A DNA stretch of 64,000 nt, taken from assembly GCA_963814375.1 (NCBI GenBank), contig CAWFCQ010000005.1, positions 224,001-288,000 on the forward strand, read 5' to 3'. This stretch comes from an uncultured Chloroflexia bacterium (GTDB lineage: Bacteria; Chloroflexota; Limnocylindria; QHBO01). Of the stretch, positions 1-64,000 are shown one piece after another. Below the pieces are notes generated by a model, which saw only the letters and a program-made list of their open reading frames with translations, was not told where the DNA came from and did not search any database. The stretch's first letter is position 1. Each line of letters opens with the position of its first letter. The translations under genes were made by a program, and so were the position numbers.

Positions 1-163
1 GTCATGACGGTGGCGGGGTTCGAGTTGACCAGGATCGTCTCGACGCCCGCATGACGCAGCGCGAGGCATGCCTGGACGCCCGCATAGTCGAACTCGGCGG
101 CCTGGCCGATCAGGATCGGCCCGGACCCGATGACGAGAACCCGCCGCGGCGCCGGAGCGTCAT
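1..163 (-). CDS. carB: Carbamoyl-phosphate synthase large subunit, N-terminus (runs off window; indel near start)
   Basis: Minus strand reads [47 protein letters not shown]; start overlaps the carA stop (ATGA). Confidence 0.93.
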
Positions 164-1342
164 GCCAGGGCGCGCTCGACGGCGAGGTCGAAGACGCGCG
201 CCGCGTCGATCGGCCCGGGCGCCCCCTCCGGATGGAACTGGACCGATGCGATCCGGCCCGACCGGTGGCTCAGGCCCTCGACCGTCCCGTCGTTGAGATC
301 CCGGTGGCTGACTGCGTAGCCGCTCGCCTCCAGCGCCGGGCCGTCGACCACCTCGACCTCGTGGTTGTGAGCGCCGATGTCGACCCGGCCGCCCGCGAAC
401 TCGAGCACCGCGTGGTTTCCGCCGTGGTGGCCGACCGCCAGGCGCCGCGTGACGCGCTCCGGCCGCCAGCCCGAGCAGCTGATGACCGAGACAGACGCCC
501 AGGACCGGCGCGCCACCGGTGATCGCATCGGCCGCCAGGGCGCCGACGGTCGCGATCTGCGCGGCCATGCGCGACGGATCGCCCGGCCCTGGCGATAGCA
601 CGACAAGGTCGGGGGCGCGTGACCGGACGTCGTCCGCCGACGCATCGGGCGGGAGGGCGGTCACCTCGAGACCACGCGCCGCCAGGGCACGAAGCAGCGA
701 CCGCTTGACGCCATAGTCGACGAGGACCGCTCGAGCGCGTCGTTCGCCGCTGGCGGGCACGACGAACGGCTCCCGGGTTGCGACCGCGGAGACATGGTCG
801 ACCGACTCCCAGGTCGGGCTGCGCTTCGCGCGCTCGATCGCGTCATCGGGACCGCCTCCGGCCGGGACGATCACCGCCCGCCGCGCCGCGCCGTTGCGCA
901 GGTGGAGCGTCAGCGCTCGGGTGTCGATGCCCGAGATGGCCGAGATGCCTCCGTCGCGCAGCAGCTCGTCGAGCGACACGCCCCGCCCGGGCGGAGGGTC
1001 CACCAGGCGCGTCACCACCAGGCCGCGGGCATGGACGCGATCCGACTCGAGCTCTTCGCGCGCGATCCGGTAGCTGCCCGCCATCGGATGGGTGAGGACC
1101 ACCATCTGGCCGGCGTAGGAGGGATCCGTCAGGATCTCGCCCCACCCGGTCGAGGCGGTCGTGAAAACGAGGTCGCCCTCCGCCGCCGCGCGGCTCCCGT
1201 GGAGCTCGCCGTCGAGAGTCAGCCCTCCCTCGAGAGCAAGAAGGCCCGGAGACGAAAACGACGCCATCCGCTCGGTGGCGGTTGGCGTCTCGGTTTCGTT
1301 CGGGTGCGCGGCCGTCGGCATCGATCTCCTTCCCGGCATCAC
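160..1342 (-). CDS. carA: Carbamoyl-phosphate synthase small subunit (frameshift near 455)
   Basis: Motifs [41 protein letters not shown] and VQFHPE split over ORFs 110..1342 and 160..645. Confidence 0.93.
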
Positions 1343-1412
1343 GGTGCCGGCCTTAAAGGACTCGCGGCGGAGTCTAGCGCATCGGCTCCGGTGCAGCGGC
1401 TAGCATCGGCCC

Positions 1413-2222
1413 ATGGAGAATCGCACCGCGGAGCTGCTGGCGGACGAGGATGCCCGTGCCTCGATGGCGGCCGCGGACTTCGACCACGAGTTTCTCCGAG
1501 CACACCTCGCCGATGAGCGCCGCAAGGCCAGCCTGCTCGGAGAGGTCCGCGAGGCGATCTTCGGCGCTCAGGACGGCCTCGTGAGCACGGTCGCCGTCGT
1601 GAACATTGCGGCCGGCGCCACCACCGATCAATACCTGGTCCTCGTCGCCGGCATCGCGACCGCGCTCGGCGGCATCTTCAGCATGGCCGCCGGCGAGTAC
1701 ATCGGCAGCAAGAGCCAGCGGGAGATCTTCGACGCTCAGATCGTCGAGGAGCGCGAGGAGGTCCACGAACGGCCCGGCGAGGCGGAGGCCGAGGTGGCAT
1801 ACATGTTCGAGGAGGACGGCCTGCCCCATGACAAGGCCCTCGGCGTCGCGCGGCTCATGGCGCAGCACCCGGACACGCTGCTGAAGACCATGGTCGAGAA
1901 GGAGCTCGGCCTCTCGGTCGAGCCGGACGAGGGCTCACCGCTGCAGGGCGCGCTCATCATGGGCGCGGCGTTCGGGTTAGGGGCCCTTCCGCCGATCCTT
2001 CCTCACTTGTTCGTGCCGGGAGACGCGGCGGTTGCGCTGTCGGTCGGGCTGACGCTCGCGGTGCTGTTCGGCATCGGCGTCGTGAAGAGCCGCTGGACGC
2101 ATCGGTCCTGGCTGAGCTCGGGGCTCGAGATCGTTGCCATCGGCGCCGTCGCGGGCGTGGCCGGCTTCTTCTTCGGCAGCATCCTGCCGGTCCTGCTCGG
2201 AGCGCCCGAGGCCGCCGCCTAG
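1413..2222 (+). CDS. VIT1/CCC1 family Fe/Mn transporter
   Basis: REAIFGAQDGLVS and FSMAAGEY motifs; leaderless start (TAGCAT-N6-ATG). Confidence 0.9.
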   Translation: MENRTAELLADEDARASMAAADFDHEFLRAHLADERRKASLLGEVREAIFGAQDGLVSTVAVVNIAAGATTDQYLVLVAGIATALGGIFSMAAGEYIGSKSQREIFDAQIVEEREEVHERPGEAEAEVAYMFEEDGLPHDKALGVARLMAQHPDTLLKTMVEKELGLSVEPDEGSPLQGALIMGAAFGLGALPPILPHLFVPGDAAVALSVGLTLAVLFGIGVVKSRWTHRSWLSSGLEIVAIGAVAGVAGFFFGSILPVLLGAPEAAA

Positions 2223-2342
2223 ATCACCTCGAACCACGCGCCGCGCGCCGGTTCCCGACGGCACGCCGCCTACTGCGATCCCTTCGGCATGCTGTTCCTG
2301 TTCATCGGTCCCGACGCCTGATCCGCCGTCGCGGCGGGTAGG

Positions 2343-2747
2343 TCAGGCCTCGACGGTGAGCGTCCCGACCATGCCGTAGGCCTCGTGCCCGGGCAGGTGG
2401 CAGATAAAGGCATAGCGGCCAGCCTCGTCGAAGGTGATCGTGGTGCGCACCGTCTCGAGCGCCGGGATCGTCACCTCGGTAGGCACTGCCGCGTGACTGG
2501 CGTGCGTGCCGGTGCGGTGCTTCTGGTGGAACGCCTCGTCGCCGATCAGCCACTCGTGGTCGATCGGGTCCTCGTTGACGAGCACGAACGTGACCGGCAC
2601 GCCAATCGGGACCGTCGCCGCCGTCGTGTCGAAGCCGGAGTAGTGGATCGTGATCGTCACCGTGTGGTCGGTCGGCGCGCACCCGGCAGCAGTCACCGCG
2701 ACCCCGACGAGGATCGCGGCGGCCGCGGCCCGGACCATACGCTTCAT
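2343..2747 (-). CDS. Cupredoxin/plastocyanin-like lipoprotein
   Basis: Lipobox AAGC, N-x-D-x-x-x-H and C-terminal CHLPGHEAYGM copper ligands. Confidence 0.85.
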   Translation of the reverse strand: MKRMVRAAAAAILVGVAVTAAGCAPTDHTVTITIHYSGFDTTAATVPIGVPVTFVLVNEDPIDHEWLIGDEAFHQKHRTGTHASHAAVPTEVTIPALETVRTTITFDEAGRYAFICHLPGHEAYGMVGTLTVEA

Positions 2748-3812
2748 GCGCCGGCCAGCGGCGGGTGACTGCTGCGGCTCGCGCGCGCAGCCCGGTCGAG
2801 AGCCAGCGGAACGGCGACGATCGCGGCCGCGGCCAGGAGCAGGTACAGCGCGATCGGCGCTCGCGGAACGGGATTCGAGGTGAACGGTGCGTACCCGGCG
2901 TCCACTGGTGACGGCCGGCCGGCGCCCGACACGTCGATCGCGAGGTCGAAGTCGAGGTCGGCCGCGGGCGAGTCGATGACGACCTTCGTCAGCCACGCCT
3001 CGTCGGGCACCCACTCCATGCCGTCATCGGACCGCAGGTCTGCGAGCAGGGTGTCGCTTGCCGCGGCGCTGTGATCGAGGATCAGCCCGTCGGACTCGCC
3101 GAAGGCTGCGCCGGCGTTCGGAAGCATCGCGGGACGGATGTCGGTCAGCAGGTAGACGTCCGCCTGCACCGTTTCGCCCGCCTGCTTGCCGAGGCCCAGG
3201 ATGCGGAGCGGTACCCACGGGTTGTCGGTCGGGATGGTGAGGTGGACGGGTGTGCCGTCGCCGATCGCCTGGCCGCGCTCGGCGGCCGCATCGGCGTCGA
3301 AGGCGGCTGCCATGAAAATGGGACTGCGGTCGGCGTAGAAGTCGAGCACCTCGGGCGCATCCGGCGGCAGCCGGAAGCCATGGTTCTTGGCCCACAGGCC
3401 GACCTCGTCGCCGCCACCGCGCAGGATGGTGATATCGAGCGCGTCGATCGTCGTCTCGAGCAGCACCTCGGCCTCGCGTGCGGAGTCCGCCGCGCCGAGC
3501 GCGAGAAGCGGCCTGCTGCGGAACGGGATCGGTCTCGCGCACGAGGCGCTGGAGCGTCCAGTCACCGCCGCGCTCGACGTCGGTCGGGATGCCCGGCAGC
3601 GGCGTGATCGAGCCGAACGCGCCGCCGCCACCTGCGAACTCGAAGGCGGTGACGTAGTGCTCGACGCCGTCGTGGTAGCCGGCGAACGTTGTCGTGCGGA
3701 GCAGGTTCACGGCGCCGTTCGGGCCGATGAGCCCACCGCAGGCGAGCATCGGCGTGGCGGTTATGAGCAGCGCGGCCGTGGCGACCACGAGCGAGAGCAA
3801 GGGACGTCGCAT
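2744..3812 (-). CDS. DUF2330-like exported protein (frameshift near 3510)
   Basis: Signal peptide then ACGG, ITPLPGIP, LDITIL...WAKNHGF, THPVHLT-like segments over two ORFs; C-terminal TM anchor. Confidence 0.65.
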
Positions 3813-3868
3813 CGATCGTCCTCCTTCGAGTGTGGATGGCGTGGGATCGATGCTGATCAGCACCCGTT

Positions 3869-3896
3869 TGGACGCCGGTGCCTCGGGATCGGTTCC
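3869..3896 (-). promoter_or_regulatory. Putative ECF-sigma promoter for the DUF2330-cupredoxin operon
   Basis: GGAACC-N16-CGTCCA on minus strand, about 55 nt upstream of the ATG. Confidence 0.5.
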
Positions 3897-3904
3897 CTGG
3901 AGTG

Positions 3905-4059
3905 CGTAACGCCAGCGAAGCGTTCGGATTCACATGGAGCGGGCGTTACGATCGGATGGCGCGGCTCAGACCTGCACATTCACACCGGGCGTGAACGCGC
4001 GTGCTCAACCGTGGACGTTCGCGATGGGCAATGCCGCATAACGCACGTCAGGTGTGAAT
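3905..4059. repeat. Two intergenic inverted repeats
   Basis: CGTAACGCC (3905-13) / GGCGTTACG (3942-50); ATTCACACCggGCGTG (3978-93) / CACGTcaGGTGTGAAT (4044-59). Confidence 0.6.
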
Positions 4060-4104
4060 TCGGACGCTCGGGCCTGGTTCCCCACATTGCCACCGTGCGA
4101 TAGG

Positions 4105-4479
4105 TCAGCCCTCGTCGAGGGTCGCCACGAGGCGCTTCGGCGCCACGAGCCGATAGCTCTCCTCGATCCAGCCGCGGAACAGCTCGACGGGTGCATCTTC
4201 CGGCGCGTTGACCGTCAGCCAGCCACCTCGCCCGAGGCCGTAGCCGGGGTCGGCCGTCCAGGGCATGGCGCTGGCTTCGTCGTGGGACTCGCGCAGCTTC
4301 ACGGTGAAGCTGCGAGCGCGCTCGGGGGCGTCGTCGCCGAAGAACACGAAGACCTTCTTGCCGACCTTGGCAACCGATTCGCCCCACGGATGGTCCTCCC
4401 ACGCCTCCGGAAGGCCGAGGGCGAACTCGAGCAGCTCCGCCTTCGGTGGTTGGGCGCGACCAGGCGAGTCAGATCCCAT
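4105..4479 (-). CDS. MmcQ/YjbR family protein
   Basis: LPEAWEDHPWGESVAKVGKKVF, GYGLGRGGW, WIEESYRLVAPK. Confidence 0.88.
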   Translation of the reverse strand: MGSDSPGRAQPPKAELLEFALGLPEAWEDHPWGESVAKVGKKVFVFFGDDAPERARSFTVKLRESHDEASAMPWTADPGYGLGRGGWLTVNAPEDAPVELFRGWIEESYRLVAPKRLVATLDEG

Positions 4480-6155
4480 CGGAGATCCTGATCAGCACGT
4501 AGGCGGCCGTGGCCGCGGTGATCAGGGCGGCCAGGAGGATGGGCGTGCCGAAGCGGAGGAAGGTGGCGGTCGTGTAGCCGCCCGGGCGCATCACCATCAG
4601 GTTCGTCTGGTGGCCGAAGGGGTTGAGGAACGTGAACGAGATGCAGGTCCCGATGAGGGCCAGCATCACGGTCGGGCTCGATCCCGTACTCGAGCGCGAT
4701 CGCGATCCCGACGGGCGTCAGGATCGAAGCCGCGGCGGCGTTGGTGATGAGATTCGTCATCACGGTCGTGATGACGGCGAACGCGATCACGAACAGGAGC
4801 TCGCTTCCGCCGGACGCGAGCCGCACGCCGCCGGCGATGAGGTCGGCGAGGCCGCTCGACACCACGATCGCGCCCAGTCCGACCGACCCCGCGATGACGA
4901 AGAGCACGTTCCAGTCGAGTGCGCGGCCGGCCGCTCGGGGAGTCAGCACGCCGGTCAGCACCATCAGTACCGCCCCCGCCACGGCGGCCAGCACAATCGG
5001 CAGCAGGCCCAGGGTGGCGGACGTGATCACCGCACCCATGATGCCCAGCGCGATCCAGGTGTTGCCCGGCTGCGGGGCGCGGCCGGCCGCGCTCTGCCAC
5101 AGGGCAAACGCCTCGTTCCTCCCGATCGCGTCGACATTGTCGGTCGTGACGAAGCACGTTTCGCCCGGGGTCGGAACGGTGTCGCGCAGGGGCCGGTCGG
5201 TGCGCGCGGCAACGACGCGCAGCGAGTCACTCTCGAAGTCGTGCAGCGTCTTGCCCTCCGCGAGCTTGATGGTCGTGGCGTAGAGGCGTTGGGGCGAGTG
5301 GCCGAAGAGCGGGCTGCGCCAGAGCGCAGAGACGCCAGCCTCGGTGGCCGAGAAGGTGAGCACGTCATCGGCCTCGATCTCGCTGTCGGGGTCGAGCTCC
5401 CTGCCCCAACGCTGGATGCCGGCCAGCTCGTACTGCTGCGTTCGCGCCACGCCCTCGGCCGATGCCCGCCGCCCGTTGATGACGGCATGTGCAGTGACCG
5501 GGATCTCGACGCGCCAATCCCGCTCGGGTCGCTTGGACGCAGCCGTCCCGCGCAGCAACAGCGGCGCCAGGAGGTAGATGGCCAGCGATCCGACGAGCGC
5601 GGTCGGAAGCGCCACGGGCGCATAGGAAAGCATGCCCATCTCGATCCCCTGGCCGGCGGCGATGCCGGCGATGAGGAGGTTCGAGCTCGTCCCGATGAGC
5701 GACACCGAGCCCGACAGGGTGGTGACGTGCGCGATCGGCAGCAGCACCTCGCGCGCCGCGATGCCGCGCGTCTGCTCGAGCTCGCGCGTGGCAGGGATGA
5801 GCATCGCGACCAGGGGCGTGGTGTTCATCAGGGCCGACGCCACTGCCGTCGGCCCCATCAACCGCTGCAACGCCTGGCGAGCGCTTCGCGTCGTCGACAG
5901 CAGGAGCCAGCTGAGGCGGGTCACCACCCCGGTCTGAACGATTCCCTTGGCGAGCACGAGCATGGCGCCGATGGTGATGACCCCCGGGTTCGAAAGCCCC
6001 GACGCGAGCTCTTCGACGGTCGCCAGCCCCAGGATGCCCGCCAGCGTCAGGCCGCCGGCAAGGGCCAGCACCGGAGGCACCCGCCTCGACGCCATGGCGA
6101 CCAGGGTTCCGGTGACAACGACGGCGGCGATCACCATCGTGAGTTCGGGGCTCAC
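4469..6155 (-). CDS. SLC13 family permease with TrkA-C-like central region (frameshift near 4670)
   Basis: MNTTPLVA, SLIGTSSNL, TNLITNAAA, PFGHQTNLMV motifs. Confidence 0.85.
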
Positions 6156-6179
6156 GTCCGGATCGTAGCGGTGCCGTCG

Positions 6180-9100
6180 TCAGCGGAACATGCGTTGCTG
6201 TTTCGCGAGGTCGAGCCGCTCCGGCGGTCGGTCGAGGGTCTCGTCCACGCTCCGGAGCCGCTGCGCGACGACATTGAGCACCGCGCCCTCGACCTGGAGC
6301 CGCCCGTCGATGACGAGCAGCGGATGCCGGTGCAGCAACGCCCGATGCGCCTGGTACACCTTCGGACGCAGGGTGACGTTGATCATCCCGGTCTCGTCCT
6401 CGAGCGCGATGAACACGAAGCCCTTCGCCGTCATCGGGTGCTGGACGCTGACCGCCAGGCCCGCCAGACGGATGGTGGACCGATCGCGCAGCCGGGCCGC
6501 ATCGGCCACGGAGATCACCCCGCGCGAGGCCAGGCGCTCGCGGAAGAGCTCGACGGCATGAAGGTTCGGCGCGACGCCGGTGTCGCGGTAGTCGGCGGCC
6601 ACCTGCTCGGCATCGGTCATCGGCGGCAGTGAGGCGCCCAGCGCGCGCTGCGCGTCATCGGTCAGTCCCAGCGCCGGGTGCGCCGGGTCAGCGTCGGCCA
6701 GGGTGGTGCGCAGCTGCCAGAGAAGCTCGCGGCGGGGCGAACCGGTCCAGTCGAAGGCGCCGATGCTGATGAGCCGCTCAACCACCTGCTCGCCGAGCCC
6801 GGTGCGGGCGACGAAGTCGCGGATCCCCGCGTACGGGCCTCGAGCGCGTTCACGTTCCAGCGTCTCGCGCGCGGACTCGTCGATCCCCTTCACCTGGCGC
6901 AGGCCCAGGCGAATCGCGTAGGTGTCGGGCGAGCCATTGCACGGGGTGAAGGCATCGGCCACGGAACGCGGCGTGGATGGCCGCTCGTTGCAGGAGGTGG
7001 CACTGGCGACGATCGAGACCCCGGATCTCGCCGCTTGTTGGCCGTTATTGCCGCCGGATGAAATCGAGGGCGCCGGCGAAGGCAAAGGACGTGTGTCGTG
7101 CTCCCAGGCGGATTCGTTGACGTCGATCGGCAGGACGCGGATGCCGTGGCGCTTCGCGTCGTTGATGACCACCGCGGGCGAGTAGAAGCCCATCGGCTGG
7201 TTGTTCAGCACGCCGACGGTGTAATGCGCGGGCCAGTAGTGCTTCAGCCAGGCGGTGTCGTAGCTGATCTTGGCAAAGGCGGCGGCGTGGGCGCGGGCGA
7301 AGCCGAACTCGGCGAAGGCGGAGCACTTCTGGAAGAGCTCCTCGGCCTGCTCGTCGGTCAGGCCGGTGCGCATGGCGCCACCGATGAAGCGCGGCCGCTC
7401 CGCCTGCATCTTGGCGTGCGACCGATGAGAGCCCATCGCCTTGCGAAAGATGTCGGCCTCGACCGCGGTGTAGCCGCACACCTCGATCGCGACCTGCATC
7501 ACCTGCTCCTGGTAGAGGATCACGCCGAGGGTGTCCTCCAGGATCGGCCGCAGGCTCTCGTGCGCATAGGTCACCTCCTCCTCGCCGGCCCTTCGTCGCA
7601 GGTACGGATGCACCGCGTTGCCCTGCACCGGGCCGGGCCGGATGATCGCGACCTGGACCACGAGATCCTCGAAGCGCTCTGGCCGAGCCTTGGGCAGCGC
7701 CTGCATCTGGGCGCGACTCTCGATCTGGAACATGCCGACCGTGTCGGCCGCCTGGATGGAGCGAAACACCTCGGGATCGTCGTGCGGGAGCGAGTCGAGG
7801 TCGATGCGGCTTCCCGTGTCGCGCTCGACCCGGTCGAGGGCGTCGCTGACCACGCCGAGCGTCCGCAGGCTGAGAAGATCGATCTTCACGAGGCCGAGCT
7901 GCTCGATGTCCTCCTTGTCGTACTGGGTGACGACCCGATTGGGCATGGTGGCGCGCTCGATCGGGACGAGGTCGATCAGGGGCGTGCGGGTGACGAGCAT
8001 CCCACCGACGTGGATGCCGAGGTGGCGCGGGTAGCCGTCGATCTCGGCGCACAGCTGGAGCAGCCACTGCCAACGATTGCGTGGCGGGTGGGCATCGTGG
8101 GAAACCTGTGAATGGTAAGAGTTGCCGTTGAGCGGAGCTAACGGCCAACTTGAGTTCCCTCCGTTCCCATCGGTTGCTCCCGAGTGCAACCGGTGGGCAT
8201 CCAGGGCGTCAATCTCGTCCCAACTTCGCCGATAGTTCCGGTCAGAGAAAACTCCGGGCCCAGCACCACCAACCCCCACTTCCGGCACGACCGGAATTCG
8301 CCGGCGCTCCTCGACCGGCATCCCGCTCTCGGGATCGAGATGCACGACCCGAGGCCGCTCGCTTGACGGTCCCGGCGACCCGTTGTCGCGCGGCGTCGGC
8401 AGTCGGAGCTCGCCGCCCGAAAGCTCGCCTGAGCGCGCGTACCGCTTCGTTTCCTGTGCCTCGTGCTTCACCGTCGTGACCGATGCGTCGAGCACCCGCG
8501 GCTTGCGCGGCGGCGACCAGTGGCCCTGACCGACCGGCTGCGGATCGAGAACCGGCCGCGGGCGATGGTTCCACGACGAGTCGGAGGCCTTGTGCACGAG
8601 GCTGGGATCGGCGCGACCATCGTTCCCGGGCGGGATGGCGGCGGCGGCCATGTCGATCCCCAGCTCCTCGAACAGCCAGGCGAACGACCCGTCAAGCGCC
8701 AGGTCGCGAGCGACGTCGCCCGCCTCGCGGGTGTCGAGCGCCTTGGCCAGCGCGTCGATCCCCTCGGGCGGGAAGCCGAGCGCCTTGGCCACCTCGCGCA
8801 CCGCGTTCCTGGCCCGGTAGGTGACGATCGTGCAGACCATGGCGGAGTGGTCGGGGCCGTACGTGTCGTAGACGTACTGGATGACCTCCTCGCGCCGGTT
8901 GACGTCGAAGTCGATGTCGATGTCCGGCAGCGCGCGCGCCTCGTTGATGAAGCGCTCGAAGAGGAGCTTGTGCTCGATCGGGTCGACCTTGGTGATGCCC
9001 AGGCAGTAGGCCACGATCGAGTCGCCGGCGCTCCCCCGCCCCTGGCCGATGATCTTCCCCTCCCTCGCGAACTCCATCAGGTCCCACACGATGAGGAAGA

Positions 9101-10259
9101 ACTCGGCGAGGTTCGTGCGCTCGATGACGTCGAGCTCGTGAGTCAGCTGCTTGAGCGCCTGCTTGGTAACCGGCCGGTAACGGACCAGTAAGCCGCGATG
9201 GGCAAGCTGATACAGATATGAGAACGCGGTCTCCCCCTCCGGCACGCTGAAGCCGGGAAACCGATAGCGCTCGAAGCCGAGCTCCAGCCGGCACGCCTGA
9301 CCGATGTCCGCGCTGCGCGCCAGGCCGGCCTCCCACGCCCGGCGGCTGCGCGCATCGGGCAGCGCCGCACCGATGACGGCCAGCTCGGCCCCGGTCTTGA
9401 GCCGGTACTCCGCGTTCGGCAGGAGCAGCTCGCGCGCCTCCTCGAGCGTCGCCCCATGGCGGATGCAGACGAGCACGTCCTGGAGCCGGTGCCCCGCCGG
9501 ATCGGCGTAGTGGACCTCGTTGGTGACCACCGTCGGCAGCCCTGCGCCGTGCGCCAGGTCGGCAAGCTGGGCTATGAGCCAGTCGTCGTCGGGCTGGAGG
9601 TGGTGACTGAGCTCGATCGCAAAGTCGCCGGCTGGAAAGTGGCTGCCCCAGGCCTGGGCCGCGGCCAGCGCACGCTCGCGCTCCCCTCCCAGGAGATGGC
9701 GCGGCACCTCGCCGTTGCGGCAGCCGGAGAGGCCGAAGAGATGGCCGCGAGCCTCGTCGAGCGCCGCGGTGACCAGCGAGCGCTCGAAGACCGGGAACTG
9801 CTTCTCGCCTGCCAGGTGGCCGCGGCTCGCCAGCCGGGAGAGGGCGGTGTAGCCGTCGACGTCCCGCGCGAGAAGGACGAGGTGGTCGCCCGGGATCGGG
9901 CCGGCATGGTGCTCCCCCGGCCAGCCGCGGCTCGCATCTGGTCCGCGCAGCGGATCGTTGAGCTTTCGGCCACGATGCGCCAGGCGCAGCTCGTCGTCGG
10001 TGCGCGGGATCGCGAGCTCGAGCCCCACGATCGGCCGCACCGGGGCGAGGCCGGCCGCGCGGGCCGCATCGGTCTCGGTCTCCTGGGCCGCCTTCCACAT
10101 GCGGACCGCGGCATACAGCCCGGCGTGGTCGGTGATGGCCAGCGAACCGATCCCGAGCTGGGCAGCTCGGGCAATCAGCTCCTCGGGATGGCTGGCGCCG
10201 TCGAGGAAGCTGAAGTTGCTGTGCGCGTGGAGCTCGCAGTAGCCGTCCGGCATTGCCAT
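6180..10259 (-). CDS. dnaE2: Error-prone DNA polymerase III alpha (DnaE2/ImuC) with large insertions
   Basis: PHP HAHSNFSFLDG, QGRGSAG, PDIDIDF, KIDLL, FQIESRAQ, NNQPMGFYS and OB fold; SOS box upstream; imuA/imuB nearby. Confidence 0.9.
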   Translation of the reverse strand: MAMPDGYCELHAHSNFSFLDGASHPEELIARAAQLGIGSLAITDHAGLYAAVRMWKAAQETETDAARAAGLAPVRPIVGLELAIPRTDDELRLAHRGRKLNDPLRGPDASRGWPGEHHAGPIPGDHLVLLARDVDGYTALSRLASRGHLAGEKQFPVFERSLVTAALDEARGHLFGLSGCRNGEVPRHLLGGERERALAAAQAWGSHFPAGDFAIELSHHLQPDDDWLIAQLADLAHGAGLPTVVTNEVHYADPAGHRLQDVLVCIRHGATLEEARELLLPNAEYRLKTGAELAVIGAALPDARSRRAWEAGLARSADIGQACRLELGFERYRFPGFSVPEGETAFSYLYQLAHRGLLVRYRPVTKQALKQLTHELDVIERTNLAEFFLIVWDLMEFAREGKIIGQGRGSAGDSIVAYCLGITKVDPIEHKLLFERFINEARALPDIDIDFDVNRREEVIQYVYDTYGPDHSAMVCTIVTYRARNAVREVAKALGFPPEGIDALAKALDTREAGDVARDLALDGSFAWLFEELGIDMAAAAIPPGNDGRADPSLVHKASDSSWNHRPRPVLDPQPVGQGHWSPPRKPRVLDASVTTVKHEAQETKRYARSGELSGGELRLPTPRDNGSPGPSSERPRVVHLDPESGMPVEERRRIPVVPEVGVGGAGPGVFSDRNYRRSWDEIDALDAHRLHSGATDGNGGNSSWPLAPLNGNSYHSQVSHDAHPPRNRWQWLLQLCAEIDGYPRHLGIHVGGMLVTRTPLIDLVPIERATMPNRVVTQYDKEDIEQLGLVKIDLLSLRTLGVVSDALDRVERDTGSRIDLDSLPHDDPEVFRSIQAADTVGMFQIESRAQMQALPKARPERFEDLVVQVAIIRPGPVQGNAVHPYLRRRAGEEEVTYAHESLRPILEDTLGVILYQEQVMQVAIEVCGYTAVEADIFRKAMGSHRSHAKMQAERPRFIGGAMRTGLTDEQAEELFQKCSAFAEFGFARAHAAAFAKISYDTAWLKHYWPAHYTVGVLNNQPMGFYSPAVVINDAKRHGIRVLPIDVNESAWEHDTRPLPSPAPSISSGGNNGQQAARSGVSIVASATSCNERPSTPRSVADAFTPCNGSPDTYAIRLGLRQVKGIDESARETLERERARGPYAGIRDFVARTGLGEQVVERLISIGAFDWTGSPRRELLWQLRTTLADADPAHPALGLTDDAQRALGASLPPMTDAEQVAADYRDTGVAPNLHAVELFRERLASRGVISVADAARLRDRSTIRLAGLAVSVQHPMTAKGFVFIALEDETGMINVTLRPKVYQAHRALLHRHPLLVIDGRLQVEGAVLNVVAQRLRSVDETLDRPPERLDLAKQQRMFR
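6987..7067. repeat. Partial third copy of the 136-nt palindromic element, inside a dnaE2 insertion
   Basis: GTTGC-N8-GCAC, then after 21 nt ATCTCGCCGCTTGTTGGCCGTTATTGCCG (23/29 identical to the right arm of the imuB copy). Confidence 0.55.
8119..8254. repeat. 136-nt palindromic (MITE/RPE-like) element inside dnaE2
   Basis: GAGTTGCC...GCGGAGCTAACGGCCAACTT ... CTTCGCCGATAGTTCCGGT...AACTC; aligns without gaps to 15718-15853. Confidence 0.8.
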
Positions 10260-10272
10260 CGGACGACCGATG

Positions 10273-10290
10273 ATAGAACGTTTGTTCTAT
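10273..10290. promoter_or_regulatory. LexA (SOS) box of dnaE2
   Basis: ATAGAAC-GTTT-GTTCTAT; fills the 17-bp spacer of TTCCCT-N17-TATCAT on the minus strand. Confidence 0.88.
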
Positions 10291-10843
10291 TCAGGGAAGA
10301 CCGTACGTCCCTTCGTCACGGCTGAGCCGATACAGCACGTGCCGCACGAGGTGCGGGTACTTCGCCGCGTCGACGCGTGGATGGTCGAAGTCGCCGGCGG
10401 GATCGCGCGACGAGGCCGATGCGCTCCATCACCCGCCACGATCGCTCGTTGGCAGGCACGGTGAAGGAGACGATCTCGTCGAGGCCCACCTCCTCGAAGC
10501 CGAACCGAAGCGCCTCGCGCGCGCCCTCCGTCGCGTAGCCGTGCCCCCAATGGGCCCGCGCCAGCCGCCAGCCGACCTCGACCATGCCGGGAGCGACGAA
10601 GTCGGCGGGCCACAGCCCGACATACCCGACGAACGGCGCCACGCCGGGCACCTCGACCGCCCACTGCGCCCAGCCGTGCTCCTCCCAGTGGCGCTGGATG
10701 CGATCGACGAAGTCGTTGCTCTGCTCCGCCGTCATGAGCCCCTGCATGTGCTCCATCACCGCGGGGTCCGCGTTCATCGCGGCGAACGCATCGCGGTCGG
10801 CATCAGTCCAGCGGCGCAGGAGCAGTCGCTCGGTGCGGATCAC
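10291..10843 (-). CDS. GNAT (RimJ/RimL-type) acetyltransferase (frameshift near 10410)
   Basis: IRTERLLLRRW, EVGWRLARAHWGHGYATE, NERSWRVMERIG. Confidence 0.88.
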
Positions 10844-12135
10844 GCCGGCGCGGCGAGGCGGATACGGCGTCCCTCGAACGCGAGGACGGCGGCCGGAATC
10901 AGGGTGAGGCCGATCCCGACGAACCCGAGCACGGTGTACGAGGCGGCCGCGACGACGAGGCCGGACGCGAGGCTGGCGAAGGCGGCCGTGCCCCAGGTCA
11001 GCGTGTCGGCGATGCCCTGCACCCGCGTCCGCTCGCCGAGGGCGAGCCCATGGCTCACCAGCGACGAGGCGGCGACGAAGCAGAGGCTCCAGCCGAAGCC
11101 GAGCAGGAAGAGGGCGAAGGTGAGCACCAACCCGCCGTCGGGCGGCGCCAGCGCGGCGAGCAGCGCGGCGGCGGCCAGCCCGATCAGCCCGGCCGCGATG
11201 ACCGCGAGGCTGCCGAATCGATCGGTGAGGCGCCCGCTGATCGGCGAGAGGCCGAACATGCCAAAGGTGTGGGCCGACAGCACGATGCCGACGGTCGCCA
11301 GGCCGTGGCCATGGTCGATCAGGTGGAGTGGCGTCATCGTCATGATCAGGACCATCACCACCTGCGCGCCGACGAGGCTGACGAGCGCCACCGCGACCGA
11401 GGGCCGACGGAGGAGCTCGCCCATGGACGGGGCCGGTCCCGTATCGGTGTCGTGGGATCGCAACGCCGACGGATCGGCCAACGCGTACGGCTCCGGTCGC
11501 AGCATGAGCGCCGCCACCACCCATGCCAGGCCGATGAAGATCACGGTCACCGCGTACGGCCCGGCCAGCTCGGGCAGCCCGATCGAGGTTGCGAGCGCGC
11601 CAGCCGGGGCGGTCAGGTTCGGGCCGATGACGGCACCCACCGTCGTCCCCCACACCACCATGCCGATGGCCGAGGCGCGCCGCTCCGGCGAAGCCATGTC
11701 CGCCGCGATGTAGCGACCGAGATTGCCCGCGGCGTTCGCAAATCCGGTGAAGCCGCTGCCGAGCAGGAGGAGCGGGATCGACGCCGCCAGCACCGAGCCG
11801 AAGACGATCGCGCCGCCGAGCACGCCGACCGCCAGCCCCAGCAGCAGCCCGTACCGGCGTCCGAATCGCAGCATCAGCAGCGCGAGCAGGCTCGCGGCGA
11901 TGGCGGTGCCGATCGTCGTCACCGTGGTCGGCAGCCCGCCGTAGGCCGCGCTGCCGGACAGCTCCGCCGCGACCAGCGTGCCGACCGTGACGGCCGCGAT
12001 GTAGCCGGTGCTGCCGAGGGCGGCGATGACGAAGAGGACCCAGCGCATGCGGCGGCGCAGCCGCGGCAGCTCATCGGCGGAGAACTGCGCCGCGGTTGCC
12101 TCGGCCCGCTCGATGGCCTGCGGCTGGACGCTCAT
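10840..12135 (-). CDS. MFS transporter
   Basis: About 12 hydrophobic segments; GRLTDRFG motif. Confidence 0.88.
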   Translation of the reverse strand: MSVQPQAIERAEATAAQFSADELPRLRRRMRWVLFVIAALGSTGYIAAVTVGTLVAAELSGSAAYGGLPTTVTTIGTAIAASLLALLMLRFGRRYGLLLGLAVGVLGGAIVFGSVLAASIPLLLLGSGFTGFANAAGNLGRYIAADMASPERRASAIGMVVWGTTVGAVIGPNLTAPAGALATSIGLPELAGPYAVTVIFIGLAWVVAALMLRPEPYALADPSALRSHDTDTGPAPSMGELLRRPSVAVALVSLVGAQVVMVLIMTMTPLHLIDHGHGLATVGIVLSAHTFGMFGLSPISGRLTDRFGSLAVIAAGLIGLAAAALLAALAPPDGGLVLTFALFLLGFGWSLCFVAASSLVSHGLALGERTRVQGIADTLTWGTAAFASLASGLVVAAASYTVLGFVGIGLTLIPAAVLAFEGRRIRLAAPA

Positions 12136-13010
12136 GCCAGCGCTTCCAAGGTGGGGAGATGCTCGGTCGTCCCGTCGGGGGCGATCGGGATGACCGCGAC
12201 GTGATCCGCGCCGGCGGCCAGCAGCGCCTCGGTCCGGGAGCGAGCGTCTGCCTCCGAGCCGATCGACACCATCGCGTCGACGAGCCGGTCGCCGCCGGGC
12301 AGCTGCCAGTCGGCGGCCTCGAAGCCCTGGAGCTCCCACGACGCGTGATAGGTCGGCGTGCGCAGGTACGGCTTCAGGTACGCCCGGGCCGCGTCGCGAT
12401 CGTCGCCGAGCACGACCGGCAGCGTCACCGCCAGCGTCGGGCGGTGGTCGGATGCCGCCCTGTCGAGCCGCGCCCGAATCCAGGCCACCCGCTCGGGTGT
12501 CACGAGGTACGGAAAGGCGCCGTCGGCTTCGGTGGCGGCGAGGTCGGTCATGCGCTCGCGCAGGGCGGCAATGAGCAGTGGTGGGTCGTCTTCGATGGAT
12601 CCGGGCCCCCGGTAGATGGCGGTCCGATAGGCCGCGAGGTACTCCCGCATGCGGGTCAGCGGTCGCTCGAAGTCGTGCCCGCGCAGCTTGGTGGCGAGGT
12701 GCGGGTGGCTCACGCCGAGGCCGAGCACGAAGCGGCCCTCGGTCGCCTCCGACAGGGTGCGGGCGCCCATGCGGGTCGCCTGCGCATCGCGGCCCCAGAT
12801 GTTCACGATGCTGGTGCCGAGAACCAGGCGCGACGTCTCGCCGGCCAGCATGCCGAGGAAGGTGAACGGCTCGCGGCCGACGGTCTCGGGCACCCACAGG
12901 CTGCCGTAGCCGAGCTCCTCGACGCGCCGCGCGTAGGCGCGTGCATCGGTCGCCGAGAGCGTGTCGAGATGTCCCCAGACGCCGATGCGCCCGAGGTCCG
13001 GGGCGGTCAC
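12132..13010 (-). CDS. LLM-class (F420-dependent-type) oxidoreductase
   Basis: VEELGYGSLWVPE, GTSIVNIW, GRFVLGLGVSH. Confidence 0.85.
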   Translation of the reverse strand: MTAPDLGRIGVWGHLDTLSATDARAYARRVEELGYGSLWVPETVGREPFTFLGMLAGETSRLVLGTSIVNIWGRDAQATRMGARTLSEATEGRFVLGLGVSHPHLATKLRGHDFERPLTRMREYLAAYRTAIYRGPGSIEDDPPLLIAALRERMTDLAATEADGAFPYLVTPERVAWIRARLDRAASDHRPTLAVTLPVVLGDDRDAARAYLKPYLRTPTYHASWELQGFEAADWQLPGGDRLVDAMVSIGSEADARSRTEALLAAGADHVAVIPIAPDGTTEHLPTLEALA

Positions 13011-13020
13011 CCGCGGAATG

Positions 13021-13800
13021 CTACCCGCTGGAATCCAATTCGAATCGATAGCGCAGGAACAGCTCGTCGTCGTGGCGCATGACGCTGACGAGGCGTCCGC
13101 CGCGCGGGCTCGATTCGAAGGGCGAGCCGCCCTCGATGGGCGCGATCATCGGCAGCGCATCGGTGCCGACCAGCATCGCCCCGGCGGTCCAGTACAGCTC
13201 GTCGATCAGGCCCGCCTCGAGGAAGGCCGCGTTGATGTGCGGGCCGCCCTCCAGCAGAAGGCTGCGAATGCCGCGCTCGGCGAGGCGCGACAGCACCCAC
13301 GACGGAGACGGCCGACCCTCGGGCGCGCGCAGCAGGTCCGTGCCGGCCGGCGCGTCCTCGATCGGGTTCCCCCGTCCGACGACCAGGATGCGCGCCTCGT
13401 CACCGGTGAACCAGCGCGCGCCGAGGTCGATCGGCTCCTCGCCGGCGATCATCACGCCGGTCGGGTTCGGCGGCCTGCCCTCGGCGGAGCGCCGGCGCTC
13501 CAGCGCGGATCCGACCCGCAGCCAGACCCCGGTCGCGCGCAGCGTCCCGACACCACTGCCGACGGCGTCGAAGGCGGCGCGGTAGTGGCGCATCAGCATC
13601 CGATCCGCGCGGCTGCCGAGCCCGTCGGCGGTGCCGTCCAGCTGTGCCCGCCCGTCGATGGTGGTGACCATGTTGATCGCCACCAAGGGCCGATCGGACG
13701 GCGGCTCCGGCAGGGCGAACCCGGCCATCGCCTCGTCCAGGGTCAGGTCCGTCGCGGGATCGGGCCAGAGGCAGTCGACGCGGTGGGCGGTATCTGTCAC
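13021..13800 (-). CDS. RibD C-terminal / dihydrofolate reductase family protein
   Basis: NMVTTIDG, GVGTLR, LLEGGPHINAAFLEAGLIDEL; leaderless GTG at 13800. Confidence 0.85.
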   Translation of the reverse strand: MTDTAHRVDCLWPDPATDLTLDEAMAGFALPEPPSDRPLVAINMVTTIDGRAQLDGTADGLGSRADRMLMRHYRAAFDAVGSGVGTLRATGVWLRVGSALERRRSAEGRPPNPTGVMIAGEEPIDLGARWFTGDEARILVVGRGNPIEDAPAGTDLLRAPEGRPSPSWVLSRLAERGIRSLLLEGGPHINAAFLEAGLIDELYWTAGAMLVGTDALPMIAPIEGGSPFESSPRGGRLVSVMRHDDELFLRYRFELDSSG

Positions 13801-13810
13801 GTGGCCGATG

Positions 13811-14245
13811 CTAGCCGAGCTCGCCCTTCGCCTCGACGGGGTGGTACTCGTCGGCATTCTCGAGGGCGTCGGCGTCGAACGCGATCTGCACCTTCGAGCT
13901 GGTGAGGCTGATGACCGAATCGGCCACGACGACGCGCGTCGTGCCATCGCGATACGGCGTCACGGCGATCCCGTGGAAGATGCCCTCCGTCTCGGTGCCG
14001 AGCATCGCCTCGACGCGCCCGACGTCCTCGCCGCTGGGACCCACCACGAGCGTTTCCGCCTCGACATAGCTCCACGCGACCGGGTCGTCGGGGCCTGGCA
14101 GGTCCAGCTCGGCCGCGCTCGGCTCGCCGGGCGTGCCCGTGTCATCCGCCGAGCTGCCCGGTGGGAGCGTGTCGATCTCGGGATCGAGACCGCCCTTCAT
14201 GCCCGGGTCGTCGATGGCGCCCGGCTTCCGATCGAAGTCGTTCAT
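13811..14245 (-). CDS. Acidic hypothetical protein, possibly PRC-barrel-like
   Basis: ORF with AGGA-like RBS; VVGPSGEDVGRVEAMLG...GIFHGIAV. Confidence 0.55.
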   Translation of the reverse strand: MNDFDRKPGAIDDPGMKGGLDPEIDTLPPGSSADDTGTPGEPSAAELDLPGPDDPVAWSYVEAETLVVGPSGEDVGRVEAMLGTETEGIFHGIAVTPYRDGTTRVVVADSVISLTSSKVQIAFDADALENADEYHPVEAKGELG

Positions 14246-14288
14246 GCCCTCATCCTCGCATCAGCGATGCCACGATCGAAGGAACCGA

Positions 14289-15191
14289 TCACAGGAAGAA
14301 CGGCGGCGAGAAGCCGATGAACCGATCGAAGCGGCCAAACGGCCTGCTCGACATGAACAGGTTGAGGAAGCCATCCATGCGCATCCCGCGGCCCATGAGG
14401 TGGCGCATCGCGACCTCGTTGACCATCGGCACCTCGAGCGAGAGGGCGTCGATACCCAGCTCGGCCGCCCGCGTCTCCACGTGGCTCAGGATCGGCGCCA
14501 TGTCGCCCGCCTCGAGCGTTGCGATCGGTCCCATCCCGCCCCGGCTGATGAACGCGTAGCCGATCGCTACGCCATCGCGGCGGTAGAGGTAGCCCTCGCG
14601 GTGCTCGGCGAGCCACCTGAACTCGTCGCCGCGGTCGAACTCGAGCACCGATGCCTCGATCTCGACGAGCTGCGCCATCTCCGCGGACCCGTCGAGGCGG
14701 ATGGCTTCCACGTCCGGGGCGAGCTTGGCGGCGCGAGGCTTCCCCTCGAGCGCCACGATCGGGAAGCGCGCCACCGTGCCGGCGGCGTAGTAGCGGGCCT
14801 GCGCGCGCACGTCAGTGGTGGCGATGATGGCCCGCACCTCGCCGCGCCCTGTGGGAAACGCGTGGGCAATGAGATCGGCGCCCACGCCGGCCGACTGCCG
14901 GTCGGGACGGACGAAGAGCTCGGTGAGCTCGAACAGCGCGCCACGCTCGACGGACCTGGCGTAGCCGATCAGCTCGCCGTCGCGGCCGAGATCTTCCGCC
15001 ACCCACCATTCGGCGGCGTGCTCGGCGAGGAGGTCGTACATCGGGCTCAGCTCGGCCCACAGCTCGTCGCGGTTCGGCTCCCACGGCGATCCCTGACGCG
15101 CGGTGAGATCGCGGATGGCGGGCAGGAAGACGTCGAAGACGGCGCGGGTGTCGTCGGGGGTGCCGCGTCGGAGGCGATACGGCTCGGCCAT
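14289..15191 (-). CDS. GNAT family acetyltransferase (tandem-domain)
   Basis: LFVRPDRQSAGVGADL acetyl-CoA motif; leaderless TACCCT-N7-ATG. Confidence 0.8.
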   Translation of the reverse strand: MAEPYRLRRGTPDDTRAVFDVFLPAIRDLTARQGSPWEPNRDELWAELSPMYDLLAEHAAEWWVAEDLGRDGELIGYARSVERGALFELTELFVRPDRQSAGVGADLIAHAFPTGRGEVRAIIATTDVRAQARYYAAGTVARFPIVALEGKPRAAKLAPDVEAIRLDGSAEMAQLVEIEASVLEFDRGDEFRWLAEHREGYLYRRDGVAIGYAFISRGGMGPIATLEAGDMAPILSHVETRAAELGIDALSLEVPMVNEVAMRHLMGRGMRMDGFLNLFMSSRPFGRFDRFIGFSPPFFL

Positions 15192-15211
15192 CTCGCGGAG
15201 GGTAGCAGGCG

Positions 15212-15466
15212 TTAGTCGAAGACCCGCTCGAGGTGCCAGGTGCCGCGAATCTCGTCGAGGAAGATCACCGCGACAAGGCCCGAGCGGGTGACGACCTTGA
15301 AGCAGGCACGGGCCACCGGCTCGCGCCACCAGCCGTCGTCGACCCGCCATCGGTTGCAGATGCCGACCTCGCCGTGATCGGTCCCGTCCAGGTGCAGGCG
15401 CTGCGGGATGCCGGCGGCATCGGTCTCGACCTGCACCAGCGGATGGTCGGGATAGCGGCGGGTCAC
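15212..15466 (-). CDS. DUF6504-like small protein, last gene of the imuA-imuB operon
   Basis: RWRVDDGWW and WHLERVFD motifs; GTGA overlap with the imuB stop. Confidence 0.7.
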   Translation of the reverse strand: MTRRYPDHPLVQVETDAAGIPQRLHLDGTDHGEVGICNRWRVDDGWWREPVARACFKVVTRSGLVAVIFLDEIRGTWHLERVFD

Positions 15467-16652
15467 GAGCCGATGTCCACCAGCCGCGACCGATGCTCCG
15501 GCAGCGCCGCGGTCGGCCGCTCGTTCGTCGCCCGCCAGAGACGGCCCTCACCGAACCGATGCCGGATCCGCTCGAGCGACCATCGCAGCTCCTCCCAGCG
15601 CCCGGCGCGTGCCTCGAAGGCGGAGAGCTGGCGCGTGGCGGGATCGGCAAGGCGATCGAACGCCAGGTGCACCGATGCGACCCGCGGCTCTTCGGGCTCT
15701 TCGGCCTCTTCCTCTGCGAGTTGCCCGAGAGCGGAGCTAACGGCCAACTTCGAGCCTCTGCCTGGCCGAGAGTTGCCCACAGCCGCAACAGGTCGCCAAG
15801 GAACCGTGCCATCTGGTCCCTTCTTGGCCGTTAGTTCCGGTGGGCGGCAACTTCGGGCGCGCGCGGCGGCCTCGAGGCGCGACAGCAGCAGCCGCGCGAT
15901 CCAGTCCGGCTCGAGGGCCGGCTGGGGGAAGGGCTGCGCCACGCGCAGCATCGGCGCATCCTCGAGGACGAGCTCGAGCGTCGCCCGCCCCGGCGCAAGG
16001 CGCCGTTCGCGCAGCCGATCGCACAGGTCGGCGGCGAGCCGCCGCAGCGTGAGGCTCACCGCGCCGATCCCGTCGAGCGGCACCTCGAACTCCTCCGCCG
16101 CCTCGATCCGCTCGGGGCGCCGGCGGGGAACGATCGGCCGAGGGTCGTGGCCGCGGGCGAGGGCCTGGAGCCGCTCCCCGACCGGGCCGAACTGGGCGCC
16201 GACCGCGGAGCGCGGCAGACCGGCCAGCTGCCGCATCTCGGTCAGGCCGAAGAGACCGAAGCGCTGTCGCGTGGCCGCATCGGCGGGCAGCAGGGCCAGC
16301 GGCAGGTCGTCCAGCTCGTCGCGCTCCAGGATGCGGAAGGCGGCCGGCGCCTCGGGGCGCTCGAAGCGCGCCAACCGGGCGGCGAGCGTCGCCAGCCAGC
16401 GGTTGTCGCCGATCCCGCAGCGCACGGGCATCGGCGCCACCGCCCGGGTCAGCATCACCGCCCGCGCCGCGACCCGGCGTTCCGGCCCCCACATCGGCTC
16501 CAGCCCGGTGACGTCGACGAGCGCCACGCCGACGTCCACCGCCTCGACCCGCGGGGAGAGGTCGTCGAGTGCGTCGAGCATCGGCTCGAAGGGCGCCGTC
16601 TCCGCGTCGGGCGCGCGCAGCTCGGGCCAGGCGAGCACCAGCAGGCGGTCAT
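15463..16652 (-). CDS. imuB: ImuB-like Y-family polymerase homolog, apparently catalytically inactive
   Basis: LSPRVEAVDVGVALVDVTG lacks the SxDE acids; GIGDNRWLATLAA; follows recA-like gene; 1-nt indel at start. Confidence 0.8.
15718..15853. repeat. 136-nt palindromic (MITE/RPE-like) element inside imuB
   Basis: Terminal IRs AGTTGCC/GGCAACT and CGGAGCTAACGGCCAA/TTGGCCGTTAGTTCCG; central GTTGC-N8-GCAAC hairpin. Confidence 0.82.
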
Positions 16653-17443
16653 CAGGCGCCCACCACGCGCAGCGCCGGACGCTCCTCGGCTTGCTCCACC
16701 CCGCGTGGCGTTGCCGAGGCCGCCAGCAGCGGATCAATGCGCCTCCCCTCGCCGAACCACAGGTCGAGCTCGGCCGATCCGCCGGCCAGGGCCCAGCGCT
16801 GGCGCTCCACCACCGCGCGCGTGCGCTGGCCGACGAGGTCGCGGCCGATCGCCAGCCAGGCGGACCGATGCAGCGCCACCCGCACGCTCGCCGCCGCCCC
16901 GGCCACGGCCCGCCCGGCGGGGGCAAGGACCAGCACCGAGGTGGCTCCCGAGCGGGCCAGCAGCGTGCCGAGCCGATCCAGCGCGCGACGGTCCGGCACG
17001 GCGCGCTCGCCGAGGTCGAGGACGAGCGCGTCGATGAGCTCCGAGCGGCCGAGCCACGCGGCCAGCTCGATCGCCTCCTGCGGGTCGCGCGGGCGGGCGA
17101 CGAGGAGCCAGTCGAGGCTCACCCCGAGGCGCGCGGCCACGGCCGGGTCGAGGGTCCCGTCGAGGTCGAGCCAGGCCGCAAGCCCACCCGTCGCCTGGGC
17201 TGCGGCCAGCGTCCCGAGGGCCAGGGTCGAGGCGCCGCACCCCAGCGGCCCGTCCAGGAGCGCCAGCCCGCCGCGCGGCCAGCCGCCGGTGCCGAGCGCG
17301 GCGTCGAGCGTCGGATATCCGGTGGGGACGGGGGGCCGCGCTCGCTCCGGCATCGGCTCCGGGTCGCTTCCGCGACGCAGTGTCAGGCCGCGGGCACGCA
17401 GCGTCTCGAGCGCATCGGTGAGGGCCGCATCGGTCCGGGTCAT
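16652..17443 (-). CDS. imuA: ImuA-like RecA-family protein
   Basis: PTGYPTLDAALGTGGWPRGG, degenerate Walker A GPLGCGAST (no Lys), AWLDLDGTLDP; SOS box upstream. Confidence 0.78.
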   Translation of the reverse strand: MTRTDAALTDALETLRARGLTLRRGSDPEPMPERARPPVPTGYPTLDAALGTGGWPRGGLALLDGPLGCGASTLALGTLAAAQATGGLAAWLDLDGTLDPAVAARLGVSLDWLLVARPRDPQEAIELAAWLGRSELIDALVLDLGERAVPDRRALDRLGTLLARSGATSVLVLAPAGRAVAGAAASVRVALHRSAWLAIGRDLVGQRTRAVVERQRWALAGGSAELDLWFGEGRRIDPLLAASATPRGVEQAEERPALRVVGA

Positions 17444-17456
17444 TGGACTCTCGATC

Positions 17457-17474
17457 ATAGAACAGATGTTCTAT
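17457..17474. promoter_or_regulatory. LexA (SOS) box of imuA
   Basis: ATAGAAC-AGAT-GTTCTAT inside TTCCCG-N17-TATGAT (minus strand). Confidence 0.88.
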
Positions 17475-17508
17475 TTCGGGAAGCCCTGTTATACTCGCCG
17501 ACGCCCGT

Positions 17509-17584
17509 GGGGATGTAGCTCAGCTGGGAGAGCACCGCGTTCGCATCGCGGGGGTCAGGGGTTCGAGTCCCCTCATCTCCACCA
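17509..17584 (+). tRNA. tRNA-Ala (CGC)
   Basis: 76-nt cloverleaf, CCGCG-TT-CGC-AT-CGCGG arm, G3:U70, encoded CCA; TGnTATACT promoter at 17487-17495. Confidence 0.97.
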
Positions 17585-17642
17585 CTTTCCCTCCCCCCTT
17601 CGCGCCGCCGTATATACGTATATACGCGCGCTCTCGAGACCG

Positions 17643-18833
17643 TCAGGCGCCGGCGGATGCCTCCTCCGCCCCTGGCGACGATTCGATCACCCGCTCCGGC
17701 GCCGCCAGGTAGGCGGCGTGGACGGCCATGATCTGCTCGACATCGCCCACGACGCGGGCGTGGAAGTCGGCTCGGAATGCCGCATCGGTCAACGCCAGCC
17801 CCGTGAAGTAGAGCGCCGAGACACCACCCAGCAGCGCGGCCGTGATGAGCAGCTCCACCGACACCAGCCGCGGCTCGCCGAGGAGCTCGAACCCGACGAA
17901 GGGGCGTACCGGCTCCCCGACCCACATCTCCTGGACCGATGCGGGAATCGCCAGCACCCCAAGCGCGACGAGGAAGAGGAGCACCAGCAGCGCCACGAAC
18001 AGGGACTGGACGAGCTGGCTGATGAGCATGAGGAGGACGAGGTTCAGCCGCTCCTGCCACGCGAGGCGCCGCGGAAGCGGCGCATCGGTCCGGATCACGT
18101 CATCCATCAAGGGCTCGGCCGGGGTTCCGGGCAGGAGAGCCAGGATGGCGGCCCAGTCGCGCTTCTCCTCGATCTCGCGCACCTCCGACCTGGCGCTCGT
18201 GACGACCAGGACCGTCGCCACCAGCATGAGGAGCCCGATGACCGCGGCGAGATCGGCACCGCCGAGGGTGTGCGCGGCCTGCCACAGCTCGGAGGCGAAG
18301 AGCAGGAAGACGACGAGGATGAGGAGCACCGGCAGGGTCCGGGCGACGAGCGTCGCGATCTGGCTCAGCTGCGCGCGCAGGTGACGCACCGCCCAGGCGG
18401 CGAGCTCGAGAAGGCCGAAGCCGGTCACGAGGTAGATGATTCCGACGCCGATGAGCACCGAGCCGGCGAAACCGATGACGGCGATCGGCGAGCGGTGGAT
18501 CACCGCGGCGGCCGCACCGGGCACCAGCCCGATCATGGCGACGTCGATGAGGTCGAGGCGTCCCGGTCCGAACGGCGGATGCCGGCGCAGGAGGAGGAAG
18601 GCGCCGAGCACGGCGAACGAGGCGATGATCGCGATGGCCATCGCCGCCGCGTTATCGGCGAGCGACGCCTCCGGGCGACGGCCCCACAGCAAAATCGTCC
18701 CGAGCACGATCCAGGCGGCGATGAAGGGAATCGCCCGCTGATCCATGCGCTGCTCGGTGCTGAACCCCTCGATCAGCTGCGGCACGCCGCGGCCGGCCAA
18801 CCAGCGCTCGATCTCCCGTCGCCGTTCGCGCAT
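17643..18833 (-). CDS. Conserved integral membrane protein of unknown function
   Basis: Multi-TM ORF; RTLPVLLILVVFLLFASELWQ. Confidence 0.7.
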   Translation of the reverse strand: MRERRREIERWLAGRGVPQLIEGFSTEQRMDQRAIPFIAAWIVLGTILLWGRRPEASLADNAAAMAIAIIASFAVLGAFLLLRRHPPFGPGRLDLIDVAMIGLVPGAAAAVIHRSPIAVIGFAGSVLIGVGIIYLVTGFGLLELAAWAVRHLRAQLSQIATLVARTLPVLLILVVFLLFASELWQAAHTLGGADLAAVIGLLMLVATVLVVTSARSEVREIEEKRDWAAILALLPGTPAEPLMDDVIRTDAPLPRRLAWQERLNLVLLMLISQLVQSLFVALLVLLFLVALGVLAIPASVQEMWVGEPVRPFVGFELLGEPRLVSVELLITAALLGGVSALYFTGLALTDAAFRADFHARVVGDVEQIMAVHAAYLAAPERVIESSPGAEEASAGA

Positions 18834-18961
18834 CGCGACCGATTGTGCACCGGCGCCATGCCGATTCGCCCGGCACTCCGACGCCGCCCACGGCATGATG
18901 TGCGTCGCACCGACGAGCTGGCCCGAGCGGCTCGATGCCATCAGAGGGAGGATGCAACCCC

Positions 18962-20107
18962 ATGTTCGACCTACGACGCTCGTTGATCGGCGTCGCCGTG
19001 CTCGCGTTCGTGGTCACCGCCTGCGGCGACCAGGCGCCGAGCTCCGAGGCTCCCGCCGCCAGCCCTGGCGGGAGCGCCGAGGAGAGCGCGGCACCGACCG
19101 AGAGCACCCCGGCCGCCTCCGAGGCCCCGCCGGCTGCCGGTGACAGCCGCTTGGCCGCCGTCCAGGAGCGCGGCAACCTCATCTGCGGCGTGAACGGCTC
19201 GCTGGCCGGCTTCAGCTTCCTCGACGAGGACGGCAACACCGTCGGCTTCGACGCCGACTTCTGCCGCGCCGTGGCGGCGGCCGTGCTCGGCGACCCGGAG
19301 GCGGTCGAGTATCGCGCCCTCTCGACCGACCAGCGCGGCCCGGCCCTCCAGACCGGCGAGGTGGATGTTCTCATCCGCAACACGACCTGGACCGTCAGCC
19401 GCGACACGACGTGGGGCCTCTTCGCGCCCACCACCTTCTACGACGGCCAGGCGATCATGGTGAACTCGACCGCGGTCGACGCGGCCACCATCGAGGACCT
19501 CGCCGGCGCCACGATCTGCGTCCAGACCGGCACGACCACCGAGCTGAACCTGGCCGATACGTTCGGCGCGGCCGGCATCGACTTCGAGCCGCTTCCGTTC
19601 GCGGAGATCGACCCGACCTATGCCGCCTACGAGGAGGGCCGATGCGACGCGGTCACCAGCGACCGTTCGCAGCTGGTCTCGCGCCGGACGGCGTTCGCCA
19701 CCCCGGATGACCACGTCATCCTCGATGAGGTGCTCTCAAAGGAGCCGCTCGGACCGGTCGCGCCGCTCGGCGACGACCAGTGGTTCAACATCGTGAGGTG
19801 GGTCGTCTTCGCGACCATCGAGGCCGAGGAGCAGGGCATCACGTCCGCGAACGCGGCCGAGATGGCCGAGACGAGCACCGACCCGGTCGTCCAGCGGCTG
19901 CTGGGCGTGACTCCCGAAGGGGCCGAGGCCTTCGACGATGGCCTAGGCCTCGAGCCGGACTGGGTGCTCACGATGATCACCGCCGTCGGCAACTACGGCG
20001 AGATCTACGAGCGCAACCTCGGCCCGGGCACCCCGTTCGAGCTCGAGCGCGGGCTGAACGAGCTGTGGACCAACGGCGGGCTCCTGTACGCGCCGCCGTA
20101 CCGCTAG
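18962..20107 (+). CDS. aapJ: General L-amino acid ABC transporter substrate-binding lipoprotein
   Basis: Lipobox VTAC, GFDADFCRAVAAA, RNTTWT, SKEPLGP, GNYGEIYERNLG. Confidence 0.9.
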   Translation: MFDLRRSLIGVAVLAFVVTACGDQAPSSEAPAASPGGSAEESAAPTESTPAASEAPPAAGDSRLAAVQERGNLICGVNGSLAGFSFLDEDGNTVGFDADFCRAVAAAVLGDPEAVEYRALSTDQRGPALQTGEVDVLIRNTTWTVSRDTTWGLFAPTTFYDGQAIMVNSTAVDAATIEDLAGATICVQTGTTTELNLADTFGAAGIDFEPLPFAEIDPTYAAYEEGRCDAVTSDRSQLVSRRTAFATPDDHVILDEVLSKEPLGPVAPLGDDQWFNIVRWVVFATIEAEEQGITSANAAEMAETSTDPVVQRLLGVTPEGAEAFDDGLGLEPDWVLTMITAVGNYGEIYERNLGPGTPFELERGLNELWTNGGLLYAPPYR

Positions 20108-20124
20108 GCCGATCTGGAGCCTGA

Positions 20125-20156
20125 GCCTCGGGGCCGGCACGAGCCGGCTCCGGGGC
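20125..20156 (+). terminator. 14-bp stem-loop after aapJ (stabiliser or partial terminator)
   Basis: GCCTCGGGGCCGGC-acga-GCCGGCTCCGGGGC; no U tract. Confidence 0.55.
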
Positions 20157-20176
20157 CACGCACCCCGACGGAACCG

Positions 20177-21364
20177 ATGACCAGCGCCGCCGGCGCGCCG
20201 GCCGAGGCCGGGACGCCGCTGTGGCGCGACGTCCGCGCCCTGCGCGTCGCGGCCCAGGTGGCGGTGATCCTCGGCGTCGGGCTGCTCGTCGCCTGGATGG
20301 CGAGCAACATGCTGGCCGCCATGGACGAGCGAGGGCTCGGCTTCGGCTTCAGCTTCCTGAACCGGCAGGCCGGTTTCGAGATCAGCGAGAGCCCGATCCC
20401 CTATTCGTCGACCGCGACGTACGGGACCGCCTTCCTCGTCGGCCTCTTCAACACGTTGTTCGTCAGCATCGTCGGGATCATCCTGGCGACGCTGCTCGGG
20501 ATCGTCGTCGGCGTCGCGCGGCTCTCGCCGAACTGGCTCGTCAGGCGCACCGCGTCCGGCTACGTCGAGCTGATGCGCAACACGCCGCTGCTCGTCCAGC
20601 TGTTCATCATCTACTTCGTCGTCTTCATCCAGCTGCCGTCGGTGGCCGAGTCGCTGGCCATCGGCCAGGGAGTCTTCCTCAACCAGCGCGGCCTCTTCGT
20701 GCCCGGTCCGCAGGTCGCGAGCGGCATCGGCCTCTGGCTCGCCTTCGGGGTGGCGGGCGTCGTCGCCCTCATCGGCGCACGCGCGTTCGCCGCACGACGC
20801 GAGGAGGCCGGCCACCCGATCCATGGCCTCAGAGCCGCCGGGTGGGTCGCGCTCATCGCCTTTCCGGTGCTCGGCTGGTTCGTCGCCGGCGGAGCGCCGC
20901 TGACGTTCGATCTCCCGGTGCGGGAGCGGTTCAACTTCGTGGGCGGCCTGCGGCTGTCGCCGGAGTTCACGGCTCTCCTCACCGGACTCGTGCTGTACAC
21001 CGCGGCCTTCATCGGCGAGGTGGTGCGCGGCGGGATCCAGTCGGTGCGGCGCGGGCAGCTCGAGGCGGCGCGCGCGCTCGGCCTGTCCGAGGGCCAGGTG
21101 CTCAGGCTCGTGATCTTCCCGCAGGCGATGCGCGTGATCGTTCCTCCGCTGACGAGCCAGTACCTGAACCTGGTGAAGAACTCGAGCCTGGCCATCGCCA
21201 TCGGCTATCCCGACCTGTTCAAGGTTGGCCAGACGATGGCGAACCAGACCGGCCAGCCGGTGTCGGTGATGATCCTGGTGATGAGCACCTACCTCGCGAT
21301 CAGCCTCGCCACCAGCGCGCTCATGAACCTCTACAACCGCCGCATCCAGGTGCTCGAGCGATGA
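20177..21364 (+). CDS. aapQ: Amino acid ABC transporter permease
   Basis: [28 protein letters not shown]. Confidence 0.9.
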
Positions 21365-22558
21365 CGGCAGAGACGCTCCCGCCGCCGCGCACCGTCGTCG
21401 GGCCGATGGCGTGGCTGCGCCAGAACCTCTTCTCGGGCTGGGCCAGCAGCCTCATCACCGTCGTCCTCGGCGTGACGATCGCCTGGGTCACGATTCAGGT
21501 GGCCGGATGGGCGGTGACCGATGCCCGGTGGGAGGTCGTCACCGACAACCTGCGGCTCTTCCTCATCGGCCAGTACCCGGCTGACCAGGCGTGGCGCATC
21601 CTGGCGGCCCTGACCCTGCTGTCGGTCCTTGCCGGGCTGTCGGCGGGAACCTTCGGCCGCGCCTCGCGGATGCTGGCGATCACGCTGTCGGTCGTCCAGG
21701 CGATGCTGGCGGCGCTCATGCTGGCCTCGCCGATCGGCCTCGTGGCGGTTGGGGCCATGGCCGCGAACGCCGCCCTCGTGTGGATCGGCTTCGTCGTCGG
21801 CCTGCGGAGGTGGATCCCGCGGCGCGCACTCGTCATCGCCTGGGCTGATCTCACTGCCGGTCAGCTACCTGCTTCTGGCCGGCTTCGGCGCCGGCACGCT
21901 CCTGCCATCGGTCTCGTCGAACGCCTGGGGCGGGCTGCTGCTGACGGTGCTTTTGGCGACGGTCGGGATCATCCTCTCGTTCCCGCTCGGCGTGCTCCTC
22001 GCGCTCGGACGGCGCAGCCGGCTGCCCGTGGTGCGCGGGCTATCGACCGGCTACATCGAGATCATCCGCGGCGTCCCGCTCGTGACGATCCTGTTCATGG
22101 CCGACATCATCCTGCCGCTCTTCCTGCCCGGCGAATGGCGGCTCGATCGCGTGGCGCGCGCGATGGGCGGCATCACCCTCTTCTCGGCGGCGTATGTGGC
22201 CGAAAACGTCCGCGGCGGCCTCCAGGCCATCCCGACCGGCCAGATCGAGGCGGCGCAGGCCCTCGGCCTGTCGGGCATCAAGACGAACCTCTACATCGTC
22301 CTGCCGCAGGCGCTGCGATCGGTCATCCCAGCCAACGTCGGCCTCTTCATCAGCCTGCTCAAGGACACGACCCTAGTCACGATCATCGGCCTCCTGGAGC
22401 TGCTCGGCATCGGCCGTGCGGTTCTCGCCCAGCCGGATTCGTTCGGCGCCAACATGGAGGTCTACGCCTTCGTCGCCGCCGTCTTCTTCGTCCTCTGCTA
22501 TGCCATGTCGCAGGCGAGCTACCGGCTCGAGCGTGCGCTCGGCGTCGGAACCCGCTGA
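21361..22558 (+). CDS. aapM: Amino acid ABC transporter permease (frameshift near 21845)
   Basis: [37 protein letters not shown]. Confidence 0.88.
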
Positions 22559-23355
22559 TGGAGCGCTCAACCATGGACCAGAACCAGACCGATGCGGCGG
22601 CTGCCGCCACCGAGCCCGCCGAGGGAATCATCGTCGCGCGCGACGTGCACAAGTGGTTCGGCCAGCTCCACGTGCTGCGCGGGATTGACCTCGTCGTCGC
22701 ACCCGGCGAGGTCGTCGTCATCTTCGGCGCATCGGGCTCGGGCAAGTCGACCTTCATCCGCACGATCAACCGGCTCGAGGAGCACCAGCGCGGCGAGATC
22801 ATCGTCGACGGCATCCGGCTGACGAACGACGTCCGCAACATCGGCGCGATCCGCAGCGAGATCGGGATGGTATTCCAGTCGTTCAACCTGTTCCCGCACC
22901 TGACTGCGCTCCAGAACGTGACCCTGGCGCCCATGAAGGTGCGCGGCTACCCGCGAGCTGAAGCCGATGCCGTTGGCATGCAGCTGCTCGAGCGGGTCGG
23001 GATCCCGGAGCAGGCGCACAAGTACCCCGCCCAGCTGTCAGGTGGCCAGCAGCAGCGGGTCGCCATCGCCCGCGCCCTGGCCATGAACCCCAAGATCATG
23101 CTGTTCGACGAGCCGACGTCGGCCCTCGACCCCGAGATGATCAGCGAGGTGCTCGACGTCATGCAGTCACTCGCCCGCGACGCCGGGATGACGATGATCT
23201 GTGTCACCCACGAGATGGGCTTCGCCCGCGCCGTCGCCGACCGGCTGGTCTTCTTCGACCACGGCCAGATCGTCGAACAGGGCCCGCCCGCCCAGATCTT
23301 CGAGTCCCCGCAGCACGAGCGCACCCGCCGCTTCCTATCCCAGATCCTGCACTGA
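22558..23355 (+). CDS. aapP: Amino acid ABC transporter ATP-binding protein
   Basis: [29 protein letters not shown]. Confidence 0.92.
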
Positions 23356-23388
23356 CCTCGGTCAGCTGCCACGGTGTACCGTGGCCGC

Positions 23389-23832
23389 ATGAAACGTGTC
23401 GAGGGCGGTGCGCGGATCGAGGCGCCGCCCGACGAGGTCTTCGCCTACCTCGCCGATCTCGACAACCTGGCCGAGTGGCAGACCGGCATCGTGACCGCAG
23501 AGCTGACCTCGCCCGGCGAGCCGACCGTCGGCACCACCGCCCGCGTCGTGCGCGAGCTGATGGGCAACCAGATCGAGGCGCCGCTGACGATCACCGCCTA
23601 CGACCCACCACGACGCCTCGCCATCACGTCCGAGGTATCCGGCGTGAATGCGGTCGCCGAGCTGGACCTGGCCGATGCAGGCGACGCCACCGACCTCGCC
23701 TTCGCGATGGAGATCCGCGGCTCGATGCTCACGAAGTTCATGGAGCCGATGATCGCCGGCGCTGCCAAGGGCGAGGTCGACGCGAGCCTGGCCCGCATCC
23801 AGGCTCGCTTCTCGCCATCACCTGCGGCCTGA
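23389..23832 (+). CDS. SRPBCC family protein
   Basis: IEAPPDEVFAYLADLDNLAEW. Confidence 0.85.
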   Translation: MKRVEGGARIEAPPDEVFAYLADLDNLAEWQTGIVTAELTSPGEPTVGTTARVVRELMGNQIEAPLTITAYDPPRRLAITSEVSGVNAVAELDLADAGDATDLAFAMEIRGSMLTKFMEPMIAGAAKGEVDASLARIQARFSPSPAA

Positions 23833-23848
23833 GCCACCCGCGGGACTA

Positions 23849-24806
23849 ATGCGCGCCTTCGTCACCGGCGGCGGCGGGTTCATCGGCCGCCATCTCGTCA
23901 GCCGCCTGCGCGGATCCGGCGCCGAAGTGCGCGCCATCGCCCGCAGCCAGCGCTCGGCCGGCAGCCTGTCCCGGGCCGGCTGCGAGGTCGTCGTCGCCGA
24001 CATCCTCGACGCCGATGCGCTTCGTCGCGCCATCGACGGCTGCGAGATCGCCTTCCACCTCGCCGGCGACTACCGGGTCGGCATCCGCGCTGAAGATCGG
24101 CCGGCGATGGAGGCCGCCAACGTCACCGCCACCGAGCGCCTGCTCGATGCGGCGACCAATGCCGGCGTCGCGCGCATCGTCCACGTCTCGACCATTAACG
24201 CCTTCGGCGACACCGGCTACCGGGTCGTCGACGAGGCCTACGAGCGACCGCGTCCGTATCGGTACGTCAGCTACTACGACGAGACGAAGCACCGCGCACA
24301 TCTCCTGGCGCACGAGCGGATCTCGGCCGGCGCGCCGATCCTCATCGCCCAGCCGGGCGGGGTCTACGGTCCGGGCGACCACTCCAGCCTTGGCGGCGTT
24401 CTGCGCGACGCGGCCGACCGGCAAGCTGCGCGCGCTCACCTTCGGCGACCTTGGCATGAACATGGCCCACGTCGAGGACATCGCCGAGGGGATCGCGCTG
24501 GTCGGCGAGCGCGGGACGCCGGGTCGGGCCTACGTCCTGGGTGGCGAGCTCACGACGATGGTCGAGCTGGTGCGGCGGGTAGCCGCCATCGCAGGTCACC
24601 GCCCACCGCGTCTCAGCACGCCGACCTGGGCATTGCGGGCGGCGGCGCCGCTCGTGAGGCGCATCGGTCCAGATCTGCGGGAACTGGTGAGCGCCAGCGC
24701 CGGCGTGACGTATTGGGCCACCGATGCCAAGGCGCGCGCGGAACTGGCCTACGCGCCGCGCGACCTCGAGGCGGGGCTGACCGAGGTGTTCGGCGCGCGA
24801 TCGTAG
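23849..24806 (+). CDS. NAD-dependent epimerase/dehydratase (frameshift near 24415)
   Basis: VTGGGGFIG, YDETK, VYGPGD, AHVEDIAEG. Confidence 0.88.
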
Positions 24807-25468
24807 ACGCCAATGTGCCAGAGGCCGATCCGGTCGCTGGCGGCCGGCCGGAACCCGGCGTCGGCGAGGCGCCGCTCGATCCGCCGCAGGTCGTGGACGT
24901 AGCCCCGGCACCCGCCCCACAGACGGTCCCAGGCGAACTCAATGGCCCACAGCGGCCGGTTGACGAAGCCGCGCCAGCCGCGCGACTCGGGCACGGTGAT
25001 CGCGATCCGCTCGCCGGCGGTCTCGATCGCTCGCGCGACCAGGCGGTCGACATCACCGAAGCAGCAGATCACGCGGTCCATCACGACCCAGTCGTGAGGT
25101 TGCGCTTCGACATCGGCGGCATTGCCAACCTCGAAGGTCGATGCATCGGCGAACCCGGTGGCCTCGGCGCGGCGATTCGCCACCTCGATGCTGGCCGGCG
25201 AAAGGTCGATGCCGGTGGCCTGCCTGGCGCCCATCTCGAGCAGGGCGATGCTGAGAGCGCCGGTGCCGCACCCGAACTCGAGGACGGTCGGACGCCGCGT
25301 CGGAGCGTCTCGAAGCAGGTCGAGCATCGCCGCGCTCACATCGACGAGGTCGGGGAACTCATCGACATCGGCCCAGTCGGCGGCATGCGCGTCGAACTGG
25401 CGCGCGATCCGCGGGTCCGCGGGCGCGCAGCAATCAGGCGGCTCCTGGCTATCCATCCCGTCCAGCAT
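24749..25468 (-). CDS. Class I SAM-dependent methyltransferase
   Basis: VLEFGCGTG, GIDLSP, DRVICCF. Confidence 0.85.
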   Translation of the reverse strand: MLDGMDSQEPPDCCAPADPRIARQFDAHAADWADVDEFPDLVDVSAAMLDLLRDAPTRRPTVLEFGCGTGALSIALLEMGARQATGIDLSPASIEVANRRAEATGFADASTFEVGNAADVEAQPHDWVVMDRVICCFGDVDRLVARAIETAGERIAITVPESRGWRGFVNRPLWAIEFAWDRLWGGCRGYVHDLRRIERRLADAGFRPAASDRIGLWHIGVYDRAPNTSVSPASRSRGA

Positions 25469-25485
25469 ATGGAGTGTCGCGACGC

Positions 25486-25647
25486 ATCGCGACCGATTCA
25501 CCAGAGCCGTACTGGGGGTTGCGTTCTCGCGATCTATCGCGGACTGGTGAGCCTGAGCGGCACCCGGAGGTGCGCCTTGTGCTGCGGAGCCCACGATCTT
25601 TCGCGGGAACGCAACCCCAACGCGCCCTCCGGTGAACCAACCACGAT
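25486..25647 (-). repeat. Long (about 160 nt) imperfect hairpin right after the TipA-like stop codon
   Basis: GGGGTTGCGTTCTCGCGA/TCGCGGGAACGCAACCCC core; outer 21-bp stem fully paired on the minus strand using G-U pairs. Confidence 0.75.
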
Positions 25648-26419
25648 CTATCGCGAGCGGGCGGCGTTGGCCTTGATGGCATCGTGGAGGTACTGGGCCA
25701 TGCCCGGCGCGATCTTCTCGTAGGTGGCGTTGAAGCGCGGATCGGCGATGTACATCTCGGCCAGGCCGACATGGATCTCCGAGGAGCAGTCGTAGAACCA
25801 GCGGCTGATGTGCTGCCGATGCTCTTCGGCCGCGTCCATCGCCTCGGCGCTGTCGGCCGGGCAGCCCGGCCTTCATGGCGGCCACGATGCGATCGCCGTT
25901 GGCCTGCGTCTCGTCCTTCATGCGCTGCCAGTCGGCCTTGGTGTAGCTGCTCGTGCGCCGCTGTGACTCGCGGTAGGCATCGGTGTCGCCCCAGCGCTCC
26001 TCGACCTCATCGGTGTACTGATCCGGATCGAAGTCGCCGAAGACCTCGAGGCGCTCCTCCGGCGTCAGTGAAATTCCCATCGTTCGTGCCTCCATTGCCT
26101 TCTCGACCGCCGCGGCCATCCGCTCCAGCCTCCGGATCCGATCGCGCAGCATCGCGTGCTGGCGACGGAGGTGGGCCGATGCGTCCGCGCCGCCATCCGT
26201 CATGACCGTCCTGATGTCGTCAAGGCCGAACCCGAGCTCGCGGTAGAAGAGGATGCGCTGGAGCCGCTCGAGATCGGCGTCGTCGTAGCGGCGGTAGCCC
26301 GCGTCCGAGCGATCGCACGGCGACAGCAGGCCGATCTCGTCGTAGTGGTGCAGCGTCCGCACCGTGATCCCGGCCATCCGGGCCACCGCGCCAACCCTGA
26401 GCGTCGTCGGTTCGTCCAT
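25648..26419 (-). CDS. MerR-family regulator with TipAS antibiotic-recognition domain (frameshift near 25860)
   Basis: VRTLHHYDEIGLL...GYRRY; EERWGDTDAYRES; HVGLAEMYIADPRF. Confidence 0.9.
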
Positions 26420-26426
26420 CGGAGGC

Positions 26427-26457
26427 ACCCTAGAACCTACCGTAACGTGAGGGTCAA
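26427..26457 (-). promoter_or_regulatory. MerR/TipA-type promoter with 19-bp spacer and dyad operator
   Basis: TTGACC-ctcacgttacggtaggttc-TAGGGT, then 7 nt to the ATG. Confidence 0.8.
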
Positions 26458-28631
26458 GCGGGCTCGACGTTGCCAGTGCTGCCGTCGACGGTGATGCGCA
26501 TCCCGGTTCGCAGCCGGGCGGTCGCGTCGCCGCAGCCGACGACGGCGGGAATCCCGTACTCGCGGGCGATGATCGAGGCGTGTGCCGCGGCACTTCCCAC
26601 ATCGGTGACAACCGCGGCGGCGCGGCTGAAGAGCGGCGTCCAGGCCGGTGCGGTCATCGGCGCCACGAGGATCTCGCCCGGCTGAAACTCGTCGAAGTCG
26701 TCCGGGCCACGGATGACGCGCACCACGCCGGTAGCTCGGCCACCCGAGGCAGGGGTCCCGGTGACGAGCGCCGTCGATGAGGGCTCCGCCCCGAGCGCGC
26801 GAGGAAAGCCGTCCCACATCCGCCTCAGCATCGGATTGACGGTACCGATGAGCAGGGGCGGCACGAGGCGGGCCTGCTCGACGCGGAGGGCGCGACGGGC
26901 AGCCACGTCGACGCCCGGCTCCAGATGGCCGTGTACTACGGCAGCCAGCGCCTCTCCACGGGTGAGGAAGAAGATGTCGTCGGGCCCTTCGAGCAGCCCT
27001 CGCTCGACGAGCGCCTCACCGATCCTCTCCACGGCGCGCCGCATGACCGGCCAGGGAGCGGTGAGCTCGCTGATCTGCTGCTCGCGCAGCGGGACGAGAG
27101 ACTGCGCGTCGGCGAGAACGCGCTTGAAGGCCGCAAGACGGCGCGGCGACGAGGCCAGCGCTGCGAAGGCCTCCTCCTCGGCGGCGTGGCGCGCCTCCAC
27201 GAGGGCTCGCTGCGCCTCGGGCGGCGGCGGGGACTGTGTCGGGGACGCCGGGAAGAACCAGTCGAGCGAAACGATGGCGTGCGCGCCGTCCGCCGACGGC
27301 ATGCCAAACCCCGTCACCAGCGGGAGGTGGCTGCCGCCCAGCGCTGGACGCAGGTGCCGCCGGTAGAACCCGGCGAGGTTGAACTCGAGCTTGTACGCCG
27401 CGCCGGCCAGCGCCGCCAGCCAGCCGAAGCCCTCGCCGGCCAGGCCGGCCAGCTCGTCGATCAATGGCGGAAGCTCGGCGACGGGCAGCGTCTCAACCTT
27501 GGCCTCCGCGTCCAGGATGGCCACCCGGTAGCGCGGGCGAAAGTCCGCGCGCCACTCTCGCTCGACGGTTCGGAAGCTGTGCCGCACGGTCGCCGGCATG
27601 ACGCCCGCGAGGCGCCGAGGGTGTCGGACGAGGTGCCCGAGCATGCGTGGCAGGTTGCCGATCATGGCGGCCGGTGACGCCCAGTTGAGCGAGTAGAAGT
27701 ACCAGCCGTTGACCACGACGTGCAGGGGCGCGGGCGCGCGCTGCCCGATCTGCTCGACGAACCAGGCGTGCATCCCCGCCTCCATCACCGTCAGCAGCCA
27801 CGACTCGAACAGCGGTGTGACGGGCTCTCCGATCCATTCGCCGAGGCGGAACTGGCGGGTGAACGTGCCGGGCGCCGGCGGCGTCCATGACACCTCGAGC
27901 GGCAGGGCGGTCATCGGCCGAGCCTGCAGCAGCCAGAGCACGCCCGCGCCGTCGATGGCCCACTCGATGTCCTGCGGCATCCCACGCGCTTCGGCGATCC
28001 GTCGCGCCTCGCTGGCGATCTCGAGCGCCTGCCGCGCTTCGATGGCCGACTCGGGCTGCCGACGCGCGGTGGCCTGTCGCTCACGGACGACCCATTCGTC
28101 GCCGGCGGCCGCGCCGGAGACCAGCCGATCGCCGCGACCCCGCACCGCCGTCACGATGATCGACGACCGGTCGCCCGTGAGCGGATCGGCCGTGAGGACC
28201 ACGCCGGCCGCCACCGGCGCGACCATGCGCTGAACGATGACCGCCATGCGGTCGCTGGCCGTGCGCTCGTATTCCGTCACGCGCGCGGCGCGCGCGCTCG
28301 CCAGGCAGCGCTCGACGGCCTTGGCCACGTCGTCTGGCGCCACATCGAGCTCGGTCTCATACATGCCGGCGAACGACCGATCAACCCCGTCCTCAGAGAT
28401 CCCGCTCGACCGGACCGCAAATGGGCCGTTGCCCAGGTCCCGTGTGCCGTCGGCCCGGTCCCACGATCCATCCGACGACAGCGCCGATGGGGTTCCCGCC
28501 GTCACGACGACCCCATCGGGAACGCGAACGCCGGCGGCGATCAGCTCTCCGAGGCTGGCGGCCTTGCCGCCGACCTCAGCCGAGTCGGACGAGCGCACAT
28601 CGCGGAGACGACGGATGACGGCGGCGCTCAC
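26454..28631 (-). CDS. PEP-synthase-like protein with rifampin-phosphotransferase (RPH)-type domain order
   Basis: N-terminal ATP-grasp (GGKAASLG, AVRSS, SFAG, DIEWA, LQARP), central helical domain, C-terminal His-swivel (GSAAAHASIIAREYGIP). Confidence 0.8.
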   Translation of the reverse strand: MSAAVIRRLRDVRSSDSAEVGGKAASLGELIAAGVRVPDGVVVTAGTPSALSSDGSWDRADGTRDLGNGPFAVRSSGISEDGVDRSFAGMYETELDVAPDDVAKAVERCLASARAARVTEYERTASDRMAVIVQRMVAPVAAGVVLTADPLTGDRSSIIVTAVRGRGDRLVSGAAAGDEWVVRERQATARRQPESAIEARQALEIASEARRIAEARGMPQDIEWAIDGAGVLWLLQARPMTALPLEVSWTPPAPGTFTRQFRLGEWIGEPVTPLFESWLLTVMEAGMHAWFVEQIGQRAPAPLHVVVNGWYFYSLNWASPAAMIGNLPRMLGHLVRHPRRLAGVMPATVRHSFRTVEREWRADFRPRYRVAILDAEAKVETLPVAELPPLIDELAGLAGEGFGWLAALAGAAYKLEFNLAGFYRRHLRPALGGSHLPLVTGFGMPSADGAHAIVSLDWFFPASPTQSPPPPEAQRALVEARHAAEEEAFAALASSPRRLAAFKRVLADAQSLVPLREQQISELTAPWPVMRRAVERIGEALVERGLLEGPDDIFFLTRGEALAAVVHGHLEPGVDVAARRALRVEQARLVPPLLIGTVNPMLRRMWDGFPRALGAEPSSTALVTGTPASGGRATGVVRVIRGPDDFDEFQPGEILVAPMTAPAWTPLFSRAAAVVTDVGSAAAHASIIAREYGIPAVVGCGDATARLRTGMRITVDGSTGNVEPA

Positions 28632-29242
28632 GAGAGTTCGTCCGTTCGTGCCTGCGCGATGAGCGCTCGGAGGAACCAGTCGACGTCCTCCGCAGCCTGA
28701 TCCGGCGAGACCCCGAGATGATCGCGCCACGTCCGCAGCGAGGACTGGGAGACGAGGACGACCAGGAAGCGCGCAATCCGGTCCTGGTCGGTGCCGGTAA
28801 GCGGCGGCTCGACCGACTCGACCAGCCGACGCATCCTGGCGAAGCGTGAGGGCATCGTGACGTGCCTGACCTCGCCGGCGATCGGGCTGGCAAACGCAGC
28901 GCGCTCCATGTCGTCCAAGGCGTCGAGGCGCTCGATGAATCCGCGGACCGCGCTCTTGACGTCGCCGACGCTTTCCGGATCCGGCACCCGATCGAAGCCC
29001 GCGCGCCGAGCCGCGTGCGGGTACATCTGCGCGAGGAGATCGGCCTTTGTTCCGAAGTGCCGATACACCGTCGGGACCGACACTCCCGCCTCGCGCGAGA
29101 CCGCCGGGATGGACAGGCTCGCGAGGCCCGTCGACATGACCCGCAGAGCCGCGTCGAGGATCCGGCTCCGGGTCTCCTCCGCGTGCTCGGCTCGCAGCGT
29201 ACTGCGATATGCACGTGTCTCGCTATTAGCGATACGACTCAT
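28628..29242 (-). CDS. TetR/AcrR family regulator
   Basis: TRSRILDAA...VSREAGVSVPTVYRHFGTK. Confidence 0.9.
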   Translation of the reverse strand: MSRIANSETRAYRSTLRAEHAEETRSRILDAALRVMSTGLASLSIPAVSREAGVSVPTVYRHFGTKADLLAQMYPHAARRAGFDRVPDPESVGDVKSAVRGFIERLDALDDMERAAFASPIAGEVRHVTMPSRFARMRRLVESVEPPLTGTDQDRIARFLVVLVSQSSLRTWRDHLGVSPDQAAEDVDWFLRALIAQARTDELS

Positions 29243-29485
29243 ATTGTGAATATATGACTCATGTCAAGCCTCGGTCCACATTGAGGGCATTCGGGCCCTG
29301 TGATAATCTCGGTGTGACGCGTTGACGCGGGAGCCAGTACGCGCAAAGACCTCGTTTTCGAGCGAGCCGGGACGGTGGAAGCCGGCAAACGAGGAGCGCG
29401 GAACTCGCCCGTCGAGCAGCCCGGTGACGAGCCGGGCCGGGTGGCGCCCGATATCCGCGCTGACGAGAGGACCGACCGAATCCGT

Positions 29486-29561
29486 GGGGTTGTAGCTCAG
29501 CTGGGAGAGCACCTGCATGGCATGCAGGGGGTCGGGGGTTCGAGTCCCCCCAGCTCCACCA
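29486..29561 (+). tRNA. tRNA-Ala (GGC), nested in the T-box leader
   Basis: 76-nt cloverleaf, CCTGC-AT-GGC-AT-GCAGG, G3:U70, GTTCGA, encoded ACCA. Confidence 0.97.
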
Positions 29562-29608
29562 CCCCATTGCGGGGAATGGCGGTCAAGCTCAGGTGGTACC
29601 GCGAAGCG

Positions 29609-29640
29609 CCCCTTCGTCCAGAGCGACGGAGGGGTTTGTC
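29609..29640 (+). terminator. T-box terminator / Shine-Dalgarno sequestrator hairpin
   Basis: CCCCTTCGTC-cagagc-GACGGAGGGG then TTTGTC; GGAGG lies 8 nt before an in-frame GTG. Confidence 0.75.
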
Positions 29641-30228
29641 GTGTCCGAGGATGAGAGCCCAGAACCGATGATCATGACCGGAGCCGGTGAAGCGAAGACG
29701 GCCCGCGATGGGCGCGGATGGACGCTGCGCCCCGCACGGCCGACCGACGGCCGCGCCCTGGCCCGCCTCTTCGCCGCCGTCCGGGACGAGGGCGAATGGC
29801 TTATCACTCCGCCGGGCGCGGTGAGCGAGCCCTCCGAGGCATTCTGGGTAGCCGAGATGATCCGTGCCGCCGAGCACCTGGTGCTGATCGCCGAGGCCGA
29901 TGCGGACGTGGTCGGCAACGTCTTGGTCAGCGTCGACCGCGGGGTCGCCACCGAGCACATCGGCGTGCTATCGATCACGATCGCCCACGACTGGCGCGAC
30001 GTCGGCATCGGCACCGAGCTCGTCGCGGCCGCGCAAGACTGGGCGACCAAGCGCCGCCTGCACAAGGTCTCGCTGGGCGTCTTCCCGGAGAACGTGCGCG
30101 CCATCGCGGTCTACGAGAAGCGTGGATTCGTGCGCGAGGGGCTCCGCCGCGACCAGTATCGGTCCGGCGAGCGCTTCCGCGACGAGGTGATGATGGCCTG
30201 GTTCCCTGACGAGGCGACGGACCGATGA
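29641..30228 (+). CDS. GNAT acetyltransferase, first gene of the T-box-controlled leuS operon
   Basis: WRDVGIGTEL, LGVFPENVRAIAVYEKRGFVREG; ATGA overlap with leuS. Confidence 0.88.
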   Translation: MSEDESPEPMIMTGAGEAKTARDGRGWTLRPARPTDGRALARLFAAVRDEGEWLITPPGAVSEPSEAFWVAEMIRAAEHLVLIAEADADVVGNVLVSVDRGVATEHIGVLSITIAHDWRDVGIGTELVAAAQDWATKRRLHKVSLGVFPENVRAIAVYEKRGFVREGLRRDQYRSGERFRDEVMMAWFPDEATDR

Positions 30229-32720
30229 CGACCGAGATGCCCTCCCGCACCCAGCGCCCGGACCGCTACGACCCGGCCGGCTTCGAGCAGGGATGGCGCG
30301 ATCGCTGGGAGGCGGACGAGCTGTACGCCGCCCGCGACGACGATCCGCGGCCGAAGCGCTACGACCTGACGATGTACCCGTATCCGTCGGGTGACCTGCA
30401 CATCGGCCATTGGTATGCCATGACCGGGCCGGACATCGTGGCCCGCATGCATCGGATGCAGGGCTTCAACGTCATGTTCCCGATGGGCTTCGACGGCTTC
30501 GGGCTGCCCGCCGAGAACGCGGCCATCGACCGCGGCATCCATCCGGCGACGTGGACCTACGAGAACATCAACACGATGCGCCGCCAGATGCGGCTGATGG
30601 GCGCGTCGTTCGACTGGAGCCGCGAGGTCGTCACCTGCGACCCGAGCTACTACCGCTGGCAGCAGTGGCTGTTCCTGAAGCTCTACTCCGCAGGGCTGGC
30701 GTACAAGGCGATGGGGACCGTCGACTGGTGCCCCAAGGACAAGGTCGTCCTGGCCCGTGAGCAGGTCGAGGGAACGGATCGGCGCTGCTGGCGGTGCGGC
30801 ACGCCGGTCGACAAGCGCGACCTCGAGCAGTGGTATTTCCGCATCACGAACTACAGCGACGAGCTGCTGAGCTTCGACGGGCTCGACTATCCCGAGCCGA
30901 TCAAGGCGATGCAGACGAACTGGATCGGCCGATCCGAGGGCGCCGAGATCGACTTCCCGACCGAGGCCGATGACGCCGAGCCGATCCGCGTCTTCACCAC
31001 CCGGCCGGACACCGTGTTCGGCGCCACCTTCATGGTCCTGGCGCCGGAGCACCCGCTGGTGGGCGTGCTGACCACCGACGACCGACGCGCCGATGTCGAC
31101 GCCTACGTCAGCGCTGCCCGGCGCGAGACCGAGATCGAGCGCATGAGCACCGAGCGCGAGAAGACCGGCGTGCCCATCGGCGCGCATGCCATCAACCCGA
31201 TGACGAGCGAGCGGATCCCGATCTGGATCGCCGACTACGTGCTGCCCGGGTACGGCACGGGCGCGATCATGGCCGTCCCCGCCCACGACGAGCGCGACTA
31301 CGAGTTCGCGAGGAAGTTCGACCTGCCGATCCGGTACGTGGTGGCGCCGGCCTCCGGCGAGCTGCCCACCGACAAGGCACTGGTGGAGCACTCCGCCGAC
31401 GAGGTGCTGGTCGACTCCGGAGAGTTCACCGGGATGCCGGCATTGGAGGCGATCGGCGCAATCACGCGTGCGCTCGAGGAGCGCGATCAGGGTCGCTTCG
31501 CGGTCACCTATCGCCAGCGAGACTGGGTCGCGGGCCGGCAGCGCTACTGGGGCGCACCGATCCCGATCATCTACTGCGACACCCACGGCGCCCAGCCGGT
31601 GCCGGAGGACCAGCTGCCCGTCGTGCTGCCGACCGACGTCGACTTCGCCCCCACCGGCGTGTCGCCGCTCCAGTCGCACGCGGAGTTCCTGAACGCGACG
31701 TGCCCGGTGTGCGGCGAGCCGTCGCGCCGCGAGACCGACACGATGGACACATTCGTCGACTCGTCCTGGTATTTCCTGCGCTACTGCTCGCCACACGACG
31801 AAACCGCTGCCTGGGACCGCGAGAAGGCCGACGCATGGATGCCGATTCACCTCTACGGCGGTGGAGCCGAGCACGCGGTCATGCACCTGCTCTACTTCCG
31901 CTTCTTCACCAAGGCGTTGCGCGACCTCGGCCTGCTCGGCTTCGACGAGCCGACGCTCAAGCTACGCAACCAGGGCCAGATCCTGGGGGCCGACCACAAT
32001 CGCATGAGCAAGTCGCGCGGCAATGTCCAGGCGCCCGACGAGCTGGTCGCCCGCTACGGTTCGGACACGGTCCGCGCGTTCCTCATGTTCATCGGCCCGT
32101 GGGACCAGGGCGGTCCGTGGAACCCCTCCGGGATCGAGGGCATCCACCGCTGGCTGGGGCGGGTGTGGGGGGCGGGCCAGCCGGTCGCCGCTGCTTCCGC
32201 GGCCGATGCCGAGGGCGCCGAGCTCCAGCGCGCACTGCGGCGCGCCACGCACACCACGATCGACGCGGTGACCGAGGACATCGAGGACTTCCGGTTCAAC
32301 ACCGCCATCAGCCGCCTGATGGAGCTGACCAACGCGATCATCCGCGAGCGCGAGGCGGGCATGGCCGGCACGGCCGCGCACACCGATGCGGTCGACACCC
32401 TCCTGCGGCTGCTGGCGCCGATCGCGCCGCACATCGCCGAGGAGCTGTGGGCGCGGCGGGGGAAGCCGTACTCCATCCATCAGCAGTCCTGGCCAGCGGC
32501 AGATCCGTCTCTCGCCGCTGCCGAGACGATCGAGCTGCCCGTCCAGGTCGATGGCAAGCTCCGCGACCGCCTGGTCGTGACGCCGGACACGCCGGCCGAC
32601 GAGATCGAGCGCATGGCGCTCGCGTCGGAGCACGTCCAGCGGTATCTGGATGGGCGCGCCCCGACGCGAGTCATCCATGTGCCCGGCAAGCTCGTCAACG
32701 TGGTGACGCCTCGGGACTAG
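30225..32720 (+). CDS. leuS: Leucine--tRNA ligase
   Basis: MYPYPSGDLHIGH, CP1 editing motifs (VFTTRPDT, GTGAIMAVPAHDERD), RQRYWG, RMSKS. Confidence 0.97.
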   Translation: MTTEMPSRTQRPDRYDPAGFEQGWRDRWEADELYAARDDDPRPKRYDLTMYPYPSGDLHIGHWYAMTGPDIVARMHRMQGFNVMFPMGFDGFGLPAENAAIDRGIHPATWTYENINTMRRQMRLMGASFDWSREVVTCDPSYYRWQQWLFLKLYSAGLAYKAMGTVDWCPKDKVVLAREQVEGTDRRCWRCGTPVDKRDLEQWYFRITNYSDELLSFDGLDYPEPIKAMQTNWIGRSEGAEIDFPTEADDAEPIRVFTTRPDTVFGATFMVLAPEHPLVGVLTTDDRRADVDAYVSAARRETEIERMSTEREKTGVPIGAHAINPMTSERIPIWIADYVLPGYGTGAIMAVPAHDERDYEFARKFDLPIRYVVAPASGELPTDKALVEHSADEVLVDSGEFTGMPALEAIGAITRALEERDQGRFAVTYRQRDWVAGRQRYWGAPIPIIYCDTHGAQPVPEDQLPVVLPTDVDFAPTGVSPLQSHAEFLNATCPVCGEPSRRETDTMDTFVDSSWYFLRYCSPHDETAAWDREKADAWMPIHLYGGGAEHAVMHLLYFRFFTKALRDLGLLGFDEPTLKLRNQGQILGADHNRMSKSRGNVQAPDELVARYGSDTVRAFLMFIGPWDQGGPWNPSGIEGIHRWLGRVWGAGQPVAAASAADAEGAELQRALRRATHTTIDAVTEDIEDFRFNTAISRLMELTNAIIREREAGMAGTAAHTDAVDTLLRLLAPIAPHIAEELWARRGKPYSIHQQSWPAADPSLAAAETIELPVQVDGKLRDRLVVTPDTPADEIERMALASEHVQRYLDGRAPTRVIHVPGKLVNVVTPRD

Positions 32721-32865
32721 TCCCGATAACCGGCCGATAACCCGACGATAAGGGCCGCCACCCTACGCTGCGACCCTGCTTCCGATGCCCGGCGTCGAGT
32801 GCCCGGGCGCCGGGCGTCGGACGCAGATTCGACTCAGCCGACTCGCCTCCGCCCGGAGGCTTCTC

Positions 32866-33510
32866 GTGTCCCGATCCGACCGCATCCTCGTCGCCGCCGG
32901 CGGATCCGCCGTGATCCTCGCGGTTGCCGCCGTCGCCCTCCTCGTCATGCCGCCGACTGGAGAGGCGGCGCTGCCGGAGGCCACCGCGCAGCCGCTGCTC
33001 GGTGCCGCATCGGCGCCGGGCTCACCGGCAGCTGGCGCGCCCGAGGCAGACGACGGACCGATCGTCGTCGATGTCGAGGGCGCGGTCGCGCAGCCCGGCA
33101 TCCGCGAGCTGCCCGCGGGATCCAGGATCGCAGACGCCATCGCCGCGGCCGGCGGCTACGCCACCGACGCTGACCTGGCGGCGGCGGCCACGGGCGTCAA
33201 CCTCGCTGAGCCGCTGACCGACGGTCAGCAGGTCACGATCCCGCGCATCGGGGAGGCGGTCGCCGCACCGGCAGCGCCGGCGCCGGGCGCATCCGCCGGT
33301 GGAGGAGGCACAGCGGGCGGGATGGTCAACCTGAACACGGCCACGCCGGAGGAGCTCGAGGCGCTGCCGGGAATCGGTGCCGTGACCGTCCAGAAGATCG
33401 TGGCGGCTCGGGAGGAGCGTCCCTTCGCGTCGCTCGAGGACGCTGTGGAGCGAGGTGTGATCCATCGCGGACAGCTGGAGGACATCCAGGGCCTCGCGAC
33501 CGCCGGCTGA
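32866..33510 (+). CDS. comEA: ComEA DNA-uptake protein (SLBB + HhH)
   Basis: TM anchor, VDVEGAVAQPG, VNLNTATPEELEALPGIG; GGAGG before the GTG. Confidence 0.9.
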   Translation: MSRSDRILVAAGGSAVILAVAAVALLVMPPTGEAALPEATAQPLLGAASAPGSPAAGAPEADDGPIVVDVEGAVAQPGIRELPAGSRIADAIAAAGGYATDADLAAAATGVNLAEPLTDGQQVTIPRIGEAVAAPAAPAPGASAGGGGTAGGMVNLNTATPEELEALPGIGAVTVQKIVAAREERPFASLEDAVERGVIHRGQLEDIQGLATAG

Positions 33511-33513
33511 CGG

Positions 33514-36336
33514 ATGGGTCCGGCCCGTCACGTCCTGCCGCTGACGCTGGCCGGGGTCGCCCTCGGGATCCTGGTCGCCGACTCGGTCGCGATCCCGGCC
33601 ATTCCGGTCGGCTTCGCGGGAGCGCTCTTGGTTGCCGGCGGCCTCGTCATGGGCCGGCGCGGGTCGGTCCTCGTCCTCCTCGGCGTGGCAACGATCGCCT
33701 TCGCGGCCGGGGCATGGCGCGGGGCAGCAATCGCGGAGACAACCACCGGCGCTTCCGTCGCGCTCCTGGCCGACGGCACCGAGCACGACCTGACCGGGAC
33801 GGTGCTCGACGACCCGCGTCCGCGCGAGGATCGGCTCCAGCTCGTGCTCGGCGAGCTCCAGGTAGAACGGGGCGACGGCCCAGCCGCGCTGAGCGACCGG
33901 CTGCTTGTGTGGCTGCCGCGAGGATTGGACGCTTCTGCGGGCGATCGGCTTCGGTTGCGGAGCGAGGTGGAGATCGCCGAGGACTTCGAGGGCTTCGCCT
34001 ATCGCGAGTACCTGGAGCGCCAAGGGATCGGTGCGGTGGCGCATGCCAGGTCGGCCGAGATCGCTGCCGACGCGAGCGGGCCGGCGGCGATCCTGGCGGG
34101 ACTCCGGTCGGCACTGCTGAGCGGGTTGAACGGCATCGTGCCGGAGCCGGAGGCGGCGTTGGGCGCGGGGATACTGCTCGGCGTCCGAGCGTCGATCGCT
34201 CCGGAGATCAACGACGCCTTCGCGCGGGCTGGACTGACCCACGTCGTGGCCATCTCTGGTTGGAATATCGCCATCGTGGCCGCGCTTGTCACGGCGGTGG
34301 TCGGCCCGCTGAGCAAGCGTCCGGGCGGCCGATGGACCACCGCCGCGGTCGCCGCAACCACCGTCGGCGGGTACGTGCTGCTGACGGGCGCGAGCCCGTC
34401 GGTCGTGCGCGCGGCGCTCATGGCGGGCGCAATGCTGGTGGCGAAGCTCGGTGGCTCCCGGGCGCACGCGGCATCGGCGCTGGCGCTCGCGGCTCTCGTG
34501 ATGCTGCTCGCCGCGCCATCGGTCCTGTGGGATGTCGGCTTCCAGCTGTCGCTGCTGGCGACGGCCGGGCTGGTGTGGTTCGGCGGTGCCGTGGAGCGGC
34601 GGTTGCCCGGCTGGCCGGGCTGGATCAGAGAGCCGATCGCGCTGACGCTCGCCGCCCAGCTCACGACGCTGCCGGTGATCCTGGTGAACTTCGAACGACT
34701 CTCGCTGGTGGCGCCGGTGGCCAACGTTCTCGTGGTGCCCTTCGTCCCGGTGGCGATGCTCTTCAGCGCGGTTGCGGCACTGGCCGGTGTCGTGGACGGC
34801 GGGCTGTCGGTGCCGATCGTCGGCCCAGCGATGACGTGGCTGGCCGGTGGTGCGGCCTGGCTCTGCCTGCGGCTGATCGTGGAGCTGGGCTCGGCGGTTG
34901 CCTCGGTGCCGCTGGCGGCCGTCGACGTCCGGGTGCCGGCTCCGTTCGCGGTCGCCTGGCTGCCGATGCTGGGGCTCGTTGCCTGGGCCGTCGGCCCGTC
35001 GGACGCGCCGGTCGAGACGCGACCTCCCCGACCGCCCGGTTGGCTCGCCCGGGCTGCGGGCAGGGTGATGCGGCCGGTGCCGATCGCTGCCTGTCTCGTC
35101 GCGGTCCTGCTCGTCATCACGATCGCCTCGCAACCTGATGGCCGGCTGCACGTCACCGTCCTCGACATCGGCCAGGGCGACGCGATCCTGGTCGAGGCGC
35201 CGAGCGGCGCGACCATGCTGGTCGACGGCGGCCCCGAGCCGGAGCTGACGCTGCGGCGGCTCGGCGCGAACCTGCCGTTCTTCGCCCGCCGCATCGACGT
35301 CATGGTCGCGAGCCACCCGCACCAGGACCATGTCGCGGGGCTGGTCGAGGTGCTCGAACGCTTCGGGGTCCGGACGCTGCTCCACGCCGGCATCCCGTTC
35401 GAGAACCAGGCCTTCGACCACCTGATGGCCGATGCGTCCGGGGAGCACGGCCTCGTCCTCGGCCTGGCCCGCGCCGGCGGAGTGATTGCGCTGGATCCGA
35501 CGACGTCGGTCGAGATCCTCTACCCCACACATGCCGATGCCGCCGCACCACTGCCCGAAGGCGACATCAACAACGGATCGGTCGTGCTCCTCCTGCGCCA
35601 CAGCGGGTTCACCGCCCTGCTGACCGGGGATGCGGAGTCACCCGTCGAGTCATCGCTGGTCACGCGCGGGCTGGTGCCGGCGGTTGACCTGCTGAAGGTC
35701 GGCCATCACGGCTCGACATCTTCAACGACGCCGGCGCTCCTCGCGGCGACGCAGCCCACGATCGCGGCTATCTCGGCCGGAGAGGGCAACGAGTACGGCC
35801 ATCCAGCGCCGGAAACCCTTGCCGCACTCTCGGGCGTTGCCACCTACCGCACCGATCTCCACGGCGACATCGAGGTCGTCAGCGATGGACGAACGGTCCA
35901 GGTCCGGACTGATCGCGGCTGGTCGGCACCCGTGCCGGTGCAGCGTGGCGGTGCCGCGACTAGCATCGCCCGGTGGCCATCCCCGACCGATCAACCGCAC
36001 AGCAGCTGCTCGAAGAGATGCCGACCGGGATCGTCGTCCACTCCACCGGCGTCGCCCGCGTGGCCGTCGCTGCGGCCGGTCTGGTGGCGGAGGCGCAGAT
36101 CCCGATCGATGGCGCCCTGGTCGAGGCGGCGGCGCTGCTCCACGACATCGATAAGGTCGAGATCCGGCGTACCGGCGGCGAGCACGGCATCGTCGGCGCC
36201 CGGCGCCTGGAGGCGATGGGCTACGGTGAGCTCGCCATGCCGGTCGCCTCCCATCCGATCAACGCGCTCCTCGACGACGACCGCTTTCCCATCGGCTGGC
36301 CCTCGGTCCTCGTCGCCATCGCCGATCGGCACGTGA
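33514..36336 (+). CDS. comEC: ComEC/Rec2 competence protein with metallo-beta-lactamase domain (C-terminal end uncertain)
   Basis: GLTHVVAISG, SVVRAALM, DVGFQLS, DIGQGDA, SHPHQDH, LTGD, KVGHHGS. Confidence 0.9.
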   Translation: MGPARHVLPLTLAGVALGILVADSVAIPAIPVGFAGALLVAGGLVMGRRGSVLVLLGVATIAFAAGAWRGAAIAETTTGASVALLADGTEHDLTGTVLDDPRPREDRLQLVLGELQVERGDGPAALSDRLLVWLPRGLDASAGDRLRLRSEVEIAEDFEGFAYREYLERQGIGAVAHARSAEIAADASGPAAILAGLRSALLSGLNGIVPEPEAALGAGILLGVRASIAPEINDAFARAGLTHVVAISGWNIAIVAALVTAVVGPLSKRPGGRWTTAAVAATTVGGYVLLTGASPSVVRAALMAGAMLVAKLGGSRAHAASALALAALVMLLAAPSVLWDVGFQLSLLATAGLVWFGGAVERRLPGWPGWIREPIALTLAAQLTTLPVILVNFERLSLVAPVANVLVVPFVPVAMLFSAVAALAGVVDGGLSVPIVGPAMTWLAGGAAWLCLRLIVELGSAVASVPLAAVDVRVPAPFAVAWLPMLGLVAWAVGPSDAPVETRPPRPPGWLARAAGRVMRPVPIAACLVAVLLVITIASQPDGRLHVTVLDIGQGDAILVEAPSGATMLVDGGPEPELTLRRLGANLPFFARRIDVMVASHPHQDHVAGLVEVLERFGVRTLLHAGIPFENQAFDHLMADASGEHGLVLGLARAGGVIALDPTTSVEILYPTHADAAAPLPEGDINNGSVVLLLRHSGFTALLTGDAESPVESSLVTRGLVPAVDLLKVGHHGSTSSTTPALLAATQPTIAAISAGEGNEYGHPAPETLAALSGVATYRTDLHGDIEVVSDGRTVQVRTDRGWSAPVPVQRGGAATSIARWPSPTDQPHSSCSKRCRPGSSSTPPASPAWPSLRPVWWRRRRSRSMAPWSRRRRCSTTSIRSRSGVPAASTASSAPGAWRRWATVSSPCRSPPIRSTRSSTTTAFPSAGPRSSSPSPIGT

Positions 36337-36527
36337 GCCAGGAGTTCATGACCGTCGACGAGCGCCTGGACGACATGCAGCAGCGGCATCCCGGCCACGC
36401 CGATTCGATCGAGGCGGCGCGGCGGCCCGCTCATGCCCTCGAGGAGCAGCTGGCCGAGGCCGTCGAGCTCGATGTCCCGGCACTGGTCGACCGCCTGCGC
36501 GCCGCATGGGAGGCCGGCCATTCATGA
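35973..36527 (+). CDS. HD-domain protein
   Basis: HSTGVARVA, AALLHDIDK, IADR; leaderless TAGCAT-N6-GTG. Confidence 0.8.
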   Translation: MAIPDRSTAQQLLEEMPTGIVVHSTGVARVAVAAAGLVAEAQIPIDGALVEAAALLHDIDKVEIRRTGGEHGIVGARRLEAMGYGELAMPVASHPINALLDDDRFPIGWPSVLVAIADRHVSQEFMTVDERLDDMQQRHPGHADSIEAARRPAHALEEQLAEAVELDVPALVDRLRAAWEAGHS

Positions 36528-37558
36528 TCACCCCGCTGATCCTCCTCCACGGCGACGACGGATTCGGGCTCGACCTCGCGATGCGGGAGTTCGCAACGTC
36601 GGTCGACGCGACCGACGTCATCGAGATCAACGCCGCCATCGCGCCCGATGGCGCCCTCGACCGTGCGACCCTCGAGACCGGCACGCTGAGCATGTTCGGC
36701 GCGCACCTCACCGTGCTGCGCCAGCCTCTCAAGAGCGCCGGCCGCTCGACCGTGGCGGCCGACAGGCTCCTCGCGCTCGTGAACGACCTGCCCGACGGAT
36801 CGGCGCTGGCGATGGTCGAGGAACGTCCGTCGCGCGACATCACCAGGCCGCCGGCGCTGCTGAAGCGACTTGCGGAGGCGGTGAAGGCGAAGGGCGGCAG
36901 CGTCGAGGAGCATCCGGCGCCGCGCCGTGGCGAGCTGCGGGGATGGATCACGTCGCATGCCGCGCGCACGGGGGTCAAGATCGAGGTGCGAGCCGCCCAC
37001 CTCCTGGCAGAGCGCATCGGCGGCTCGATCTGGGAGACGGACGTCGAGCGCGGCGAGATGACCCGTATCGCCGACTCGGAGCTGACCAAGCTCGCGACCT
37101 ACGCGGGTGACCGTCCGATCACCGCCGACGACGTCGAGGCGCTGACCGCCGACACGCGGCCGGCATCGGTCTTCGCCATAACGAACGCCGTCGACCGGCG
37201 TGAGCCCGCCGCCGCAGCAGAGGCGTTGAAGCGAGCGCTGGCCGAGGGACAGCCCGGCCTGCGGATCCTCGCGTCGCTGTCCGGGCGGGTGAGCGATCTC
37301 ATCGTGGCGCGTGACCTGGCGGCGCGGAAGACGCCGCCGGCCGAGATCGCGAAACGGGTCGCACGTGGGAACGTGAACGTCGCCCAGCGCTTGGTCGACG
37401 CCGCGAAGCGCTACCGCGGGGAGGAGCTGGAAGCGATGCTCATCGGCCTCTTCGAGGCCGACGTGGCGATCAAGACGAACGTCATGGAGGAGCAGCCTGC
37501 GCTGGTCGCCTGGCTGGGAGAGTTCCTGCTCGCGCCGCGCGCGGGCGCTTCGGCCTAG
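36524..37558 (+). CDS. holA: DNA polymerase III subunit delta
   Basis: LILLHGDD, ELTKLATY, VFAITNAV, EADVAIKT; follows comEA-comEC. Confidence 0.85.
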   Translation: MITPLILLHGDDGFGLDLAMREFATSVDATDVIEINAAIAPDGALDRATLETGTLSMFGAHLTVLRQPLKSAGRSTVAADRLLALVNDLPDGSALAMVEERPSRDITRPPALLKRLAEAVKAKGGSVEEHPAPRRGELRGWITSHAARTGVKIEVRAAHLLAERIGGSIWETDVERGEMTRIADSELTKLATYAGDRPITADDVEALTADTRPASVFAITNAVDRREPAAAAEALKRALAEGQPGLRILASLSGRVSDLIVARDLAARKTPPAEIAKRVARGNVNVAQRLVDAAKRYRGEELEAMLIGLFEADVAIKTNVMEEQPALVAWLGEFLLAPRAGASA

Positions 37559-37833
37559 GCGGCGGGAGCCTGACCGGCCTGGCCGGCGGCGAGGACGCGA
37601 TCGGACTCGATCGCGAAGGTGCAGCGTGCGCCGTCGAGGCCCAGGATGCCGATCAGCTGCTGGTCGACGTAGAGCTGGCGGCACGGTACGCACAGCGCGC
37701 CGGGGATGGCGAAGAAGAGTCGCTCATCGGCCTCGGCATCACGGAAGACGGTGTCGAACACGCTGGTCAGCAACGAGCCGCTGCAGAAGCGGCAGGTCTC
37801 GATCGGTCGCGCTCGTCGCGCCTGGGCGGTCAT
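37555..37833 (-). CDS. Small Zn-ribbon protein (YgiT/MqsA-type finger-like)
   Basis: CRFC ... IPGALCVPC pattern. Confidence 0.55.
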   Translation of the reverse strand: MTAQARRARPIETCRFCSGSLLTSVFDTVFRDAEADERLFFAIPGALCVPCRQLYVDQQLIGILGLDGARCTFAIESDRVLAAGQAGQAPAA

Positions 37834-37924
37834 GGCGGGCAGCATCCGGCCAGGAGGCCCCCTCCTCAATGGGACCGATGGGCCATGCGCGTCCACGCAC
37901 CGCAGTACTTCCGACCTGATCCCG

Positions 37925-38299
37925 CTAGACGACCCGCACGACCTGGGCGGCCTTGCCCCACAGGCGCTCGAGGCCGTAGAACTCGCGCTCCTCGGGGGCG
38001 AAGACATGGACGATGACGGCGCCGTAGTCGAGCAGAACCCAGCGCGCGGACTGGCGCCCCTCGGTCCCCAGCGGGCGGACGCCCTCTCGGCGCAGCTCGT
38101 CCACGATCGCGCCGGCGAGGGCCTGCACCTGGCGGTCGCTGCGACCGGAGCAGATCACGAAGAAGTCGGCCATCGTCGTCAGCTCGGCAGTGCGGAGCAG
38201 CACGATGTCATTGCCCTTCTTGTCCGACGCGATCTCGACGATCCGATGAGCCAGCTCCGTGGCATCGGTCGGCACCTCGACGCGGTCCGGGTCGGTCAG
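37925..38299 (-). CDS. rsfS: Ribosome silencing factor
   Basis: DKKGNDI, ADFFVICSG, WVLLDYG, FYGLERLW. Confidence 0.93.
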   Translation of the reverse strand: MTDPDRVEVPTDATELAHRIVEIASDKKGNDIVLLRTAELTTMADFFVICSGRSDRQVQALAGAIVDELRREGVRPLGTEGRQSARWVLLDYGAVIVHVFAPEEREFYGLERLWGKAAQVVRVV

Positions 38300-38312
38300 G
38301 ACGGCACTTCCT

Positions 38313-38978
38313 TCATCCGCGGCGGTAGAGCCCGCGTTCCACGATGAGCTCCTCGATGCCGCGCGGCACAAGGTAGCGGATGGCGTGGCCCGCCGCCACC
38401 CGGCGGCGGATCTCGGTCGAGCTCACGTCGAGGGACGGTCCGGAGAGGACGTGGATGCGCCCCGCGGCGGCGCCGAAGCGCTCCTCCAGCGCCGAGCGTT
38501 CCGGCGGTGGCGTGCCCGGTCGCGGGCCGACGACCCACTCGATGCGCTCGAGCAACGCATCGGGCTCACGCCAGGTGTCGATCTCGGCCAGCGATGCCGC
38601 CGACATGATCAGGTAGAGGTCCGCATCGGCCGCGTAGGTGCGCAGCAGCTCGTCGACCGAGTCGATGGTGTACGACGGGCCGGGGCGCTCCATCTCGATG
38701 ATCGTGATCTCGAACAGGTCGTCGCCGGCGATCGCCAGGCGCGTCATGAGGAGGCGGTCCGAGGCTTTCGTCACGAGGCGCCCGCCCTTGTGCGGCGGCT
38801 GCGCGGCCGGCATGAACAGCACGCGGTCGAGGCCGATGGCGTCCGCCGCCAGCGTGGCAAGCCAGAGGTGGCCGACGTGCGGCGGGTCGAACGTGCCTCC
38901 GAGGACACCGATGCGGCGACGGCTCGCCGACGAGCTCTCCCGCACCGTGTCGGGGCTCGCCAGCACCGCCCCGGTCAC
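38313..38978 (-). CDS. nadD: Nicotinate-nucleotide adenylyltransferase
   Basis: GGTFDPPHVGH, SYTIDS, VSSTEIR. Confidence 0.93.
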   Translation of the reverse strand: MTGAVLASPDTVRESSSASRRRIGVLGGTFDPPHVGHLWLATLAADAIGLDRVLFMPAAQPPHKGGRLVTKASDRLLMTRLAIAGDDLFEITIIEMERPGPSYTIDSVDELLRTYAADADLYLIMSAASLAEIDTWREPDALLERIEWVVGPRPGTPPPERSALEERFGAAAGRIHVLSGPSLDVSSTEIRRRVAAGHAIRYLVPRGIEELIVERGLYRRG

Positions 38979-40249
38979 TCGTCGCCCCACTCGAGCTCGT
39001 TCGAGCCGATGATCACGGTGGTGCCCGGCCCCGCGCCCTGGCGCCGCAGCTCCGCGTCGATTCCGAGACGCTCGATCAGCCGCCAGAAGCGATCGCGTGA
39101 CTCGTCGTTCTCGAAGTTGGTGCGCGCCGCGGCGGTCTCGATCCCCCGGCCCCGGACCCGCAGGTCGGCGCCCTCGGCCACGACCTGCCAACCCTCGGCC
39201 AGCGGGTCGTAGCGGTGGATCAGCATCTCCGCAGCGGTCGGCTCGGTCGCAGCCCGAGCGTCGGCTGCCTCGATCGCGTCGGCGAGGCGGCTGCGAAGGG
39301 AATCGAGGCCCGTGCCGTCGTGGGCGCTGACGCCGATCGCATCCGGCAGCGTCTTGCGCAGGTCGGGCCATCGGTCTTGGACCTCCGCCAGGTCGAGCTT
39401 GGTGACGACGAGCGGCATCGGCCGCTCCATCAGCGCCGGGTCGTGGAGGCGCAGCTCCTCCGCGACAGCTTCCCACTCGGCCAGCGGCTCGCGCGCGGCG
39501 CCGTCCACGACGCCGACCATCACACGGGTGCGCTCCACGTGGCGCAGGAAGTGATGGCCCAGTCCTCGCCCCTCCGATGCGCCCTCGATCAGCCCCGGCA
39601 CGTCCGCGATGACGGCCGTCCGCTCCCCTTCGTCGTCGAGGGCGATGACGCCGAGGTTCGGGGTGATCGTCGTGAACGGGTAGGCGCCCACCTCCGGCCG
39701 GGCCTCGGTGAGGGCCGCCAGCAGCGTCGACTTGCCCGCGTTCGGCGCGCCGACGAGGCCGATGTCGGCGATGAGCTTGAGCTCGAGCTCGACCCATCTC
39801 TCCTCGCCGGGCGTGCCCTTCTCGGCGTGCTTCGGCGCTCGATGGGTCGGCGTCGCGAACCGCGCGTTGCCGCGGCCACCGCGACCGCCGCGCGCGACGA
39901 CGAGTCGGGCCTCCGACTCGAGCAGCTCGCCGACCCACGCGCCGTCGGGGTGACTGCGCACCACCGTCCCGGGAGGAACCCGGACGATGACGTCCGGGGC
40001 GTTGCGCCCGTGCGCCTTGCGGCCCATCCCCTTTCCGCCGGGGAGGGCGCGGACGTGGCGGCGACGCTTGAAGTCACCCAGCGTCGTCATGCCGGGCTCG
40101 ACGATGAGGATCACGTCGCCGCCGCTTCCCCCGTCTCCGCCATCGGGACCTCCGCGTGGCACATGGGCCTCTCGTCGGAAGGTGCTGGCCCCGTCGCCGC
40201 CGGCGCCGGCGACAACCATGATGCGCGCGCGATCAGCGAAGCCGGACAT
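38975..40249 (-). CDS. obgE: Obg GTPase
   Basis: Gly-rich Obg fold, GAPNAGKST, YPFTT, DVPG, TKLD. Confidence 0.95.
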   Translation of the reverse strand: MSGFADRARIMVVAGAGGDGASTFRREAHVPRGGPDGGDGGSGGDVILIVEPGMTTLGDFKRRRHVRALPGGKGMGRKAHGRNAPDVIVRVPPGTVVRSHPDGAWVGELLESEARLVVARGGRGGRGNARFATPTHRAPKHAEKGTPGEERWVELELKLIADIGLVGAPNAGKSTLLAALTEARPEVGAYPFTTITPNLGVIALDDEGERTAVIADVPGLIEGASEGRGLGHHFLRHVERTRVMVGVVDGAAREPLAEWEAVAEELRLHDPALMERPMPLVVTKLDLAEVQDRWPDLRKTLPDAIGVSAHDGTGLDSLRSRLADAIEAADARAATEPTAAEMLIHRYDPLAEGWQVVAEGADLRVRGRGIETAAARTNFENDESRDRFWRLIERLGIDAELRRQGAGPGTTVIIGSNELEWGDE

Positions 40250-40302
40250 GGGGGCGCTCTATCGGCCTGAAGATGTATACGTATCCACGCCAGGAACCGG
40301 GA

Positions 40303-41094
40303 TCAGAGGTACCGCAGCGGGTTGTCGATGATCCCGTTCACGATGACCTCGAAGTGCACGTGCGGGCCAGTGCACATGCCGGTGCAGCCGACGCCGCCGA
40401 TCCCCTGGCCGGCGCTCACGTACTGGCCCGGTGAGACCCAGATCGAGCCGAGGTGGTTGTAGACCGTCTGCATCCCGTTGCCGTGGTTGATGGCGATGAC
40501 GTTCCCGCCGCCGTTGTTCCGCCAGCCCGCCCACGAGACGACGCCGGACTGGGCGGCGGAAACCTGCGCGCCGTATGGCGCGGCGATATCGAGCGCCAGG
40601 TGACCGGCATGGAAGTACTGGCTGATGGCACCGGCCGGCACCGGCCAGAAGAGGGAATATGGTGCCGCGACAGCCGGGCCGCGGATGGAAGACCCGCCTG
40701 AGGAGTACGTCGAACCGACGCCGCTGGTCGTCGGCGCCGCAAGCGGCGTGGCATTCGGATCGACCGGCACCGGCGTGGGGAGCGGGGTTCCTTCGCCCGG
40801 AAGCTGCGCGCGCATGCCGCGATCGAGCATCACGGACTGCTCCTCGCCGAGCGCCTCGAGGTCGTAGACATTCGTGCTGAGCTCATCGCTCGCGTTCGCG
40901 GCGCCACGCGCCTGGCTGATGAGCGAGATGAAGCCCGGATCGGAGGTGGGACCATGCCCGTCGTGCCCGTTCGCGCTGGAAACGCCGCTGACAACAGCGG
41001 CGATGACGATCGCGACGACAGAGAGATGCGCGACGATCCGCGGCAGGACGGCGCTCTCGGTGATACGGCGGGTCAGCCGGCGCGGGTCAGGCAA
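40303..41094 (-). CDS. M23 family metallopeptidase
   Basis: HLALD, YNHL, TGPHVHFEV; N-terminal TM segment. Confidence 0.88.
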   Translation of the reverse strand: MPDPRRLTRRITESAVLPRIVAHLSVVAIVIAAVVSGVSSANGHDGHGPTSDPGFISLISQARGAANASDELSTNVYDLEALGEEQSVMLDRGMRAQLPGEGTPLPTPVPVDPNATPLAAPTTSGVGSTYSSGGSSIRGPAVAAPYSLFWPVPAGAISQYFHAGHLALDIAAPYGAQVSAAQSGVVSWAGWRNNGGGNVIAINHGNGMQTVYNHLGSIWVSPGQYVSAGQGIGGVGCTGMCTGPHVHFEVIVNGIIDNPLRYL

Positions 41095-41301
41095 TAGGAA
41101 GTCGTCTCCGCCTACAACGGGTCTGTAAAAGCTGCTTGCGTGAGCCCCTGTCGGTCCGATCTAGATGATCGCTCCTCTTGATGGCCGATGGCAGTCTCGC
41201 GCCCGCCGAATGGTAGCAGCGGAGCATAGGTGGCACAACCGGAAAGGTGCAGTCGGGCGGAGTACCAACGGATCGTGGGGAATGGTGGAGTGGTATTCGG
41301 T

Positions 41302-42253
41302 TCAGGGAGCCTGGTTGGCGACCTGGAGGGGCGCCGACCCGTTGTCGGCGAGCGCCTCGCCGTCTGTCCCCAGCGAGATCCATGCCACCGAACGCTCGGA
41401 CGGCGTACGGGGAAGCGCCGCGTCGATCACGACGGACTCGCCCGGGCCCAGCGCCGGAACCTCGACGTCGAGCGGCTCCAGCACCGGCGCCGCTACGAGG
41501 TACGGGCTCTCCGTTTCATCCCAGCCGGCGAGCAGCCGCATCCTGGCTGGCCATGGTGCCTGCCCGCTGTTCGTGAGGCGCAGCCGAAGCGTGCCATCCT
41601 CGATGGGCGGCGGCCAGAACGGCGGCCCGTCCCCGGGCACGGCAGCCGGAGCCGCGCCGACCGGAGCGTCGGCCAGGCCGATGCGGGCAGCGAGCTCACG
41701 CTGCGCAAAATGTGCTGCGAGGCCGTCGAAGAGCCCCGCCGCGACGGCGTCCTGACCGGCGGGCGAGGCAAGGAGATCGTGCTCCTCGCGCAGCGTGATC
41801 GAACCGACTTCGGCCAGGACGGACGGCATGAGGAGGCCGCGCTGCGGCTTGCAGAACGCGTCGCCCTCGACCTCGCAGGTGTCGCCATCCGCCCAGGTGC
41901 GGCTGATCGCGTAGTAGGCGACGGCCTCGGTGCCACGGTCCTCGCGGTCGTACGTCGCGAGTGGCTCGATGGCGGCCACGACACCGCCCTGGATCGCGTC
42001 GGCGAGAGATCCGCTGGCGTCGACTCCCCACGGCGTCTCGTCGTCGAAGAAGGTCTGGGTGGCGGCCAGCTCGTACACCACCCCGTCCTGCGTCAGCGAG
42101 TTGATGTGGATGCTCACGAACGCATCGGCGCCGGCGAGGTTCGCTCGATCGATGCGCGCCTGGAGCTCGTCGCGGGTCCGGATGCGGCCGGTCTCCTCGA
42201 AGCCGGCATTCCCGTCACCGTCGACGTCGCGCCAGTCCGGACCGGTGCAGGCC
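41302..42253 (-). CDS. N-acetylmuramoyl-L-alanine amidase, 3' part only (5' part lost at the junction)
   Basis: DELQARIDRANLAGADAFVSIHINS and MPSVLAEVG. Confidence 0.75.
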
Positions 42254-42373
42254 GTTGTGCGGGCGGCTTGCCCCGGACATCGCGAGGGATGGCGCCGTCG
42301 TAGTACTCGCTCCTGACGGGAGCCTTCCGCTCCAAGGCCAGGTATTGCTCCGGCGTGGGGCGTGCACCGTCAC
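42254..42373 (-). pseudogene. Uma2/DUF820 endonuclease, N-terminal fragment truncated at the junction
   Basis: TPEQYLALERKAPVRSEYYDG...AMSGASRPHN. Confidence 0.75.
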
Positions 42374-42862
42374 GGCGGCTGCTCCTGGGCGTTCTGTTCC
42401 CGTACCCGTCGCTTGAACTCCTCGAGCACCTCCTCGGTGACGTAAAAGGTCGTCTCCTGGACGAGCCGTTCGCGCGTCGGCTCATAGTCGATCAAACCCC
42501 GATGGGACGCCTCCTCGAAGACGCCGAGCGTCGACGAAGTCAGGCCGCGTTGCTGGGCTTCCTTCTAGCCCCTCCGCTCGTCGATCAGGATCCAATCCGC
42601 CTTTAGCTCCAGGGCAAGCGCGATCACGGCTGTCTCCCCGACTCCGAGCTTGAGCGAAGGGTCGATATGGGTCGGGTCCTGGACGGTGAGCCATTCGGGC
42701 GGGCTCTTCGCCCACGTCCGCACGACTTCCGGGCTCCTGCGGTGGAAAGCTCCTCGATGACCACGGACGGTGCATACACTCGCCCGAAGATCGCCGGGAG
42801 CACATGGGCCGTTTCGGTGAGGATGAGGTATTGAGCGGCGTCGTGTCCGAGACGACGATCAT
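42370..42862 (-). CDS. DUF3368/PIN-like putative toxin (frameshifted)
   Basis: MIVVSDTTPLN, LPAIFGRVYAP, GVGETAVIALA-like segment. Confidence 0.65.
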
Positions 42863-43120
42863 TCGGGCCTCGCCCCTCGGAGCGAACCGATTTCGGCTCG
42901 TATCTCCTCGGGTCGGTCCCGGCGAGACCTTGTGCCGCTTGAGGACCCCCTCGGTCTCGATGCGGGTCAAGCCCAACGCCTCGGCAAGCTGGTGATGCGT
43001 GATCCGCTCGTCGCGGTAGAGGTCCACGAGGAACAACTCCCGAGCCCGGCCGTTCAGGTCGGCTCCGCCGACGGAAAGCTCCTGCTCGATGTCCCTGGGT
43101 AACTCGAAGGTGATGGTCAC
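42859..43120 (-). CDS. UPF0175-like putative antitoxin
   Basis: VTITFELP...LVDLYRDERITHHQLAEALGL. Confidence 0.65.
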
Positions 43121-43348
43121 ATTCGTCTCCTGCTCGTCGTCGGGGCCTCCTCCCCACCCCGAGACCTCGCGATGATCGGCATACGTCAAGACCGCAGGTG
43201 GCACGGACAACCGATCGCGACCCTGGATGTCATGGGAGCCTCCACGGACCATCCTATCGCATCGACGGCCGACGACGAAACCCCTTCGGGCCCGGCGCCG
43301 GCCGTCCCGCGGTGGGACGACGCATCCCGAGCATCCCGGCAGGGCGAA

Positions 43349-43800
43349 TCATCGGTCCTCATGGCGTCCGATGACCTCCCGGATGGTCGCCCCCAGGACC
43401 TCGTAAGTGACCGGCTTGGTCAGGTGCGTGGCGAAGCCCGACGCGCGGCTCTGGGCGATATCCTGCTCCTGACCGTATCCGCTGAAGCTGATGCCGGGCA
43501 GCGTCGAGCCCCGATGGCGGAGGGTGCGCATCAGGTCCAATCCGCTGCCGTCGGGCAGGCCGAGGTCGCTGATGAGCAGGTCGAACTCCTGCTCGATGGC
43601 GGCCTTCAGGCGCACGTTGAGCCCCTCCGACTCCTCCGCGACCTCCTGCTGCCGGATCGCGGAGAGCAGGAGCGATTCGTTCATCGCCACCGCCCGCCTC
43701 CGGAAGACGGCGGTCTCCGTCACGTCCGTCACCTGGATCGTGAGTCCGGCCGCCCTCCCGGCCGCCCCGACGACCGCCCCCGCCGCATAGGACCAGTAGA
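43349..43800 (-). pseudogene. Hybrid kinase / response-regulator remnant
   Basis: AMNESLLLSAIRQQE fused directly to a half receiver domain FDLLISDLGLPDGSG...HLTKPV; adjacent to IS4. Confidence 0.6.
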
Positions 43801-43810
43801 CTCCCGGATC

Positions 43811-45290
43811 CAGCCCTCTTGGATGCGTCATTTTGTACATGTATGACGCGCTTCGAGAATCTTCGCGGTGGCGACGTGTTTGATCTTGGCCCCGCTCTGC
43901 TTCTTGGGCTTCGGCTTCTTCGGGCCGCGGGGGTGCTTGCGGAACTTCGGCAGGGAAACCGACCGCGCCAAGCGCACCAACACCTCGGCCAACTCCACGG
44001 GGGTCAGGTCGTGAAACACCGACCCATTCGTCTTCGGGGATCGCGATCATCATCCCCCGGTGGGTCATCTGGATCTCGTCGGCCACGTAGTAGCCCGAGA
44101 CCTCCTCCGCCACCACCTCCTCGCCATGCACCGACCGCAACGCCGCCTTGAGCGTGCTCAGCACGTTGTACGACACCAACGCCACGCAGAAGGCGAACAG
44201 CGCCGCCTTGGGATAACCCAGGGTGTTGATCTCGCCGTGGAGCGTCGCCTCCAATTCCTGGAACGCGGTCTCGATCGTCCAGCGCCGCCGGTACAGATCG
44301 GCGATGACCTTGGCACGGGCGTCCTTGGCCGGCACGTTGGTCAGCAGGTGGAGTTCGGTGTCCCCGTCCCGCGTCGGTTGGTCCAGGAGCACCGTGACCC
44401 GCCGCAGGAAGAGGATCTCGCCCGCGTCGTTGGTGGCCCGGATCGTCTGCTCGAAGACCTTGCCGGTCTCGATCCGGCCGCACGCCCGCCGCTTCCCGAC
44501 GAACTCCCAGTGGAGCGTCGAGGCGTGCTGTCGGATCACGAAGGACCCGTCCCGCCGCGCGATCCCGAAGAGGAAATCCGTCGTGCAGAAGTTGCGGTCG
44601 GCGATCCAGAGGTCCTTCGCCGCGACGATCGCCAGGACCTGGTCCAGCAGCGACCGCTCCTGGGCATGACCGTCTTCGCACAGGACCACGTCGGTGGCCA
44701 ACATCAGCCGGGGGTCGAGGACGACCAGCGCATGGCCGGGCAAGGCCCCGGCGCCGATCGTCCGCAACTCCTTGAGCCGGTGCTCGGTCCCGGGGAGATG
44801 GTTGCCGTCGAGGATGCGGACGCGATAACCGGGCAGCCAGTCCGCCCGGCCGCCGCCCATCGCGTCGATGACCGGAGCCAACCGCGCGGCCACCGCGTGG
44901 ACCAGCGCGGCCGACACGGCGGTCTCGGTGCCGTCGAGCTTGTCGTAGACGGCGTCGATCGTGGCCCCGACCGTCTCGGCCCGCGCCTGAAAGGCGGCGT
45001 GGATCGAGGGCCGGATGCGGCAGACGACCACGCTCATCAGGTCGACGATCGTGGAGAAGAGGAGCTTGTGGGTGAACTGCTTGCTGGGCGACGTCCTCGA
45101 AGAGTTGATCGACGATCCGGGGGTTCAGGGCGTTCTCCATGACCCCTTGAGCCATGACGGACAAGGGGGAATCCTGGGAGAACCGCTCGAAGACGTCGCT
45201 GAGGATCATCGCTGCCGCCTCCGCGGAGAATCGGTAACTCCGTATCTGGCGACAGCTTAGCAGATTCATGCGGACGACTCCAAAGGGCTG
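43811..45290 (-). mobile_element. IS4-family insertion sequence, 1480 bp
   Basis: IRs CAGCCCTCTTGGA / TCCAAAGGGCTG; 11-bp target duplication ACTCCCGGATC (43800-10 and 45291-301). Confidence 0.9.
43828..45209 (-). CDS. IS4-family DDE transposase (two indels)
   Basis: ILDG, IADRNF, YRRRWTIETAFQELE. Confidence 0.88.
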
Positions 45291-45439
45291 ACTCCCGGAT
45301 CCTACCCGTGTTCCTGCTCCGCCAGGCCCTCGCGGACGGGCGGGGATGCTTGTCCCACTCCAGAATACGCCGCCAGAGGCCGGGCCGTCGGTGTCGAGCC
45401 GCCTCCTTGTAGACGTCCGCGTCGACTCCCCGAGCCGGT

Positions 45440-45600
45440 CGTCCGGGACCTCGAAGACGCGGCACGGATCGGCTCGGCGACCCCTCCATGATACGCCCGG
45501 GCGATCGCTTCCGCGATGCAGGCGATCGTGTCGCCGTCGACGCCGATCGAGACGGCCTCGCGGACCTCGTCCTGAAGCCGTCGGACTCGAGGAAGGCGGA
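45440..45600 (-). pseudogene. ADP-ribosylglycohydrolase C-terminal remnant
   Basis: AFLESDGF...VREAVSIGVDGDTIACIAEAIARAYHGGV with an indel. Confidence 0.5.
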
Positions 45601-45698
45601 AGTCCGGCGACGTGATGCTTGTCCGGGGCGTGCCTTGATTTTACGATGGAGGGATCGCGCGTTCCCGGGGCGTGATCGAACACGAGGAAGGGGGCATC

Positions 45699-47040
45699 AT
45701 GAGTCAGGGACGAATGGGGTGGACCAGGCCTTGGCTGATGACGGTGGCGGTGGCCCTGGCGACGGCGACCGTGGGGGCGTCGCTGGCGCAGGACGCCGCG
45801 CCCGGCGGCCGGGGCAAGGCGGCGAGCAAGGCGCGCCGGGGCAAGGCGGCCAAGACGGCAAGGCGACAAGGCGAACAAGAAGGGGCGGCCGGTCGCGGTC
45901 GACCCGCTCGCCAAGGCGGTCGCAGAACCCGCTCGCCAAGGCCGCGCCGCCGGGGACGTTCCATTACAAGTTCAAGATGAACGTCCCGGGCGAGACCACG
46001 CTGGCCGCGACCTACTACCCGGCCAAGCTCGGGCACGACCGCCCCGGTCGTCCTGCTGATCCACGAGAAGGATCGCTCGGGCAAGGACTTCGAGGAGCCG
46101 ATCGGCGAGCTGAAGGGGCAAGGGCTGGCCGAGCACTTGCAGGGCGCCGGGTTCGCCGTCCTGTTCATCGACCTCCGCGGCCACGGCGCCAACCCGCGCC
46201 GGACGCTCTCGGCGAAGGACTGGCGGGCGATGACGGTCGACTTGCAGGCGGCGTATCTCTTCCTGCTCGACCGGCACAATCGCGGCGAGCTGAACCTCAA
46301 CAAGCTGGGCGTGGTGGCCGTCGGCGAGGGGGCGAACCTGGCCGCGGCCTGGGCCGCCACGCCGGGCGCCGCGGTCTCCACCCAGGGGCGTAACAGCGAC
46401 CTCGCCGCCCTGGTCCTGGTCTCGCCCACGGCGATCGAGGGGCGCGAGGGCCTCGAATCGGTCCTGACCACGCTCGCCCCCCGCGTCCCCCTGCTGCTGA
46501 TGGTCGGCGAGCGCGACACCGACTCCAACGCCTCGGTCAAGGCCGTCCGCCCCTTCGTCGAACGCACGAAGACCAACAAGATCGAGCTCGTTCCCCTCCT
46601 CGCTCCACGGCTACAAGCTGCTGTGGCTCGAGCCCAAGGTCTCCTCGGTCCTCACCCGCTTCCTGGACTCGACGCTCAAGTCCAGGGCCGACGAGTGGGA
46701 GCCCCGCTACAACCTGAACCCGGTCGCCTTCACCGACATCCAGGTCGTGCGCAACACCAAGTCCGCCACCCCCGCCAAGGCCAAGGACCTCGCCGACGCC
46801 AAGGCCAAGGCCAAGGACGCCCCCGCCAAGGCCAAGGATGCACCGCCCGCGAAGGCCAAGGACGCACCACCCGGCCGAGGCCAAGGACGCACCACCCGCC
46901 AAGAAGGATGCACCCCGGTAGGGCCATCCCGGGACGGCACGAGGGAGCTCTCGACGCAGCCCACCCGATCGCGGAGGACGAGCGGCTGCCGTCGAGAACT
47001 CGCTCGCCCTCCCCTTCCCTTCGCGTCCCTCGCGCCCTAG
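45699..47040 (+). CDS. Exported alpha/beta-hydrolase-fold protein with Ala/Lys/Pro-rich tail (several indels)
   Basis: Signal peptide; VLFIDLRGHG; VAVGEGAN; PLLLMVG. Confidence 0.65.
46774..46915 (+). repeat. Roughly 24-nt coding tandem repeat (AKAKDAPP)
   Basis: About 6 units of gccaaggccaaggacgcaccaccc variants. Confidence 0.75.
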
Positions 47041-47113
47041 GATGATCTATGACAACTGTCGTTTGGTCTCTCGGCCGCGTCACCGTCTCTCCCTTCGCGT
47101 GGAGGCGATTCTC

Positions 47114-47695
47114 ATGGAGTTTCTCTCGGAGGACCCCACGTACCTGGCCTCTCCGGGCTGGGGGTGGTGGCGGTGGCGTCGCTGATCGCGCTCCGGGTCA
47201 CGCAGCGGGGCAAGTTCTTGCTCGCGGCGGGGGTCGCCCTGGCGCTGGCCTTGGTGGTGTTCGTCGTCGAACGGGCCTGGGTGACCCAGGGCGAGCGGAT
47301 CGCCCATGGTGGTCGAGGACCTGAGGCGGGCGGTCGAGGCCTCCGACGTCGAGGGGGTGACCCGGCACCTGACCCCGGACGTCGAGTTCGTGCAGGGGGA
47401 TCGCACCGTGGGGAGCGCGCTGACGCTGGCCTTCATCCGGTCGACCCTGGAGCACGCCGGGCTCGACTTCGTGCGGGTCAGCGGCCTGACGACGGCCGCC
47501 TTCCCGCAATCGCGCCGGGGCACCGCCGAGTTCCGGGTGATGGCCAAGGGGAGCCTGAAGACGCCGGTGGGGTCGGCGACCATCGGCTCGGCCGGCTCGG
47601 AATGGTCGCTCGGCTTCCAGGAGACCAGCCCGGATGTCTGGAAGGTCAACCGGATCACCCCGATCCGCGTCCCCCGGGGGATGATGACGCCTTGA
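47114..47695 (+). CDS. Membrane-anchored NTF2/SnoaL-like protein (frameshifted)
   Basis: Two TM segments, then VVEDLRRAVEASD...WKVNRITP. Confidence 0.5.
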
Positions 47696-47762
47696 GGGCG
47701 GCTCGGGCGGATCCCGGGAGCGGGCCGGAGCGGGCGAGCCCGTCCGCTCCGCCCGGCGCCCA

Positions 47763-48251
47763 TCACTTCCGGTCCGGGTACTCGAGGATGACGAGCTTGT
47801 GTTCCTTCTCGTCGTAGCCGTATTCCTGGTAATGGGGGAGCGTGGGGAGGCGGATGTCGTTGGCCTTGACGATCTCGTCCATGAACTCCTGGAGGTCCTT
47901 GGGATAGCGGTCGTTCTCGGCCTGGTAGAGCTTCATCGCGTGCTCGATCTGGAGGATCGAGGTCTTGCCGATCATGGTGACGTAGGCGTTGCCCGTGAGC
48001 AGGATCGGGTCCTTGGCGACGATCTTGGTGCTCGCGACCTTCGCCCCCTCCTCCTTGATCTCGGGGTCGGCCGCGCGGATGTCTTGCGTGGTCTTGCCGA
48101 TGACGTCGCGGGGCCTGGAGGGTGCCGGCGGCTCGGGGGGCGCGGCCGCCTCCTGGCGCTTCTTGCCGGGGTAGCGCGGTTCTTCGCAGCCGATGGCCAC
48201 GAGCAGGAGGGGCAACACGGCCCGCACCAGGCGCCGTGAGACGAGGGACAT
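47763..48251 (-). CDS. Hypothetical lipoprotein
   Basis: Lipobox AIGC; [22 protein letters not shown]...YGYD. Confidence 0.6.
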
Positions 48252-48283
48252 GGGGTCGCTCCTTTCGTCGCCTTCACCGCGGG

Positions 48284-49046
48284 TCAGCCCTTCCAGTTCC
48301 ACTGGCCGATCTCGGGGATCAGGTCGTAGCGGGTCAGGTCGAAGTGGAGCGGGGTGACGGTGATATAGCCCTCGCAGAGGCTGGTGACGTCGGTCTCGGG
48401 GCCTTCGAGGTGATACGGGGGGCTGTACGTCATCCAGTAATAGGTCCGGCCGCGCGGGTCGCTCCGGCGCTCGAAGCCCTCGCCGTAGCGGCCGACGCCC
48501 ATCGGCACGACGCGGATGCCCTTGGGCTCGCCCCGCGAGTGCGCCGGCAGGTTGACGTTGAAGAGCGACCCGGCCGCGCGGCTTGTTCGCCAGGATGCGC
48601 TCGATGACCCGCGTGGCGTGCTTGGCGGCGTGCGGGTAGTCGAAGTGCTCGGCCAGCTCGAGCGAGACGGCCACGCTGGTGATCTTGAAGAAGGCCCCCT
48701 CGATCGCCGCGGCCACCGTGCCCGAGTACAGCACGTTGATCCCCGCGTTGGAGCCGGCGTTGATCCCCGAGACGATCAGGTCGGGGGGCCTGGGCAGCAG
48801 CTCGCAGATGGCCAGCTTGACGCTGTCGGCCGGGCTCCCCTCGACCATCCAGCCCAGGGTCGAGCCGTCGTCCTCGTCGACCTGCTTGACGACCAGCGGG
48901 GTCAGCAGCGTGATCGAGTGCCCGACGCCGCTCTGCTCCAGCGCCGGCGCGATGACGGTCACCTCCCCCAGCCGCTGCAACTCCTTGCGCAGGGCCCGCA
49001 GGCCGGGGGCGAAGACGCCATCGTCGTTGGTCAGCAGGATCTGCAC
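48284..49046 (-). CDS. surE: 5'/3'-nucleotidase SurE (frameshift near 48575)
   Basis: [30 protein letters not shown]. Confidence 0.93.
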
Positions 49047-49147
49047 GTGTCGAGCACCCGAGACGCGACCGCGCCGGGCCAGGTCCAGTCGAGCCGACCG
49101 CGGCGCCGGCGGCCGGAGCCGATCGTAACGGGCCGGGACACGCGCCG

Positions 49148-50403
49148 TCAACCACCGCCCCCGGCGGATGGCGTCCGGGCCGCTCCGTATCTATTTGTAC
49201 AAAGAGCGCAGTTTGACGGGAGCCGAGTGGGTGTTCGGACCCCGGCCCGTTGAGAGTTGGGGTTGGAGCGGGAATCATCGACGGCCGCTCGCCGATCACC
49301 AGGAGCGTGATCTCGGGGGGGCAGAGGAAGCGGAGCCGAGGCGCCTGGCCGCGTTCGCATCCCACGCCGCGGCTCACGTAGATGCGGTTCCCCCCGAGGA
49401 CGTGCAGCCCCCCCGCGGCGACGGCGCGGGGGACCTCGCTCAGGGTCATCGGGGGGCCGAACCAGGGGACGACCACCTGGCCTCCGTGGGTGTGGCCCGC
49501 GACCGTCAGGTCGATCCGCGACCCCGGCCGCAGGCCCAGGACGACGTCGGGCCGGTGGGCGACGAGGATGCGGATGTCCCCATCGCCGGGCGACTCGTCG
49601 AGCCGCTCGACCGCCTCGCGGGCGGCCCGGCTGGCGTAGGCCAGCTCCACGCCGACGATGGACAGGCGACGGTCGCCGACGCTCACCCGGACGACCCCGT
49701 TGACGAGCGGCTCGACCCGGGTCCCCTCGATCATCCGACGGACCCGGTCCGTACGTGATCGACGTCTCCCATGGCGAAATAGACCCCGCCGGGGGCCGAC
49801 AGCCTCGACAGCAGACCGGCGCAGGGCGGGCAGCTCGCGCTCGAACTCGTCGTCGGAGCCCTGGAAGAGGTCGCCCGGCAGCAGGATCACGTCCGCCCGG
49901 AGGGCCATCAAGCGGTCGATCGCCCCGCGTTCGTAGTCGGTCACGCGACTCGTCTGGAGGTCGGCGAGCACGCCGATCCGGACCGCGCCGCGGCCGTCCC
50001 GCGCCGCCGCGACGGGGACGCTCGATCGCTCACACCGCAGTCGGAACGGCTCCCAGGACGTGGCATAGAACCCGACGGCGAAGAGGCCCAGGCTGGCCAC
50101 GGCCGCGACGCGGACGGGGGGCGAGAGCCACGGCCTGGAATCTCGAGCGGGGGCGAGCCGCGCGGCGACCAGCAGCGACAGGCCGACGGCGGGGATCAGG
50201 CCGACGAGGTCGACGTAGACGAGGTGCATCAGCCCGAACCGATGGACGCCCGCGGCGGCCAGGAGCGGCAGCTTGGCGGCGAAGAAGAGCGCGGTCGCCG
50301 CCGCGACGAAGCACGACCCGTCGCATCCGGATCCGCGCCCCCGAGGCCGTCGGGCCGCGATCGCGCGGAGGATACGCCAGGAGGGCCCCCGCGACGAGGG
50401 CAT
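49148..50403 (-). CDS. Membrane metallophosphoesterase (frameshifted; ends uncertain)
   Basis: [26 protein letters not shown]. Confidence 0.8.
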
Positions 50404-50503
50404 CGGAGAGCGTCGAGCCGATCAGGACCCAGGCGAAGGGGAGGAGGGGGCATCTGCCGAGTGCTCCGGGCCTCCGGCGACGGGCCGACGCCCTCGGTCC
50501 GGA

Positions 50504-53500
50504 TCAGGACAGGAGGAATTCCAGGTCGTCGCGGGTCAGGTTCTGGATCAGGCTGTTGTCGGCGTTGAGGATGGCGTCGGCCAGGTCGCGCTTGCTGCTG
50601 CTGGAGCTCGAGGATCTTCTCCTCGACCGTGTCGCGGCAGATCAGGCGGTAGGCGAAGACGTGCTGCGTCTGGCCGATGCGGTGCGCGCGGTCGATGGCC
50701 TGGGCCTCGACGGCGGGGTTCCACCAGGGGTCGAGCAGGAAGACGTACTCGGCGGCCGTCAGGTTCAGGCCGAGGCCGCCGGCCTTCAGGCTGATCAGGA
50801 AGAGCGGGCAGTCGGGGTCGTTCTGGAACCGCTCGACCCGCTCGGCGCGGTTGCGGGTCCGGCCGTCGAGGTATTCGTAGGTGAGCCCCTCGGCGTCGAG
50901 CCGGTCGCGGACGATCGCCAGGAAGCTGGTGAACTGCGAGAAGACCAGGACCTTGTGCCCCTCCTCGACGACCTCGGCCAGCTGCGGCAGGAGCATGTCG
51001 AGCTTGGCGCTGGGCTCGCCGACGCGGCTCGGGTCGATCAGGCCGGGGTGGCAGGCCGCCTGGCGCAGCCGCAGCAGCGCCTCGAGGACCTGGATCTTCG
51101 AGCGGTTCAGCTCGGCGGCGTCCTTGCGCGAGCAGCGCCTGGCGGTAGTGGTCGCGCAGCTCGTCGTAGAGCTTGCGCTGCGCCGGCTCCAGCTCGCAGT
51201 AGAGGGTCTGCTCGGTCTTCTCGGGCAGGTCCTTGGCGACCTGCTCCTTGGTCCGGCGGAGGATGAACGGCCGCAGCGGCCTTGGCCAGCAGCGTCGCGG
51301 GCCTCGTCGTCCGGCCGCCGAGCGCCGCCGGCGTGCCGCTTGAAGACCGAGGCCGGCGCCGAGCATGCCGGGGTTGAGGAACTCGAAGAGGGACCAGAGC
51401 TCGCCCAGGTGGTTCTCGATCGGCGTGCCGCTCAGCGCCAGGCGGTGCCGGCCCCGGAGCAGCCGGGCCGCCTTGGCCGCCTGGCTGTCGGCGTTCTTGA
51501 TCGCCTGCGCCTCGTCGAGGATCACGTAGTCGAACTCGAACTCGGCTCAGCTCGACGATGTCGCTGCGCAGCGTGCCGTAGGTCGTGAGGATCGAGGTCG
51601 TAGTCGTCGAAGTCGTCGCGCAGGGCGTGGCGGTCCGGGCCGGTGTAGTCGAGCACGCGCGAGCCGCGGGCGTGAACCGCGCGGCCTCCTGGTTCCAGTT
51701 GAAGACGAGCGAGCGCGGCACGACGACCAGCGACGGGCCCCTTGGCCTGCCGTCGCGCGCGGCGGCGCTGCAGCAGGGCCAGCACCTGGACCGTCTTGCC
51801 CAGGCCCATGTCGTCGGCCAGGCAGCCGCCGAAGCCGAACTTCTGGAGGAAGTCGAGCCAGCCCAGGCCCTCGCGCTGGTAGGGCCGCGAGCTCGCCGTG
51901 GAAGCCCGGCGGGCGCGTCGAGCGGCTCGACCCCCTCGAAGCGCGTGGAGCCGCTCGCGGACCTTGGTCGAACGCCGCGTCGACAGCGGACCTCGGGCTG
52001 CGCCGCCAGCAGGGCGTCGAGCAGGCCGGCCTGCGTCGCTGCCGAACCGGAGGTCGCCGTCCTCGGCGCGTGCCCAGCTCGGCCAGGATCCCGTACTTCT
52101 TGAGCCAGTCCTCGGGGAGCATCCCCATCGAGCCGTCGCCCAGGGCGACCATCGTCTCGCCCCGGCGCGGCGGCGGCCAGCAGGTCGGGCAGGCGGACGC
52201 TCCTGGCCGCCGAAGTCGACGCCGGCCGCCGAGCTCGAACCAGTCGATGCCGCGTGGTCACGGCGAGCTTGAACTCGCCGGCCGGGCGGATCAGCTTCCC
52301 CTCGGCCTCGACCCGCCAGCCGGCCCGACCAGGTCGCGCGGTCACCTGCGCCATCCGCTTCGGCGGGCAGCTCCAGCGTCCCCGGCTCGACGCGGAGGTC
52401 CTTCGCCTCGCGGAAGCCCAGCTCGAAGAGCAGGACGTCGGCCGCGGCCTCGGCCGCCGGCGTCGCGGCGGATGACCAGGCCGCAGCTCGGTCGAGACCG
52501 CCAGGCGGCCGTGGTCCGGCCCGCCGGGACGCAGCGCGCCGTCGTAGTCGAACTCGAGCTCGGCCAGGAGCCGGTCGGAGCCGGGCCCCAGTTCTGCCGC
52601 GGGGTCCGCAGGGTCAGGCAGGGCCGCGGCGCGGCGTCGATCTCCTCGAGCTTGAGCGTCTCGACCAGCTCCGACGGCGGCGACGCGGGCCTCGGCCAGG
52701 ATCCGGCCGAGCATGATGTCCTGCTGCGGGTCGGCGAAGACGATCTCCTTCTCGTGGCGGAGCCGGACGATCCAGGGCATCACCCCGGCGTCGTCGAACC
52801 GGGCGGCGCGGCCGACCCCCTGGATCAGCAGGCCGGGGACCAGGACCAGCGGCTCGGCCAGGTCCATCCGCGCCTCGCCCGCGGCGGAGCGAGCCGCGCC
52901 AGGCCCAGCGCTTGCCGCCGGGCTCGGGGCGGACGTCGAGCGCGAACCGCCAGGGCGGGCCGTCGTCCCAGCGGACCGTCGGCGGGTCCTCCTCGCCCTC
53001 GGTCCGGCGGAGCCGGAGCCGGCCGGTCCGCGCCGAGCCGCTCGACGACCGCCGCCTGCTCGTGCCGGAGCACGAACCGCCGCGTCCCCATCGCCTCGCC
53101 GCCATGCCGACCGCCCCCGAGCCGTTGACGTGGACGTTGACGTTGACCGCCGCCGCGGCGGGCGCCGCCGAGGCCGGCGGCGGCGGGCGATCGCCCTGGC
53201 CTCCTCGAGCAGCGCCAGGAGGTCGCGGTCCTCGGGGTCGTACCGGGCCAGCAACGGCGGCGGGCGCGTGCCACCAGGGCTTCAAGGGCCCCCAGTCGCC
53301 CCCGGGCCGGCGCTGGCGGCGGGCCAGGTCGATGACCACCTGGTTCTGGTCGAGCGTCGCCGGGACGTCGAGCACGTAGACCAGCAGGCGCTTCGCGTTC
53401 CGGGCCGCCGGCTTGGCCCGGGCCGGGTCGCGCCCCGCATGCGGCTGGGGCCTCCCCGGCGTCCGGCCCGGGGCCGGCCGATCCTTGGGGCGAGGCCGCG

Positions 53501-54002
53501 CCGATCGCGGCGGCGCCGGGCCGTGCGGCAGGGACGCTGGCGGGGCCGCGGGCCGGCGGCCGTGGGCCGCGCGACGCGGCCGCGCGGGCCGATGGCCGGG
53601 CCGGGCCGGGCGCCGGGCAGGCCGGGATGGGCGGCCGGGGCCCCGGCGCCGGCTGCGCCGGCCCCGCGTGCGGCACGGCGCGGCGGGTCGCTGACCAGCT
53701 TCAGGGGGCGGACCGGGGCCGCCTGCAGCAGCCTCCGCGCGTCGGCCGCCAGGACCGTCGCCCAGAGGTGCTTGCACGGGTCGCCGAACGGCCCGAAGTA
53801 CGGGCACGAGCACGACGCGTGGAGCCTCCCCCCGCGCAGCCGGAGCCGGACCCGGTACTTGGCCGTCCCCCGGACCTCGCGCGACGACCTCGCCGGCCGA
53901 GGCCGAGGTGATCGCGACCCGCCCCTTGGCGAAGTACGACTGGCCCCGCGAGCGGACCGCGTCGCTGAAATCCCGCGAGACTTTCTGGGCGATCCCCATC
54001 AT
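50504..54002 (-). CDS. SWIM Zn-finger + SNF2 helicase (many indels)
   Basis: [10 protein letters not shown]-x-C...[44 protein letters not shown]. Confidence 0.88.
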
Positions 54003-54289
54003 CCCTTCCCACTCGGTCGGGCCTCATCCCACCGTCATCCGCATCCGCGATCCGCGCATGCCCGCCGCCACGCGATCGCGGATGCCCGCGCAACCCACCG
54101 GCCACCTCGGCTCGCCTTGCCGAGAGGCCCCGGCCGATCCTGGAGGCCCCGCGTCGGGCCTGCGTGCCTCCGACTCCGCATCGCCGAACTCGAGGCACAG
54201 CAGAGCAAGGCGGGGAGCGCCGGTGCCACCGGTCGCCGGAGCGGGCCCGCCCGGTCCGACGGGCCCCACTCCCGCACGCGCGCCGGCGC

Positions 54290-56839
<2,550 letters not shown>

Positions 56840-56965
56840 CGCGGGATCACCTCGGCTGTTCCAGAGAATGGGGCGGGACCTCGGCCCGGCCCGCCGGTCC
56901 GGTCCCCTTCGCATTGTCGCGCCCTCCCGTCGCGGGCGCCTCGCGCCTCCGCCGTCAGACGCGCG

Positions 56966-57349
56966 TCACGACCGGTCGCGGGGCCGGCGGCGGGCCTTCG
57001 CATCGTCCGTCGGCGCGGCCGACGAGGCGGGGGGGTCGATCGGGCCGACGCGGAACCGGATGTCGTGAATGGACGTCCCCGACGCGTCGCGCCGGAGCGC
57101 GGCCAGGAGTGCGGGTTTGCGGTACGCGGCCAGCTCTTCCAGGAGCGTCGAGTGGGCCACCGTCACGTTCAGGACCCCGCGGCGGACCTCGCCGACCCGG
57201 GTCTGGTGGCACTGGGGTTCGCCGACCGCCGCGTTCCAGGCGTCCTCGAGTTCTTTCAGGCCTCGGAGCCGGCCGTAACCCCTGGTGGCGAACAACTCGC
57301 CCAGGATGTCGGACAGCGGCCTCGCTCCGCGGCGTTCCGGGCTCGACAT
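56966..57349 (-). CDS. DUF721/DciA family protein
   Basis: PLSDILGEL...AWNAAVG...GVLNVTV; lies between dnaN and gyrB. Confidence 0.8.
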   Translation of the reverse strand: MSSPERRGARPLSDILGELFATRGYGRLRGLKELEDAWNAAVGEPQCHQTRVGEVRRGVLNVTVAHSTLLEELAAYRKPALLAALRRDASGTSIHDIRFRVGPIDPPASSAAPTDDAKARRRPRDRS

Positions 57350-57543
57350 GCTGAACGTCCCGCGCCCGAAGGCCGGGCCCTCCGTTCCGCCGCGCCCACG
57401 GGGATGAACGCGCTTCCATTATAACCGAGGGTCCCGCGCATCGCAACGGGCCGTCGACGCGTTGCCACAAAACACCACTCGCTCGCCGGACGATCGGAAC
57501 CGGCCGGTCCGGGGGCCCGGCCTCCGCCGAGGACCTCGCTCGA

Positions 57544-58664
57544 CTAGCGGTCGCGGGTCAGGGGCATGACCACGTACGTGTAGCCGTCGTCGGTCTTGAA
57601 GACGGCGGCGTTCTTGTGGTCGATCAGCTCGGCGGTGATGGACGCCTGCTCGTCGAGCGTCCGGAGGGCGTCGGTCAGGTAGCGGGGGTCGAAGGTGATC
57701 TCGATCGTCCTTGCCCTCGTAGGCGATCGGCAGCTCGACGTGCGACCGCCCGACGTCGGCCGCCTGGCTGGAGAGCCTCAGCAGGCCGTCGGAGAACCGG
57801 AAGTCGACCCCCCGGCTCTCCTCGCTCGTGACGATCGAGGCCTGCTCGACGACCAGGCGGAGCGGGCCGACCTCCATCGGGATCTTGACCTCGACGCTGC
57901 TGGGGAAGACGTCCTGATAGCGCGGGAAGCGGCCCTCGACCAGGCGGCTGTAGATGATCGCCCGCTCGGTCCGGACGAGCACGGCGGTCCCCGACTGGAT
58001 GGCCAGGTGCACCGGCGGGTCGTCGTCGTCGAGGTTGCGTTCGATCAGCTTCAGGGCCTTGACCGGGACGACCGGGCTCCCGGTCGGGGCGACCGCGCCG
58101 TTCTCGGCCTCGGCCGGCGCCGACATCCGCGCCAGGCGACGGCCGTCGGTGCCGACCATCGTGATCGAGTCGTCCGAGAGCTCGACCAGGACCCCGCCGA
58201 GCGCGTACCGCGTGCTCTCGACGTCGGTGGCGAACATCGTCCGGCGGATCAGCCTCTTCAGGTCGGCCGCCGCCACCGACGTGGTAGCTGGACGCCGCGA
58301 AGTCGGGGACCTCGGGGAAGAGGCTCGGGTCGTCGCTCGGCAGCGTGAACTCGGCGTGCAGCCCGCGCACGATCAGGCTGTCGCCGTCGGTCTCGATGGC
58401 CAGCTCCTCGTCGGTGCTCGTCCGCAAGATCGACCCCATCCGCGAGGTCGGCAGGATGGCCGAGCCCGGCTGGTCCACCTTCACGCCGAGCACCCGGTAG
58501 CGGACCCCCACCTCGAGGTCGGTGGCCATGACGATCGACCCCTCGTCCGGGTCGGCCACCAGCTTGATGTTCTGCAGGATCGGCTTGGGGCTCCGGGAGG
58601 GGACCACCCCGCCGACCATCCCGAACGCGGCGAGCAGTCCTTCGCGGTTGCACAAGGCCTTCAT
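57544..58664 (-). CDS. dnaN: DNA polymerase III beta clamp (two indels)
   Basis: ATDLEVG, TRYALGG, GTDGRRLA, SRLVEGRFP, YVVMP. Confidence 0.93.
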
Positions 58665-58739
58665 GCGTCTTCCCCGCGTGAAACCTGATTGACGTCGCAC
58701 CCCCTCAGGGCGTCCGCGCCCTCTTCTCTGGGGTTGCAT

Positions 58740-59045
58740 CGTCTTCTATACGGTTCGAAGAGAGTAATTTCACCGTCGTCTTCTTCGAAGCGCGACCCCA
58801 CCGCTGTGGACAACCGCAGTCGAGCCTTGAACAAACCCATGATACCCAAAGAGTTACCCGGGGACAACGTCCCTTGAACGGCGGGGGAAAACTCGTTGAC
58901 AACCCCGTCGCGCCCTCCGGCAGCGCCCGCCGCCCGGGCGCCCGCCCGATGTCGCTCCGCGACCGGCCCTGTGGGAAACCCTCGCCCATGCTCCCCGGCG
59001 CGACAGGGTTGTCAACAGGTTTTCCCCCATCGCCCGTGGATAACT
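58740..59045. other. Candidate replication origin (DnaA-box cluster) upstream of dnaN
   Basis: TGTGGACAA (58805), CGTTGACAA (58894), TGTGGGAAA (58970), TTGTCAACA (59009), CGTGGATAA (59035); AT-richer segment 58740-58790. Confidence 0.65.
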
Positions 59046-59491
59046 TCCCCCTCGGCGGCCGGACGGGGCCGCCACGGCGGCCTCGGAGGGATGGCGAAGC
59101 CCGACATCCCCGGGCTCGCGAGACCCCTGGACGAGGCGATGCTGGCGGGGCTTCTCAGCCCCGGAGGGGCGTCAGTCCATGCCCGGGCGCAGAGCCCTGG
59201 GCCGTCCGGCTCGAGGCGACTGATCGCTGCCTGCCCCGGCAGGGGCGCAGGGCCATGCGACCCGCACCTGCCGACCCTCCGGTCGCTCGAGATGTCGATC
59301 GCCCGGAGCGCCCTGGTCGCGACGGCTCGCGCCGTGAGGCGTGGACAGCCGGCCCTCGGCGTAAGTTGCGTAAGAGTGAGTCCTCGGACGCATCCTACGC
59401 TCGAGTATGCTTCGCGGCCGATTCGCATCCTCGATTCGCGGGATTTGGTCTACGATGCCCGCTCGCGGAGGAGGCGGGATTCGTCACTCCG

Positions 59492-61074
59492 ATGACCAGG
59501 TGGTCCAGGCAGGAGGCCCCGGGGATGCCCGAGACCCGGCTGGGGGGCGTGCGGCTGGCGATGATCGTGGCGATGGCGGCGGGGACGCTGGGCCTGGGCC
59601 TGGGGGGCTCGGGCCGCCTGACGTACCACGAGGCGTTCGTCGCGCAGGGGCGCGCGAGATGATCGCGCGGGGGGATGTCCTGGTCCCGACGATCGGCGGG
59701 CGCCCCTGGCTGGAGAAGCCGCCGATGGTCTGGTGGCTGGTGGCGCTGGCGGGGAGGATCGCGGGGGGGGTGAGCGAGGCCGCCGCGCGGGCCCCGTCGG
59801 CGCTGGCCGCGACGGCCCTGGCGCTGGGGGTGGCGACCCTCGCCGCGCGGAGGTTCGGCGCCACGGCCGGGCTGCTCGCCGGCCTGGTCCAGGCGAGCAC
59901 GTCGTGGACGGTGATGCGGGGCCGGCTGGCCGAGGCCGACATGCTCCTGGCCTGCCTGGTCACCTGGACGATGGTGGCGTTCGACCGCTCCCGGGGCGAG
60001 CCGGAGGGCAGGCGCCCCTGGCGCTGGGCGTTCTTCGCCGGGCTCGGGCTGACGTCCCTGGCCAAGGGGATCGGCTTCGGCGCCGTGATGGTCGGGGCCT
60101 CGGTGGCATTGGTCGTGGCGTGGGACCGCGACCGCGAGGCGCTGCGCCGGCTCCGATTCTGGCCGGGGTGGGCGCTGGCGGGGATCGTCGCGACTGACCT
60201 GGCCGGTCCTGACGGCCCTGCGCCACCCGTCGGTCCTGGGGCTCTGGACGCTGCACGTGACCGACCGCCTGGCGAGTCGTCCCGAGCACTTCGCCGGCGG
60301 GCCGTGGTGGCAGTACGGCCCCGCCCTGCTCGTGCAGGCCCTGCCCTGGACCCCGCTGGCCCTGCTGGGGGCCGGCCCGTCGCTGGTCCGCGCCTTCGCC
60401 GGCCGGGGCCGGGGCGGGGGCGATCGCCTCCTCTGGGCCTGGGCGGTCGCGCCGGTGGTGCTCCTCTCGCTGGCGACGGTCAAGAACGCCCATTACGCGA
60501 TCCACGCCCTCCCCCCTGGTCGATCTGGGCCGCCCTGGGCCTGATGCAGGCTCGGCGAGCGGCTGCGCCGGCGCGGCTGGACGCCCGATCGGGTCCGTCG
60601 GGGCGCGTGGATCGGCTTCGCGGGCCTCGGCCTGGCCATCGGCCTGGGATTCGCCATCGCTCGGCCCCCGGTTCGACCGCCGCGGGGTCGAGTGGGCCTT
60701 CTACGAGGACGCCGCGCGCCTCCTGCGGCCGGGCGAGCCGCTCGCCCTGCTCTACGACGACTGGGACCGCGACCCGTATCCGACGCCGTTCGGCCCCGTC
60801 CCGCACGACCTGGCCGTCCGCCTCTACTACCTCGACCGCCCCGCCTGCTGGCGGCTCGGCGTCGCAGTCGCTCGCCGACCGACCGCCGGCGCCCTCGCGC
60901 GAGGCCTTCGCCGTCATCGGCCGCGACCGCGACCTCCCCGGCCTGCGCCGGCTGGGCCGCGTCGAGACCGTGGCCCGCGGGCCGGCCACCCGGTTCGACC
61001 GCACCTACGCGCTGTTCCGCGTCACGCCGGGCGAATGGGACCTGGCCGCCAAGGACCAGGATGGGAAGAGATAG
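59492..61074 (+). CDS. ArnT/PMT-family (GT-C) glycosyltransferase (several indels)
   Basis: HEAFVAQ, PWLEKPP, AARAPSA, LAKG; multi-TM. Confidence 0.8.
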
Positions 61075-61101
61075 CGGATCCGAACGTCCCGGCTGGCGCT
61101 A

Positions 61102-62233
61102 AGCAACTCGCCAGAATTAATTTGACACGCCGTTTGCTCATGAGCAGCCTCCGGATGGAGGAGAAGCCCATGAGCCGGCTCAACCTGACTTCCTGGCAAC
61201 GGCGGCGCCTCCGGCGTCAACTCGCGGAGACCCGGGATGCCCGCCTCTTTCGGCGGACCTTGGCCGTCTTGGAGTTCGACCACGGTCGCTCCGCCGCCGA
61301 CATCGCCCGCATGCTCGGGGTGACCCGGCAGAGTGTCTACGACTGGGTCGAGGCTTACACTCGAGGACCACGACCCCGCGTCCCTGGAGGACGAGGGAGG
61401 CCGGGGGCGTCGCCCGCTGCTGGACGAAGACCAGGAGCACTTGCTGGAGGCCCTCCTCGCCGTCTCGCCCCAGGACCTCGGCTACCCGCACGTGAGCTGG
61501 ACGGTGCCTCTGCTCCGCGAGGCCCTGGAGATCGCCACGGAGCAACGGGTGTCCGATGACACCCTTCGCCGGGCACTGCGCCGACTGGACTACGTCTGGA
61601 AGCGGCCGCGCTACGACCTGGACCCGGACCCGGAGCGCGAGAAAAAAACGCCGCATTCGCCGGCAAATCCGGGCCCTGCCGCGGCGCAGCGTCGTGCTGG
61701 CCCAGGACGAGACCGACCTGCTGCTGTTCCCGCCGTTGCGCGCCGCTTGGTCGAAGCGCGGCGAAGTCGCCAAGGTCTGGCTGAGCGGCCGCAACGCCCG
61801 GCGGGTGATCTTCGGGGCGATGAACCTGCGGACGGGGACACGGCTGTTCGTGCCGCGCGAGAAGGGGCGGAGTGGTGACTTCCAGGCGTTCCTCGGGGAG
61901 GTCCGGTCGCACTACCGGGGCTGGCATGTGGCCCTGTTGCTCGACGAGGATCCCTCGCACACGGCCAAGGCCTCGCTGCGTGAGGCCGAGGGGATGACGC
62001 TGTTGTGGCTGCCGAAGCGGTCGCCGAAGTTGAACCCGATGGATACGCTGTGGGGGCAGGGCAAGGACGTGATCAGCGCCAACAAGCAGTACGCGACCAT
62101 CGAGGAGCAGGTGGATCGCTTCCTCGGTCATCTGCGCAGCCTGACGAATCAGGAGGCACTGCATACGTCCGGCGTCCTCTCCAGGAGGTTCTGGCTCAAG
62201 AGGGCGTTGTCAGATTAATTCTGCGGAGTTGCT
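61102..62233 (+). mobile_element. IS630-family insertion sequence
   Basis: 26-bp IRs AGCAACTC..CAGAATTAAT.TGACA (23/26 identical), TA duplication at 61100-01 and 62234-35. Confidence 0.9.
61170..62218 (+). CDS. IS630 transposase orfA/orfB with probable programmed -1 frameshift
   Basis: HTH, WKRPR, A7 run at 61642-48, QDET, LLDEDPSH, SPKLNPMD. Confidence 0.85.
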
Positions 62234-62586
62234 TAGGTCTCCTCGCCGGACATCGAGACGCGGCCGTTGCGGTCGTGGAGTCGGCCCAGCGTCCGGTCGA
62301 GGACGTGGATCATCTTGTCGACCGCCCCGCTGACCGCCTCGTCGATGCCGGTGGCCCTTTCATCGACCGCGACCGGCTGGTGCCCGGCCAGGCTGACCTC
62401 GATGGAGCACCGGGTGTCGACGCCCCCCTTGTGGGCGTTCATGTCCTGCAAGTAGACCTCGACCCGCCGGATCCGGTCGACAAACCGATCGCTCAAGGCA
62501 CCCTCGACCTCGGCTCGAATGCTGCTGGTCAGGTCTTCGCTATTCTCGATATGGTTGTCGGTGCGAACCTGGAAATGCACGGTCAA
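62233..62586 (-). CDS. HPF/RaiA family ribosome-associated protein
   Basis: FQVRTDNHI...IRRVEVYLQD...RCSIEV. Confidence 0.82.
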   Translation of the reverse strand: MTVHFQVRTDNHIENSEDLTSSIRAEVEGALSDRFVDRIRRVEVYLQDMNAHKGGVDTRCSIEVSLAGHQPVAVDERATGIDEAVSGAVDKMIHVLDRTLGRLHDRNGRVSMSGEET

Positions 62587-62706
62587 TCCTCCCCGGGTTA
62601 CGATGCGTTTCGGTCAAAGTCGTTCGAGCAATGTGTGTGCCAATATTCCGAGCCATGGCGATCGAGGGGATCTTCGTGCTGACCGTCGGCCGCTCCTCCG
62701 GGGGTG

Positions 62707-62916
62707 TCACGGACAACCTGTCGTCCGCGTCGCGGAGCGACGAGGCTCCGGCGGCAGGTCGTGGATGTAGATGTGCTCCTCGAGCTGGACGATGTAGCTC
62801 GGGCCGATCCGCGGGGCCAGCTCCCGGCGCATCGCCGAGAGGAACTCCGTGTGGAAGTCCAGCCAGTGGGCGGCCTGCTCGAAGTAGGGGTTCATGCCCG
62901 GGAAGGGGGACGGCAT
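62707..62916 (-). pseudogene. DUF4058-family N-terminal fragment
   Basis: MPSPFPGMNPYFE...WLDFH, truncated after about 55 aa. Confidence 0.65.
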
Positions 62917-63124
62917 CGCGCTCTCCTCCGGCTCCGGTCCTCCGCATCATGGTATCATCGCGGATGATCCGGGCGAAGCTCCGGGCCGCGGACTGGCCGG
63001 CCCACCGGGCCTCCTGAGCTCCCGCAGCGGCATCCTGGGCAGATGACGCATCGAGGAATCGACCTTTCCAATGGCCCGATTCCCCACGCTCAGCCCGGTA
63101 AGGCGGCCAGATTCCCGTCCTCGC

Positions 63125-63524
63125 TCAGGGGTAGAGGCCATGGGCGATCAAGGCGGCGCGCAGTTGCAGCCGCTGCCCCGCGTTCATGGAGAGCACCTGC
63201 ACCGTCGCCCGGCCCGTGGGCGTGAGGCCGAGGAATCCGCGGGCCATGCAGCTCGAAATGATCCGCCCAGGACTGCTCTCGCGGGTGGAACAACCGCTCG
63301 ACCTGGCCGGTCTCGCGGTCGATGCCCGTGAGGTCCGACCCCTTGAACAGATTGCACCGCTCGCACGCGAGACAGAGGTTCGATACGTCATCGCTCCCGC
63401 CGTGCTTGCGGGCTACGATGTGCTCGACGTGGTGGGAGAGCTCGACGTGGTCCTGATGGACCAGGCAATATTCGCAGCGGCCTCCGGCACGAGTCCGGAC
63501 GGTTGCGCGGGTGGCCGGATCCAT
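63125..63524 (-). CDS. HNH endonuclease (frameshift near 63240)
   Basis: RCEYC, EHIVARKHGG, NLCLACERCN, LFHPR, GLTPTGRATV. Confidence 0.85.
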
Positions 63525-63783
63525 CAGCTCGTGCCGTTGGCTTCGAGGTGACGCTTCGCCTTGAGCTTGAAGATGGCCAGCAGGTCCGCCGCCTCGATGT
63601 AGCTCAGGTACTCATCCCGCTCGTCGGGGGTCAGCTCCCCCTCGTTGGCGCGCCGGCCAAGACCTCGACCCGCGGCTCAGTCTCCGGGTCGATGCGGAGG
63701 TCGAGGATGCTGCGGGCCGCCTCCGCGTTCAGGCACGCCGCGAGCGGGTCGAGGAGCCGGTCCATGAAGTGCGCCGCATGCAT
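63524..63783 (-). CDS. Small helical protein coupled to the HNH gene (antitoxin-like; one indel)
   Basis: LDPLAACL...ANEGELTPDERDEYLSY; TGATG overlap with the HNH start. Confidence 0.55.
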
Positions 63784-63848
63784 TTGAGTCTCCAGGAATG
63801 GCCCGTTCTCCCTTCTCCGTCATCGTACCGCGAATCGGCCGGACCTGG

Positions 63849-64000
63849 CTATCCTACGGGATCAGGCCTGGTCGGGCGAAGCGTCGGGCCGACGGGCTCG
63901 GGGCCCTTGCCGAAGAGGAGGTAGAGGACGGGCAGGGCGAGCATGGTCAGGAAGGTGTCGCAGGCCATGCCGAAGACGACGACCGTGGCCAGCGGCCGCT
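63849..64000 (-). CDS. CusA/CzcA-type RND efflux transporter, C-terminus
   Basis: RPLATVVVFGM...TFLTMLALPVLY. Confidence 0.75.
   Translation of the reverse strand, partial: RPLATVVVFGMACDTFLTMLALPVLYLLFGKGPEPVGPTLRPTRPDPVG

Follow-up and report, generated by a model that had tools for sequence, protein, structure and literature searches.

The leader that precedes a leucyl-tRNA synthetase gene in an uncultured Chloroflexia bacterium raises the question of whether a riboswitch and a tRNA gene can share one RNA and both be functional. In the window, which is the whole 64,000-nt stretch of contig CAWFCQ010000005.1 that was analyzed, a leucine T-box leader contains a complete tRNA-Ala(GGC) gene in its Stem III; all window features described below are on the + strand. 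We consider it very probable that both parts are functional and reside on one transcript. That a working leucine attenuator and a pre-tRNA-Ala share the leader, with the tRNA as cargo in a permissive loop, is the reading that we favor as the probable one.

The Rfam T-box model RF00230 aligned to positions 29313-29624 across its entire length (model positions 1-219; E 3.9e-7 in a 521-nt search), and the single large departure from the model was in the Stem III loop, where an insert of 101 nt contains the tRNA. Stem I (29319-29417; model positions 1-103 on 29313-29419) has the K-turn, the AG bulge, the distal loop GGUGGAA, and a specifier loop with the leucine codon CUC (29404-29406), which is followed by the purine G. 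In the model alignment, base pairing extends over both the Stem II hairpin and Stem IIA/B (29419-29462), where a single pair is marked as non-standard. At 29465-29476, GAGAG is followed by the Stem III 5' arm GACCGAC, and the Stem III 3' arm GGCGGUC with the conserved AA is at 29578-29586. GAGAG corresponds to the purine motif before Stem III that is named RRRNG in PMC7778990. The T-box sequence and the antiterminator (29587-29624), with UGGU at 29594-29597, align to RF00230 as AGGUGGUACCGCG, and the MFE fold contains a competing hairpin of 10-11 bp at 29608-29635, a terminator or sequestrator that is followed by UUGUCGUGU. The Stem I motifs read in the initial annotation (GCGUUGA...GAGC, AGUA, AGCGAG, GGUGGAA, and GAA-CUC), its Stem II hairpin, and its antiterminator are thus all present in the sequence, as is the mutually exclusive hairpin that it had described. 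The window T-box (38.6 bits) and its sister copy in the same genome (51.4 bits) did not reach the RF00230 gathering score of 93 bits. The low score accompanies a long insert and a GC-rich sequence. Relatives that bear the insert score 70-122 bits with RF00230, and seven of them, with 96.7-122.5 bits, are above the gathering score.

CUC and UGGU had been taken to fit tRNA-Leu, and the genome indeed encodes tRNA-Leu(GAG) with A73-CCA in two identical copies, the ACCA end of which is complementary to UGGU. CUC accounts for 117 of the 288 leucine codons in six neighboring genes. The nested tRNA was rejected as a ligand in cis, since its anticodon GGC mismatches CUC and since CCA is not fully encoded in several leaders of a second family (f2). 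The expectation that leuS follows the leader held for the operon, in which leuS (831 aa; PF13603 with E 6.2e-65, also PF00133 and PF08264) is located at 30225-32720, but the directly adjoining gene encodes a GNAT acetyltransferase (29668-30228; PF00583, E 1.7e-16), and the order is thus GNAT first and leuS second. The genus-conserved start of the GNAT gene is ATG 29668, with GATGATC kept in relatives; the ORF listing instead gives the upstream GTG 29593.

The tRNA-Ala(GGC) at 29486-29561 comprises 76 nt with an encoded CCA. ARAGORN called it as intact, and the Rfam tRNA model (RF00005) matched it with 62.5 bits at a gathering score of 29, in agreement with the initial annotation. The cloverleaf, the GGC anticodon, G3:U70, and A73 are all present as alanine-acceptor features. 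RF01684 (mascRNA) appeared as a weak overlap in the Rfam search of the leader. The region is present twice in the genome, as the window copy and as the near-identical sister copy L002 on contig C2, and these two carry the only tRNA-Ala(GGC) genes among the 61 tRNAs of the genome. GCC and GCU together make up 229 of 462 alanine codons. Using BLAST and ARAGORN, the nested gene was the only tRNA-Ala(GGC) found in eight further genomes, with a 75-76 nt BLAST query that misses divergent tRNAs, including the nested copy of G027 itself, and that yielded no match in G435. Judging from this status as the sole gene of its type, the cell would need the nested tRNA. Contigs from RNA libraries cover the tRNA at a high summed depth, which pools many organisms.

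The helix that encloses the tRNA covaries. Among 80 distinct pairs of Stem III arms, pairs 2-6 were standard in 83.3% of cells, compared to 56.2 +/- 1.9% with shuffled partners, where none of 5000 shuffles matched the observed value, and to 32-37% in shifted registers. Each scored position showed four to six standard pair types, and none of 5000 permutations gave duplex energies as low as the cognate arm pairing. The arms were motif-anchored by a script, which makes pair 1 a G-C pair by construction, and scoring was thus limited to pairs 2-6; 19 of the 137 leaders, for which anchoring failed, do not enter this count. An earlier anchoring rule, with which some arms were misplaced, gave 74%. The MAFFT alignment, in which the Stem III 5' arm is split across a gap, was not used for pair counting. 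The spacers that flank the tRNA vary widely in length and sequence, with trailers of 14-99 nt. The 3' trailer in the window (29562-29577) includes the short hairpin CCCC AUUG CGGGG; the sister copy lacks about 12 nt of this trailer, and RNA-library reads indicate a 12-nt deletion in relatives. Two flanking helices had initially been proposed to place the tRNA within Stem III. GACCG/CGGUC proved to be the covarying Stem III base, and its enclosure of the tRNA is conserved across phyla, but UCCGU/GCGGG had to be abandoned as a conserved helix because it lies in a short copy-specific insert that the sister copy lacks. The suggested comparison of related leuS leaders has thus found both conservation and Stem III covariation.

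Within the genus, at least 16 of 24 genomes gave full-length matches to the nested arrangement (one of these carriers, G006, represents unpublished data), and four more were cut by contig ends. All five genomes of two other genera of the same family carry it, as do six of six loci examined in f2, where the T-box scored 70-97 bits. A global scan of 185,579 species genomes with a tRNA-generic pattern gave at least 119 matches. Among the 119 matches listed, tRNA-Ala(GGC) was present in 112 and leuS was downstream in 113; their phyla are Chloroflexota, Bacillota, Armatimonadota, and Coprothermobacterota, and no other tRNA in a T-box was found either among them or among 46 further pattern matches. 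Two chance matches of the scan were set aside, namely L067 (Oribacterium sinus), an ordinary T-box with a T-loop-like word, and L102, which has no tRNA. At 16 of 17 short loci from diverse groups, a full-length Rfam T-box match spanned the tRNA, six times above the gathering score, and the CUC motif was present in all 132 leaders that had at least 200 nt of upstream sequence. Carriers include the isolates Desulfofundulus thermosubterraneus DSM 16057, Desulfitispora alkaliphila DSM 22410, and Thermosyntropha lipolytica DSM 11003, and also closed chromosomes. As the arrangement recurs in more than 130 independent assemblies, chance is excluded. In family f3, the T-box is lost and nothing recognizable of it remains; tRNA-Ala(GGC) is kept there at a distance of 105-190 nt from the leuS gene downstream, with a GC-rich hairpin after it, and a -10-like element is found at this tRNA, directly upstream of leuS.

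With respect to transcription of the leader, a promoter-like element could be read at 29281-29307, with TTGAGG at 29281-29286, a 15-nt spacer, and the extended -10 TGTGATAAT at 29299-29307; the predicted transcription start is near 29313. The motif TTGAGG...TGTG(A/C)TAT is found at the same place in genus relatives. A consensus scan of the window called no + strand promoter, and the 15-nt spacer is the reason why the element was not listed. In Bacillota, a perfect 12/12 TTGACA-17-TATAAT promoter is located upstream of Stem I in 16 of 29 leaders, and at least 11/12 positions match in 22 of them, whereas the best site in the 165 nt before the tRNA never exceeded 9/12 in these leaders. An internal promoter that would separate the two halves was therefore found neither in the window scan nor in the 29 Bacillota leaders. 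The terminator scan of 29150-29750 yielded no canonical terminator, which is due to the weak U-tract (tail UUUGUCGUGU). Clear terminators of the hairpin-plus-U-run type, with ribosome-binding sites separate from them, are present in f2 and Bacillota relatives, whose U-tracts suggest that termination would also occur at the window leader.

Four RNA runs were compared, and their contig cover falls outside 29200-29310. X5 record 24 is a 205-nt contig across leader flank, tRNA, and T-box, X3 record 17 extends from the tRNA through T-box and hairpin, X2 record 9 aligns with Stem I and with the tRNA plus T-box, and X1 record 8 and X2 record 15 lead from the antiterminator into the GNAT gene; these are metatranscriptome contigs, mostly from relatives and possibly including DNA, which cannot establish a single transcript, its ends, or its strand. 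Where contigs end near the borders of the tRNA, the probable cause is a graph break, as this sequence is common to many species. The original claim of a single transcript that serves as riboswitch and pre-tRNA at once is indirectly supported by the sole-gene-type status of the tRNA, the lack of an internal promoter in these scans, the Bacillota promoters upstream of Stem I, and the bridging RNA contigs. No observation of the kind that the initial annotation had named as a refutation was encountered.

We propose that the leader is a class-I (transcription-attenuating) leucine T-box of the GNAT-leuS operon, in which a complete and functional tRNA-Ala(GGC) gene would have replaced the apical part of Stem III. 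A single promoter just upstream of Stem I would drive the leader strongly and constitutively, and every transcript, whether stopped at the attenuator or read through, would contain pre-tRNA-Ala, from which RNase P and 3' processing would release the only tRNA-Ala(GGC) of the cell. Uncharged tRNA-Leu(GAG) would bind to the CUC specifier and, via its ACCA end, to the UGGU bulge, the antiterminator would be stabilized over the 29608-29635 hairpin, and RNA polymerase would continue into GNAT-leuS. The Stem III base, RRRNG, and the AA purines would stay intact, and the discriminator core would therefore fold normally, with the tRNA projecting as cargo. The decision would be made during transcription, ahead of the processing that separates Stem I/II from the remainder, and the RNase P cut would therefore come afterwards. 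RNase P could plausibly detach the sensor in this way. The proposal infers four steps, namely co-transcription, processing, switching in response to tRNA, and cleavage only after the decision.

The cargo view leaves the constant partner tRNA-Ala(GGC) unexplained, which may mean that a functional link has been missed. Nesting could be part of the mechanism if tRNA processing, folding, or the time needed to transcribe roughly 100 additional nt shaped regulation, be it by irreversible uncoupling of the read-through mRNA from the sensor, by a stable processed 5' end of leuS mRNA, by a released Stem I-II fragment that still binds tRNA-Leu, or by a longer docking time for tRNA-Leu. The points that speak for such a role are indirect. 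The identical tRNA is found at the identical position in at least four named phyla, without an alternative tRNA/T-box combination among the 119 and 46 matches listed, and this fidelity exceeds what a permissive loop alone would need; f3 keeps the tRNA near leuS without a T-box and has therefore retained the tRNA-leuS link itself; and processing of a T-box leader affects mRNA fate elsewhere, as described for the S. aureus met leader in PMC7913692. However, a single ancient insertion, vertically inherited and kept as an essential tRNA gene, would give the same pattern, and the variable spacers around the tRNA speak against a precise structural role, so that we regard a mechanistic role of nesting as rather unlikely. 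That a composite RNA of ancient origin persists in several phyla and has tRNA processing as a built-in riboswitch step is a tentative and somewhat doubtful reading. If it were true, a read-through transcript would give rise to a mature tRNA, a free Stem I-II fragment still able to bind tRNA-Leu, and a leuS mRNA that is deaf to the sensor and begins with a structured 5' end left by processing, and one tRNA and the synthetase of a different amino acid would be wired via one promoter and one cleavage.

The other explanations concern the switch itself and the integrity of the locus. Control in this genus could act on translation, or at both levels, if the 29608-29635 hairpin sequestered the ribosome-binding site in the manner of actinobacterial ileS T-boxes; GGAGG is indeed located in the 3' arm of this hairpin, 8 nt ahead of GTG 29641, and the weak U-tract would fit as well. 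This is nevertheless improbable, as genus relatives differ in both the length and the frame of the stretch from the hairpin to ATGATC (29668) and mostly have a separate GGAG 10-14 nt before that ATG, as Stem I is full length, unlike in the short translational class, and as the f2 and Bacillota relatives have the terminators and separate ribosome-binding sites described above. It is even harder to believe that the T-box is a decaying relic, or that the halves are never on one RNA, with the tRNA having its own promoter and leuS being independent of tRNA-Leu. Family f3 shows that tRNA-Ala(GGC) can be driven by its own -10-like element directly upstream of leuS without a T-box, and the window scan called no + strand promoter; but all T-box elements are conserved across phyla, with Stem III covarying, the internal sites in Bacillota are poor compared to the perfect promoters found ahead of Stem I, and a relic would not be preserved to this degree, since T-box loss in f3 has left nothing recognizable. 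The source genome is a metagenome bin with 89% completeness and 4.5% contamination that contains the region twice, and both points would favor an assembly artefact or a chimeric join at the tRNA. Since the same join recurs in the more than 130 independent assemblies, mis-assembly was rejected, and its probability is negligible. A working leucine attenuator that carries pre-tRNA-Ala as cargo thus remains our preferred reading.

T-boxes are among the best-studied riboswitches, and the B. subtilis tyrS and glyQS leaders are canonical members of class I. The leader matches canonical class-I T-boxes (RF00230) in its complete Stem I, including the K-turn, the specifier loop, the AG bulge, and the distal loop, in Stem II and the IIA/B region, and in a Stem III between RRRNG and AA. 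It also shares with them the antiterminator with its UGGN bulge, the competing hairpin behind it, and a synthetase gene downstream. In canonical T-boxes, the Stem III loop has only a few nucleotides (5 in the Rfam consensus), whereas here 101 nt hold a complete tRNA gene of another amino-acid specificity, and the leader would therefore also be a tRNA precursor. One promoter of the E. coli thrU-tyrU-glyT-thrT-tufB operon likewise serves tRNAs together with the mRNA of a translation factor, and RNase P acts with other nucleases to separate them, but those tRNAs are arranged upstream in tandem, whereas the tRNA described here is inside a riboswitch, between sensor and expression platform. Cleavage of the B. 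subtilis thrS leader is an example of leader processing that affects mRNA fate, and mascRNA is excised from MALAT1. The S. aureus met T-box leader is cut by RNase III according to PMC7913692, and such processed leaders share with our case a cut after the regulatory decision and possible effects on downstream mRNA stability; here, however, the cut sites would be set by the embedded tRNA, and the excised piece would be needed by the cell. The staphylococcal glyS 'stem Sa' (PMC9177973) is likewise a conserved extra element in an otherwise canonical T-box, but it is part of the antiterminator/terminator domain rather than a gene of its own, whereas the Stem III insert would be a stand-alone functional RNA gene. 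GOLLD RNA, which carries an embedded tRNA (PMC12990946), and MALAT1 resemble the leader as larger structured non-coding RNAs with a tRNA or tRNA-like unit, but differ in that no ligand-sensing switch is known around it. A T-box with a nested tRNA was not found in the accessible literature, in line with the initial assessment, and the composite leader is apparently undescribed so far; Vitreschak 2008 and the 2009 MMBR T-box review might mention long leuS leaders, and the TBDB tables might list leaders of this kind.

The finding indicates that foreign structured RNA of 90-180 nt can be accommodated at the Stem III apex, and it suggests a design for synthetic leaders in which an RNA cargo is delivered upstream of a regulated gene. 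For annotation, it means that T-box and tRNA features overlap and that long leaders are filtered out or under-scored. It also raises testable questions on the timing of the co-transcriptional decision relative to RNase P cleavage, and as cultured carriers exist, these can be addressed directly. For the organisms themselves, the nested arrangement would account for the expression site of their only tRNA-Ala(GGC) gene, and it would be a natural case in which a constitutive and otherwise 'wasted' leader yields a second, essential product.

The leader upstream of the GNAT-leuS genes carries a complete tRNA gene in the loop of its Stem III. ARAGORN identified a 76-nt tRNA-Ala(GGC) at 29486-29561, which scored 62.5 bits with the Rfam tRNA model (gathering score 29) and has G3:U70, A73, and an encoded CCA as read from the sequence. 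No T-box was reported in the window at Rfam gathering thresholds; a permissive search of 29200-29720 aligned the T-box model over its full length (1-219) with 29313-29624, at 38.6 bits and an E-value of 3.9e-7. In this alignment, all T-box elements are in order, namely a Stem I with K-turn, AG bulge, distal loop, and GAA-CUC-G specifier loop, Stem II and Stem IIA/B, Stem III, AGGUGGUACCGCG, and the antiterminator. The Stem III loop measures 101 nt versus the usual length of about 5, and this insert consists of a 9-nt leader, the tRNA, and a 16-nt trailer. The antiterminator's 3' strand faces competition from a hairpin of 10-11 bp at 29608-29635. Every motif listed in the initial annotation was found in the window sequence.

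As Stem III is expected directly after the RRRNG purines and directly before AA, according to the TBDB paper (PMC7778990), we anchored its arms on these two elements, which worked for 118 of 137 leaders and gave 80 distinct arm pairs; pair 1, which the anchor sets to G-C, was left out of the score. Two tests, both inflated by kinship among the leaders, compared true with exchanged partners: pairs 2-6 were standard in 83.3% of the cells versus 56.2 ± 1.9% when partners were shuffled among leaders (0 of 5000 shuffles reached the observed value), and the alignment-free duplex energy of flank and trailer averaged -11.1 kcal/mol for cognate and -7.9 kcal/mol for non-cognate combinations (0 of 5000 permutations as low). 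Register-shifted arms gave 32-37% standard pairs. With four to six standard pair types at each position (at pair 2, for example, A-U 40, G-C 19, G-U 8, U-G 3, and U-A 2), the Stem III that had been proposed to enclose the tRNA is borne out by covariation across relatives. The arms themselves vary widely (GACCGA, GAGAC, GGAUAGG, GGUAAG, GACAAA, GGCAGGG, and others), and such diversity is what would be expected of a maintained helix, even with the inflation by kinship.

The arrangement is conserved in relatives of the window's genome. When the leader was compared with 40 relatives using BLAST, 16 of the 24 genomes of the same genus (including G006, unpublished data) gave matches from Stem I through the T-box with 81-88% identity, 4 more gave partial matches cut by contig ends, and the remaining 4, which are 56-83% complete, gave tRNA-type matches only. 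ARAGORN found tRNA-Ala(GGC) in 19 of 20 fetched loci, the twentieth holding no more than a contig end with Stem I. All five genomes from two other genera of the same family, which the strict search pattern had missed, contain the full arrangement. In a second family of the class (f2), all 6 fetched loci showed a full-length T-box match with tRNA-Ala(GGC) inside (69.8-96.7 bits). Terminators made of a hairpin and a U-run are clear in these leaders, their ribosome-binding sites are separate, and several do not encode the full CCA.

Beyond the class, one genome per species (185,579 species) was scanned with a tRNA-generic pattern, in which the T-loop word GGTTCRANTCC is followed, after 25-55 nt, by GGTGGTACCGCG; this yielded at least 119 loci. 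Among the 119 matches listed, ARAGORN called tRNA-Ala(GGC) over the match in 112 and no other tRNA in any, and four of the seven without a call are cut by the locus edge (L056, L074, L081, L155). L067 (Oribacterium sinus), where the word occurs by chance in an ordinary T-box, and L102, which lacks a tRNA, were rejected as nested cases. A LeuS homologue follows on the same strand in 113 of the 119 matches listed, and all 132 leaders with enough upstream sequence carry an R-A-(R)-CUC-R motif 60-200 nt ahead of the tRNA. Across 17 short loci from diverse groups, picked by size, 16 gave a full-length Rfam T-box match across the tRNA (48-122.5 bits), in 6 of the 17 above the gathering score; the remaining locus is truncated on its upstream side. 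Even sampling showed the strict pattern in at least 30 of 401 Chloroflexota genomes from at least 8 families, and the pattern with any base at the fourth UGGN position in at least 46 of 401 genomes from the phylum to which Desulfofundulus belongs, both being lower bounds; the reversed-pattern control gave zero matches in either sample.

According to the labels of the sequence records, the carriers comprise Chloroflexota (Limnocylindria, Chloroflexia, Thermomicrobiales, Sphaerobacter, Ktedonobacter, Anaerolineae, Caldilineae), Bacillota (Syntrophomonadaceae, Peptococcaceae, Thermacetogeniaceae, with the isolates Desulfofundulus thermosubterraneus DSM 16057, Thermosyntropha lipolytica DSM 11003, and Desulfitispora alkaliphila DSM 22410), Armatimonadota, Coprothermobacterota, Caldisericota, and Candidatus Fervidifonticultor, as well as a few bins deposited as Proteobacteria, Bacteroidales, Methylocystaceae, Solirubrobacterales, and Acidiferrales. 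Among the matches listed, the leaders closest to that of the window are labelled Chloroflexota or Candidatus Limnocylindria, in line with the placement assumed in the initial annotation. Some leaders vary the layout. In some Chloroflexota (L163/L166, G080:C1:508816-509223; L069), a second tRNA ends just before Stem I, so that the T-box sensor sits in the spacer between two tRNA genes; in G080 this is a tRNA-Ala(CGC), 258 nt upstream of the nested one. Trailers of ~100 nt with extra hairpins separate the tRNA from the Stem III 3' arm at L035:1120-1371 and L036:1859-2111, and L055 (Thermacetogeniaceae) has ~110 extra nt between Stem I and tRNA. A Syntrophomonas-like leader (G578:C1:41349-41404) has GGUGGCACC (UGGC) rather than UGGU after the nested tRNA and would no longer match an A73 tRNA-Leu.

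A third family (f3) differs: the nested pattern was absent from all 23 genomes, and Rfam searches of the tRNA's surroundings found no T-box with an E-value of 0.01 or lower. In three of five f3 genomes examined, tRNA-Ala(GGC) nevertheless precedes leuS by 105-190 nt, where it has a -10-like element of its own and is followed by a GC-rich hairpin (L025, L026; G030, G040, G026). The linkage of tRNA and leuS therefore outlives the T-box, and a T-box that is not maintained vanishes beyond recognition.

The window leader is followed by a GNAT acetyltransferase gene (Pfam PF00583), leuS (PF13603, PF00133, PF08264), and comEA-like and comEC-like genes, with a divergent TetR gene upstream. The initial annotation had named leuS as the downstream gene, which is correct, but leuS comes second in the regulated unit, after the GNAT gene (29668-30228, overlapping leuS by 4 nt). 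The GNAT gene holds this place in the window's family; in most other clades leuS directly follows the leader, and in some a different ~1 kb gene intervenes (gaps of 0.6-2 kb).

Among 29 Bacillota leaders (L041-L153), which are richer in AT, 16 have a perfect 12/12 TTGACA-17-TATAAT upstream of Stem I and 22 at least 11/12, while the best promoter-like site within 165 nt before the tRNA averaged 7.5/12 and never exceeded 9. Such near-consensus promoters, more typical of stable RNAs, suit a tRNA gene; a perfect sigma-70 consensus is stronger than is usual ahead of a synthetase gene. The window has a TTGAGG-15 nt-TGTGATAAT element whose end lies 6 nt ahead of the Rfam T-box match and which recurs in genus relatives; it was absent from the consensus promoter scan output for the window. 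Contigs assembled from four metatranscriptome runs of two studies hold parts of the window: record 24 of run X5 (205 nt) contains the tRNA with flanks of 65 and 58 letters, which read as Stem III arms and T-box of a relative, record 17 of X3 covers 29482-29636 and continues beyond, record 9 of X2 aligns to 29373-29421 and 29483-29619, and record 8 of X1 and record 15 of X2 run from about 29590 into the GNAT gene. These contigs, which are no proof of a single molecule and may include DNA carry-over, fit precursors and read-through transcripts.

The simplest interpretation is that an ordinary Leu T-box attenuator carries the tRNA gene as cargo in a permissive loop. A strong promoter would drive the leader constitutively, pre-tRNA-Ala would be made whether or not transcription terminates, and the tRNA-Leu-dependent choice would fall as the antiterminator emerges, about 100 nt past the tRNA, with tRNA processing coming after it. 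A cargo role leaves unexplained why leuS is paired exclusively with tRNA-Ala(GGC) and why the link persists in f3, and processing of the nested tRNA may therefore play a part in mRNA fate or in uncoupling the sensor. Translational control through a GGAGG within the hairpin is possible in the window's genus, but the spacer before the conserved ATG varies among genus relatives, which counts against it.

Full-text searches of the accessible literature gave no account of a T-box that contains a tRNA gene, and neither did passages of the TBDB paper (PMC7778990), the Wels 2008 survey, and a 2026 review (PMC12990946). The nearest precedent found, in that review, is GOLLD RNA with its embedded tRNA. 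As some nested leaders pass the Rfam threshold, they are probably already present, unremarked, in T-box collections; that the arrangement itself has been noted somewhere in print seems unlikely, although the chance is not negligible.

The window's genome (2.52 Mb in 8 contigs, 89% complete, 4.5% contamination) encodes a tRNA-Leu(GAG) with an A73-CCA end, which suits both the CUC specifier and the UGGU bulge, in agreement with the ligand originally proposed. Only two of its 61 tRNA genes are tRNA-Ala(GGC), the nested one and a copy on contig C2, and the codons that it reads, GCC and GCU, account for 229 of the 462 alanine codons in six nearby genes; the cell would therefore have to mature the tRNA from the leader. 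BLAST and ARAGORN, with limited sensitivity, found no tRNA-Ala(GGC) beyond the nested one in 8 further genomes, including the three isolates named above. On the minus strand of the window, ARAGORN also called a 101-nt tRNA-like gene at 52821-52921 whose anticodon has four bases (ccgc) and to which it assigned no amino acid; Rfam did not list this gene at gathering thresholds. The other T-box of this genome (L001:1501-1697; G000:C4:50834-51030; 58.4 bits) has a short, ordinary Stem III without a tRNA, stands before a class-I synthetase gene (Ile/Val/Leu type), and provides a comparator within the genome.

The C2 copy (L002:1501-1798, minus strand) lies within a 26.7-kb stretch that is 92-94% identical to the window at 15.5-42.3 kb and colinear with 15515-42254. 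It has the same layout of TetR, T-box with tRNA, and GNAT, with an insert of 89 nt, and keeps the Stem III arms GACCGA/UCGGUC without the 12-nt hairpin after the tRNA. Many tRNAs occur twice in the bin (C4 and C8), which, together with the second copy, points either to a large duplication or to two related populations binned as one. In either case, the C2 copy is a first natural comparison for the window leader.
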